Source: the human T2T-CHM13v2.0 reference genome, Homo sapiens. Taken from it: DNA of 64,000 nucleotides. A program made the position numbers and the translations under genes. The stretch is taken from assembly GCF_009914755.1 (NCBI RefSeq), contig NC_060937.1. The stretch is one strand, 5' to 3'. Each line of letters begins with the position of its first letter. Position 1 is the first letter of the stretch. The notes beneath the pieces were generated by a model, which saw only the letters and a list, made by a program, of their open reading frames with translations, had not been told where the DNA came from and did not search any database. Below are positions 1 to 64,000 of the stretch, piece by piece.

Positions 1-1280
1 CTCTGCATTGGTTATTCTAGTTAGCCATTCGTCCAATCTTTTTTTAAGGTTTTTAACTTCTTTGCCGTGGGTTCAAACTTCTTCCTTTAGCTCAGAGTAA
101 TTTGATCGTCTGAAGCCTTCTTCTCTCAACTCGTCAAAGTCATTCTCCATCCAGCTTTGTTCCATTGCTGGTGAGGAGCTGCATTCCTTTGGAGGAAGAG
201 AGGCACTCTGATTTTTAGAATTTTCAGTTTTTCTGCTCTGTTTTTTCCCCATCTTTGTGGTTTTATCTACCTTTGGTCTTTGATGATGGTGACATACAGA
301 TGGGGTTTTGGTGTGGATGTCCTTTCTGTTTGTTAGTTTTCCTTCTAACATTCAGGACCCTCAGCTGCAGGTCTGTTGGAGTTTGCTGGAGGTCCACTCC
401 AGACCCTGTTTGCCTGGGTATCAGCAGCAGAAGCTGCAGAACAGCGGATATTGGTGCACAGCAAATGTTGCTGCCTGATCGTTCCTCTGAAAGTTTTGTC
501 TGAGAGGAGAACCTGGCCGTGTGAGGTGTCAGTCTGCCCCTACTGGGGAGTGCCTCCCAGTTAGGCTACTCGGGGGTCAGGGACCCACTTGAGGAGGCAG
601 TCTGTCCATTCTCAGATCTCAAGCTGCGTGCTGGGAGAACCACTGCTCTCTTCAAAGCTGTCAGACAGGGACATTTAAGTCTGCAGAGGTTTCTGCTGCC
701 TTTTGCTTGGCTATGCCCTGCCCCCAGAGGTGGAGTCTACAGAGGCAGGCAGGCCTCCTTGAGCTGCAGTGGGCTCCACCCAGTTCGAATTTCCCAGCCG
801 CTTTGTTTACCTACTCGAGCCTCGGCATTCATGGGCGCCCCTCCCCGAGACTCGCAGCTGCCTTGCAGTTTGATCTCAGACTGCTGTGCTAGCAATGAGC
901 GAGGCTCCGTGGGCGTAGGACCCTCCGAGCCAGGTGGGGAATATAATCTCCTGGTGTGCCATTTGCTAAGACCGTAGGAAAAGCGCAGTATTAGGGTGGG
1001 AGTGACCCGATTTTCCAGGTGCCGTCTGTCACCCCTCTCCTTGGCTAGGATAGGGAATTCCCTGACCCCTTGTGCTTCCCGGGTGAGGCCATGCCTCGCC
1101 CTGCTTCAGCTCATGCTTGATGCGCTGCACCCACTGTCCTGCACCCACTGTCTGACAATCCCCAGTGAGATGAATCCGGTACCTCAGTTGGAAATGCAGA
1201 AATCATTCGTCTTCTGCGTCGCTCATGCTGGGAGCTGTAGAATGGAGCTGTTCCTATTCGGCCATCTTGGCTCCACCCTC
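1..1280 (-). mobile_element. LINE-1 (L1PA4-6-like) 5' UTR and start of ORF1; continues beyond the left edge of the window
   Basis: Minus strand begins GAGGGTGGAGCCAAGATGGCCGAATAGGAACAGCTC at 1280 (L1 5' end with YY1 site). ORF 73..351 contains MGKKQSRKTENSKNQSAS...MENDFDELREEGFRRSNYSELKEEV (ORF1p N-terminus). The 5'UTR retains the segment deleted in L1PA2/L1HS. Confidence 0.95.
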
Positions 1281-1341
1281 TGCAACTCTTGATTTCTGAG
1301 TTCTTCCAAGCATCTGAGTTCTTCTTGATGCCTCATTAGAT
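1281..1341 (-). pseudogene. PSPC1P1: PSPC1 (paraspeckle component 1, DBHS family) pseudogene exon, coiled-coil region, cut by L1 insertion
   Basis: Acceptor tcattattttgtag| followed by (D)[20 protein letters not shown], versus PSPC1 [24 protein letters not shown]. Phase matches the 8804 donor (G|AT = Asp). The P1 symbol is inferred from neighbouring ANKRD26P. Confidence 0.88.
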
Positions 1342-1547
1342 CTACAAAATAATGACTACACAGTAATATTTTTAGTTTCCCTTTCCATATTTTTATACCA
1401 ATAAGCATAGAAGTTCTCTGTCACTGGCAATATATTGGTATATTACTCATTTTATAATAAATTGTAAGCTGGGTAATTAATCAAATAAATATCCTTTCTG
1501 AGCACGTTTCTTCATGTATATAAAAAAGAGTATTCAAGTTCATTCTT

Positions 1548-1835
1548 GGCCAGGTGCGGTGGCCCACGCCTGTAATCCCAATACTTTGAGAGGCCAAGGC
1601 AGGTGGATCACTTGAGGCTAGGAGTTTGAGACCAGTCTGGCCAACAAGGCAAAACCCCAACTCCACCAAAACTACAAAAATTAGCTGGGCATGGTGGTGT
1701 GTGCCTGCAGTCCCAGCTACTCAGAAGGCTGAGGTAGGAGAATCACTTGAACTCGGGAGGTGGAGGATGCAGTGAGTCGAGATTGTGCCACTGCACTCCA
1801 GCCTGAATGACAGAGCAAGACTCCATCTCAAAAAC
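1548..1835 (+). mobile_element. Alu (AluS-type), full length
   Basis: Dimeric Alu consensus; TSD CAAGTTCATTCTT on both sides. Confidence 0.9.
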
Positions 1836-1879
1836 AAGTTCATTCTTGTTGGGGAAAAAAAGCATAATAAACTCCTCTT

Positions 1880-2650
<771 letters not shown>

Positions 2651-3071
2651 TGACAGGCTTTTAACCTCTCAGATCTTATCACCTTACCTGTAACATTGGT
2701 ATAATTAGCTCAAAGGCTCCAACAATGAAATTATCAAATAAGCACAATTAGCTAATACTTAAAAGAACTATAGACTTAAAACTACCATTTTATGCTCACT
2801 AAATTATAAATTTTTTAAAGTTTCTAATACCCAAAGTTCCTGAAATTTCACTAAAGCTTATACATCTGTACACTGCCATGATAACATCTTTGTAAGGGAA
2901 AAAAACTGTAAAAAGTACATAACTAGAGATGTCTTTATCTTTTGATCCAGGAAATTACACTCAGGAATTTTTCTTAACAAAATAAAACAAAGCCATCTAC
3001 AGACATGAAGCCATCATCTACAGTATTACTTATTACTTACTAAATCAAATAACACTTTGAAATGCTTTCCT

Positions 3072-3400
<329 letters not shown>

Positions 3401-3679
3401 AATGCTGTCCTAACACATTTAATGATAAAATTACATGAAATTATATGCTATAATTTCAATGTATCATAAATACAGGTACAGAAAAAAGGAATATAAACAA
3501 ACTAAAATTTTGATTTGCTAGACTGTGAGACAGTGTTTTCTCAATTTAAAATTGCACAAGTCATGAAAACTGAATGTATAAGTTCTGATCTAACAATTCT
3601 ATTTTCTAAAAATACTAGTCTCTTTATTTTTCTTTCAGTTTTTATTTTACCTCTGATCTGTCTGGATTTATGACACTGA

Positions 3680-5945
<2,266 letters not shown>

Positions 5946-6539
5946 AAATATGAAACTGTAGAACAAATGGGAGGAAGTTGTAACTTTTTAAATTTTTAAA
6001 CAAACTACAACTGAAATTTACCAATTGCAGACTTTGGATCAAATAAGTACAAGTACTTCGGCACAAGTGAACCCAGAAGCAGGGAGTAGGATGCAATAGG
6101 CAATGTGATTTTCTAATATTATAAACTAAGATATTGTTAACAGAGACTTTAAATGAACACACACGATAAACAACAAAACTTAAACTCAGGGGAAATAACT
6201 CTGCAAAATTACTCTACTTCAAACATCAAAATACCTTCAGGCAAAGTTTTCTAAGAGCTCAAGAAAAAACTGAAGTCTAAGGAAATGTTCTTTGCCATCA
6301 ATATATCCTCAGTACCTCAGATGTGTCTCCCATAACTGACATTAAAGATGTGCTAAATTAGTGAATGTTATACCACTGTTCGTAGCATCAACACAAATCT
6401 TTAGTACAGATGCTTCCACATCTAATCAACATTATTATCTAACTAGGGCACAACTGTAGGTAGGTGGGAAACAAAATGGCAGAGAAGTGCCTAGCAGGCT
6501 AAGAGAAAACAATTCATATTGAACAGAAGGGCTAGGGCA

Positions 6540-8603
<2,064 letters not shown>

Positions 8604-8803
8604 AAGTAAAACTAACTTTTAATAAGTTGTGTTTTTTTTTAAGGTAAGTTATCTGGGAAAAGGGAGATTTTCACACCTAATATGTTGGGTTCCAACTTTG
8701 TCTCTAAACTCCTAAATGGCACTTTACACAGTAGTACGTGAATGGTACATACACTTAAGGAAAAAAAAAATCATACCACATGTACATGAAAATCCATGTT
8801 TAC

Positions 8804-8988
8804 CTTGCCTCATTAGCATTAATTGGTGTTCATGCTTAGCTGCTTCCATTTCTGCCTCCAGTTTCTCTTTGGCTTCTCTGATGTTTCTATCAACCTGCTC
8901 ACGCTGCTGCTTTTCCATTTCTTCAAGAGCCTTCCATCGAGATGCATACGTCCCAGGTTGAGCAAAACGTGGTGGTTGTTCTCTTTCC
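8804..8988 (-). pseudogene. PSPC1P1: PSPC1 pseudogene exon (NOPS/coiled-coil), 185 bp
   Basis: atttag|GGAAAGAGAA ... AGGCAAG|gtaaac. Translation [61 protein letters not shown] matches PSPC1 except for the missing FEFE and a few substitutions. Confidence 0.92.
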
Positions 8989-9689
8989 CTAAATTAACAT
9001 TAAAACATACAGAAATGTATGCTTAAAAGGTAAAATAACAACAAATGAGAACAACAAGCACTTACAATGTCCAAGACACCGTGTGAGACACCGTGTCTAC
9101 ATGAATTACCTCGTGACAATATTGTGATTACAGGCCTGAGTTTAAGAACTGCCCAAGAATGTTCAACTAATAATGGAACAATAATTCAAACTTACACAAT
9201 CTGATGCTACAACCTGCATTCTCCTAATTATTACCTGCAAAATTTCTGCTTTGGGAGGTTTCATTTTCTGGTTTTCAGTCAATGAAATATTTTACAAAGG
9301 AAAGTCTGGAACATATGAATTAACTGTCTGGATCAGATGTTTTTACTAGTAAAACCAGCTAGATTTTATTGAGTGTTATGTGCCAATTAATTGGGTAGGC
9401 CCCAAAAATCAAGGCCTAACTTACTACCATTGTAGTTAATTATTTAATACCTCTTTCCCTTGATAGACTATAAACTCAATTGATGACATCAAATGTGGCT
9501 GTTAAATGCTGTACCTCAAGTACCTAGAGTGCAGTATATACATTTAATATATATTTCTTGAATGAATAAATTAGTAAACAAATTACCAAATAAAAGGGTA
9601 TGAATGTATTTGAAAGTCTTCATTTTTTTCATATATACATGTACGTGTATATGTAAATATTTATTTTAGAGACATATAAAAAATATGAC

Positions 9690-12952
<3,263 letters not shown>

Positions 12953-13316
12953 GTGACAGACCATATGTTAGGCCATAGTAAAGGGCTCTACAAATTTTAA
13001 AACCTCAAAATCATATACAGTATCTTCTCAGACCACAAGAGAATTATAGATATCAATAACAAGAGCAACTTTATAAACTGTACAGTTACATGGAAATTAA
13101 ACATGCTTATGAATGAATACTGGGGTCAATGAAGAAATTAAGAAGAAAATAAAAAAAGTCTTCAATGAAAGCAAATAAAAATGAAACACAAAATACCAAA
13201 ACCTATGGGATACAGCAAGAGCAGTGTTAAGAGGAAAATTTATATCAACAAACACCTATATCAAAAGGCTAAAAAGCCTTCAAATAAACAACCTAATGAT
13301 TCACCTAAAGAAACTA

Positions 13317-13755
<439 letters not shown>

Positions 13756-14187
13756 CTAGTAAACTGCTACTTATACTAAATAAGAAAAACAGAGAAGAGA
13801 CCCAAGTAAATAAAACCAGAAACAAAACAGGAGATTTTGCAACTGATACCATAGAAATAGAAATGATTATTAGAGACATTTATGAAAAACTATATGACAA
13901 CAAATTGGAAAACCTAGAGGAAACTGATAAATTCCTGGACACATTAACTTACAGGATTTGACACGGAAAATCTAGAAGACCTGATCAGAGGAATCACAGG
14001 TAATGAGATTGAACCAGTAATAAGAAGTTCACAAAAAAGTCCCAAACCAGATTATCTTTACTGCCAAATTCTACTAATTCTTTACATTAAAACTAATACC
14101 AATTCTTCTCAAACGATTCCAAAATCTTCCTAGTTTATTCTATAAGGTCAGTTTTACCCTGACACTAAGGCTAGACAAGAACACATC

Positions 14188-14314
<127 letters not shown>

Positions 14315-17300
14315 CTACCGGCCAATATCCCTGGTGAATATAGATGCAAAAACCCTCCACAAAATACTAGTAAACTGAATCCAATAACACAAAAAAATGA
14401 ATACACCATGATAAGTTGAGACTTCTTCCTGGGATGTAAGGATGGCTCAATATATTCAAATCAATACATCTGCTAAATCTCATTAACAGAATAAAGGGGA
14501 AAACACACAGAAGTATCTCCACAAATGCAGAAAAGCATTTGATAAGATTCAACATACTTTCATCAGAAAAACTCTCACAAATCAGGCATACAAGGAACAA
14601 TCTTCAACATAATAAAGGTCACGTATGACAAAGCCACAGCTTACATCATACTGAATAGAGAAAAGCTGAAAGCCTTTCTTCTTAGAACTGGAACAAGACA
14701 AGGATACCCACTTTCACCATTCATATGCAACACAGTACTAGAAGTCCTAGCCAGAGCAAGTGGGCAAGAGAAAGAAATAAAGGGCATCCACATTGGAAAA
14801 AAAGGAAGTCAAATGGTCCCTCTTTGTAGATGACCTCATCTCACAGAAAAATAAACCTAAAGATGCTACCAAAAAAGACTTCAGACAGACACACAAATTA
14901 GCAAAGTTGCAGGATACCAAATCAGCATACAAAAATCAATCGTGTTTCTATACACCAATAATGAACTAGCTGAACAACTATCAAGAAAGCACTCTCACTT
15001 AAAATAGCAATAAAAAGATCAAATATCTAGTAATAAATTTAACCAAGGAGAATAAAGACCTCTACGGGGAACACTAAACAATACTAATAAAAGAAATTAG
15101 AAAAGATACAAACAAATGGACAGACATCCCATGGTCGTGAATTGGAAGAAATCATACTGTTAAAATAACCATACAACCCAAAGCAATCTACAGATTCAAT
15201 GCAATCCTTATCAGAATAATGTTGTTTTTCTCATAAATGCAAAAAACAATCCTAAAATTTGTATGGAACCTAAAAATGATTCCGAATAGCCAAACCACTC
15301 CTGAGCAAAAAGAAAGAAGCTGAAGAAATCACATTACCTGATTTCGAAATATGTTAAGAGGCAATATACTCAAAACAACATAGTGTTGATATGAAAAGAA
15401 ATACACCAGTGAAACAGAACTGAAAACTGAGAAATAAATCCAGGTATTTACAGCCAACTGATTTTAAACAAAGGCACCGAGAAGATACACTGGGGAAAGA
15501 ACACCATTTTCAATAAATGGTGCTGGGAAAACTGGATATCCATAGGCAGAATAATGAAACTGGGTCCTTACCTCTCACCATATACAAAATGCACTCCGAA
15601 TGGGTGCATTCAACATTATAAAATTACTAGAAGAAAACTCAGGATAAATGCTTCAGAACATTGGTCTAGACAATGATTTTATGGCTAAGACTTCGAAAGC
15701 ACAGGCAAAAACCCCCAAATAGACCATTGAGACTACAGTGGAATAAAAACCTGCAAACAAAGAAAACAACCAACAGAGCAAAGAGGCAATCTGAAGAACA
15801 GGTATAAGTATTTTCGAATGAGTCATCCAACAAGGGACTAACATCCAGGATATACAAGAATCTCAAACAGCAGTAAAAAACAAATAATCTAATTAAAGAT
15901 TAAATCAAGGATCTGAAGAGACATTTGTCAAAAGAACATGTACAAATGGCTAACAAATGGGTGAAAAAATATCCAACATCACTAATTATCAGGAAAATGC
16001 AAATCAAAACCACTATGTGATACCATCTCACATGTGTCAGAATGGCTATCACTGAAAAGTAAAAAATAACAGATTCTGGTGAGGCTAAAGAAAAAAAGGG
16101 AATGCTTAGACACTACTTGTGAGAATGTAAGTTAGTTCAGCCACAATGAAAAGCAGTTTGGTGATTTCTCAAAGAACTTAGAACTACCATTTGACCCAGC
16201 AATCTCATTATTGGGTATATACCCAAAAGAAAATAAATTGTTCTACCATAAAGACACATGTATGTGTATGTTCCTTGCAACACTATTCACAATAGCAAAG
16301 ACATAAAATCAATCTAAATGCCCATCAATGACAGAGTGGATAAAGAAAATGTGATACACATACACCATGGAATCCTTTGCAGCCATTATAAAGAATGAGA
16401 TAATACTCTTCACAGCAACATGGATGGAGATGGAGGCCATTATTCTAAGTGAACACACACAGGAGCAGAAAACCAAACGTCGCATGTTCTCACTTCTAAG
16501 TAGGAGCTAAACACTGAGTACACGTGGACAAAAAGAAAGGAACAATAGACACCAGGGCCTACTTGAGGCTGGAGGGTAAGATGAGGATAAGCATTGAAAA
16601 CCTACCTATCAAATTCTATGCTTATTACCTAGGTGACAAAATAATCTGTACATCAAACCCCTGCAACACAGAAGTTATCTGTAGAACCAACCTGCACATG
16701 GACCACTGAAAGGAAAATAAAAGATAAAAGATTATATTTTAAAAAGAGTCCCCAGGAACCTAGCTCCCCAGGTACATTTTATCCAGGTGGTCTTCAGGTC
16801 TGTCTGTAGGTTTGTGTAGATTTGGCTACAAATGGCCAGAACAGGCTTACTCAAGCCCGGGTAGACATCAGCATCTGGGCCCATTTTTCTGACCCTCCAA
16901 AAGGCCCCAATAACCCTCAGTGCACATCTCCATGGCCTGGCTGTCCTACCTTCCCAGTATCAGGTTCTGTCTCCCACACTTGCAATGTCCCCAACATATC
17001 CTGAGACCAATGTCCCCAAAATATCCTCAGACCAAGCCTTGCTGCCTCTCCATTGTCTGCCCCATCATTGGTGTCCAATCAAAATCACCTCTCCTGACTT
17101 ACAGGTTCAGGATAGGTGGACAGCTTTCCCACCAAGGAATGTTAGTCCTTTGGCTTTGTCTGTTTGAAATTGCTGGCCTGCTCTTTGCCAGGGGAATACG
17201 GTCCCATAGAACTTGCCGGGAAGAACTCCAGCGGCCTTTTGTTGTCACTTCAGTTACAGGAGAGGACCCAGTTACAGGAGAGGACCCAAAGGCCGGCCAG

Positions 17301-18147
17301 AAAGCTTGCAGAGCTTCAGGCCTTTGGCCAGATGTTTGGCCTGTGGCCTCAGGGCTCTTTGTATGTCTAAGGCTTTCATGTGCACAATACACATCCATCG
17401 TGCTGAAGCCACCCCACCACACAAGGTAGGCACTAGTTTTCACACTAGGATCATCCATCCACCTGGGTAGGCAGTGTCCAACAGTCTGCTTTAGACATGA
17501 GGTTCATGCATTTATTTAATTTTATCTCATTTTATGTATTCTTTTGCCTGTCATCTTCTTTGGAGTCCAGAAGTGTTCATCAAGCCAGCTTCCCTTTGTC
17601 CCATGCTTCTCGTGCTTATCAAGGAGACCACAGGGAAAATATTTTTTACAGTATGTTTTTAATTCAGGCATTCTTCAGATGTGTGAATGTTTTGTTTGTT
17701 TGTTTGTTTGTTTTTTGGATTTAGTTGTGAACAGCCCGCATAGACTTGCTCAAGACTCAGTAGCCTTCAACACCTGTGACAATTTTTCTGGCCTCCAAAA
17801 GGCCCCAGTGGCCCTCACTGCAGCCCTGCGATGGCCTGGCTGTTCTTCCATACTGGGACCACATTCGCCATCCACACTCTCAATGCCTGCAAGGACTCAG
17901 ACCTAGCTTTTTTCCTCTCCACGGAAAGCCTGTTCTCCATCCACACAAACTGAAACGCCTCTGTCTGCACACACCTCAGATGTTCAAAAGAAGAGTACCT
18001 GTCCTGACTGAAAGGGAGAAGTGAACGGCCTTTCCACTGTGGGATGATGGCCCTTTAAATGAGTCTCGTTAATATCTCTGGCCTGGTAGTTTTACTAATT
18101 TGTGTTTTCCTCTTGATTGTAAATGCCTACTCATTCAAGACACCATC

Positions 18148-18540
<393 letters not shown>

Positions 18541-18999
18541 TAAAGTCAAGGGAGTTTAGACATCACCTATTTCCATGGCTGTGAAAACTAAAAGAGACAC
18601 CGGTCATTTCAAGCCTTCTGTGCCCAGAATGCAGGGCTGTTCCAGGTGTTCTGGGCCACTGAGCTCCCTGAGGAAGAAGCTGCATCCGGCTAACAGGCTA
18701 CAACCCCTCTGGACCAGTCTTGCAAAGGGAGGGATGCCCAGCTGCCATGCCAGCACAGGAACTCATACCATAGTCTTCTCAGTGTTCTGAGAGTGGGGGC
18801 TCCTCCCGTGCTTGAGCTCAGGCCACAGACCTCAGCCCAATACCCCTACACAGTGTGCTTGACTCCTGGGGCATTGAGACAAAGCCTGCAGTTTTGTGTT
18901 TGGCCCCTTGTGGTTGAACAGTGACCATCCAAGGGTCCAAACTGCTCCCAGGCCTTTGGTAAAATGCTCAGGCTGGGCAGTGGAGGCTGTGCTGTGGGG

Positions 19000-19797
19000 T
19001 GAGGATGTGGAGAAAACAGAATCCTCATACAGTTAGTGGAAATGTAAATGAGTACAATCACCATGGATAATAGTGTGGAGGTTCCTAAAAAAGCCCTAAG
19101 CCTAGAACTACCATATGATCCAGCAATCACACTACTAGGTATATACCCCAAAGAAAGGAAATCAGTATATCAAAGAGATATGTGCACATTTATGTTTATC
19201 GCAGCATTATTCACAATAGCTAAGATGTGGAAGCAATCTAGGTGCCCATCAACAGACGAATGGATTTTTGAAATGTGGCGCACATACACAACGAACTACT
19301 ATTCAGCCATAAGAAGAATCAGATTCTGTGATTTGCAACAATACAGATGGAACTGAAGGACATTATGTTAAATGAAATAAGCCAGGCACAGAAAGACAGA
19401 CTTATCATGTTCTCATTCATTTGTGAGAGCTAAAAATTAAGACACTTGTACTCGTGGAGGTAGAGAGTAGAATGATGGTTATCAGAGGCTGGGAAGTGGG
19501 GAGGGGGTTGGGGAGAAGTAAGGACGGTTAGTGAGTATAAAAATGTAGTTACATAGAATAAGATCTGCTTTATAGCACAGCAGGTAACTACAGTCAACAG
19601 TGATTTATAGTACATTTAAAAATAACTAAAAGAGTGTAATCGGAACGTTTATAACACAAAGAAATGATAAATGTTTGAGGTGATGAATTTAGCCTGATGT
19701 GATTACAATGCATTGTATGCTTCTATCAAAGCATCTCCTGTAGTCCATAAATACATACACCTACTCTGTACCCACAAAAATTAAATTAAGAAAAAGA
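19000..19797 (+). mobile_element. L1MA-type 3' fragment
   Basis: ORF2 C-terminus (ELPYDPAITLLGIYPKE...MFIAALFTIAK) plus L1MA-like 3'UTR and A tail. Confidence 0.8.
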
Positions 19798-20129
19798 AAT
19801 AGAGTACAAGAGATAGAGGTTACAAGTTAGACTACTTTGAATATACTTGTTTTACAGATTGATTTTGAAATTACGTAAATATTCCACATAATCATAAGAC
19901 AAAATTAAATCTAAAAGAGTAATCGCTATGACTTGAAAGTAAAATAAACTCATACCCACTTGATGTCATAAGTCCTCACAGAGGGGCTATTCCTTGTGCT
20001 TTTATTTAAACACATAACAATCTGGAGAAAATGTCTAAACTGTTCATAGTAATTATATGTTGTAGTATTGATATTTTGAGACTCATGCATGTATTATGGA
20101 TAAATCAAAATATTAGGATGATATCACTA

Positions 20130-20610
20130 AGACAAAAACAAAAATCTCAACAGAATTAAACTAGAAATTGATAAAACAAAGGTAGCTGGAAAATCCCCAA
20201 ATACTTGGGAATTAAGGAGCACACTTCTAATAACACATGGGTGAAAGAAGAAATCTCAAGAGAAAATTTAATGAAAATGAAAACACAACTTTTCAAAAAT
20301 TGTAGGAAGTAGAAAAAGCAGTACCTCATGAGAAATGTAGAGCAGGGAATGCATATATTAAAGAAGAAAGTTTTAACACCAATAATCTAAACTTCCACAG
20401 CACAAAAAGGGAAAAGAAGAGCAAATAAAATTTAAAGCAAGCAGAAGAAAAGAAATAATTAAATTTAGAAGAGACACATTACAATTCAAAACAGGAAATC
20501 AAGAGAGAAAACAAAAGCTAGTTATTTGAAGAGGTCAAAAAAACCAGTAAGCTAACTTAGAAAAAAAGAGAGAGGACACAGATTACTATTGTCAGAAATG
20601 AAACATCACT
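20130..20610 (+). mobile_element. Old L1M ORF2 fragment
   Basis: Degenerate ORF2-like A-rich sequence (ttggaaattaa...acacatgggtgaaagaagaaatc). Confidence 0.6.
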
Positions 20611-21199
20611 ACATCACTTGTTCACCTCCTCCATGGACACTAGGGTCAGTTTCTGGAGATTCATTTCCCCGGCTTCATACTGGGGCAGAATTTCACCAAT
20701 AGGCCTGGCTAGATATTCTGGGGGCCTCTCTAACCTTTGTGGGGATACATCTTCTCTGGTCTTGTGCATGTAATTTTCCAGTTCCAGAGGTTTGCCACTT
20801 TTTCAGAATCTCATAATCTCTTGCTCCTTCTGGTGTCTGCCTGCACACAGGCTCTCTGGTACTGCAACAAGATACTGAACTCTCTGTTCTCCATGGCCAC
20901 CAGTTATTCAAAGTAGGTGGATTTTCTGTCAGCACTCCACGTCATACAACACACAATCCAGTCCCTCAGGTAGCCCCTGAAAAGTCAGAATGTTACCCTT
21001 AGATTCCCTTCTTAACTTCTATTCCTGAGGGAGAAGCCAAGAGTTGAACATGTTCTCCTGATCAAACCAAACTATGCCCACTTGAGGAAAGGGCTATATC
21101 ATGGGTAAAATGCAACATCTTTTCTCACCCATTCGAATGCAGCTGTTCTTGGTTTTGCACTGGCCTGGGTTACTGCTGGTTTCTGGAGCCTCCTAAAGT

Positions 21200-21680
21200 C
21201 TTGCAGGTTGCAGTCAAGATGTCAGCCAGGGCTACAGTCATCTCGCAGGTGGAGCGTTCACTTCCAAGATGACTCAGTCATGTGCCTTTGGCTGAAGGCC
21301 TGTCAGTTCCTTGCCACATGTATCTCCCTGCAAAGCTGCCTGAAAGTCCGCACCGCATAGCATCTGGCTTTTGCTAGAGCTGTTGATCAGAGAGAGGGAG
21401 AGAGAGTTAAAGAGGTGGAGGAGGAGGAAGAGGAGGAAACAATGGTGCCTTTTATTAACTAGCTTTCTTCTTTTATTTTCTTTCACCATCATGTTCATCT
21501 CTGATATTGTCTAGTCTTCCAACATACACATTGTCACATCCACATCCACTTTCTCTGTTCATTAGAAATGTGCTCATAAGTCTAGCCCATATTCAAGGGG
21601 AGAAGTATTAGGCTTTACCTCTCAAAGGGGAAAAAAATGAAATAATTTTAACATATTTAATAATACATTTTAACATTACC
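21200..21680. mobile_element. MaLR (MLT1-like) LTR remnant
   Basis: gcagtcaagatgtcagccagggctacagtcatctc...ttccaagatgactc...agcccatattcaagggga resemble MLT1 motifs. Confidence 0.5.
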
Positions 21681-21796
21681 ACAAATATAAAACTTTAGTC
21701 ATAAACACATTTCAATTTTTTCCTATTCTTATGCATTATCAAATGATTTATATATTCGCAGAATGTCCAAAGGTTTGGCTGATTTTTAATACATAC

Positions 21797-21901
21797 TTGT
21801 TTTGTTATCTTAACATCAATAAGGTAATCTAAAGTGTGTACTTGTAAATTATCATCTAGGCAATCCTTGGATTCCTGTCTTCTTTCGAGTTTTCTCTGTG
21901 A
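21797..21901 (-). other. Candidate orphan exon (105 bp, phase 0-0, open frame SQRKLERRQESKDCLDDNLQVHTLDYLIDVKITKQ)
   Basis: Branch point CTAAC + polypyrimidine tract + ttcag| acceptor; |gtatgt donor; parent gene not recognised. Confidence 0.4.
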
Positions 21902-24900
21902 CTGAAGAAAACAAGAGTTAGTTGTTTTAAATAAAGGTGGTAATTAACATAAATAATTAAGAATATAGTTGTATACTAATTACAAAACTTTAATATGTAA
22001 ACAGTCAAAGGTAATGGTAAAAGAAGATGGTTTACTAAAGGGAGTAATTTAAACATAACAATGTATTTTTATTTAAATTCAGGTAAGATGAATCATATCT
22101 TAAAATTAAAATCCAACTTTTAAATTCATTATCCACTTACGTTCTTATGAGTTTATACATGTCTGAACATATATAATTGTCTACTAAAATAAATTTTGTA
22201 ATTTCTGTGTAGATGAGTAAGAAATATGGAAAGCTCAATGTTAGTGATTTTATTCATTTCTAATAGTCTGATTTATAAAACCTTAACTAAAAATTATTAT
22301 ATGAAGTATATATAAAATGAGTAGATGTAGACTTGGGGTTTTCTTTTGTATTGTGACCAAACTATTATGTGCTCAGATAAAAGAGATCCCCATTTAACAA
22401 GAAAATAGTATGGCAACTCTGTTGACTTCTGATAAACTCTTAAATGGCTTTGAAAAATATGTTTTTTACTTTCTAAAATGAGTAAAGATCATTGCTACTG
22501 ATTATTTTGAAATATTACTCATAATAACTGCATTTTGTTTATGCAACTATGACTTATATCATGACTGCCCCACCTAACAATTATTCTTAACTTTGTGTTT
22601 CCTGTATTTGGCCCTAAATTTTCAAAAGTAAAATCACCCAAATGTCTTTTATGCTTATAATATCATTGGATTTGCTGAAATGACCACTGGGTGGCACAAA
22701 ATTTTGCTCTTTTGCCTTATAAATAGAATGAATAAGAAAATAATTAGATGTGTTTTGGCATTTTCCAAATTTAATAAGTTTAAAATTATCATAAACACTC
22801 TTCTTTTTACTTTTAAAAATTTAAGATGTATCCTAAAAAGGAACATCAAGCTTAATCCATTTTATTCCTGAGTTCTACCAGAGTTCAAGAAAGAAATCAT
22901 ATGTTACTTTAATTTTAAGAATACAGAAAAAGATGAAGCATTTTTAAACTCATGCGAAAAGACTAACATGACCATGACTGCAGATAAAGCAAGTATTCAA
23001 AATATCAATAGCTTTCCTTACTTTGCCATAACAAATCACAAAAGAAGATTACAATCACAATAGGAAAAAGTAGTTATTAAATTTATAGAAATGGACTAAA
23101 AATAAATAAGATGCACTCACTTAAGCAAACTGCAAATCTTTTATGAAAAATCTAAATCTAAATCCTGGGTGAGAAACATTTTTAAAAAATGGAGATAATC
23201 TTAGTCCCGAAATTTCTATCTAAAAAGATGGAAATTTCAGGGAGTCAGAGGAAAAGGGTGGATTGGAGACAGGACCAACCTGCAGGTCCCACTTGGATGG
23301 ACAGAATAGTGTGTAGAAAATCACACTGTGAACTTTTGCTCCAAGAACAACTTCAGAAAAGAATTCACAGACCCTTTGAAAGCAGCATCTTGCTGCTGCA
23401 AACTCCATGAGATGGCTGAAAACCTGTGAGCTCCCAAAGTGTGAGAAGGGGAAAAGTCAGCCTCTGAACACACATCCTCACTGGGGAACCTGAAAATGCA
23501 GGTCATGAAAGAAGGATCTGACCTTACCTATAGCTGAAATGGATTTAGGTAGCTAAGTGAAATATACAAGTAGAAGAAGCAGCAGGGAGAGCCCTGTAGG
23601 CACTCCCTGTCCCCAGCTTAAGACCAGGGAAGCCATTCCTGGCCATGTCTCACAGGGATCCTTGGGGAAGGCAGCCAGCAAAACTCGGGAGGGGCACAGA
23701 GTGAAGGACACTCCTAATTGAACTGACAATAATTTCCACTGAGCAAAACTTTTCTTGAGCAGAATTGGGGTGGGGGAGCAAACAGGAAGTGCAGATACCA
23801 GCATAGAAGTTGCAGCCAAAGGTGCAGGCAGGTGGGGAGAGGTGAGGCCTGGGAGCCATGCTTGCTTTCTCAGTGGGGAGGCTTGTAGCCTGGGGCAAGA
23901 TTTCAGCCCTGCTTGCGGCTGCCTGGATGTAAACTCAGTGCTGTGAGTGGGGCACAGCGAGAGTGAGATGGCCTTGCTGGCTGTGTGGGAGCTGGGTGAA
24001 GCCTGTCACTGCCAGCTTTCCTCCACTTCCAGGCAACCTTTATGATGTAGCAGAGGCAGCCATAATCCCCCTAAGAACATAACTCCACTGGCCTGGGAAC
24101 CACACCCCCATCTGCCACAGTGGCAGCAGCAAGCACCATCCAAGGAGAGTCTGAGCTCAGACCCACCTAACTGTGCCCTCACCTGATGGTTTTTCTCTAC
24201 CCACCCCGATAGCCAAAGACAAATGACATAAACTCTTGGGAGCTCTATGGCCCCACCCATCACCTAAGAAACCCGAGTACTTATCCTGGCCAATCTAGGG
24301 CAAGCTTATATCCCCTTTCTTCTACCACAGCTGGTGCTCTCTTCCAAGTGCCACCTGCCAGTTGAAGGCCAACCAACTCAAGCTATTACAGCAACTCATA
24401 CGAGAACAATCCTGCTCCAAAGAAGCTAACCAGAGCTGTGTCCCCAATCAGCTTCACTCCTAGCATAACCAGCATTCAATAAAGCCAGGGCACTAAACAA
24501 AACTACAACCAAGGACTCCCACAGAGTCTGCTTCACTCCCCTGCCACCTCCACTGAAGCAGGTGCTGTTATCCACGGGTGGGAGACTCGAAGACAAATCA
24601 CATCACAGGACTCTGCAGACATCCCCAGTACCACCATGGAGGCTGGTAGCACTGCTGGGTAGCTAGACCCAGAAGGACAATAACAATCACTGAAGTCTGG
24701 CTCTCAGGAAGCTCCATCCCTAGAAAAAGGAGGAGAATACCACATCAAAGGATCACCCTGTGGGGGAAAAAAATCTGAACAACCACCCTTGAGTTCCAGA
24801 TCTTTTCACTGAAACAGTCTACACAAATAAAAAAAAATCAGAAAAGTAATTCTGGTAATATGACAAATCAAGGTTCTATAACACCCCAAAAAGATCACAC

Positions 24901-27297
24901 TAGCTCTCCAGCAATGGATGCAAACCAAGAAGAAATCTCTGAATTGCCAAATAAAGAATTCAGAAAGTTAATTATTAAGCTACTCAAGGAAGCACCAGAG
25001 AAAGGTAAAAACCAACTTAAAGAAATTTAAAAAACAAGCTCTGAGGGAAAAATGGCAGATGGGAAGCAGGACTAGATTCCAGCTCCCACTCAGATAGAGA
25101 GCAGTGTGTGGAGACTTGCATCATGAATTTTTGCTCCAGAACTACTGCAGGAGTAATTCACGAAAGTCAAGAAAACCCACAGACCTTCTGAAAAAAGTGG
25201 ATTGCTCCTGCAGGACCAGGAAAACAACCCAAATACTGTAAGTGCCAAGCTTTGAAAGTGAGAAAGGGGGAGCATCTGCCCCTGAACACATACCCTCACT
25301 GGGAAACCTGAAGGTCTAGATCATAGGAGAAGGATCTGATCTTACCTGGGGCTGAGTCAATTTAGAGATCTGAGCAAAGCACAGAGGTAGATGAAGCAGC
25401 AGAAAAAGCCCTGTGGGCTCTCTGGGTCCCCCAGGAAGCTATTTCATACCTGTCTCACAGGGGTCCTTGGGGAGAGCTGCCAGAGTTGCGGAAAGACCAC
25501 AGTAAGAAGGAAACCTCCAGCTGAACGTTGTTAACAATTCCAACCGAAGGCGAAGTCTCCTGGCCAAAACTTGGGGGAGGGCATGAATCCTGTGTGCACA
25601 CTCAACAGTGGGGAAGCACGAAAACCCTGCTTGCTTTTGCACCTGGGATGCTGGTAGCCTGGGGCAAGTTCTCAGCCTTGCTCACCTACTGTCTGGAAAC
25701 AGACTCAGAGCTGTTGGTAGGGGTGCACAGTGGGAGTGAGACCAGTCTTTTGGGTTGTGTGGGAGCTGGATGAGGCCTGTGACTGACAGCTTTCCCCAAC
25801 TTCCCTGACAACCTGCATGACACAGCGGAGGCAACCATAATCCTCCTAGGAACACAACTCCATTGACCTGGGAACCACACCTTCATCTCCCAGAGCAGTT
25901 ACAGAAAGACCTGCCCAAGGAGAGTCTGAGCTCAGACATGCCTAGCCCTGCCCCAACCTGACGGTCCTTCCCTACCCACCCTGGTAGCTGAAGACAAAGG
26001 ACATGTACTCGGGAGTTCTAGGGCCCCACCCACTGTCTATTCTCCTTATACTACCACAGATGCTCTCTTGAAAGCATCACCTCCTGGCAAGAGGCCAACC
26101 AGCACAAAAATAGTGCATTAAACAACCAAAACTAAGGACCCTCACAGAGTCCATTTCACTCCCATGCCACCTTCACCAGAGCAGGTACTGGTATCCATGG
26201 CTGAGAGACCTGCAGACAGTCTACATCACAGGACTCTGTGCAGACACCTCCCAGTACCAGCCTGGAGCCTGGCAGCCCTGTTGGGTGGCTAGATCCAGAA
26301 GAGAGGTAACAATCGCTGCAGCTCAGCTCTCAGGAAGCCACATCCCTAGGAAAAAAGGGAGAGTACTACATCACAGGAATAGCCTGTGGGACAAAAGAAT
26401 CTGAACAGCAGCCTTGAGCCCTAGATCTTCCCTCTGACGTAGCCTACCCAAATGAGAAGGAAACAGATAAACAATTCTGGTAATATGACAAAACAAGGTT
26501 CTTTAACACCTCCAAAAAATCACATTAGCTCACCAGCAATGGATCCAAACCAAGAAGAAATCCCTGATTTACCTGAAAATGAATTCAGAAGTTCAGTTAT
26601 TAAGCTAATAAAGGAGGCACCAGAGAAACGTGAAGTCCAATTTAAGGATATCCAAAAAATGATACAAGAAATGAGGGGAGATATCTTCAGTGAAATACAT
26701 AGCATAAATAAAAAACAATCACAGCTTCAGGAAATAAAGGATGCACTTCGAGAAATGCAAAATGTTCTGGAAACTCTCAGCAATAGAATCAAACAAGCAG
26801 AAGAAAGAATTTCAGAGCTCGAAGACAAAGTTATTGAATTAACCCAATCCAACAAAGACCACGAAAAAAGAATAAGAAAAAATGAACAAAGCCTCCAAGA
26901 AGTTTGGGATTATGTTAAGTGACCAAACCTAAGAATGATTGGTGTTCCTGAGGAAGAAGAGAAATCTACAAGTTTGGAAAACATATTTTGGGAAATAATC
27001 AGGGAACACTTCCCCAGCCTTGCTAGAGACCTAGATATTCAAATAAAATAAGCTAAAAGGACATCTGGGAAATTCATCATAAAAAGATCATCACCTAGGC
27101 ACACTGTCATCAGGTTATCTAAAGTCAAGATGAAGGAAATAATCCTAAGAGCTGTGAGGCAAAAGCACCAGGTAACCTATAAAGAAAAATCTATCAGATT
27201 AACAGATTTCTCACCAGAAACTCTACAAGCTAGCAGTGATTGGGGCCCTATCTTCAGCTTCCTTAAACAAAACAATTATCAGCCAAGAATTTTGTAT

Positions 27298-27395
27298 AAG
27301 GTGGACCAGATGGCTCTCACCTTCCCATGTCTAAGGTGGACCAGATGGCTATTACCTTGCCGTGTCTAAGTTGGATCAGATGGCTCTCGCCTTGC
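27298..27395 (+). repeat. 35-bp satellite island 1 (~2.8 units)
   Basis: Unit ~AAGGTCGACCAGATGGCTCTCGCCTTGCCATGTCT. Confidence 0.93.
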
Positions 27396-27565
27396 AGCTT
27401 CATAAATGAAGGGAAGATGTAGTCTTTTTCAGACAAACAAATGCTGAGAAAATTCACCACTACCAACCCAGCACTACAAGAACTGTAAAAGGAGCTCTAA
27501 ATTTTGAAACAAATCCTGGAAACACATAAAAACAGAAACTCTTTAAAGCATAAATCTCCCAGAAC

Positions 27566-27880
27566 AAGGTCGACTAGATGGCTCTCACCTTGCCATGTCT
27601 AAGGTCGACCAGATGGCTCTCGCCTTGCCATGCCTAAGGTTGACCAGCTGGCTCTTGCCTTGTCATGGCTGAGGTTGACCAGATGGCTCTTGCCTTGCCA
27701 TGCCTAAAATTGACCAGATGGCTCTCACCTTGCTATGCCTAAGGTCGACCAGATGGCTCTCACCTTGCCATGTCTAAGGTTGACCAGATGGCTTTTGTGT
27801 GCCTATGTCTAAGGTCAACCAGATGGCTCTCACTTTGTTCTATGTAAGGTCAACTAGAGGGCTCTCACTTTTCCATGTCT
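27566..27880 (+). repeat. 35-bp satellite island 2 (9 units)
   Basis: Units start at 27566, 27601, 27636 ... 27846; 315 bp = 9 x 35. Confidence 0.95.
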
Positions 27881-30237
27881 CATAGGACCTATAAAACAAT
27901 AACACAATGAAAAAAAAACATAGTATACAGGCAACAAATAGCATGATGAATGGAATAGTACCTCACATCTCAATATTAACATTGAATGTTAATGGTCTAA
28001 ATGCTCTGCTTAAAAGATATAGAATTGTAGAATGGATAAGAATTCACCAACCAACTATTTGCTGCCTTCAAGAAACTCACCTAACACATAAGGACTCATG
28101 TAACTTAAGGTAAAGGGGTGAAAAAAAAAACATTCCATGCAAATGGACACCAAAAGTAACCAGGAGTAGCTATTCTTACATCAGACAGAAAAAACTTTAA
28201 AGAAACAGCAGTTAAAAAAGATGAAGAACATTATATAATGATAAAAAGCCTTGTGCAACAGAAAAATATCACAATCCTAAATATATATGCACCTAACACT
28301 GGAGCTCCCAAAGTTATAAAACAATTACTGCTAGACCTAAGAAATGAGATAGACAGCAACACAATAATATAAGGGACTCCAATACTCCACTGACAGCACT
28401 AGACAGGTCATCAAGACAGAAAGTTGATGAAGAAACAATGGATATAACCATACCCTGGAACAAATGCACTTAACAGATATTTACAGAACATTCTATCCAA
28501 CAAGTGCAGAATATACATTCTTTTCATCAGTGCATGGAACTTTCTCCAAGATAGACTATATGATAGGCCACAAAATAAGTCTCAATAAATTTAAGAAAAC
28601 TAAAACTATATCAAGTACTCTCTCAGACCACAGTGGAATACAATTGGAAATCAACTCCAAAAGGAACCTTCAAACCATGCAATTACAGGGAAATTAAATA
28701 ATCTGCTCCTGAATGATCACTGGGTCAACACTGAAATCAAGAAGGAAATTTAAAAATTCTTCAAACTAAAAGATAATAATGACACAACCTATCAATACCT
28801 CTGGGATATAGCAAAGGAGGTGCTAAGAGGAAAGTTTATAGCCTAAATGCCTACATCAGAAAGTCTGAAAAAGCACAAATATACCATCGAACATCACACC
28901 TCAAGGAACTAGAGAAATAAGAACAAATCGAAGTCAAACCCAGTAGAAGAAAGGAAATAACCAAGATCAGAGCAGAACTAAATGAAATTGAAACAAACAA
29001 ACAAACAAAAATCAGAAAGATAAATGAAACAGAAAGCTGATAGTTTGAAAAGATAAACAAAATTCATAGACCATTAGCAAGATTAATAAAGAAAAGAAGA
29101 GAGAAATTCCAAATAAGCTCAATTAGAAAAGAAATGAGAGATATTACAAACAACACCACAGAAATACAAAAGATCATTCAAGGCTACTATGAACACCTTT
29201 ATGCACATAAACCAGAAAGTAAAGAAGATGGATATATTCCTGGATAGACAAAACCCTCCTGGCTTAAATAAGAAAGAAATAGATAACCTGAACAGGCCAA
29301 TAACAAGCAGCAATATTAAAATAGTAATAAAAAAATTACCAACAAAAATGTCCAGGACCAGATAGATTTACAGTTGAATTCTACCAGACATTCAAAGAAT
29401 TGGTACCAATCCTATTGACACTATTCCACAAGACAGAGAAAGAGGGAATCCTCCCTAAATCATTCTATGAAGCCAGTATCACGCTAACACCCAAACCAAG
29501 AAAGAACATAACAAAAAAAGAAAACTACAGACCATTATCCCTGATGAACATAGATGTAAAAGTCCTTAACAAAATACTAGCTAACCATGTCCAACAATAT
29601 ATCAAAAAGATAATCTATCATGATCAAGTGGGTTTCATACCAGGGATGTAGGGATGGTTTAACATACACAAATCAATAAATGTGATACACCACATAAAGA
29701 TAATTAAAAACAAAAATCACACGATCATCTCAATAGATGCAGAAAAAGCATTGGACAAAATCCAGCATAACTTTATGATTTAAACCCTCAGCAAAATTGG
29801 CATCCAAGGGTCATACCTCAATGTAATAAAAGCGATCTATGACAAAGCCACATCCAAAATTATACTGAATAGGGAATAGCTGAAAGCATTCCCTCTGAGA
29901 ACTGGAACAAAACATGGGTGCCCACTCTTACCTCTTCTATTCAGCATAGTACTGGAAGTCCTATCCAGAACAATCAGATAAAAGAAAGAAACAAAGAGCA
30001 TCCATATCAGTAAAGAGGAAGTCAAAGTGTCATTGCTTGCCAAAGATATAATTGTATACCTAGAAAACCCTGAAGACTCCTCCAAAAAGCTCCTAGAACT
30101 GATAAATGAATTCAGCAAAGTTTCAGGATACAAAATCAATGTACACAAATCAGTACAAAGTTTGCTGAGTTCGTTTATCAGCTCTAGGCGATTTTTGGAG
30201 GAGTCTGAAGGGTTTTCTAGGTATACGATCATATCAT

Positions 30238-31012
30238 CATGACAAGGCAAGTGCCATCTGATCAACCCTAGACATGGGAAGACAAGAGCCATCTGGTTGA
30301 CCTTAGACATGGCAAGGTGAGAGCCTTCTGGTCGACCTTAGACATGGCAAAATGAGAGCTATCTTGTCGACCTTAGACATGGCAAGGTAAGAGCCATCTG
30401 GTTAACATTCAACATGGGAAGGTGAGAACCATCTGGTTGACCTTAGACATGGCAAGGCAAGAGCCATCTGGTCGACCTAGACATGGCACGGCAAGGATGA
30501 TCTGGTTGACCTTAGACATAGCAAGGCGAGAGTCATCTGGTCAACCTTAGACATAGGAAGATGAGAGCCATCTGGTCGACCTTAGACATGGGAATGTGAC
30601 AGCCATCTGGTTGACCTTAGACACAGCAAGGCAAGAGCCATCTGGTTGACCTTAGATATGGGAAGGTGACAGCCATCTGGTCCACCATAGACATGGGAAG
30701 GCGAGAGCCATCTCATCGATCTTAGACATGGGAATGCAACAGCCATCTTGTCAACCTTAGACATAGCAAGGTGAGAGCCATCTGGTCCACCTTAGACATG
30801 GCAAGGGGAGAGCCATCTGGTTAACCTTAGACTTAGAAAGGCGAGAGCCATCTGATCGACCTTACTCAGAATAAGGCAACGTCATCTGGTTGACCTTAGA
30901 CATAGGAAGGCAAGGGCCATCTGGTTGCCTTAGACATGGCAAGGCAATAGCCATCTGGTCAACCTCAGACATGTGAAGGCAAGATCCATATGGTAGACCT
31001 TAGACATGGCAA
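30238..31012 (-). repeat. 35-bp satellite island 3 (~22 units, reverse orientation)
   Basis: Plus strand reads AGACATGGCAAGGCGAGAGCCATCTGGTCGACCTT repeats, the reverse complement of the unit in islands 1 and 2. Confidence 0.95.
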
Positions 31013-34000
31013 ATTCAGCGAAGCTTCACAATATAAAATCAATGTACACAAACCAGTAGCTCTACTATACACCAACAGTGACCAAGCTCAGAATCAAATA
31101 AAGAACTTAACCCCTTTTACAATAGCTGCAAAAAGACCAATACTTACAAATATACCTAACCAAGGGATGAAAGACCTCTACAAGGAAAACTACAAAACAC
31201 TGCTGAAATAAATCATAGATGACACAAACAAATGGAAACACATCCCATGTGCATGGATGGGTAGAATCAATATTGTGAAAATGACCATACTGCCAAAAGC
31301 CATCTATAAATTCGATGTAATTCCCTTCAAAATACCACCATCATTTTTCAGAGAACTAGAAAAAACAATCTTAAAGTTTGTATAGGTAAAAAAAAAAAAA
31401 AAGCCTGCACAGTCAAAGCAAGACTAAGCAAAAAGAACAAATTGGGAGGCATCACATTACCTGATTTCAAACTATACTACAAGGCCATAGTCATCACCAA
31501 AACAGCATGGTATTCGTATAAAAACAGGCACATAGAACAATTGAACAAATAGAGAACCCAGAAATAAAGCAAAATACTTACCACCAACTGATCTTTGACA
31601 AAGCAAACAAAAACATAAAGTGGGGAAAGGATACCGTATTCAACAAATGGTGCTGGGATAATTGGCAAGTCACATGTAGGATAGTGAACCTGGATCCCCA
31701 TCTCTCACCTTATACAAAAATCAACTCAAGATGGATCAAGAACTTAACTCTAAGACCTGAAACTGTAAAAATTCTAGAAGATAACATCAGAAAACCCTTT
31801 GTAGACATTGGTTTAGGCAAGGATTTTGTGACCAAGAACCCAAAATCAAATGCAATAAAAACAAAGATAAATAGCTAGGACTTAAATAAACTAAAGAGTA
31901 TTTGCCCAGCAAAAGGAACAGTCAACAGAGTAAAGAGACAACCCACAGAGTGGGAGAAAATCTTCACAATCTACCCATCTGACACAGGACTAATATCCAG
32001 AAATTAACTCAAAGAAATTAGCAAGATAAAACCAAACAATCCCATCAAATAGTGAGCTAAGGACATGAACAGACAATTCTCAAAAGAAGATATACAAATG
32101 GCAACAAACATATGAAAAAATGCTCAACATCACTAATGATCAGGGAAATGCAAATCAAAACCACAATGTGATACCACCTTACTCCTGCAAGAATGGCCAT
32201 AATAGAAAAATTAATAATAATAGATGTTGGCATGGATGCAGTGAATAGGGAACACTTCTGCCCTACTGGTGGGAATCTAAACTAGTACAATCACTATGGA
32301 AAACAGTGTGGAGATTTCTCAAAGAACTAAAAGTAGAACTAACATTTGATCCAGCAATCCCACTACTGGATATCTACCTAGAGGAAAAGAAGCCCTTTAT
32401 GAAAAAGATTTTGCACATACATGTTTATAGCAGCACAATTCGCAATTGCAAAAATATAGAACCAACCGAAATGACTATCAATCAATGAATGGATAAAGAA
32501 ACTGTGGTATACATATATGAAGGAATACTACTTAGCCACAATAAGGAATGAAGTAATGGCATTTGCAGCAACCTGGATGGGATTGGAGACTATTATTCTA
32601 AGTGAAGTAATTCAGAAATGGAAAACCAAACATCTATGCCCTCACTCATAAGTGGGAACTAAGCTATGAGGATGCAAAGGCATAAGAATGGCACAATGAA
32701 CTTTGGGGACTCAGGGGAAAGGGTAAGAAGGTGAGGGATAAAAGACTACAAATTGGGTTCAGTTTACTGCTCAGGTGATGGGTGCAATCACCACTAAAGA
32801 ATTTATGTAACTGAATACCACCTGTTCCCCAAAAACCTATGGCAATAAAAAAATTAAAAAATAAAGAAACTAAAAACAGTACAGCATGTGGTTGAAAGAG
32901 TCTCCAGAGAAATAGATATCACATAGAAAAGACAATCACAACTTTTGGAAATGAAAGACACACTTAGAGAAAAGCAAAATACAGTGGAAAGTTTCAAGAA
33001 CAGATTTCAAACAAATAGAAGAAAGAAATTCAGAGTTTGAAGACAAGGTTTTCAAATTAGCCTAATCTGACAAAGACAAAGAAAAAAGAATTAAAATAAA
33101 TAAGCAAACCTCCAAGAAATGTGAAATTATGTTAAACAACCAAACATAAGAATACTTGCTGTTCCTGAGGAAGGAGAGAAATTTAAAAGTTTGGAAAATG
33201 TATTTGAGAAAATAATAGAGGAAAACTTCCCTGGTCTTGCTAGAGATCTAGACATCCAAATACCAGAAGTTCCAAGAACACCCTGGAAATTCATCACAGA
33301 AATTATCACCACCTAGGCACATAGTCATCAGGTTATCTAAAGTCAAGATGAAGGAAAACAATTTTAAGAGCTGTGAAGCAAAAGCATCAGGTAACCTATA
33401 AAGGAAAATCAACCAGATTAACAGCAGATTTCTCAGCAGAAACCCTACAAGCCAGAATAATTGGCATTCTATCTTTAGCCTCCTTAAACAAAAAAATTAT
33501 CAGCTAAAAATTTTGTATCTAGTGAAACTAAGCTTCCTAAATGAAGAGTGGTAAAGTCCTTTTCCAACAAAAAATGCTGAGAGAATTCACCACTACCAAG
33601 CCAGCACAAAAAATGCTAAAAGGAGCTCTAAACCTTGAAACAAAACCTCCACAGACACCAAAATAGAACCTCCTTAAAGGATAAATCTCATAGGGCCTAT
33701 AAAACAATAACACAATGAAAAAAACCCAAGGTATTCAGGCAACAACTGGCATGATAAACAGAAGTCCCTCACATGTCAAAACTAACATTTAATGTAAATG
33801 GCCAAATGTTCCACTTATAAGACACGGAATGGCAGAATGGATAAAAATCCACCAACCGTTTCCTGTCTTCCAGAGACTCACCTAACACATAAGGACTCAC
33901 ATAAACTTAAGGCAAAGGAGTAGAAAAAGACACTCCATCTAAATAAAAATGAAAAGTAAGCAGGAGTAGCTGTTTTTATATCAGACAAAACAGACTTTAA

Positions 34001-36021
34001 AGCAACAACAGTAAAAAAAGATAAAGAGAGACATTATATAATGATAAAAGGATTAGTTCAACTGGAAAAAGATCACATTCCTAAATGTATATGCACCTAA
34101 CACTGGAGCTCCCAAATTTATAAAACAACTACTACTAGACCTAAGAAATAAAACAGATGCCAACACAATAATAGTGGGAGACTTCACTCCTCCACTGATA
34201 GTACTAGACAGGTGATCACGACAGAAAGTTGACAAAGGAGCAATGAACTTAAACTATACCCTGGAACAAATGGACTTAACAGATATTTACAGAACACTAT
34301 ACCCAATAACTGCAGAATATACATTCTTTTCATCAGCACATGGAGCATTCTTCAAGATAAAACATATGATAGGCCACAAAACAAGTCTCAATAAATTTAA
34401 AAAAACTGAAATTATATCAAGTACTGTCAGACCACAGTGGAATAAAACTGGAAATTAATTCCAAAAAGAACCCTCAAAACTAAACAAATACATGAAAACT
34501 AAATAATGTGCTCCTGAATGGTCTTTAAACAATGAAATCAAGAGGGAAATTTAAAAATTGTTTGAACTGAATGATAATAGTGACGTAACCTATCAAAACC
34601 TCTGGGATACAGCAAAGGCGGTGCTAAGAGGAAAGTTCATGGTGTTAAATGTCTACATCAAAATGTCCGAAAGTGCACAAATAGACAATCGAAGCTCACA
34701 CCTCAAGGAACTAGAGAAACAGAACAAACAAAAGGCAAACCCAACAGAAGAAAAGAAATAACCAAAATCAGAGCAAAACTCAATGAAATTGAAACAAAAC
34801 AGAACAAAACAACACAAAAGATAAATGAAACAAAAAGCTGGTTCTTTGAAAAAATAAACAAACTCCATAGACCATTAGTGAGAGTAACAAAGAAAAGAAG
34901 GAAGAAGATCCAAATAAGCTCAATTAGAAATGAAATGGAAGATTTACGACCAATACCAGAGAAATCATTCAAAGCTACTATGAACACCTTTATGCACATA
35001 AACTAGAGAACCTAGAGGAGATGGATAGATTCCTGGAAATATACAACACGCCTAGATTAAACCAGGAGGAAATAAAAACTCTGAACAGACCAATAACAAG
35101 TAGCAAGATTGAAACAGAAATTTAAAAATTGCCAATAAAAAAAGCTCAGGACCAGATGGATTCACAGCTGAATTTTATCAGACATTCAAAGAAGAACAGA
35201 TACCAATCCTACTGAAAGTATTCCAAAAGAGAGAGAAAGAGGGAATCCTCCCTAAATCATTCTATGAGGTTAGTATCACCCTAATACCAAAAACAGGAAA
35301 GGACATAACAAAAAAAGGAAACTACAGACTGGAATACCTGATGAACATAGATGCAAAAATCCTTAACAAAATACTAGCTAACTGAATCCATTAGCATATC
35401 AAAGAGATAATACACCACGATCAAGTGGGTTTCATATCAGGGATGCAGAGTTGGTTTACCTTATGCAAGTCAAAAACTGTGGTACACCACATAAAGAGAA
35501 TTTTTTTAAAAATCACATGATCACCTCAATAGAGGCAGAAAAATCATTTGACAAAATCCAGCATACCTTTATGATTAAAACCCTTAGCAAAATCAGCATA
35601 GAAGAGACATACCTTGAGGTAATAAATGCCATCTATGACAAACCCATAGCGAACATCATACTGAGTAGGGAAATGTTGAAATCATTCCCCCTGAGAATTG
35701 GAACAAGATAACAATGCCAATTTTCACCACTTCTATTCAACATAGTACTGGAAGTCCTAGCCAGAGCAATCGGACGTGAGAAAGAAACAAAGGGCATCCA
35801 TATCAGTAAAGAGGAAGTCAAACTGTTGCTGTTCACCAGTGATATGATCATATACCTAGAAAACCCTAAAGACTCATCCAAAAATCTCCTAGAACTGATA
35901 AATGAATACAGTAAAGTTTCAAGATACAAAACCATGTACACAAATCAGTAGCATTGCTATACACCAAAAGTGACCAAGTTGAGAATAAAATAAAGAACTC
36001 AACCCCTTTTAAAACAGCAGC

Positions 36022-36024
36022 AAA

Positions 36025-36067
<43 letters not shown>

Positions 36068-36072
36068 AATAA
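36022..36072 (+). repeat. (TAAA)n microsatellite in L1 ORF2
   Basis: Direct reading. Confidence 0.9.
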
Positions 36073-37821
36073 AATACTTGGGACTATACCTAACCAAGAT
36101 GAAAGACCTCTACAAGGAAAACTACAAAACACTGCCAAAAGAAATTATAGGTGACATCAAAAAATGGAAACACATCCCATGTCCATGGATGGATATAATC
36201 AATATTGAAAAAATAACCATACTGCCAAAAACCATCAATAAATTCAATGAAATTTCCATCAAAATACCATCATCATTCTTCACAGAACTAAAAAAAAAAA
36301 ATCTTAAAAATCATACAGAACCAAAAAAGAGCCCACATAGCTAAAGCTAGACTAAGCAAAAACAACAAATCTGAAGGCATCACATTACCCAACTTCAAAC
36401 TATGCTACAAGGTTATAGTTACAAAAACAGCATGGTACTGGTATAAAAACAGGTATGTAGACCAAAGGAATAGAATAGAGAACCCAGAAATAAAGCCAAT
36501 TACTTACAGCCAACTGATCTTCTACAAGGCAAACAAAAATATAAAATGGGGAAGTGACACCCTATTCAACAAATGGTGCTGGGATAATTGGCAAGCCACA
36601 TGTAGAAGAATGAAACTAGATGATCATCTCTCACCTTATACAAAAATCAACTCAGGGTGCATCAAATACTTAAAACTAAGACCTGAAACCATAAAAATTC
36701 TAGAAGATGACACTGGAAAAATTCTTCTAGACATTGGCTTAGGCAGAGTTCATGACCAAGCATCTGAAAGCAAATGCAACAAAAACAGAGGTAAATAGAA
36801 GGGACTTAATTAAACTAAAAAGGTTCTGCACAGCAAAATAAATATTCAGTACAGTGAGCAGACAACCCACAGAGTGGGGAAAAATATTCACAAACTATGC
36901 ATTCAACAAAGGACCTAATATCCAGAATCTACAAGGAACTCAAACACATCAGCAAGAAAAAACAAATAATCCCATCAAAATGTGGGCTGAGGACATGAAT
37001 AGAAAATGCTCAAGATATATAAATGGCCAACAAACATGAAAAAATGCTCAACATCATTAAACATCAAGGAAATGCAAATCAAAACCACATTGAGATACCA
37101 CCTTACTCCTGCAAGAATGGCCATAATTAAAAAATAAAAAAACAATAGATGTTGGTGTGGATGTGGTGAAAAGGGAACACGTTTCCACTGCTGGTGGGAA
37201 TGTAAACTAGGACAACCACCATAGAAAACACTATAGCGATTCCTTAAATAACTAAAAGTAGAACTACCATTTGATCCAGCAATCCCACTACTGAGTATCT
37301 AACCAGAGGAAAAGAATTTAAAAAGACACTTGCACGCACATGTTTATAGAAGCACAATTCCCAATTGCAGAAATATAGAACCAGCCTAAATGCCTATCAG
37401 TTATCGAGTGGATAAAGAAAATGTGGTATATAGGTGTGCCATGGAATAGTACTTAGTCATAAAAAGATATGAAATAATGGCATTCATAGTAACCTGAATG
37501 AGATTGGAGACTATCATTGTAAGTGAAGTAGCTGAAGTCTGGAAACCAAATATCGTATGTTCTCATTCATAAGTGGGAGATAAGCCGTGAGGATGCAATG
37601 GCATAAGATTGACACAATGGACTTTTGGGACTCTAGGGGAAAGGGTGGAGGGGTGATAGATTAAAGACTAAACATTGGGTGCAGTGTACACTGCTTGGGT
37701 GATGGGTACACCAAAATCTCAGACATCAACACTAAAGAATTTATCCATTAACCAGACCCCACCCATTCCTCCAAAACTATTGAAATAATAATAAAAAATT
37801 TTTAAAAGATGGAAATTTCAG

Positions 37822-38580
37822 ATGTTAGTATGTATGTGAATTAATAAAGTAATTTTAAAGTTCATAAAGCAAAGATGCCATCCAATAGTGAGTGGAGGTC
37901 AGTGCCCATTGGACATCAGGAGATATTATAATCCTAGACTACTGTGCTGATACAAAACGCATCCATGGCATCAGCATGATAATCAGACGTGACTTACATT
38001 ATATGCAAGAATTTAAGACATTAGAAATGTAGCCTTTGAAATCAGTAGAGAACAGAATTGTTTTGAGAAAGTTATTATTTAGAATTTGAAAAAACCAAAA
38101 GTATAAATTTCAAATAACATCAAGACATCAATAGAAAAATAAAATTAGTATTATAAGAAAATATAACTTTTTACATTCTTGCAGTAAATTATTCCTTTTA
38201 CACATGACATGAAATGCAAATATTATGAAGTAAAAGATAGACAAATGTTCCTAACCAAAATGATCAAATCATTTTGTTAGCAATGTATTGATAAACGATG
38301 TTAAAAAAATAAGTGAAAGACTGGAAGAAAATGTTTACTATGTATATATAATAAAAATATACTATTCAGAATATACAAAGAGTTCATTCCAATAAGAAAG
38401 AACTTGCAAAACCCAATGAGAAAATGGGCAAAGAATATTAAGAGGAATTGCACAGAAGAAAAAGACAAATTGTGTATAAACAAATGAAAAGCTGCTTCAC
38501 CTGTCTAATGGCCAAAATGTCTATTAAAATATAAGATAGTATTCCCCCATCTCATGGATAAAATTAAAAAGTACATATCC
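37822..38580 (+). mobile_element. Ancient L1ME-like ORF2 fragment (continues ~22900-23240 on the other side of the L1PB pair)
   Basis: aacccaatgagaaaatgggcaaagaatattaagaggaattgcacagaagaa and other degenerate ORF2 3' motifs. Confidence 0.6.
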
Positions 38581-39048
38581 ATTACAGAAATTACCTGTAA
38601 TATCTATCACCTCACAAAACAATGGAAAGGTATTTATTTGTAGTGGAATTCTAAACAGATTCCCCAGATAAAAAATCAATAATGACCAAACTAATTGGAA
38701 GAGTGATAAATCTAACAAACCTTATTTTTTGATCAGTGAAGACTAATTTTTTATTTTAATTAAAGATTTTTTGATTTAGCCCTGGATAATAAAGCCAGTT
38801 AATATAGAGAATGTTCACTAGCATACATAAATTCAAATGAATTGTTAATTTAGAATGATTATTTAATATCAATAAAAATTGTCTAACCTTTTCAGGAAAA
38901 ACAATAGATATATATAACTTCAGGTAAGTTTAAGAGAAGGCGGACTGTATCCTGTTTATCATCTTGTTCCTGTTTTTATTCTGATTCAGCATACTGCATG
39001 AATTTTTTTAAAAAAGCTTCATGTGACTGTGGCCATTCCGCTCCTCTC

Positions 39049-41624
39049 TCAGGTAATATTTGATCGTTCTGTCAGAAACAGTTTTAAGGTTTGCAGAGTT
39101 GTATCTATATCAAGCAGTCTGATTAGAGGAGTTTGAACCTTTAGATCATGAAAGAGCTTACTCTGAAGTGTCATAGCTGGCATGGAGTCTATGCCTTATG
39201 ATGTGAGCAATGTGAACATCATAACGTCTTTTGAGGTTTCTATTCACGAAGACACTAGCCCAAGAAGTGGTGTACTCATCTGATGATATCCGAGATGAAG
39301 AATAAGTAAACCGAATCTTCCAGAAAACCGAATTCATCTTGGATTCTTTGGAGAAATGAATTCTAAGAGATGGAACTTGGGAAAGGTTTTCTGTATTTAC
39401 CTGAATTACATCTGACTATAGTTTGTTGAGAATTATTCAGAATTAAGCATGTTTAGAGATACTCATGGATTTTGGATATTTGAAAAGTATTTCTCTGATG
39501 GCTAAAACACTTGGAAGATGGTGTTTGTTTAGCAGTAATTCAAGAGTCAAGGCTCCCCAGTTAATTGATTGTACAGCAGAAACCCAGTTCCTGAGATAGT
39601 GGTAGAAGATGTTCAGGAAAGAGTTAGCAGCAGTATAAGTGGCTTGCACTTATACTATACTTGCACTTATATAAGAGGCTCTTATCATGTCAGAACAAAT
39701 CCTGGATTGAGATGATCCACATTTCTTATTGTTCTGTAGGTGAACACTGTCACACAACAATCAGCATTTTAGTCTTTTAGAGGCAAAATAAGTTGACGAA
39801 ATGCCTCATAGCACTTTGTTAGTTATTGAAGAAGTGTTCATGGGATGTCTTTATTTAGATTTTGAATTTCGTACATTAATAAAACATAATGGAAGTCCTT
39901 GATTTCAGTTTTCATCTTATCACATATTCTCATCTCAAAATCTCATTGTCCATTTCTGAAACCCAACATACTTGGAGTCATAAAGCAAAGAATTTTTAAG
40001 CTGTTGGGCTAATCTAATGTGTCAGCCAGAACAAGTAACAGAGCTACTTCACTGGGGTTCACAAGCATTTGAATCTGATATTTGTTTCTGCATGTTTTCA
40101 AGGAGGTTATCAGATTATATTTGTCTACTATACATGAACACAGTGTCTTCTAGCCTTGCTAAAATGGAACTATATTTGTTTCTAAAGAATCTACATACTT
40201 CAAAGTAGTTTTCTGTACATTTGATGGCCTTTATGTATACATTCACCTCCCCTTTCTGATTTTTGAAAACTCAATTTGTCTATCTCTGATGGAAAGCCAG
40301 CTTTTCCTCCAATCTTTCTGTCTCTTGTGTTCATGACAAATGCCATTTGCAAGAAACAATCTAACGGCACCAGATGGACATGATATTCATAGATGTCTCT
40401 CTGAAGATCTTCACTAACTTTGTTTTTCTGCTTTCCTTTAGCTTATTGTAAAATGAGAAGTCTTTTAACTGTTTTAAAATGGTACAATATTGGAAACCAA
40501 CATGAAAGAGTTATTCAGCAACCTCATCACTGGTCAAAATCAACTTGCACCTTTGAAAGATGCTCCCAAGAAAAATGTGTTGTTTCACTCAAAGATTTTT
40601 AAAAATGTTTTTAACTTCTTTCATTACATGAACTACTAATGAGAAAATATTATTTTAAATTTCCATTCTGTTCCTCCAGGTTCCAACTGCATCTTTAGAG
40701 ATGATCTAAAAACTTTTGACTCACCACACAGGGAGCTAAAAAAGCAACTCTTACCTGATATGTACTCAGAGGTGCTCTGGGTTTTAAACTGTCCATCACA
40801 CAAGCCAAACCAGACTCCACAAAACAGGAACCAGGAACCTAAGTAGTTCCATTGTTTTGTGCTCAAAAACACGGGGTGCTGTATCCCGAGTTCTGAAGCA
40901 ACTGAAATCTATGTTGTCACTTGTAATACTAATGAGAGGATGACTGGAGTAAGCTATTTTTTTTTCTGCAACTAACGACTCTTTACATAAGTCTTAAGAT
41001 TCTTGTGATCAAGTTGATACCTCAGGTAACCTGTTGTTTTCAAACCTTCATAAAAGCATGGCCAGTTAAGGTTGTGTCCATATCCAAATAGAGTTTGCAC
41101 CAAATCAAAAACAGTCTCATACTCTTTTTTTGGCTGTAGAAAAGAGAAAATGTAGGTTTCTTCACCTATGATTTACCTGATGTTTCTTTGGAGGGCTCTC
41201 TTAGGGGCTATTTCAACAAACATGACATTTTCCCTTCATTTGGCTGCAGTTGTGAGAGCCTGGATGAAACCAACTGGCTCTGGAATGTTCCTGTATCAAT
41301 ATTTACCAGTAGTCAAATCTTCACAAGCTGTTTTTCCTGTTGTTATTGAAATCAGCTCCATTTCTGGCTCCATCTTCCCCAAATTCCCAATGCTCTCTTT
41401 AATGTCTTTGCACACTGGATCCATCATATAATTGTGATTAGCAGCTGGAACTGACAGAATATATGAAAATATCCTGCTTTTCTCAAACTGCTGAGCCACC
41501 TCTTCATGACACTTGGCTATAGCTTCTCCCTCTCCTGACAGGGTACAGGAGCAAGGACTGTTAAAGGTGCCTTGCTCATTCTTTTGGAGGACACTAGAGC
41601 CTTTGAGATTTCTGTTCTGGGAAC
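39049..41624 (-). pseudogene. Relic of an animal iterative type I polyketide synthase (pks1/MuPKS-like): AT(C-half)-DH-KR structural subdomain//KR C-terminus-ACP; many stops and frameshifts
   Basis: Colinear motifs on the minus strand. AT: FNSPCSCTLSGE (41565-41530), VPAANHNYMMDPV (His 41434-36), RNIPEPVGFIQAL, MFVEIAPKRALQRNI. DH: EHK/NGTT*VPGSCFVESGLA (His 40859-61) and HVHLVPLDCFLQM (Asp 40359-61). KRs: CYEAFRQ...VDHLNPGFVL. KR: QATYTAANSFLNIF...QSINWGAL (Tyr 39635-37). ACP: GIDSMPAMTLQ (Ser 39184-86), PLIRLLD; stop at 39049. Confidence 0.9.
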
Positions 41625-42054
41625 CTAAAAAAGCTCTAAAATATAAAGTCCCTTATTAAAAAATAAAATATAAATCATAACTACATACAGTTAAATATAT
41701 TACATGCTTTAATACTATATCTGTTTCATAGCCACCTCCTGTTGCTATTGCAGTGAGCCCCAGTGTTGCAGGTATCCACTTAAAACACCGAGTGATGCTC
41801 ATCATCTCCACAGGAGCAGTTTGTCTCGCCGGTAAATCCTGTTTCACAGTGAAAAGTGATCTCTCATGGTATTTTTTAAAAATTATTTTTATATGTGCAT
41901 TTTATATATATATATATATATATGGTACATGAGATGTTATGCTCAAGGCATACAAAGCATAATAATCACATCAAGGTAAATAGTGTATACATCACCTCAA
42001 GCATGTATCACTTCTTTGTGTTACAAACACTCTATCTATACTTTTTTTAGTTTT

Positions 42055-42400
42055 AGGTTTGTTTTTTTATTAGACTGAGTTTCACTCTTGTTGCCCAGGC
42101 TGCAGTGCAATGACGCGATTGATCTCGGCTCACCGCAACCTCCGCCTCCCCGGGTTCAAGCAATTCTCCTGCCTCAGCCACCCGAGTAGCTGGGATTACA
42201 GGCATGTGCCACCACACCCAGCTAATTTTGTATTTTTAGTACAGACAGGGTTTCTCCATGTTGGTCAGGCTAGTCTTGAACTCCTGACCTCAGGTGATCT
42301 GCGCACCTCGGCCTCCCAAAGTGCTGGGATTACAGGCATGAGCCTAGGGTACAGAGCATGACCCTGTCTCAATAAAAAAAAGAAAAGAAAAAGAAAAAAT
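42055..42400. mobile_element. Minus-strand Alu fused directly to the 3' tail fragment of a plus-strand Alu
   Basis: ...ggcatgagcc|tagggtacagagcatgaccctgtctcaataaaaaaaag at ~42345. Confidence 0.8.
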
Positions 42401-42419
42401 CACCAATGCAATGCTAAAT

Positions 42420-44035
42420 CTAGTGGGTGAAATTTTGAGGCGTAACTAGACCTTTATAGAGCCACAAAGTATTGCCACACAAGGTATCAGTGAAATACAA
42501 AAGGTAAACTGTAACTTTACCATGGACAAACCTGACAGATACTCCTTAACCAAAGAAGCAAAGTCAACACTGGCCAGCAATGAAACCAAGTGACAGCCTC
42601 CAGATATGCTGCATAAGCCTCCAGATATGTTGTACTGGGAAGAAGTCAGCATCACCTGTGTGACATTCCTGCCTGAATGACATAACCTGAATCTAATAAT
42701 GAGGAAACATCATATGAACACAAACTGAGAAAAAAATCCATAAAATAATTGACCCATACTCTTCAAAAACGTGAATGTTATGAAAAATCAAAGAAAGGCT
42801 CAAAAACAGTCCCAGATTAAAGGAGAACAAAGAAAGAGGACAATTGGACCCAATACATCATGGAATGTGAAAATCCCCCATCTTGGATTTTCTTTGGCTA
42901 TAAAGGATATTATGGGGGAAATTGGCAAAATCTTAGTAAGGTCTGTCAATTAGATGTTAATATTGAATCAGTTTCAATTTCCTGATTTTGATAACGATAA
43001 TCATAGTTATGTAAGAAAATTTCTTTTTAGGAAATAGTAAAGTATTTAGAAATAAAGAGGCATCATGTCTGTGACTAACAAATGGTTCAGGAAGAGAAAT
43101 ATATATTGTGTACCTAAATTTATATTTATTTAGAAAGAGAAGAAGAAAAGTGGGTGAAGAAGTAAAGCAAATGCAGTAAAATGTTAACATTTGAGGAATG
43201 AGACACAAAGATTCTTTGTACTATTTTTAAAATTTTTCCTTAAGTCTGAAATTGTCAAAACATATCTAAGAAGAAAAACAAATTTTTTAAAATATCAACA
43301 AATTATATCCCATTGTATGAAATAAACCATGCATCCATGTTGATCTAAGTAAATGAATAAATTGAAGATTTTATGAGGAACAGAGATATTTACATAGTCT
43401 TAAATTACCTCCCCACAATATATGAATTAATTACAAGATGAAAAAGTAACACTGCAGAAAAGAAATCCAGCAGATACCATCATTAATTGTCAATGCTAAT
43501 ATCACCAGTAATAAGACAAATCAAAATTATAGGTTATATGGTAGGATGCAATGAGAAGATCCCAGGATCACCTCTGAGATACTCTTGCTGAAAATAACAC
43601 AATCTAAATCTAATCATAATGAAACATCAGGAAAAAACAACTGAGAGACATTCTATACTCTGAACTTTACTCTTCAAAAGATTCAAAGCCATGAAGTCAA
43701 GGAAACCTGAGGAACTGCTCCAGACTGAAGGAGTGTAAGAGACACAACATCTACATGCAACCCATGGCTCTGAATGGGATCTGTCTGCTATAAAGGACAT
43801 GACAGACAATTAATAAAAGCTCAAAAGAAGCTGAAGATTGAATGACATGATGTATTAAAGTTAACTTACTGATTATCAAGGTTGTTATGTAGAGTGTCCT
43901 GACTTGTGGGAATACCTACTAAAGCAATCAGGAGTGCTGGCCTAATGTCAGCAATTTACTCTCACATGGTTCAGGGGGGAAATTATTTGTAATACAACTT
44001 GGAACTTTTCTATAATTTTAAGAGTGTTTCCAAAA
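42420..44035 (+). mobile_element. Old L1MC/L1ME 3'UTR fragments
   Basis: aacctgaatctaataatgaggaaacatca and related motifs in two diverged copies. Confidence 0.6.
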
Positions 44036-44379
44036 GGTTCACAAATAAAAATAAAAATAAAAATAAATAAATAGAAAAGGTGAAAAGCCTAAGGCAACTC
44101 ATATATTTCCAGAAGAAAAGATCTACATATATCAGTGCTTAAAATTAAGATTACGTAAGTTCGACAGCACTGTAACAGTTGACATACATCCAAACATTGA
44201 CAATGACCACAGTATCAATATGTCAAAAGGATGTCTGTCTAAATCAAAATCTATCACTATAGAAAAATTATAAAATAAGAATAAACCATCTAACTCCACT
44301 GAAGTATTAATGACAACTTAGCTGTTTGGCTGTTTAACCAGCTGGCATTTTGAAAGTTTGAGTATGTAAAACTCAATAA

Positions 44380-44709
<330 letters not shown>

Positions 44710-44909
44710 AATAATACTAGTTTACATTTGTAAGATCCATTTGAGAGTTACTCAAGAGGACCAAGAATCATTACTTTACATACTATATAAGTTTTCATCA
44801 GACAGGCATGATACAAAAATACTTTCCTTTAATAAAGATTTTCACGTCATATACATAATGGGAAGCAAAATGTCAGGTAAACAGACCAATAATTACATTC
44901 TACTGTCTT

Positions 44910-45043
44910 TCAGATCATATATTTCTGGTTAAAATCAATACATATTTCTTAATATTTCCAAACTATATCTTAATTTATATTTGACTCATCACTAGTTCCT
45001 AGATGAGGAACTACATACGATCCCAATTCAAATTCAGCAGCAT
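44910..45043 (-). pseudogene. ANKRD26P3: ANKRD26 pseudogene, terminal coding exon with two premature stops
   Basis: ttttccag| then DAAEFELGSYVVPHLGTSDESNIN*DIVWKY*EICIDFNQKYMI*, versus ANKRD26 C-terminus AAAELESGSIASPLGSTDESNLNQDLVWKASREYVQVLKKNYMI*. The P3 symbol is inferred from locus context. Confidence 0.85.
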
Positions 45044-45259
45044 CTGGAAAAAAAAAAAAGAAAGAATTACTTATCTCAAATATTCCATAGTTAACTAAGT
45101 GTAAGTCAGTAACATGAGTTGAGAACTTCATCAGTGTTCATAAGAATAAAAAATACGTATGCAATATTACAATACAAAATTACTGTGAAATATAATTTGG
45201 TCATAGTCACAGATTGAATTACCATTGTGGTTAAGTATCAGAGCTCCTGGTTTTCTCAT

Positions 45260-45790
45260 TTTTCATTCATTTATTCAACAACCATATGTTCAGGAACTAG
45301 GACAAGCACAGAAATTACAAGACGAAGATGATACAGTCCACCCCTCAACATTGCATGCTACAACCTGAAAAGCAAGCAGACACGCAGGCAATTTCCACAG
45401 ACAGTCACAGACACTATGGCAGGTATTAAACAGGGCACTGTTGGAACACACAGAAGAGACATGTTTCTCAGTTTCATGTCAATATTGTAGGCTGTTTGCT
45501 GGAGACAATATGTAGGTTAGTATCTGAAGGACAAGAGAGAAGAATGGCTGATGGAGGGAAGAACACGTGCAGAGAGCTGGAGCCGAGGAAGGTCCCTGTG
45601 TTCTGCATAGCTGACTTTGGCGAGATGATAGAGCAAAGGGACAGAGTATGGCAAGTGATGAGAGATGAGGCAGAATAACTTGACAGGAGCCAAACTGATT
45701 TGGGTGTTTTTACTCCATGCTAGGAATCTGGAACCTTTCCTGAGAGCAAAAGTAAACCAATGACAAAGTAAATGACTGGAGATTTAAAAT
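45260..45790 (+). mobile_element. L2-like remnant
   Basis: ttcattcatttattcaaca start and gagatgaggcaga...actggagattt motifs typical of L2 3' ends. Confidence 0.45.
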
Positions 45791-46235
45791 GTCACCTGTC
45801 ACGTAGCTGCCTTTGAACTGGAGTAGCCTGAGTGTTACTAGATGAGCCTGGAGTCTGTCTCTTGGCCTTAAATCACCACCATAAACCTGGGAAGTCGATG
45901 ATGCCTTTGTTTTCTGAGAACAGTTTCAGTGTGCTGGCTGGCAGGTCCATAGGGACGGTAGAAGTGAAGAAAGTGTAGAGCCAGAGGAAAAAGGATACAC
46001 AGACTTCTTGAGATTTCTCTGAAGCTAAGGTACATGATGAATTAATGACGAGTTAAGTATACTTTTCATTATAAATGTTAATGCTTTCACATCTTCCATT
46101 AGTGGTGTGTATGAAAAAATATTTAACATATTACCTGTTAACCAAATTATGGAAAGGGATGCTTGCTATTTGCTATTCATAGTTTGTTTCAGAAATCAAT
46201 GAATTAAATTTAGTTCATAAACTTTGGCAACATAC

Positions 46236-46281
46236 CTTTTAGTAGCTCTCTAGCTATACTGTCTTGAAACTCCTGCGGCAT
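46236..46281 (-). pseudogene. ANKRD26P3: ANKRD26 pseudogene penultimate exon (46 bp)
   Basis: atttcag|ATGCCGCAGGAG...CTAAAAG|gtatg gives MPQEFQDSIARELLK versus ANKRD26 MQQELEKNITRELKE; phase fits the terminal exon. Confidence 0.82.
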
Positions 46282-46569
46282 CTGAAATATGTCAAATATA
46301 ATTTATAATGTTTAAGTTAAACAGGAAACATTATTATGAGAATGATACATCACTTATAAAAATGTAGCCTTTTATATAATAATTTCAAAGGCTAGATCTA
46401 ACTTGAGAATTGCTTAAACAATAACCATATAAATAAAATTCCTACTTATTTTAAGTTTAGATAACAGAGAACATATATGTGTTGTGCTGTTTAGATTAAT
46501 ACTAACAGCATTGATAAAAACTACAATTAATATTGATATATTAAAAATAACAACTATATCATGGTGATA

Positions 46570-47406
46570 AGAACTAAGCTCTGATTTTTATCTTATCCAA
46601 ACTCCTACCTAGGAGTCTGGGGAGTCATGCCCCAGAAACCATAAATTCTCATCAGATGGGTTTTATTTAACTCTATATATTGTGACTTTCTTTTCAATCT
46701 GACTCTGGCATAACATTATGAGACAAGGAAAAAAAATTAACCCCAAAATATATTTCCTTGCCATACCTTGAAATTGCCCTGCAAAATCTCTTATGGGAAA
46801 AATCCAAATTCTATAGAGAATCCCCTGGCCCCTTTCCCTCCCTCCCTCCCTCCCTCCCTTCCTTCCTTCCTTCCTTCCTTTCTTCCTTCCTTCCCTCCCA
46901 GATCCAGGAGATAATCGACTGATAGCCAGGCACCCTTTTAAGTCCAATAAAAACAATTTACAACCTGCTGGCTCTAAAGTGTGCTATCAAAGTGCTTCCT
47001 CTGCTCAATAAAACTTGGTCTCCACAATCCTGGTTATCTTTAGATTATCTGTCTAGGCTATCCACAATCTAGGTTATCTTTAAGATGAACATTCCTTTCT
47101 ATTGATCCCAGGTCTTTAGACAAACTCAACCAATTGTCCACTAGAAACGTTTAAATTTACCTATAGCCTGGAAGCCCCCGCTTTCAGTTTTCCTGCCTTC
47201 CGAAGCCAAACCCATGTATTTCTTAAATGTATTTGATTGATGTTTCATGCCTTCCTAAGATATATAAAACCAAGCTGTACCCCAACCACCTCAGGCACAT
47301 GTTCTCAGAATCTCCTGAGGGCTGTGTCACGGGCCACGGTCACTCATATTTGGCTCAGAATAAATCTCTTCAAATATTTTACAGAGTTTGACTCTTTTCA
47401 CCCACA
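46570..47406 (+). mobile_element. ERV1 solo LTR, MER4 group, with an internal (CCTT)n/(CCCT)n tract
   Basis: TATA-like tatataaaaccaagctgtacc, aataaatctcttcaaatattttacagagtttgactcttttc..ca end, and MER4-type ggagtcatgccc...cataaattctcatcagatggg. Confidence 0.8.
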
Positions 47407-49059
47407 GTGATCATGATAATATGATATCCAATGCCTTCACAAATTTTGGGTGTAAAGACATTTTTCTGATTAACAGGTTTAGGAATAGAGAGACAGTTTT
47501 CTGTAACTTTTTGTGACAATAACATTATAGATAGACTTTATAAAATGGGTGACACGACAAAATCATTACTAGCTGGGTCTTATAAAAGTAATAACTCAAT
47601 ACCAGATAAAGGGAGAAGCCTTTATTGAAGAAATCTTACATTATCATTCATTAACACTGTGTAAAATGTGCAGTTTTACATCACTTGAACTAAGAACCTA
47701 CAAATGTAATGTTATTATTTTCTTTTCTTCCAAAAGCTCTTCTCCTAAATATTTCCTTTGTGTAATAGATTGTATTAGTTCATTATACCACAGTCACAAA
47801 TACTTTCATAATACTTACATGTTACTTAGATTACAAATCAAATACTTTTCTCGATAGGCTTCTTACTTTTATCCTCAAGAAGTCTTAATTCTCTAGATAG
47901 AGGAAACTTTTTGTACAATAGATTTAAGTAAAGGTCATTCTTTTCCCTCCTAACTCTGAAAGAGTACAGTGTAGAAGTAGTTGCCTCTAGTCCAATCCTG
48001 GAGCTGCCTCTCCCTACATAAATCCTCTTCCAGCCTTTTGCTGACTTTTGAATATTTTACCACACAAATGACTGCTGAGGGCAACTGTCTTTGGGAAAGA
48101 GATACCAGGTCGGATTTGCAGGGTCAGAGGGAAAAGGGACAGACCAGAACACAGGGAGGAAGCTGTTCTGAAAGGGGCTCCCAAGAGCTGTCAGAAGAGT
48201 TGATGGCCCCAGTTTTGTCCTGGCTGGTGGCAGGCTGGGGTAGTTCTGCCCATATTCAGCAGTGAAAACTGGCAAATATGAAATGACTTTTCAAAATCCC
48301 TTTCATTTTATTCTTGCTTTTCCATTAAATAATATATTTTCCTAATAATTCCCTTAATAGAAATTCAGAACTGTTGTCACCCATTGAATGACTTAATACA
48401 GTGCCTGGTACAGGTTATAGAAGGAAAATGGCAAGAAAAGCATCTTGGTGACATTAATCACTGTCCTATTCAGTTAGAGACAAAGGTGGCATCAATGGCT
48501 TTGGAAGTGTGTAGAGCAACAGCTTAGGAGAAACTGAACGTTGTCAGAGGAACTGCTTATCTTCATTTTATGCAATATACCAATCAAATCAAAAGCTACA
48601 TTAGCTCCTAATGAATTAAAATACATAAACTTTTCATTAAACACATTCTTCCTTTCTCCGTGGTCTTTCTGTTTATTTCCAGGTGGAGATTATGTTTCAG
48701 ATGATGGAGGTGGCTTCAAGTCCAACATTAATAAGGGGAGCACATTTGAAACTTCATTTGTACTTTTTCATTAAAAAAATCAGTAGGTGACAAATTATAC
48801 ACAGAATAATGTACCAACAAATTTTAGCTAATTAGAAAAATTCTCTCATAACTGGTAGTTTTCAAACTACGTCCCAAAGAAATCTAAGGTTCCACACAGG
48901 ACACTGCAGGATTAAAAGATAAAGAAGTCACAGTTTAGAGCTCCCATCCCTCCCTTAGCCAGACAGCTGGACTTCTGTCTTACAGAATACAGTTTCGTAG
49001 ACGTTTTATTAAAAAGGAAAGTGCTATTCTTCAATTTTTTAAGGTATGCCACCAATGTA

Positions 49060-49200
49060 GTTAAAGTCCCTAACTTTTCATAGGAGGCAACACAGGCTCA
49101 GAGAGATTGTAGCTCGCCTGAGGTCACGTAGTGAATTAGCTACATACAGGCCGGAAATGGGCTTCCGGTCTCCTTACTGAGCCTGGAGTTCTATGCCAGC
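49060..49200. mobile_element. MIR remnant
   Basis: aggctcagagagattgtagctcgcctgaggtcac matches the MIR core. Confidence 0.55.
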
Positions 49201-52200
49201 TGCTTCCTTCTTATTCAGAAAACAGACACAGATTTTAAAATACAACTCAGAGGAAATGCATATGTAAAACTGTCACATAGCTCAATAATGTTTAGGCATG
49301 AGACAGAAAAGAGTACTTCTCTAAATTTTAAGTTTGAAAGTTATGAAAAAAATTAGAACAGCAATTAACGTCAGAACTTTTGTTAGTAGCAGTGAATGTA
49401 CTCAATGTATAAAGAACTTTTTTTTTTAAGTCACAGGACAGGGAACATGAAATAAAGAGCCTTTAGTTGAACTAAGCAAGCTGAAGTTGAGAAAAATTAT
49501 TCCTCAAAAGGACTATTAATTTTCTCCAAATAAAACATGGTTTACCACAATCAATCAATAAGTCAATTATCCATGTTGTTGGTTATTTATAGCAAAATTG
49601 AAGACACAAAACAGATTTCTCTTTTTCATCTAGCACACTTCTGTCCACTGCCTCATCATTACAAAGACATGGATTTAATTTCAATTACAATTTAAATCCA
49701 GGCAGAAATGATAGGAGAACCTTGGTTTCCCTGGCCTCACATTTCCACATGAGGACTTACATTCTCTCTACGTTCCTCTTGGAAAGATTTACCAAAAGGG
49801 TGAATTTGTGCTCGCTTGGTTCTATGTCTGTCCTGTGAAATGATGTGTCTGTCCACAGTGACATGAATTCAAGTCAGCTGTCATCTCTGCAGCAGGCAGC
49901 CTGCTTTGGGGATGGGTATCAAGCTTTCTCCACTTGTAACTGTGTGGGTGGGTGCCTAATCTGGGATGAAGTGTTCAGAAGCGCACTGTGCCTGCACATC
50001 TGAGCCACATCCCTCATTAGTTATTCTGAGTCAGTAATAAAAGCTAGTATGTTGCTGCTCATCTGTCTGACTCCTATGTTCCCAACTTCAAAGGGGATTT
50101 GCTGCCTACCTCCCCACAGCCTCAGCAAGAAAGCTGACCTTACAACACGTATACCAATGTTTCCTTCTTCCTCAGTTACATGCTCTTACTGTACATTCTC
50201 CAACACATCCCACACTTTAAGAGGAGAAGATTCAAAAGGAAAATTTTAGAAAAAGAAATATAGTGAAATCAATAACAATGGGAAAGCCCAGTAAATACAA
50301 ATATATAGTTCATTCATTCAACAATAGTGTCTAGTAACAGGCTACTGTCAAATAACACTTGAGATTACTGGCTGGAAAATACTGCTGCATTTTTTGAGAC
50401 TGATTTAATAAATACATGCACACCACACACACACACACATTTTTATAGCTACTATATTTTCAGTAACTTTTGATGTTTTCAAATTAAACTGTGATAGCAT
50501 TCTCTATTTTAAGGACCATTCAAGTGTTGTAAAAGTAAATATGCACTCAAGTGTCATAGAATCAAATATGTTTGCCTATTTAAACCACTGCAATTCAATA
50601 TAAATTTAAATAGGCTAATGAATGGAGGAAATGATACTTGTCAGTCTGTGATTATGAAATACATGTATTTTGTCACAGAGAAAATGAGTGGGGAACAGTC
50701 TGGTGATTGAGGAGATAAAGGATTCAGCACAGAGCCACGCATATATTTAAAGACCTTGTGAAAAAAGTGAAGAGAAAGAATGGGAAGAAGGTGAGAGATT
50801 GCCTGAAACTTTCAAAGGGTAAACTGAGTACTGGACATTTGGTAAGAAAGTACAATAAAGTGCAGACAGAAGGGATTATATAGAACATATATAACTGATG
50901 TAACAAAAGGTTTATCAAACACTGTCTTTGTATCCTGAATAAACAGCGTAACTATCATGATAGTTTCATTGGAGTTAAAATTTGGAGTAGAGAGTCACTG
51001 CCTTCATGATGCAAACAGGCCTCTTTTTAGTTAGGAAGAAACGCAACTCACTCTGTTGAGACACAATGCTCCACCATGAAAAAAAATCAAAGATTTAGAA
51101 ATGTTGTTTTAGCTTGGATGTACCTGTATAACCACATTTAGAAGAAGTTGCTAAATAGAAAGCATCTTTGAGAAATAGAGAAATTACTGAAATAAACATT
51201 TCTGAATGTGTCAGTAGTGCACCACAAATCCAAAACTAATCAATGTAAAAAAGAGTCTTCCTATTTAAAACATTAAAAGAAAACATTTACTCAGTGACTA
51301 CTGTGGGTTATGCATTCTGTTAGGCACAGAAGTGTTAAATAATGCTTGAACATACATAGTTTTTAAACCAGGTAAGTTTTACCTTTTATAAAATTGGAAT
51401 CATTTTTTAAGATTCTGTGATCGGAAAATTATTATATGTGCAAAAAAGTCCCACAGTGAAGTAGCTGTTCAGGCTAATTTTAAGTTTCCTTTTTATAACA
51501 ATATAATTAAAAGAGGAACCAATCAAATTTTAAAATTACTTCTCATATATAAAACAAAGCATACCAGAATTAAACTAGAATGTACAGACGGAAAGTAAAA
51601 ATTAGCAAAGTATATGTACAGGAATCTCTAATCACTCTATCGCTAATCGATTAGTGGCGAAGCTAGACTTCATGGAATAGTGAGAGATGCCTTTAAGGCT
51701 AAACATTATGAACATAGAAAAAAAACTGCTTCAACCACCAGTACAACTGAAATCATATACTAGAGAAATAAGTAATATAATTTTCCTTAAAGTTAGGGAA
51801 AATGCAATCCACAGACCAGGAGATTCTCTCATGTGCCTACACCACCAGGGCCCTGGGTTTCAAGCACAAAACTGGGCAGCAGTTTGGGCAGACACTGAGC
51901 TAGCTACAGGAGTTTTTTTTTTTCATACCCCAGTGGCACCTGGAACCCCAGAGAGACAGAACTCTTCACTCCCATATAAAGGGGACTGAAGCCAGGGAGC
52001 CAAGTGGTCTCGCTCAGCACGTCCTACTCCCATGGAGCCAAGCAAGCTTTGAACCATTGGCTTGAAATTCTCGTTGCCAGCACAGCAGTCTGAAGTCAAC
52101 CTGGGATGCTCAAACTTGGTGAGAGGAGGGGCGTCTGCCATTACTGAGGCTTGAGTAGGCAGCTTTCCCATGACATTGCTAAGGAAGCTGGGAAGTTTGG

Positions 52201-53718
52201 ACTAGGGGGACCTCACCACAGCACAGCAAAGCGGCTGTGGCCAGACTGCCTCTCTAGATTCCTCCTCACGGGGCAGAGCACCTCTGAAAGAAAGGCAGCA
52301 GCCCCAGTGAGGGGCTTATAGATAAAACACCCATCTCCCTAGGACAGAGCACCTGGGGGAAGGGGCAGCTATGGGCACAGCTTTAGCAGACTTAAATGTT
52401 TCTGCCTGCCAGCTCTGAAGAGAGCAGCGGATCCTGACAAGGAAGATTACCCTAGCACAGTGCTCAAGCTCTGCTAAGGGGCATAGTGTCTCCACAAGCA
52501 GGTCCCTCACCCCCATGCCTCTTGACTGGAAGAGACCTCCCAGCAGAGGTCGACAGATACCTCATACAGTAGCAATCTGGCTGGCATCAGGCCAGTGACC
52601 CTCTGGGACAAAGCTTCCAGAGGAAGAAACAGGCAGCAATCTTTGCTGTTCTGCAGCCTCTGCTGGTGATACCCAGGCAAGTGGGTCTGGAGTGGACCTC
52701 CAGCAAACTGCAGCAGACCTGCAGAAGAGGGGCCTGACTCTTAGAAGGAAAACTAACAAACAGAAAGCAACAACATCAACATCAGAAAAAAGGACCCCCC
52801 CACACAGAAACCCCATCCAAAGGTCATCAGCCTCAAAGACCAATGGTAGATAAATCCACGAAGATGAGGAAAAACCAGCATAAAAATGCCGAAAATTCCC
52901 AAAACCGGAATGCCTCTTCTCCTCCAAATGATCACAACTCCTCTCCAGCAAGGGCACAAAACTGGACGGAGAATGAGATTGACAAACTGACAGTAGCAGG
53001 CTTCAGAAGGTGGGTAATAGCAAACTCCTCTGAGCTAAAGGAGCCTGCTCTAACCCAATGCAAGGAAGCTAACCAAGAACCTTGATAAAAGGTTACAGGA
53101 CCTGCTAGCTAGAATAACCAGTTTAGAGAAGAACATAAATGACCTTATGGAGCTGAAAATCATAGCATGAGAACTTCGTGAAGCATGCAGAAGGACCAAT
53201 AGCTGAATCAATCAAGTGGAAGCAAGGACATCAGAGATTGAAGATCAACTTACTGAAATAGGGCGTGAAGACAAGATTAGAGAAAAAAGAATGAAAAGGA
53301 ACAAACAAATCCTCCAAGAAATATGAGACTATGCGAAAAGACCAAACCTATGATAGATTGGTGTACCTCAAAGTGATGGGGAGAATGGAACCAAGTTGGA
53401 AAACACTATTCAGGATATTATCCAGGAGAACTTCCCCAACCTAGCAAGACAGGCCAATATTCAAATTCAGGAAATACAGACAACACCCCTAAGATACTCC
53501 TCGAGAAGAGCAACCACAAGACACATGATCACAAGATTCTCCAAGATTGAAATGAAGGAAAAAATGTTAAGGGCAGCCAGAGACCAAGGTCAGGTTACCT
53601 ACAAAAGGAAGCCCATCAGACTCACAGCAGATCACACTGCAGAAACTCTACAAGCCAGAAAAGAGTGGGGGCCAATATTCAACATTCTTAAAGAAAAGAA
53701 TTTTCAACCTATAATTTC

Positions 53719-54014
53719 TTTTTTTTTTAATTATACTTTAAGTTCTAGGATACATGTGCACAACGTGCAGGTTTGTTACATAGGTATACATGTGCCATGT
53801 TGGTTTGCTGCACCCATTGACTCATCATTTACATTAGGTACTTCTCCTAATGCTATCCCTCCTCCAGCCTCCCACCCCCTGACAGGCCCAGGTGTATGGG
53901 TGTGTGATGTTCCCTGCCCTGTGTCCAGGTGTTCTCATTGTTCAATTCCCACCTATGAGTGAGAACATGTGGTGTTTGGTTTTCTGTCCTTGTGATAGTT
54001 TGCTGAGAATGATG
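53719..54014 (-). mobile_element. 5'-truncated L1PA 3' end (~300 bp) inserted antisense into the host ORF1
   Basis: Poly-T + ttatactttaagttctagg...tgctgagaatgatg; TSD TCAACCTATAATTTC/TCAACCCATACTTTC. Confidence 0.9.
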
Positions 54015-55139
54015 TCAACCCATACTTTCATATCCAGCCAAACTAAGCTTCATAAGCGATGGAGAAATAAAATTATTTACAGGCAAGCAAATGCTGAGAG
54101 ATTTTGTCACCACCAGGCCTGCCTTACAAGAGCTCCTAAAGTAAGCACTCAACATGGAAAGGAAAAACTGGTACCAGCCACTGCAAAAACATACCAAATT
54201 GTAAAGGCCATCGACACTATGAAGAAACTGCATCAACTAGCAGGCAAAATAACCTGCTAACATCATGATGACAGGACCAAATTCACACATAACAATATTA
54301 ACCTTAAGTGTAAGTGCGCTAAATGCCACAATTAAAAGATACAGATTGGCAAATCGGATAGAGTCAAGACCCATAGGTGTGCTGTATTCAGGAGACCCAT
54401 CTCATGTGCAAAGACACACATAGGCTCAAAAGTAAATGGATGGAAGAATATGTACCAAGCAAATGGAAAGCAAACAAAGCAGGGGTTGCAATACTAGTCT
54501 CTGATAAAACAGACTTTAAACCTACAAAGATCAAAAAGGACAAAGAAAGGCATTAAATAATGGTAAAGGGACCAATGCAACAAGAAGAGCTAACTATCCT
54601 AAATATATATGCACCCAATACAGGAGCACCCAGATTCATAAAGCAAGTTCTTAGAGACCTACAAAGAGACTTAGACTCCCACACCATAATGGTGGGAGAC
54701 TTTAACACCCCACTGTCAATATTAGACAAATCAATGAGACAGAAACTTAACAAGGATATTCAGGACTTGAATTCAGCTCTGGACCAAGCAGACCTAATAC
54801 ACATCTACAGAACTCTACACCCCAAATCAACAGAATATACATTCTTCTCAGTGTCACATAGCACATATTCTAAAATCGACCACATAATTGGAAGTAGAAC
54901 ATTCCTCAGCAAATTCAAAAGAACTGAAATCATAACAAACAGTCTCTCGGACCATGGTGCAATCAAATTAGAACTCAGGATTAAGAAACTCACTCAAAGG
55001 GAGGACCCAAGATGGCCGAATAGGAACAGCTCCGGTCTACAGCTCCCAGCGTGAGCAACGCAGAAGACGGGTGATTTCTGCATTTCCATCTGAGGTACCA
55101 GGTTCATCTCACTAGGGAGTGCCAGACAGTGGGCGCAGG

Positions 55140-55448
55140 TCAGTGGGTGCACGCACCATGCACGAGCCAAAGCAGGGCGAGGCATTGCCTCACTTGGGAA
55201 GTGCAAGGGGTCAGGGAGTTCCCTATCCTAGTCAAAGAAAGGGGTGACAGACCGCACCTGGAAAATCGGGTCACTCCCACCCGAATACTGCGCTTTTCCG
55301 ACGGGCTTAAAAAACGGCGCACCAAGAGATTATATCCCACACCTGGCTCAGAGGGTCCTACGCCCACGGAGTCTCCCTGATTGCTAGCACAGCAGTCTGA
55401 GATCAAACTGCAAGGCGGCAGCGAGGCTGGGGGAGGGGCGCCCGCCAT
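55140..55448 (-). CDS. L1 antisense ORF0-like ORF, 102 aa
   Basis: gcaATGG start; MAGAPPPASLPPCSLISDCCASNQGDSVGVGPSEPGVGYNLLVRRFL... matches primate L1 ORF0. Expression unknown. Confidence 0.6.
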   Translation of the reverse strand: MAGAPPPASLPPCSLISDCCASNQGDSVGVGPSEPGVGYNLLVRRFLSPSEKRSIRVGVTRFSRCGLSPLSLTRIGNSLTPCTSQVRQCLALLWLVHGACTH

Positions 55449-55896
55449 TGCCCAGGCTTGATTAGGTAAACAAAGCAGCTGGGAAGCTCGAACTGGGCGG
55501 AGCCCACCACAGCTCAAGGAGGCCTGCCTGCCTCTGTAGGCTCCACCTCTGGGGGCAGGGCACAGACAAACAAAAAGATAGCAGTAACCTCTGCAGACTT
55601 AAATGTCCCTGTCTGACAGCTTTGAAGAGAGCAGTGGTTCTCCCAGCACGCAGCTGGAGATCTGAGAACGGGCAGACTGCCTCCTCAAGTGGGTCCCTGA
55701 CCCCTGAGCAGCCTAACTGGGAGGCACCCCCCAGCAGGGGCACACTGACACCTCACATGGCAGGGTATTCCAACAGACCTGCAGCTGAGGGTCCTGTCTG
55801 TTAGAAGGAAAACTAACAAACAGAAAGGACATCCACACCAAAAACCCATCTGTACATCACCATCATCAAAGACCAAAAGTAGATAAAACCACAAAG

Positions 55897-56911
55897 ATGA
55901 GGAAAAAACAGAACAGAAAACTGGAAACTCTAAAAAGCAGAGCGCCTCTCCTCCTCCAAAGGAACGCAGTTCCTCACCAGCAACGGAACAAAGCTGGATG
56001 GAGAATGACTTTGACAAGCTGAGAGAAGAAGGCTTCAGACGATCAAATTACACTGAGCTATGGGAGGACATTCAAACCAAAGGCAAAGAAGTTGAAAACT
56101 TTGAAAAAAATTTAGAAGAAGGTATAACTAGAATAACCAATACAGAGAAGTGCTTAAAGGAGCTGATGGAGCTGAAAACCAAGGCTCGAGAACTACGTGA
56201 AGAATGCAGAAGCCTCAGGAGCCGATGCGATCAACTGGAAGAAAGGGTATCAGCAATGGGAGATGAAATGAATGAAATGAAGCGAGAAGGGAAGTTTAGA
56301 GAAAAAAGAAAAAAAGAAATGAGCAAAGCCTCCCGGAAATATGGGACTATGTGAAAACACCAAATCTACGTCTCATTGGTGTGCCTGAAAGTGATGGGGA
56401 GAATGGAACCAAGTTGGAAAACACTCTTCAGGATATTATCCAGGAGAACTTCCCCAATCTAGCAAGGCAGGCCAACGTTCAGATTCAGGAAATACAGAGA
56501 ACGCCACAAAGATATTCCTCGAGAAGAGCAACTCCAAGACACATAATTGTCGGATTCACCAAAGTTGAAATGAAGGAAAAAATGTTAAGGGCAGCCAGAG
56601 AGAAAGGTCGGGTTACCCTCAAAGGGAAGCCCATCAGACTAACAGCGGATCTCTCGGCAGAAACCCTACAAGCCAGAAGAGAGTGGGGGCCAATATTCAA
56701 CATTCTTAAAGAAAAGAATTTTCAACCCAGAATTTCATATCCAGCCAAACTAAGCTTCATAAGCGAAGGAGAAATAAAATACTTTACAGACAAGCAAATG
56801 CTGAGAGATTTTGTCACCACCAGGCCTGCCCTAAAAGAGCTCCTGAAGGAAGCGCTAAACATGGAAAGGAACAACCGGTACCAGCGACTGCAAAATCATG
56901 GCAAAATGTAA
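55897..56911 (+). pseudogene. L1 ORF1p, frameshifted
   Basis: ATG at 55897; split into ORFs 55998-56354 and 56351-56911 by single-base losses. Confidence 0.9.
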
Positions 56912-56959
56912 AGACCATCGAGACTAGGAAGAAACTGCATCAACTAACGAGCAAAATAA

Positions 56960-60801
<3,842 letters not shown>

Positions 60802-61014
60802 ACAATGAGATCACATGGACACAGGAAGGGGAATATCACACTCTGGGGACTGTCGTGGGGTGGGGGGAGGGGGGAGGGATAGCATTGGGAGATATACCTA
60901 ATGCTAGATGACGAGTTAGTGGGTGCAGCGCACCAGCATGGCACATGTATACATATGTAACTAACCTGCACAATGTGCACAGGTACCCTAAAACTTAAAG
61001 TATAATAAAAAAAA

Positions 61015-61591
61015 TTAAATACTAAACAAATTAATATCAAAATAAAATAACCGAGCTCAAAAAGATATCCCATAATGCAAAGAAGAAGAGATTGAAATGA
61101 GGAAATTGATGATATTCAATGTGAAAAGCAAGAATTTTAAGAAATATATAATATGAACTCGAGATGGAGAGAGTAGAGCACAAAGGAAGAAAAGCAATAA
61201 TTAAAGTTTTACAGGAAAGCTATATAAATTTAAAGTCCATATTTTATATAATACATTTTTTCAGTTATTTTCCTTAATTCTGAGGATTTGGCAAACCTAA
61301 GGAGGTCTGTAGCCTCTGTTATATATTCATAAGGTAGAAAGAAGTTAGAGGAAAGGGAGAGAAGCAAGGGAAAAATAAAAGAGCTAAAGGCAAGGAGAAA
61401 ACAAAGATAAAAATTTATCAGGAGTAACTGCTTTTTTTTAGAGAAACAAAAAATGATCTAAAATGCTTACCATTAAGTTTTGTGATAAATGCAATAAAAC
61501 ATGTTCTTTTATATTCCAGAGAATGTTCAGTAAAGTTCAGTAAAGATTTGCATCACTGGTTCATGTAAAAAAAAAAAAAAAAAAAAAAAAA
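61015..61591 (+). other. L1 3' transduction (~550 bp non-L1 sequence plus a second poly-A)
   Basis: Lies between the L1 end and the poly-A (61567-61591)/TSD; AATAAA at 61493 and AGTAAA at 61539. Confidence 0.9.
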
Positions 61592-64000
61592 GAAGCTCAC
61601 TCAAAACCACACAACTACATGGAATTGAACAACCTGCTCCTGAATGACTAGTGGGTAAATAATGAAATTAAGGCGGAAATAAATAAGTTCTTTGAAACCA
61701 ATGAGAACAAAGACACAATGACCAGAATCTCTGGGACACATTTAAAGGAGTGTTTAGAGGGAAATTTATAGCACTAAATGCCCACAAGAGAAAGCAGGAA
61801 AGATCTACAACCAACACCCTAACATCACAATTAAAAGAACTAGAGAAGCAAGAGCAAATAAATTCAAAAGCTAGCAGAAGACAAGAAATAGCTAAGATCC
61901 GAGTGGAACTGAAGGAGATAGAGACATGAAAAACCCTTTAAAACATCAATGAATCCTGGAGCTGGTTTTTTGAAAAGATTAACAAAATAGATGGACCACT
62001 AGCTAGTGTAATAAAGAAGAAAAGAGAGAAGAATCAAATAGACATGATAAAAATGACAAAGGGGATATTACCACTGATCCCACAGAAATACAAACTACCA
62101 TCTGAGAATACTATAAACACATCTACACAAATAAACTAGAAAATCTAGAAGAAATGGATAAAGTCCTGGACACATACACCCTCCTAAGACTAAAGCAGGA
62201 AGAAGTCGAATCCCTGAATAGACCAATAACAAGTTCTGAAATTGAGGCAGTAATTAATAGCCCACCAACCAAAAAAAGCCCAGGACCAGACAGATTCACA
62301 GCAGAATTCTCCTAGGGTTACAAAGAGGAGTTGGTACCATTCCTTCTGAAACTATTCTAAACAATAGAAAAAGGACTCCTCCCTACTCATTTTATGAGGC
62401 CACCATCATACTGATACCAAAACCTGGCAGAGACACAACAAAAAAAGAAAATTTCAGGCTGATATCCCTGATGAACATTGATGCAAAAATCCTCAATAAA
62501 ATACTGGCAAACCGAATCCAGCAGCAAATCAGAAAGCTTATCCACCACAATCAAGTCAGTTTCATCCCTGGGATGCAAGGCTGTTTCAACTTACACGAAT
62601 CAATAAACGTAATCCATCACATAGAACCAATGACAAAAACCACATGATTATCTTAATAGATGCAGAAAAGGCCTTCAATAAAATTCAATACTCTTCATGC
62701 CAAAAACTCAATAAACTAGGTAGTGATAGAACATATCTCAAAATAATAAAAGCTATTTATGACAAACCCATAGCCAATATCATACTGAATGGGCAAAAGC
62801 TGGAAGCATTCCCATTGAAAACCAGCACAAGACAAAGATGCCCTCTCTCACCACTCCTATTCAACATAGTATTGGAAGTTCTGGCCAGGGCAATCAGGCA
62901 AGATAGAGAAATAAAGGGTATTCAAATAGGAGAAGAGAAAGTGAAATTGTCCCTGTTTGCAGATGACATGATTGTATATTTAGAAAACTCCATCATCTCA
63001 GCCCAAAAACGCCTTAAGCTGATAAGCAGCTTCAGCAAAGTCTCAGGATACAAAATCAATGTGCAAAAATCACAATCATTCTTATACACGAATAGACAAG
63101 CAGAGAGCCAAATCATGAGTGTACTACCGTTCACAATTGCTACAAAACAAACAAACAAAAAAACCTAGGAATACATCTTATAAGGGACGTGAAGGACTTC
63201 TTCAAGGAGAACTACAAGCCATTGCTCAAGGAAATGAGAGGACAGAAACAAATGGAAAAACATTCCATGCTCATGGATAGGAAGAATCAATATCGTGAAA
63301 ATGGCCATACTGCCCAACATAATTAATAGATTCAATGCTATTCCCATCCAGTTACTATTGACTTTCTTGACAGAATTATAATAAACTACTTTAAATTTCA
63401 TATGGAACCAAAAAAGCTTGTATAGCCAAGACAATCCTAAGCAAAAAGAACACAGCTGGAGGCATCACGCTACCTGACTTCAAACTGTACTACAAGGCTT
63501 CAGTAACCAACACACCACGGTACTGGTACCAAAACAGATATATAGACCAATGGAACAGAACAGAGGCTTCGGAAACAACACCACACATCTACAACCATCT
63601 GATCTTCAACAAACCTGACAGAAACAAGCAATGGGGAAAGGATTCCCTATTTAATAAATAATGCTGGGAAAACTGGCTAACCATATGCAGAAAACAGAAA
63701 CTGGACCCCTTCCTTACACTTTATACAAAAATTAACTCAAGATGGATTACAGACTTAAACATAAAACCTAAAACCATAAAGCCCTAGAAGAAAACCTAGG
63801 CAATACTATTCAGGGCATAGGCATGGGCAAAGACTTCATGACTAAAACACAAAAAGCAATTGCAACTAAAGCCAAAATTGACAAATGGGATCTAATTAAA
63901 CTAAAGAGCTTCTGCACAGGAAAAGAAACTATCATCAGAGTGACCAGACAACCTACAGAATGGGAGAAAATTTCTGCAATCTATCCATCTGACAAAAGTC

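What the first reader, a model, noticed from the sequence alone, without database searches (positions are those of the whole stretch)
27298..31012. The same 35-bp satellite inserted three separate times, in both orientations, inside one L1PB
Seen: unit AAGGTCGACCAGATGGCTCTCGCCTTGCCATGTCT occurs as 2.8 units (27298-27395, replacing ~12 bp of ORF1 relative to the outer L1PB copy), 9 units (27566-27880, inter-ORF region, flanked by TCTCCCAGAAC/TCTCATAGGAC-like duplication) and ~22 reversed units (30238-31012). L1 sequence resumes colinearly after each island, and the outer L1PB lacks all three. Islands 1 and 2 start at the same register (AAGGT). The unit has no evident L1 origin; its period and core (GGTCG.CCAG.TG.CTCT) recall HSAT4, from memory. 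Inference: repeated template switching between L1 and a satellite RNA/DNA during retrotransposition, or repeated patching of breaks from one donor. Either would be a route for seeding satellites at new loci.
Basis: partly seen in the sequence, partly recalled or inferred. Interest (0 to 1): 0.75.

Follow-up and report, generated by a model that had tools for sequence, protein, structure and literature searches.

The report
Satellite patches inside one old L1
One ancient L1 retrotransposon near the chromosome 13 centromere carries three patches of a rare 35-bp satellite otherwise found mainly beside the chromosome 19 centromere, and the joints look like scars of a copying process that kept switching templates: a fossil of how satellites get seeded at new places.

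Summary
Three 35-bp arrays (2.9, 9.0 and 22.2 units, the last reversed) interrupt one full-length L1 with target-site duplications. That L1 is nested in an older L1. No other L1 copy in this genome carries the arrays.

The unit is unrelated to L1. It is a diverged relative of HSAT4 (23 of 35 bases). It also forms the variable tandem part of a ~550-590-bp repeat beside the chr19 centromere. The family is tiny, found only on chr19, chrX, chr10, chr12 and here.

Each joint differs:
- Island 1 replaces 12 bp of L1.
- Island 2 is flanked by an 8-11-bp duplication.

Unit divergence and a shared-mutation test place the event(s) early in the L1's residence.

Best reading (about 0.5): synthesis-dependent repair or replication with repeated template switching onto a double-stranded satellite donor, MMBIR/FoSTeS-like. 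Rivals are switching by L1 reverse transcriptase during insertion, and separate end-joining captures.

Dispersed satellite patches with short duplications are already described for alpha satellite and for Drosophila Rsp-like. This is a new member of a known kind, of moderate interest.

The parts
23436..25036 (+). 5' part of the outer (older) L1, cut by the insertion of the inner L1
   Evidence: 23436-24259 and 24487-25034 match inner 25255-26032 and 26112-26659; outer branch about 11-12%.
25019..25036 (+). Left target-site-duplication-like copy of the inner L1 (AAAGAAATTTAAAAAACA)
   Evidence: It pairs with 32863-32878.
25037..32862 (+). Inner L1: full length with an A-rich tail. Colinear with other L1 copies except at the three islands.
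   Evidence: Branch length about 7% against 10-11 siblings.
27298..27395 (+). Island 1: 2.8 units, register 1 to 28. It replaces 12 bp of ORF1.
   Evidence: sibling copies match query 1-58 and 157-210, with about 12 bp where the island lies.
27555..27565 (+). Left copy of the 8-11-bp L1 duplication flanking island 2 (TCTCCCAGAAC)
27566..27880 (+). Island 2: 9.0 units, register 1 to 35, in the inter-ORF spacer
27878..27888 (+). Right copy of the duplication (TCTCATAGGAC). Its first 3 bases could equally be the last 3 bases of the satellite unit.
30041..30123 (+). L1 ORF2 segment that served as the source of the inverted copy. The motif CTTGCCA, shared with the satellite unit, lies just upstream at about 30034-30040.
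30109..30155 (+). First copy of the 47-bp direct duplication of L1 that brackets the island-3 block
   Evidence: in sibling copies the two flanks overlap by 47 bp.
30157..30237 (-). Inverted copy of L1 30041-30123, separated from its source by a spacer of about 32 bp
   Evidence: Sibling copies match query 138-220 on the opposite strand at 82-89%.
30238..31011 (-). Island 3: about 22 units in reverse orientation. Read forward, register 25 to 32.
31012..31058 (+). Second copy of the 47-bp duplication. L1 continues colinearly from here.
32863..32878 (+). Right target-site-duplication-like copy (AAAGAAACTAAAAACA)
32879..37799 (+). 3' part of the outer L1, with no islands

Best explanation
After this L1 had inserted, and early in its residence, a break or stalled fork inside it was repaired by DNA synthesis. 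That synthesis repeatedly left the L1 template, copied stretches of a double-stranded array of the 35-bp satellite (once also the opposite strand of the L1 itself), and returned close to where it had left. At least seven switches are needed.

The returns fell 12 bp ahead at island 1 (a deletion), 8-11 bp behind at island 2 (a duplication) and 47 bp behind at island 3 (a duplication). This is the pattern of microhomology-mediated break-induced replication or fork stalling and template switching.

Shown:
- the anatomy of the joints
- the foreign origin of the unit
- that the islands are private to this copy
- the approximate age

Inferred:
- that one event or a tight series made all three islands
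- that the donor was DNA
- that a repair or replication polymerase, not L1 reverse transcriptase, did the copying

The islands have no evident function. They are a fossil of satellite seeding.
For: 1. Private, post-source origin.
- The pattern search of the whole assembly finds 98 good units; the reversed-pattern control finds 0.
- By my count from that listing, 24 are here, 57 on chr19, 14 on chrX, 2 on chr12 and 1 on chr10.
- Junction-spanning searches (40 of 1810 candidates scored, 40 of 4157 scored) find only the window itself spanning an L1/satellite joint.
- 0 of 11 siblings and the outer L1 carry islands 1 or 2.

2. Linked events.
- Three of the family's few sites lie within 3.7 kb, so independent random hits are not credible (inference).

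3. Joint anatomy typical of template switching.
- There is a deletion at one joint, flank duplications of 8-11 and 47 bp at the others, insertions in both orientations, and an inverted 83-bp copy of adjacent L1 about 32 bp from its source.
- The 7-nt block CTTGCCA is shared by L1 and the satellite unit within 2-4 nt of the inverted-L1/satellite joint.

4. Both strands used.
- Islands 1-2 are sense and island 3 is antisense. Both strands of the donor and of the L1 were therefore copied, which a duplex DNA donor supplies directly (inference).

5. Timing.
- The duplicated L1 pieces share 0 of 84, and at most 1 of 49, derived substitutions with their sources. The single shared one is also in the outer L1 and in 3 siblings.
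- This gives an upper 95% bound of 0.45 on the fraction of the L1's residence that preceded the event.
- Unit divergence at 24 conserved non-CpG sites is 6.1 +/- 1.7% pooled, against an L1 branch of about 7%.

6. Excess change in the copies.
- The copied L1 pieces carry 16 private substitutions in 129 bp, against 5 in the same source positions (Fisher p = 0.02). That fits low-fidelity synthesis.

7. Precedent.
- Rsp-like satellite inserted into 1.688 arrays in Drosophila shows 7-bp microhomology and 32-bp flank duplications. The authors name FoSTeS/MMBIR as candidates (10.1101/846238, passages read).
Against: - No donor array lies on chr13 in this assembly. The donor would have been in trans, or has since been lost.
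- Most joints show only 0-3 nt of microhomology (read). The 7-nt block lies beside one joint rather than exactly at it.
- The excess of substitutions in the copied pieces (about 8%) is far above any polymerase error rate I know of, so that signal may be chance or something else.
- The islands differ in variant make-up: C27 in 0 of 9 versus 9 of 22 units, p = 0.03; C33 in 3 of 8 versus 0 of 22, p = 0.014; G6 in 3 of 3 versus 2 of 31, p = 0.002. They are therefore not simple samples of one short donor stretch.
- Islands 1 and 2, and the chr10 patch, begin at the same register. This model does not predict that.
- The early date is what a retrotransposition-stage event would give without any coincidence.
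Confidence: 0.5

Rival explanations
1. The patches arose while this L1 was being inserted. L1 reverse transcriptase, or the polymerase making the second strand, jumped between the L1 template and satellite transcripts and back.
For: - The event dates to the start of the L1's residence within error.
- Experimental L1 insertions containing sequence from two RNAs, template-switching reverse transcription, twin priming and fold-backs are reported (PMC11702581, passages read).
- Islands 1, 2 and the chr10 patch start at register 1, as run-off at a fixed RNA 5' end would give. P(3 or more of 5 random starts identical) = 0.008.
Against: - A single pass needs both sense and antisense satellite RNA.
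- The inverted L1 piece cannot be copied from the nascent first strand, which had not yet reached that region (inference from the order of synthesis).
- By recall, known L1 chimeras such as U6-L1 join at the 5' end of a truncated L1. They are not internal patches in a full-length, colinear copy.
- The register coincidence is post hoc. Of the three further patches only 1 starts at register 1 (P = 0.08), and 2-3 nt of that start are ambiguous.
- The chr10 and chr12 patches lie outside any L1 and have no A-tail.
Confidence: 0.2
2. Separate double-strand breaks in this L1 were each patched by end joining. The filler was free satellite DNA, such as extrachromosomal circles or cDNA. The breaks happened either together or in sequence, possibly with the first island later serving as a local donor.
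For: - Class 2 templated sequence insertions show microdeletion, little microhomology and no A-tail (PMC5110952, abstract and sections 5 and 9 read). Island 1 fits this.
- Dispersed human alpha-satellite repeats show 2-10-bp duplications at most insertion sites, and circles are proposed as the vehicle (PMC7719264, passages read). Island 2 fits this.
- The chr10 patch replaces the centre of an 80-bp palindromic element, a classic break site. The chr12 patch sits between an Alu A-tail and a (TA)n run.
- The islands differ in variant make-up.
Against: - End joining does not readily give a 47-bp flank duplication plus an inverted copy of neighbouring sequence (inference).
- Three independent breaks in one 7.8-kb element, all filled from a family with very few genomic sites, needs a special reason.
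- Island 2 is not a random sample of island 3, which weakens island-to-island copying. Founder effects could still explain the difference.
Confidence: 0.2
3. The islands belong to an L1 subfamily or source element and were inherited by retrotransposition.
For: None was found. The L1 is full length with a target-site duplication, so inheritance is formally possible.
Against: - 0 of 11 aligned siblings and 0 of 20 siblings at island 3 have the islands.
- All 98 good units in the assembly lie at listed sites, and none lies at the same L1 coordinates.
- Junction-spanning searches return only the window itself.
Confidence: 0.02
4. The 35-mer arose from local L1 sequence by slippage.
For: None.
Against: - The unit scores no better against L1 than shuffled units: best local score 13, against a shuffle mean of 12.5, with 43 of 100 shuffles at least as high.
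- The same unit exists in a non-L1 context on chr19, where its flanks show how the repeat arose inside a longer unit.
- Family-wide polymorphisms at positions 27 and 33 are present in the islands.
Confidence: 0.01

Closest known systems
HSAT4, a 35-bp human satellite at 1q42.13, 16p11.1, 19q12 and Xp11.1 (PMC2588610, passages read)
   Same: - The period is the same, 35 bp.
- 23 of 35 positions are identical in one register, and 0 of 2000 shuffles reach this.
- BLAST links island 2 to the 1q42 array at 65-67% identity.
- The two arrays are neighbours at chr19q12 (L031 143-1815 versus 2487-4260).
   Different: - About one third of positions differ.
- Our unit is also the variable tandem part of a ~550-590-bp repeat on chr19p12/q12.
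- Its RepeatMasker or Dfam name could not be looked up here. SATR1 is only my unverified guess from memory.
Rsp-like satellite spreading into 1.688 arrays in Drosophila simulans and D. mauritiana (10.1101/846238 = PMC7403614, passages read)
   Same: - A rare satellite is inserted into an abundant repeat.
- There is microhomology of up to 7 bp at the joints.
- There are duplications of flanking host repeat (32 bp there, 47 bp here).
- The second joints are variable.
- Candidate mechanisms are MMEJ/FoSTeS/MMBIR and circular DNA.
   Different: - The host there is another satellite and the insertions recur at many loci with shared joints.
- Here there is one L1 with three unshared joints in both orientations, plus an inverted host piece.
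Dispersed alpha-satellite repeats in human euchromatin (PMC7719264, passages read)
   Same: - Short satellite arrays are embedded in or next to L1, Alu and ERV copies.
- 2-10-bp duplications occur at most insertion sites.
- The hybrid elements are not spread further.
- Many are clustered within 1 kb.
- The insertions date back to early simians.
   Different: - The satellite is different and the family is far smaller.
- The 47-bp duplication, the inverted flank copy and the 12-bp replacement are not features described in the passages I read.
Templated sequence insertions at double-strand breaks, classes 1 and 2 (PMC5110952, abstract and sections 5 and 9 read)
   Same: - Patches are copied from a distant template.
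- Class 2 shows microdeletion, microhomology and no A-tail, as island 1 and the chr10 and chr12 patches do.
   Different: - Class 2 has no target duplications, whereas islands 2 and 3 do.
- Class 1 needs an A-tail and a TTTT/A site, which are absent here.
- Three patches in one element are not described there.
Non-canonical L1 insertions with template switching and fold-backs (PMC11702581, passages read)
   Same: - Sequence from a second template lies inside an L1-mediated insertion.
- There are inverted pieces.
- There are duplications or deletions at the joints.
   Different: - The reported cases join whole cDNA segments at insertion or rearrangement junctions.
- In the passages I read, none is a full-length colinear L1 with three internal patches of one satellite.

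Membership tests
HSAT4 | 35-bp tandem period | tested here: met
   period 35 in all three islands.
HSAT4 | Unit sequence matches that of the HSAT4 arrays (1q42 array used as the standard) | tested here: inconclusive
   23 of 35 identical in one register, with 0 of 2000 shuffles reaching this. BLAST identity is 65-67%. The two are related but clearly distinct. Whether RepeatMasker would label our unit HSAT4 cannot be tested here.
L1 subfamily-intrinsic tandem repeat | Present at the same L1 coordinates in other copies | tested here: not met
   0 of 11; 0 of 20 at island 3.
L1 subfamily-intrinsic tandem repeat | Unit derivable from L1 sequence | tested here: not met
   43 of 100 shuffles score at least as high.
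MMBIR/FoSTeS-type complex rearrangement | Several template switches clustered at one locus, with templated insertions in direct and inverted orientation | tested here: met
   Seven joints lie within 3.8 kb. Islands 1-2 are direct. Island 3 and an L1 piece are inverted.
MMBIR/FoSTeS-type complex rearrangement | Small deletions or duplications of the original template where synthesis returns | tested here: met
   -12 bp, +8-11 bp and +47 bp.
MMBIR/FoSTeS-type complex rearrangement | Microhomology at the joints | tested here: inconclusive
   Most joints show 0-3 nt. A 7-nt shared block lies within 2-4 nt of one joint. No formal test against chance was run.
MMBIR/FoSTeS-type complex rearrangement | All joints made in a single event | not testable with these tools
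   This needs orthologous loci in other primates. The ages of the islands overlap, but their variant make-up differs.
L1-endonuclease-mediated insertion in trans (class 1 templated insertion) | Target-site duplication of at least 5 bp | tested here: met
   Island 2 has 8-11 bp and island 3 has 47 bp. Island 1 has a deletion instead.
L1-endonuclease-mediated insertion in trans (class 1 templated insertion) | A-tail at the 3' joint, and a TTTT/A target site | tested here: not met
   No A-run is present at any island joint on either strand.
Class 2 templated insertion (end-joining patch) | No target duplication; microdeletion or microhomology at the joints | tested here: inconclusive
   Met at island 1. 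Not met at islands 2 and 3.

The most novel reading that the evidence does not exclude
The donor was not a chromosomal array. It was a satellite transcript, or its cDNA or a small circle, with a fixed end at register 1 of the unit. In a burst roughly as old as this L1, it was used again and again as filler by reverse transcription at breaks and at a retrotransposition intermediate. This seeded the satellite on chr13 (three times), chr10 and chr12. That would be an RNA-templated route of satellite dispersal caught in the act inside an L1.
Probability: 0.15. Interest if true: 0.75.

Novelty: new member of a known kind. Interest (0 to 1): 0.42.

Why it matters
How satellites reach new loci is usually inferred from many scattered, eroded insertions. 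Here the host is an L1 with thousands of siblings, so the empty-site sequence is known to the base. Every joint can therefore be read: a deletion, two duplications and an inverted flank copy.

The duplicated host pieces also give an internal clock for the event relative to the L1's insertion.

The family is small enough that all its sites in a complete genome can be listed. Three to five of those sites are seeded patches at break-prone places.

With primate telomere-to-telomere assemblies, this locus could show whether one catastrophic synthesis event or a series of events seeds a satellite, and whether such seeds later grow.

Tried and rejected
- **Borders inherited from the chr19 repeat.** I asked whether island borders coincide with the borders of the 35-mer block in the chr19 ~550-bp repeat. 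They do not. The block there runs from about register 24 to register 23. The islands run 1-28, 1-35 and 25-32.
- **An L1/satellite joint inside the chr19 repeat.** A BLAST match of L031 5249-5328 (later 5219-5328) to window 27279/27250-27357 reaches into the L1 flank. By eye the flank part is weak, so I treat it as chance.
- **Single-unit rolling circle as donor.** Rejected. Island 3 carries the family-wide G/C polymorphism at position 27 (9 of 22 units C), and island 2 carries C33 (3 of 8).
- **One original array later split by inversion.** Rejected by logic. The L1 is continuous across 30040/30041, where that model needs the array to sit.
- **chrX array flanks related to the chr19 repeat.** Only a CA microsatellite matches.
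- **Alu-like stretch in the chr19 repeat.** An impression by eye. It is not supported by BLAST against the window at E < 1e-3 among the first 60 of 99 hits that I inspected, so it is dropped.
- **More full-length sibling L1 copies.** One was fetched instead. It proved rearranged at its own 5' end, so it served only as a check of colinearity.
- **Literature.** Five full-text searches were run in all. The three aimed at satellite patches or template switching in L1 listed no paper describing a satellite inserted several times into one L1. This was judged from the listings and from the passages read. Supplements were not opened.
Full report
**What is there**

Tandem Repeats Finder reports three period-35 arrays at 27293-27395 (2.9 copies), 27566-27880 (9.0 copies) and 30238-31012 (22.2 copies, reverse-complement unit). 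They lie in one L1.

Self-comparison of the window shows two L1 copies.
- The inner copy runs from about 25037 to 32862.
- The outer copy is split into 23436-25036 and 32879-37799.

The inner copy has an A-rich tail. It is bracketed by a 16-18-bp direct repeat at 25019-25036 and 32863-32878. It is therefore an ordinary full-length insertion into the ORF1 region of the older copy.

Outside the islands the inner copy is colinear with the outer one.

**The joints**

I fetched 11 sibling L1 copies, 90-93% identical over 27396-27565 (40 of 2192 candidates scored), and aligned them. None of the 11 has island 1 or island 2.

- Island 1: 12 bp of L1 (CCAGTGAAACTA or a close variant) are replaced by 98 bp of satellite.
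- Island 2: the satellite is flanked by two diverged copies of an L1 11-mer that is single in the siblings. The first 3 bases of the right copy could equally be the end of the satellite unit, so the true duplication is 8-11 bp.
- Island 3: a genome search with 30020-31120 (40 of 4157 candidates scored) and a local alignment show three things.
  - L1 runs to 30155.
  - It is followed by an inverted copy (30157 to about 30239) of L1 30041-30123.
  - The reversed array then follows, and L1 resumes at 31012 with a repeat of 30109-30155 (47 bp).

In sibling copies the two flanks overlap by those 47 bp, and the inverted piece matches the opposite strand at 82-89%.

Beside the joint between the inverted L1 piece and the array, L1 and the satellite unit share the 7-nt block CTTGCCA. 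At the other joints I read only 0-3 nt of possible microhomology.

**What the unit is**

It has no detectable similarity to L1. Its best local score against the inner L1 without islands, plus the L1 at 55005-61053, is 13. Shuffled units average 12.5, and 43 of 100 shuffles score at least as high.

The assembly that holds the window was searched with island 2 (29 of 29 candidates scored) and with a 24-nt degenerate pattern allowing up to 2 mismatches. The pattern gives 98 matches, and the reversed control gives 0. By my count of that listing:
- 24 matches are in this locus
- 57 are on chr19 (about 23.42, 23.57, 24.14 and 30.30 Mb)
- 14 are on chrX (140.37 Mb)
- 2 are on chr12 (46.91 Mb)
- 1 is on chr10 (32.99 Mb)

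On chr19 the unit occurs in two forms. One is pure arrays of 34-51 units. The other is a block of 1-5 units inside a tandem repeat of about 550-590 bp. In that repeat, the sequence to the left of the block already resembles the 3' part of the unit. This shows how the 35-mer arose there by internal duplication.

The satellite named HSAT4 in the literature is also 35 bp and lies at 1q42.13, 16p11.1, 19q12 and Xp11.1 (PMC2588610, passages read). The 1q42 array (L038) has a different unit. That unit matches ours at 23 of 35 positions in one register, and 0 of 2000 shuffles reach this. At chr19q12 the two kinds lie next to each other.

So the unit is a diverged relative of HSAT4. I could not look up its curated name.

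**Private to this copy**

No match outside the window exceeds 81% identity to island 2, so there is no recent duplicate of the locus.

Junction-spanning queries return only the window itself across a joint. Only 40 candidates were scored in each, but the satellite-based searches are the stronger test. They list no other L1 with the unit at these coordinates.

The chrX array does lie between two pieces of an L1, but at a different L1 position and with unrelated flanking DNA.

**Age**

Branch lengths were estimated from pairwise distances as d(inner, sibling) minus half d(sibling, sibling).
- The inner L1 branch is about 7% (0.071 and 0.069 in two regions). It is 0.050 in the region used to pick the siblings, which is biased low.
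- The outer copy's branch is about 11-12%.

Units of the islands differ from the majority unit of the chr19 and chrX arrays at 24 conserved, non-CpG, non-polymorphic sites as follows:
- island 1: 4.5% (3 of 67)
- island 2: 3.7% (8 of 214)
- island 3: 7.3% (38 of 524)
- pooled: 6.1 +/- 1.7%
- chr19 and chrX arrays themselves: 10-12.5%

The duplicated L1 pieces give an internal test. If the L1 had sat there long before the event, the copy and its source should share substitutions that siblings lack.
- Against 20 siblings, the inverted copy shares 0 of 84 compared sites with its source.
- The 47-bp repeat shares 1 of 49, and that variant is also in the outer L1 and in 3 siblings.
- With 5 private substitutions on the source side, the part of the L1's residence that preceded the event is below 0.45 at 95%.

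The event(s) were therefore early. By a recalled neutral rate of about 0.2% per million years, they happened some 30-40 million years ago.

An oddity remains. The copied pieces carry 16 private substitutions in 129 bp, against 5 in the source positions (p = 0.02). Six of the 10 in the inverted copy are transversions (P = 0.08).

**Mechanism**

Three sites of so small a family within 3.7 kb cannot be independent random hits. They are linked by one event, by a tight series, or by a local donor.

These features are what synthesis that leaves and rejoins its template produces:
- a return 12 bp ahead, one 8-11 bp behind and one 47 bp behind
- insertions in both orientations
- a nearby inverted copy of the host separated by about 32 bp from its source
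- a 7-nt shared block next to one switch

The authors of the Drosophila Rsp-like study name FoSTeS and MMBIR for comparable joints.

The satellite appears in both orientations, and the L1 itself was copied from both strands. A double-stranded DNA donor is therefore the simplest source. I put about 0.5 on this reading.

The main rival is switching during the L1's own insertion (0.2).
- For it: the early date, and experimental reports of template-switched and two-RNA insertions (PMC11702581).
- Also for it: islands 1 and 2 and the chr10 patch all begin at register 1, as run-off at a fixed RNA end would give.
- Against it: both satellite strands would be needed, and the inverted L1 piece lies in a part the first strand had not yet reached.
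- Against it: the register coincidence is weak when tested fairly. One of three further patches matches (P = 0.08).

Separate end-joining captures of free satellite DNA (0.2) fit island 1 and the chr10 and chr12 patches. They do not easily give the 47-bp duplication with an inverted flank.

The islands differ in variant make-up. The donor stretch was therefore heterogeneous, or there were several donors, or founder effects and later local expansion acted. This is unresolved.

**Comparison with what is known**

Short satellite arrays embedded in transposons, with 2-10-bp duplications, are described for human alpha satellite (PMC7719264). Microhomology-mediated insertion of a rare satellite into an abundant repeat is described in Drosophila. 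Templated patches at breaks are described in human cells and populations (PMC5110952).

This locus adds another satellite family and an unusually readable, multi-joint example. It does not add a new kind of process.

The three literature searches aimed at such events listed no report of one satellite inserted several times into one L1. That rests on listings and on the passages read. Supplements were not opened.

**Limits**
- No repeat library and no other primate genome were available.
- The L1PB label, the curated name of the satellite and the single-event question are therefore open.
- Microhomology was read by eye and not tested against chance.
- Several statistics rest on small counts.

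Noticed in passing
L034 2459-2610 (G000 chr10:32988958-32989109): A 3.5-unit patch of the same 35-mer sits in the centre of a short palindromic element whose 12-bp ends are kept on both sides, next to TA. The same pair of ends spaced 50-62 bp apart occurs 262 times in the assembly, against 0 for the control. By recall this is the mariner-derived MADE1. The interior of the palindrome has been replaced by satellite, as expected of a centre break that was patched.
   Followed up: partly
L035 2567-2642 (G000 chr12:46905066-46905141): A 2.2-unit patch of the same 35-mer lies between the A-rich tail of an Alu-like element and a (TA)n run. It has no A-tail of its own and no evident duplication.
   Followed up: partly
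L033 2086-6036 (G000 chrX:140365085-140369035): A 66-unit array of the same family, with 1.3 kb and 0.36 kb of unrelated flanking DNA, lies between two pieces of one minus-strand L1. About 250 bp of L1 are missing at the site. This is a second L1-embedded site of the family, at a different L1 position.
   Followed up: partly
L031, L032, L036, L037 (G000 chr19 about 23.42, 23.57, 24.14 and 30.30 Mb): A tandem repeat of about 550-590 bp contains 1-5 copies of the 35-mer as an internal variable block with conserved flanks. At chr19q12 it lies beside a true HSAT4 array and a pure 51-unit array of our unit. This is the likely birthplace of the 35-mer.
   Followed up: partly
window 25037-25419: The hub's table puts the upstream end of the minus-strand lncRNA LOC124900335 (last listed exon 21797-25419) inside the first about 380 bp of the inner L1. 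That is where L1 antisense promoters lie (recalled). The transcript may start from this L1.
   Followed up: no
window 30157-30237 and 31012-31058: The copied L1 pieces are about three times more diverged from sibling copies than the pieces they were copied from (16 versus 5 private substitutions in 129 bp). Many of the changes in the inverted piece are transversions. No explanation is secure.
   Followed up: partly

What the first reader, a model, noticed from the sequence alone, without database searches (positions are those of the whole stretch)
39049..46281. PKS relic lies 3.3 kb downstream of an ANKRD26 3' end: probable co-duplicated ancestral linkage
Seen: both are on the minus strand. 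The ANKRD26P stop is at 44910 and PKS homology begins at 41624, with no recognisable KS or AT N-half between them. From memory, ANKRD26 lies in the 10p12 ABI1/YME1L1/MASTL/ACBD5 neighbourhood and the avian PKS maps near the same genes. Inference: the ancestral PKS locus is next to ANKRD26, and dead copies were spread with ANKRD26-family segmental duplications. Several PKS relics, possibly one with the KS domain, may then exist in the genome.
Basis: inference. Interest (0 to 1): 0.72.

Follow-up and report, generated by a model that had tools for sequence, protein, structure and literature searches.

The report
Dead polyketide synthase beside ANKRD26 copies
The human genome still holds broken pieces of a vertebrate polyketide synthase gene that placental mammals are said to have lost, and these pieces travelled with copies of the neighbouring ANKRD26 gene from chromosome 10 to chromosome 13 and elsewhere.

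Summary
Window 39049-41650 (minus strand) is a dead fragment of a vertebrate type I polyketide synthase (PKS): AT C-half, DH, an internal deletion, KR C-end, ACP. It aligns to an animal PKS at E 5e-85, with 17 in-frame stops and at least 6 frame changes. It has no KS or AT N-half.

At the parent locus, four KS exons lie 33.5-41 kb 3' of ANKRD26 on the same strand (C10:26994425-27002052). Seven more partial relics exist, on chr13, chr16 (two), chr14 (two), chr22 and chr2.

- Two sit directly 3' of ANKRD26-type exons: chr13:20.48 Mb and chr16:52.26 Mb.
- Four sit 65-72 kb 3' of POTE-actin genes. They belong to one duplication block.
- One has no identified neighbour.

ANKRD26 flank homology runs to window 42391 at 74.7% identity with chr10.

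One amendment: the chr10 KS exons are far less decayed than the dispersed pieces. The parent gene probably outlived its truncated copies.

Papers state that placentals have no PKS. I found no paper linking PKS to ANKRD26. There is no sign of present function.

The parts
40975..41650 (-). PKS relic: C-terminal half of the acyltransferase domain and the post-AT linker (P0001 aa 342-543; frog P0205 aa 676-868). It has 3 in-frame stops. Homology starts abruptly at about 41620-41650.
   Evidence: Pfam Acyl_transf_1 E 6.4e-4. PDB PKS AT domains, best E 4.7e-4. tblastn 42% identity over 202 aa. 44% identity to frog PKS.
39691..40969 (-). PKS relic: dehydratase domain and the following linker (P0001 aa 546-979; P0205 aa 882-1312). 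It spans several frames and holds 13 in-frame stops in the P0001 alignments. One stop lies in the stretch that aligns to P0001's H-x3-G-x4-P motif; that motif label is recalled, not taken from a call.
   Evidence: tblastn HSPs in frames -1, -3, -1, -2. Stop positions. 71.6% nt identity to the chr16:52.26 Mb copy over window 39663-40553.
39647..39690 (-). Junction of an internal deletion. About 560 codons (P0205 aa 1313-1875: central region and KR N-part) are replaced by 44 bp. The other copies keep this part.
   Evidence: Gap between HSPs. The chr16:52.26 copy runs through aa 1019-1488, and the chr14/22/2 copies cover aa 1339-1930.
39405..39646 (-). PKS relic: C-terminal end of the ketoreductase domain (...TYTAANSFLNIF...).
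   Evidence: Pfam KR E 7.2e-5, above the curated cut-off. 51% identity to P0001 and 55% to frog. 76-82% nt identity to five other copies.
39049..39219 (-). PKS relic: acyl carrier protein domain with the GIDS attachment motif. A stop (TAA) lies one codon before the motif. The frame ends in TGA at 39049-39051.
   Evidence: Pfam PP-binding E 0.044. tblastn 41% identity over 56 aa. Alignment of six copies. Sequence read.
38632..39048 (-). Non-coding 3' flank of the PKS relic, shared with the chr2, chr14, chr22 and chr16p copies. It holds AATAAA about 70 nt after the stop, with no poly(A) run after it.
   Evidence: blastn 71-75% identity from window 38632 to 39405/39408. Sequence read.
41656..42344 (.). 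Transposon filler between the PKS fragment and the ANKRD26 flank: two old dispersed repeat pieces (41656-42045) and an Alu (42041-42344).
   Evidence: 2100 genome-wide candidates at 75-85% identity. Many Alu matches. The hub table masks 42038-42405.
42391..44811 (-). 3' flank of ANKRD26P3, homologous to the 3' flank of ANKRD26 on chr10. This marks the end of the ANKRD26 duplicon on this side.
   Evidence: blastn: window 42391-44360 matches C10:27033557-27035499 at 74.7% over 2032 nt.
44812..46281 (-). Last four exons and introns of the transcribed pseudogene ANKRD26P3.
   Evidence: Hub gene table. 77% nt identity to C10:27035513-27037099 and 87% to C13:20470752-20471326.
33008..37820 (.). Old L1 element bounding the relic region on the far side. 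It is not part of the relic.
   Evidence: About 80% identity to many loci genome-wide.

Best explanation
Window 39049-41650 is a non-functional fragment of the giant last exon of the vertebrate type I iterative PKS. This is the KS-AT-DH-KR-ACP enzyme known from birds, reptiles, fish and marsupials.

The gene's home is 10p12.1, just 3' of ANKRD26 and on the same strand. Four KS exons still sit there. An old genomic (DNA-level) duplication copied ANKRD26 together with its downstream neighbour into what is now pericentromeric 13q, where it became ANKRD26P3. The same happened for 16q and probably for the block that now carries the POTE-actin genes.

In the chr13 copy, the roughly 45 kb or more between the ANKRD26 flank and the middle of the AT domain was lost. 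That brought the PKS fragment to within 3.2 kb of ANKRD26P3, and transposons now fill the junction. A second deletion removed the central region and the KR N-part. The fragment has drifted neutrally since then.

Shown here: the domain content, the decay, the other copies, the chr10 KS exons and the ANKRD26 flank homology.

Inferred: a single block duplication followed by deletion; the age (about 0.16 substitutions per site per lineage, roughly the early placental radiation); and that the 10p12 parent gene was still working when the truncated copies arose.
For: Identity of the relic:
- AT, KR and ACP Pfam hits are collinear.
- tblastn to animal PKS P0001 gives E 5e-85.
- Identity to the named frog PKS P0205 is 44-55%.

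Decay:
- 17 in-frame stops and at least 6 frame changes.
- Differences between copies are spread evenly over the three codon positions in every pair tested (chi-square 0.01-4.45, 2 df).

Parent locus:
- Pfam KS hits of 52-57 bits fall in three open exon-like pieces at C10:26994437-26999758.
- A fourth exon lies at C10:27001885-27002058.
- AG/GT splice sites are kept, and there is one 1-nt frameshift.
- The best relatives are shrew and manatee KS gene models at 75% and 67% identity, then fish, frog and lizard PKS.
- ANKRD26's 3' end is at about C10:27035513 on the same strand.

Linkage seen more than once:
- chr13:20.48 Mb: an ANKRD26P3-type piece (87% identity) lies 7-8 kb from a PKS piece (85-89% identity), collinear with the window.
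- chr16:52.26 Mb: DUF3496 exons lie 7.7 kb 5' of the PKS piece, on the same strand. A CCDC144C exon lies 24 kb further up.
- chr2, chr14 (two) and chr22: the PKS pieces lie 65-72 kb 3' of POTE-actin ORFs on the same strand, 4 of 4.

Flank: window 42391-44360 is 74.7% identical to the chr10 ANKRD26 3' flank.

Matching ages: PKS pieces differ by 24-28% between lineages. The ANKRD26P1-type and P3 CCDC144C exons have K2P 0.316.

Gene structure: the parrot PKS has six exons, and the sixth covers at least residue 428 to residue 1957 (PMC11739604, passages). That fits split KS exons and an unbroken AT-to-ACP stretch.

Synteny:
- Lizard Pks lies between Rab18 and Acbd5 (PMC10990284, passages).
- Two fish gene models fuse KS with YME1L1 domains. 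P0215's sequence was read; P0190 is known from its Pfam listing only.
Against: - No continuous homology joins the ANKRD26 flank to the PKS piece. About 740 bp of transposons lie between them, so a single block duplication is inferred rather than seen.
- The first 20 kb 3' of ANKRD26 on chr10, and C10:26981000-26994389, hold no AT-to-ACP sequence. No part of the PKS is present both on chr10 and in the dispersed copies, so the two cannot be aligned to each other.
- The four POTE-linked copies are one block (97-99.9% identical). They count as one observation, at a distance of 65-72 kb.
- No ANKRD26-type exon lies within 8.5 kb 5' of the chr14 copy.
- The neighbour of the chr16:39.16 Mb copy is unknown.
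- The CCDC144C-exon tree is star-like and does not show that the chr13 and chr16 pseudogenes share a founder.
- The order of human 10p12 genes and the position of the avian gene rest on recall and on passages about lizards. I did not inspect chicken or marsupial DNA.
Confidence: 0.8

Rival explanations
1. Mosaic assembly. The PKS fragment and the ANKRD26P3 segment both come from 10p12 but reached pericentromeric chr13 as separate duplicated pieces. They were then joined there, as is common in pericentromeric duplication mosaics.
For: - The homology breaks at window 42391, and transposons lie between the two parts.
- The chr14, chr22, chr2 and chr16p copies start at other PKS residues (about aa 1339 and 1519), with no ANKRD26 exons close by.
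Against: - Order and orientation (ANKRD26 paralogue, then PKS, same strand) are the same as on chr10 in three separate lineages: the chr13 block, chr16:52.26 Mb and the POTE block.
- The divergence of the PKS pieces matches that of the ANKRD26 paralogue exons.
Confidence: 0.11
2. Ancestral site on chr13. The relic marks the original PKS locus at 13q12.11, and the ANKRD26P3 duplicon landed beside it by chance.
For: Before the chr10 search, the first 20 kb 3' of ANKRD26 showed no PKS sequence.
Against: - KS exons of the same gene family sit 3' of ANKRD26 on chr10.
- The chr16:52.26 Mb relic also lies 3' of an ANKRD26 paralogue.
- Fish and lizard data place PKS in the YME1L1/ACBD5 neighbourhood (PMC10990284, passages).
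Confidence: 0.04
3. Retrocopy. The relic is a 5'-truncated processed pseudogene made from PKS mRNA, which would explain the absence of introns.
For: The 2.6 kb of coding homology has no introns and starts abruptly inside the AT domain.
Against: - In parrots the whole AT-to-ACP part is a single exon, so the lack of introns says nothing (PMC11739604, passages).
- No poly(A) run follows the AATAAA after the stop, and paralogue homology continues at least 420 bp past the stop.
- A retrocopy landing 3' of a paralogue of its own genomic neighbour, in the same orientation, and doing so at more than one locus, is very unlikely.
Confidence: 0.03

Closest known systems
Vertebrate type I iterative polyketide synthase (budgerigar MuPKS, chicken LOC420486, medaka and zebrafish pks1, marsupial PKS)
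   Same: - Same domain order (AT, DH, KR, ACP in the window; KS on chr10).
- Best sequence matches are vertebrate PKS proteins.
- Same gene layout: split KS exons and one giant last exon (PMC11739604, passages).
- Same chromosomal neighbourhood (PMC10990284, passages).
   Different: The human material is broken, scattered and incomplete.
- No locus holds more than part of the gene.
- Residues about 270-656 (KS C-part and AT N-half) were found nowhere in the genome.
- The window copy has 17 stops and an internal deletion.
Human fatty acid synthase (FASN, 17q25.3)
   Same: Related multidomain fold, with KS, AT, DH, KR and ACP domains.
   Different: The relic is not a FASN copy. P0001 matches FASN exons only weakly (E 0.009 genome-wide; 33-36% identity over about 75 aa). 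It matches the window at E 5e-85. The chr10 KS exons are 79-82% identical to the manatee PKS model over exons 3 and 4 (66-67% over the other two). That same model is 44% identical to the FASN KS exon.
ANKRD26 to POTE/ANKRD26P duplication family
   Same: The relic pieces lie in the same duplicated blocks, on the same strand and on the 3' side of ANKRD26P3, an ANKRD26P1-type gene and POTE-actin genes. POTE is described as a descendant of ANKRD26 (PMC7073761, passages).
   Different: In the passages I read, that paper describes the gene copies themselves and says nothing about a passenger PKS fragment. POTEA on chr8, said to be the copy closest to ANKRD26, showed no PKS piece in my searches.
Unitary pseudogenes left by lineage-wide gene loss (for example GULOP; recalled, not tested)
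   Same: The chr10 KS exons are what remains of a gene at its original locus, with no working copy elsewhere in the genome.
   Different: Here the dead gene also has dispersed duplicated fragments. These appear older in their decay than the remnant at the home locus.

Membership tests
Vertebrate type I iterative PKS (KS-AT-DH-KR-ACP) | AT, DH, KR and ACP domains in that order on one strand | tested here: met
   Pfam AT, KR and PP-binding hits are collinear. tblastn to P0001 and to frog P0205 covers AT C-half, DH, KR C-end and ACP in order.
Vertebrate type I iterative PKS (KS-AT-DH-KR-ACP) | Ketosynthase domain at the N-terminus | tested here: not met
   No KS is present anywhere in the window. 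KS exons are found only at the parent locus on chr10. The window element is therefore a fragment and not a whole gene.
Vertebrate type I iterative PKS (KS-AT-DH-KR-ACP) | Closer to vertebrate PKS than to FASN or bacterial PKS | tested here: met
   - The window AT ORF is 46% identical to P0001, the only hit.
- It is 44% identical to the frog PKS.
- The best solved bacterial AT domain reaches only E 4.7e-4.
- P0001 matches FASN only weakly.
Vertebrate type I iterative PKS (KS-AT-DH-KR-ACP) | Open reading frame able to encode an enzyme | tested here: not met
   17 in-frame stops, at least 6 frame changes and about 560 codons deleted.
Segmental duplicate of the ANKRD26 locus | Flanking non-coding homology to the parent locus beyond the gene | tested here: met
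   Window 42391-44360 matches C10:27033557-27035499 at 74.7% over 2032 nt.
Segmental duplicate of the ANKRD26 locus | The passenger sequence (PKS) is present next to the parent gene, in the same order and orientation | tested here: met
   Four KS exons lie at C10:26994425-27002052 on the minus strand, 33.5-41 kb 3' of ANKRD26. The AT-to-ACP part itself is absent from chr10.
Segmental duplicate of the ANKRD26 locus | Unbroken homology from the gene through to the passenger | tested here: not met
   Homology to chr10 stops at window 42391. Transposons occupy 41656-42344.
Processed (retroposed) pseudogene | Poly(A) tail at the 3' end of the homology | tested here: not met
   No A-run follows the AATAAA near 38980. 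Paralogue homology continues to 38632 or beyond.

The most novel reading that the evidence does not exclude
The PKS was not lost at the origin of placental mammals. The 10p12 parent gene stayed under selection in the human lineage for most of the time since the ANKRD26 copies arose, and it died late when its giant exon was deleted.

Evidence:
- The four human KS exons keep their splice sites.
- They have no in-frame stop and only one 1-nt frameshift in about 244 codons.
- The human branch shows about 11.6% amino-acid change. Neutral drift over the age of ANKRD26P1 and ANKRD26P3 would give about 28%.

If this is right, PKS loss in placentals happened several times and recently, and some living placentals, possibly some primates, may still make a polyketide.
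Probability: 0.2. Interest if true: 0.75.

Novelty: new member of a known kind. Interest (0 to 1): 0.6.

Why it matters
Two papers state that placental mammals lack PKS genes (PMC4604110 and PMC10764717, passages). These relics supply physical evidence of the loss and its location.

- They place the ancestral gene at 10p12.1, next to ANKRD26.
- They suggest that the story is more complicated than a single early loss.
- The fragments are a neutral passenger marker for tracing how ANKRD26-derived duplicons, including the POTE blocks, spread through pericentromeric regions.

Nothing suggests that the relics have a function in humans today.

Tried and rejected
- **The search of protein representatives** with chr10 KS exon 3 gave 20519 hits. 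The top 150 were all proteins of 3587-7892 aa matched in 4-6 stretches, presumably multi-module bacterial PKS (the library gives no names). It confirmed the KS fold but gave no vertebrate relatives.
- **The last homologous-protein search** (frog KS region against proteins of 1076-3425 aa) was also dominated by bacterial and unnamed metagenome PKS. Of the 120 rows listed, only the frog query itself, one fish and one alga were eukaryotic. Whether any placental has a long PKS model stays open. could only see proteins up to 2000 aa.
- **Unique homology between chr10 and the other loci.** I looked for matches between the fetched chr10 stretches and the window outside 42391-44360, and between chr10 and the flanks of the other copies. 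Only Alu and L1 matches turned up.
- **Apparent match of window 36238-37578 to chr10.** This is L1.
- **Shared disabling mutations** between the three old relic lineages. None were found. The stops beside the ACP motif in the window and in chr16p lie in neighbouring codons and are independent.
- **A common founder for the chr13 and chr16 ANKRD26 pseudogenes.** The CCDC144C-exon tree is star-like and does not support one.
- **A 7-kb flank 5' of the chr14 copy** holds no ANKRD26, POTE or actin domain (plus-strand ORFs only).
- **Chance similarity and bacterial contamination** were considered and rejected on the E-values and the vertebrate best hits.


Full report
**What is in the window**

Stop-to-stop ORFs on the minus strand between 39052 and 41652 gave three collinear Pfam hits:
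- Acyl_transf_1 at 41299-41652 (E 6.4e-4).
- KR at 39446-39649 (E 7.2e-5, above the curated cut-off).
- PP-binding at 39052-39195 (E 0.044).

Only these 3 of the 25 ORFs submitted gave a PKS domain. A search with the AT ORF for longer relatives returned one protein, P0001. It is 1753 aa, carries KS-C, AT, DH and KR domains, and is encoded without introns on a 6-kb contig.

tblastn of P0001 against all 64 kb aligned as follows:
- aa 342-979 to 41571-39691.
- aa 1546-1627 to 39646-39405.
- aa 1684-1739 to 39219-39052.

The joint E-value is 5e-85, and nothing else in the window scored below E 1. The named frog PKS P0205 (1957 aa, KS to KR) matches from aa 676 onward only. The window therefore has no KS and no AT N-half.

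The fragment carries 17 in-frame stops and changes frame at least six times. It lacks about 560 codons between the post-DH linker and the KR C-end. Only 44 bp lie at that junction, 39647-39690. The frame ends in TGA at 39049-39051. The hub gene table lists nothing at these coordinates.

**Surroundings**

- ANKRD26P3's last exon is 44812-45043 (hub table).
- Window 44700-46300 is 77% identical to C10:27035513-27037099, which is ANKRD26 itself.
- The homology continues past the gene. Window 42391-44360 matches C10:27033557-27035499 at 74.7% over 2032 nt.
- Between 42391 and the start of PKS homology (about 41650) lie an Alu (42041-42344) and two old dispersed repeat pieces (41656-42045).
- On the other side, 33008-37820 is an old L1.

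**Other copies in the genome**

DNA and protein searches of the window's own assembly, refined locally, found seven further AT-to-ACP fragments. Residue numbers are those of frog P0205.

| Locus | Strand | PKS residues | Notes |
|---|---|---|---|
| C13:20478403-20480537 | + | 657-989 | 85-89% nt identity to the window |
| C16:52263426-52264878 | - | 1019-1488 | 71.6% nt identity |
| C16:39163651-39166259 | - | 1519-1955 plus ACP | |
| C14:13385482-13388496 | + | about 1339 to ACP | |
| C14:13637800-13640813 | - | about 1339 to ACP | |
| C22:16368804-16371818 | + | about 1339 to ACP | |
| C2:132127034-132132602 | + | about 1339 to ACP | |

The last five share an L1 insertion inside the KR region.

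In the KR-ACP segment:
- The window is 74-76.5% identical to those five copies.
- chr16p is 85% identical to the chr2/14/22 copies.
- chr2 is 97% identical to chr14/22.
- The chr14 and chr22 copies are 99.7-99.9% identical to each other.

Together the copies cover aa 657 to the end. The chr16:52.26 copy runs through the stretch that is deleted in the window.

**The parent locus**

The first 20 kb 3' of ANKRD26 (C10:27015500-27035499) showed no PKS similarity (best E 1.2).

A genome-wide scan with Pfam ketoacyl-synt found three open exon-like pieces on the chr10 minus strand, besides OXSM and FASN:
- 26999564-26999758.
- 26996771-26996932.
- 26994437-26994625.

They score 52-57 bits. The manatee model P0154 added a fourth piece at 27001885-27002058.

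Together the four exons cover aa 19-256 of the frog protein:
- They keep AG and GT splice sites.
- They have no in-frame stop.
- They carry one 1-nt frameshift in the third of the four.
- An Alu abuts the 5' side of the first.
- The catalytic cysteine motif reads DSACSSS.

They lie 33.5-41 kb 3' of ANKRD26, on the same strand.

Their best database relatives are KS-only or KS-N plus KS-C gene models from shrew (P0153, 75% identity) and manatee (P0154, 67%). Fish, shark, frog and lizard PKS follow.

KS-C and the AT N-half (aa about 270-656) were found nowhere in the genome with Pfam PF02801, Pfam PF00698, P0001 or P0154. The search warned that weak matches could be missed. The 13 kb below the last KS exon holds nothing.

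**Linkage to ANKRD26 paralogues**

- chr13:20.48 Mb: an ANKRD26P3-type piece (C13:20470752-20471326, 87% identity) lies 7-8 kb from the PKS piece. It is collinear with the window and has L1 insertions between.
- chr16:52.26 Mb: DUF3496 exons lie at 52272615-52272803 and 52275111-52275272, and a CCDC144C exon at 52296709-52297674. All are on the minus strand, 5' of the PKS piece. An ERV fragment lies between.
- The four copies on chr2, chr14 and chr22 lie 65.1, 72.4, 72.3 and 72.3 kb 3' of POTE-actin ORFs, on the same strand. They are one duplication block, so they count as one observation.
- No ANKRD26-type domain lies in the 7 kb fetched 5' of the chr14 copy.
- Four other chr2 POTE-actin genes, and POTEA on chr8, have no PKS piece in my searches.
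- The neighbour of the chr16:39.16 Mb copy is unknown.

Tally over the nine loci:
- Four lie within 41 kb 3' of an ANKRD26-type gene.
- Four lie in the POTE block.
- One is unresolved.

**Age and state at copying**

- CCDC144C-exon distances are K2P 0.237 (ANKRD26 to P3), 0.254 (ANKRD26 to the chr16 gene) and 0.316 (P3 to the chr16 gene).
- The two pseudogene branches are 0.16-0.17 substitutions per site, in a star-like tree.
- The PKS pieces differ by similar amounts between lineages.
- By recalled calibration of old human repeats, this points to roughly the early placental radiation. That date is rough.
- Differences between copies fall evenly on the three codon positions in every pair with at least 40 shared codons and 15 differences (chi-square 0.01-4.45, 2 df). 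The copies have therefore drifted neutrally since they separated. Alignment noise lowers the power of this test.
- No disabling mutation is shared between the three old lineages.

**The chr10 KS exons look younger in death**

- Human is 78.5% identical to manatee, 81.5% to shrew and 68.8% to frog.
- Manatee is 76.9% identical to frog, and manatee is 83.1% identical to shrew.
- These figures give a human branch of about 11.6%, similar to manatee (about 10%) and shrew (about 7%).
- A simulation of neutral drift at K = 0.16 on these exons gives 28% amino-acid change and 2.8 new stops, with P(no stop) = 0.06.
- The pooled stop density of the dispersed copies is 36 stops in 2437 aligned codons. At that density about 3.5 stops would be expected in the KS exons. 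None is seen (P about 0.03 by my arithmetic).
- I read this as suggestive evidence that the 10p12 gene was still constrained long after the truncated copies arose. The shrew and manatee sequences are predicted models, so this reading could be wrong.

**Literature**

- Hojo et al. list no PKS in human, cattle, dog, dolphin or mouse. They list full genes in opossum and Tasmanian devil, a pseudogene in platypus, and chicken LOC420486 (PMC4604110, passages).
- PMC10764717 (passages) states that no PKS was seen in any placental mammal.
- The parrot gene has six exons. G112 lies in exon 3, R243 in exon 5, and residues 428 to 1957 in exon 6 (PMC11739604, passages). This matches split KS exons and an unbroken AT-to-ACP stretch.
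- In wall lizards, Pks and Ptchd3 copies lie between Rab18 and Acbd5. That paper says the same broader region is implicated in budgerigar and redpoll (PMC10990284, passages).
- Two fish gene models (P0215, P0190) fuse KS with YME1L1 domains. P0215's sequence reads YME1L1 followed by KS.
- The human gene order ABI1-ANKRD26-YME1L1-MASTL-ACBD5-PTCHD3-RAB18 is recalled, not tested.
- POTE is described as a descendant of ANKRD26, older than 35 Myr (PMC7073761, passages).
- No paper holds both 'polyketide synthase' and 'ANKRD26'. Searches combining polyketide synthase with pseudogene and mammals, birds and synteny, or with placental, gave nothing relevant.

**Verdict**

The window holds a duplicated, truncated and decayed piece of a gene whose home is 3' of ANKRD26 at 10p12.1. 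The close 3.2-kb spacing is secondary, produced by loss of the intervening sequence. There is no sign of present function.

The main open points:
- Whether one block duplication or a mosaic produced the arrangement.
- Whether the POTE-block copies arrived with an ANKRD26-type gene.
- When the parent gene died.

Noticed in passing
G000:C10:26994425-27002052 (loci L040, L042): Four PKS ketosynthase exons at the parent locus are unusually well kept. Splice sites are intact, there is no in-frame stop, and there is one 1-nt frameshift. They are 78-82% identical to the shrew and manatee KS gene models. An L1 3' end sits in the intron between the last two exons (C10:26995153-26996573).
   Followed up: partly
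Proteins P0153 (Sorex araneus, 266 aa) and P0154 (Trichechus manatus, 455 aa): Public annotation already holds short PKS KS gene models in two placental mammals. The manatee model extends into KS-C. This sits uneasily with published statements that placentals have no PKS.
   Followed up: partly
Proteins P0215 and P0190: Two fish gene models fuse a PKS KS domain with YME1L1 domains. P0215's sequence, read, shows YME1L1 followed by KS on one strand. P0190 is known from its Pfam listing only.
   Followed up: no
L038 about 690-3632 = G000:C16:52267071-52270013: Retrovirus-type ORF fragments (MLV integrase C-end, Gag MA, TLV coat) lie between the chr16 ANKRD26-type DUF3496 exon and the PKS piece. 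I take this to be an old endogenous retrovirus insertion.
   Followed up: no
G000:C14:13386729-13387432 and the matching places on C14, C22, C2 and C16:39.16 Mb: One L1 3' fragment is inserted at the same point of the KR region in five relic copies. It marks them as descendants of one copy.
   Followed up: partly
G000:C23:4858951-4859115: A weak Pfam ketoacyl-synt hit on the X chromosome (31 bits, profile positions 159-213, open frame 185 aa). It is unexplained.
   Followed up: no
window 44910-45041, minus strand: In the terminal ANKRD26P3 frame the first stop is at 44970-44972.
   Followed up: yes
G000:C16:52296709-52297674: The CCDC144C exon of the chr16 ANKRD26-type pseudogene is still an open 330-aa frame (436 bits), despite K2P 0.25 from ANKRD26.
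   Followed up: no
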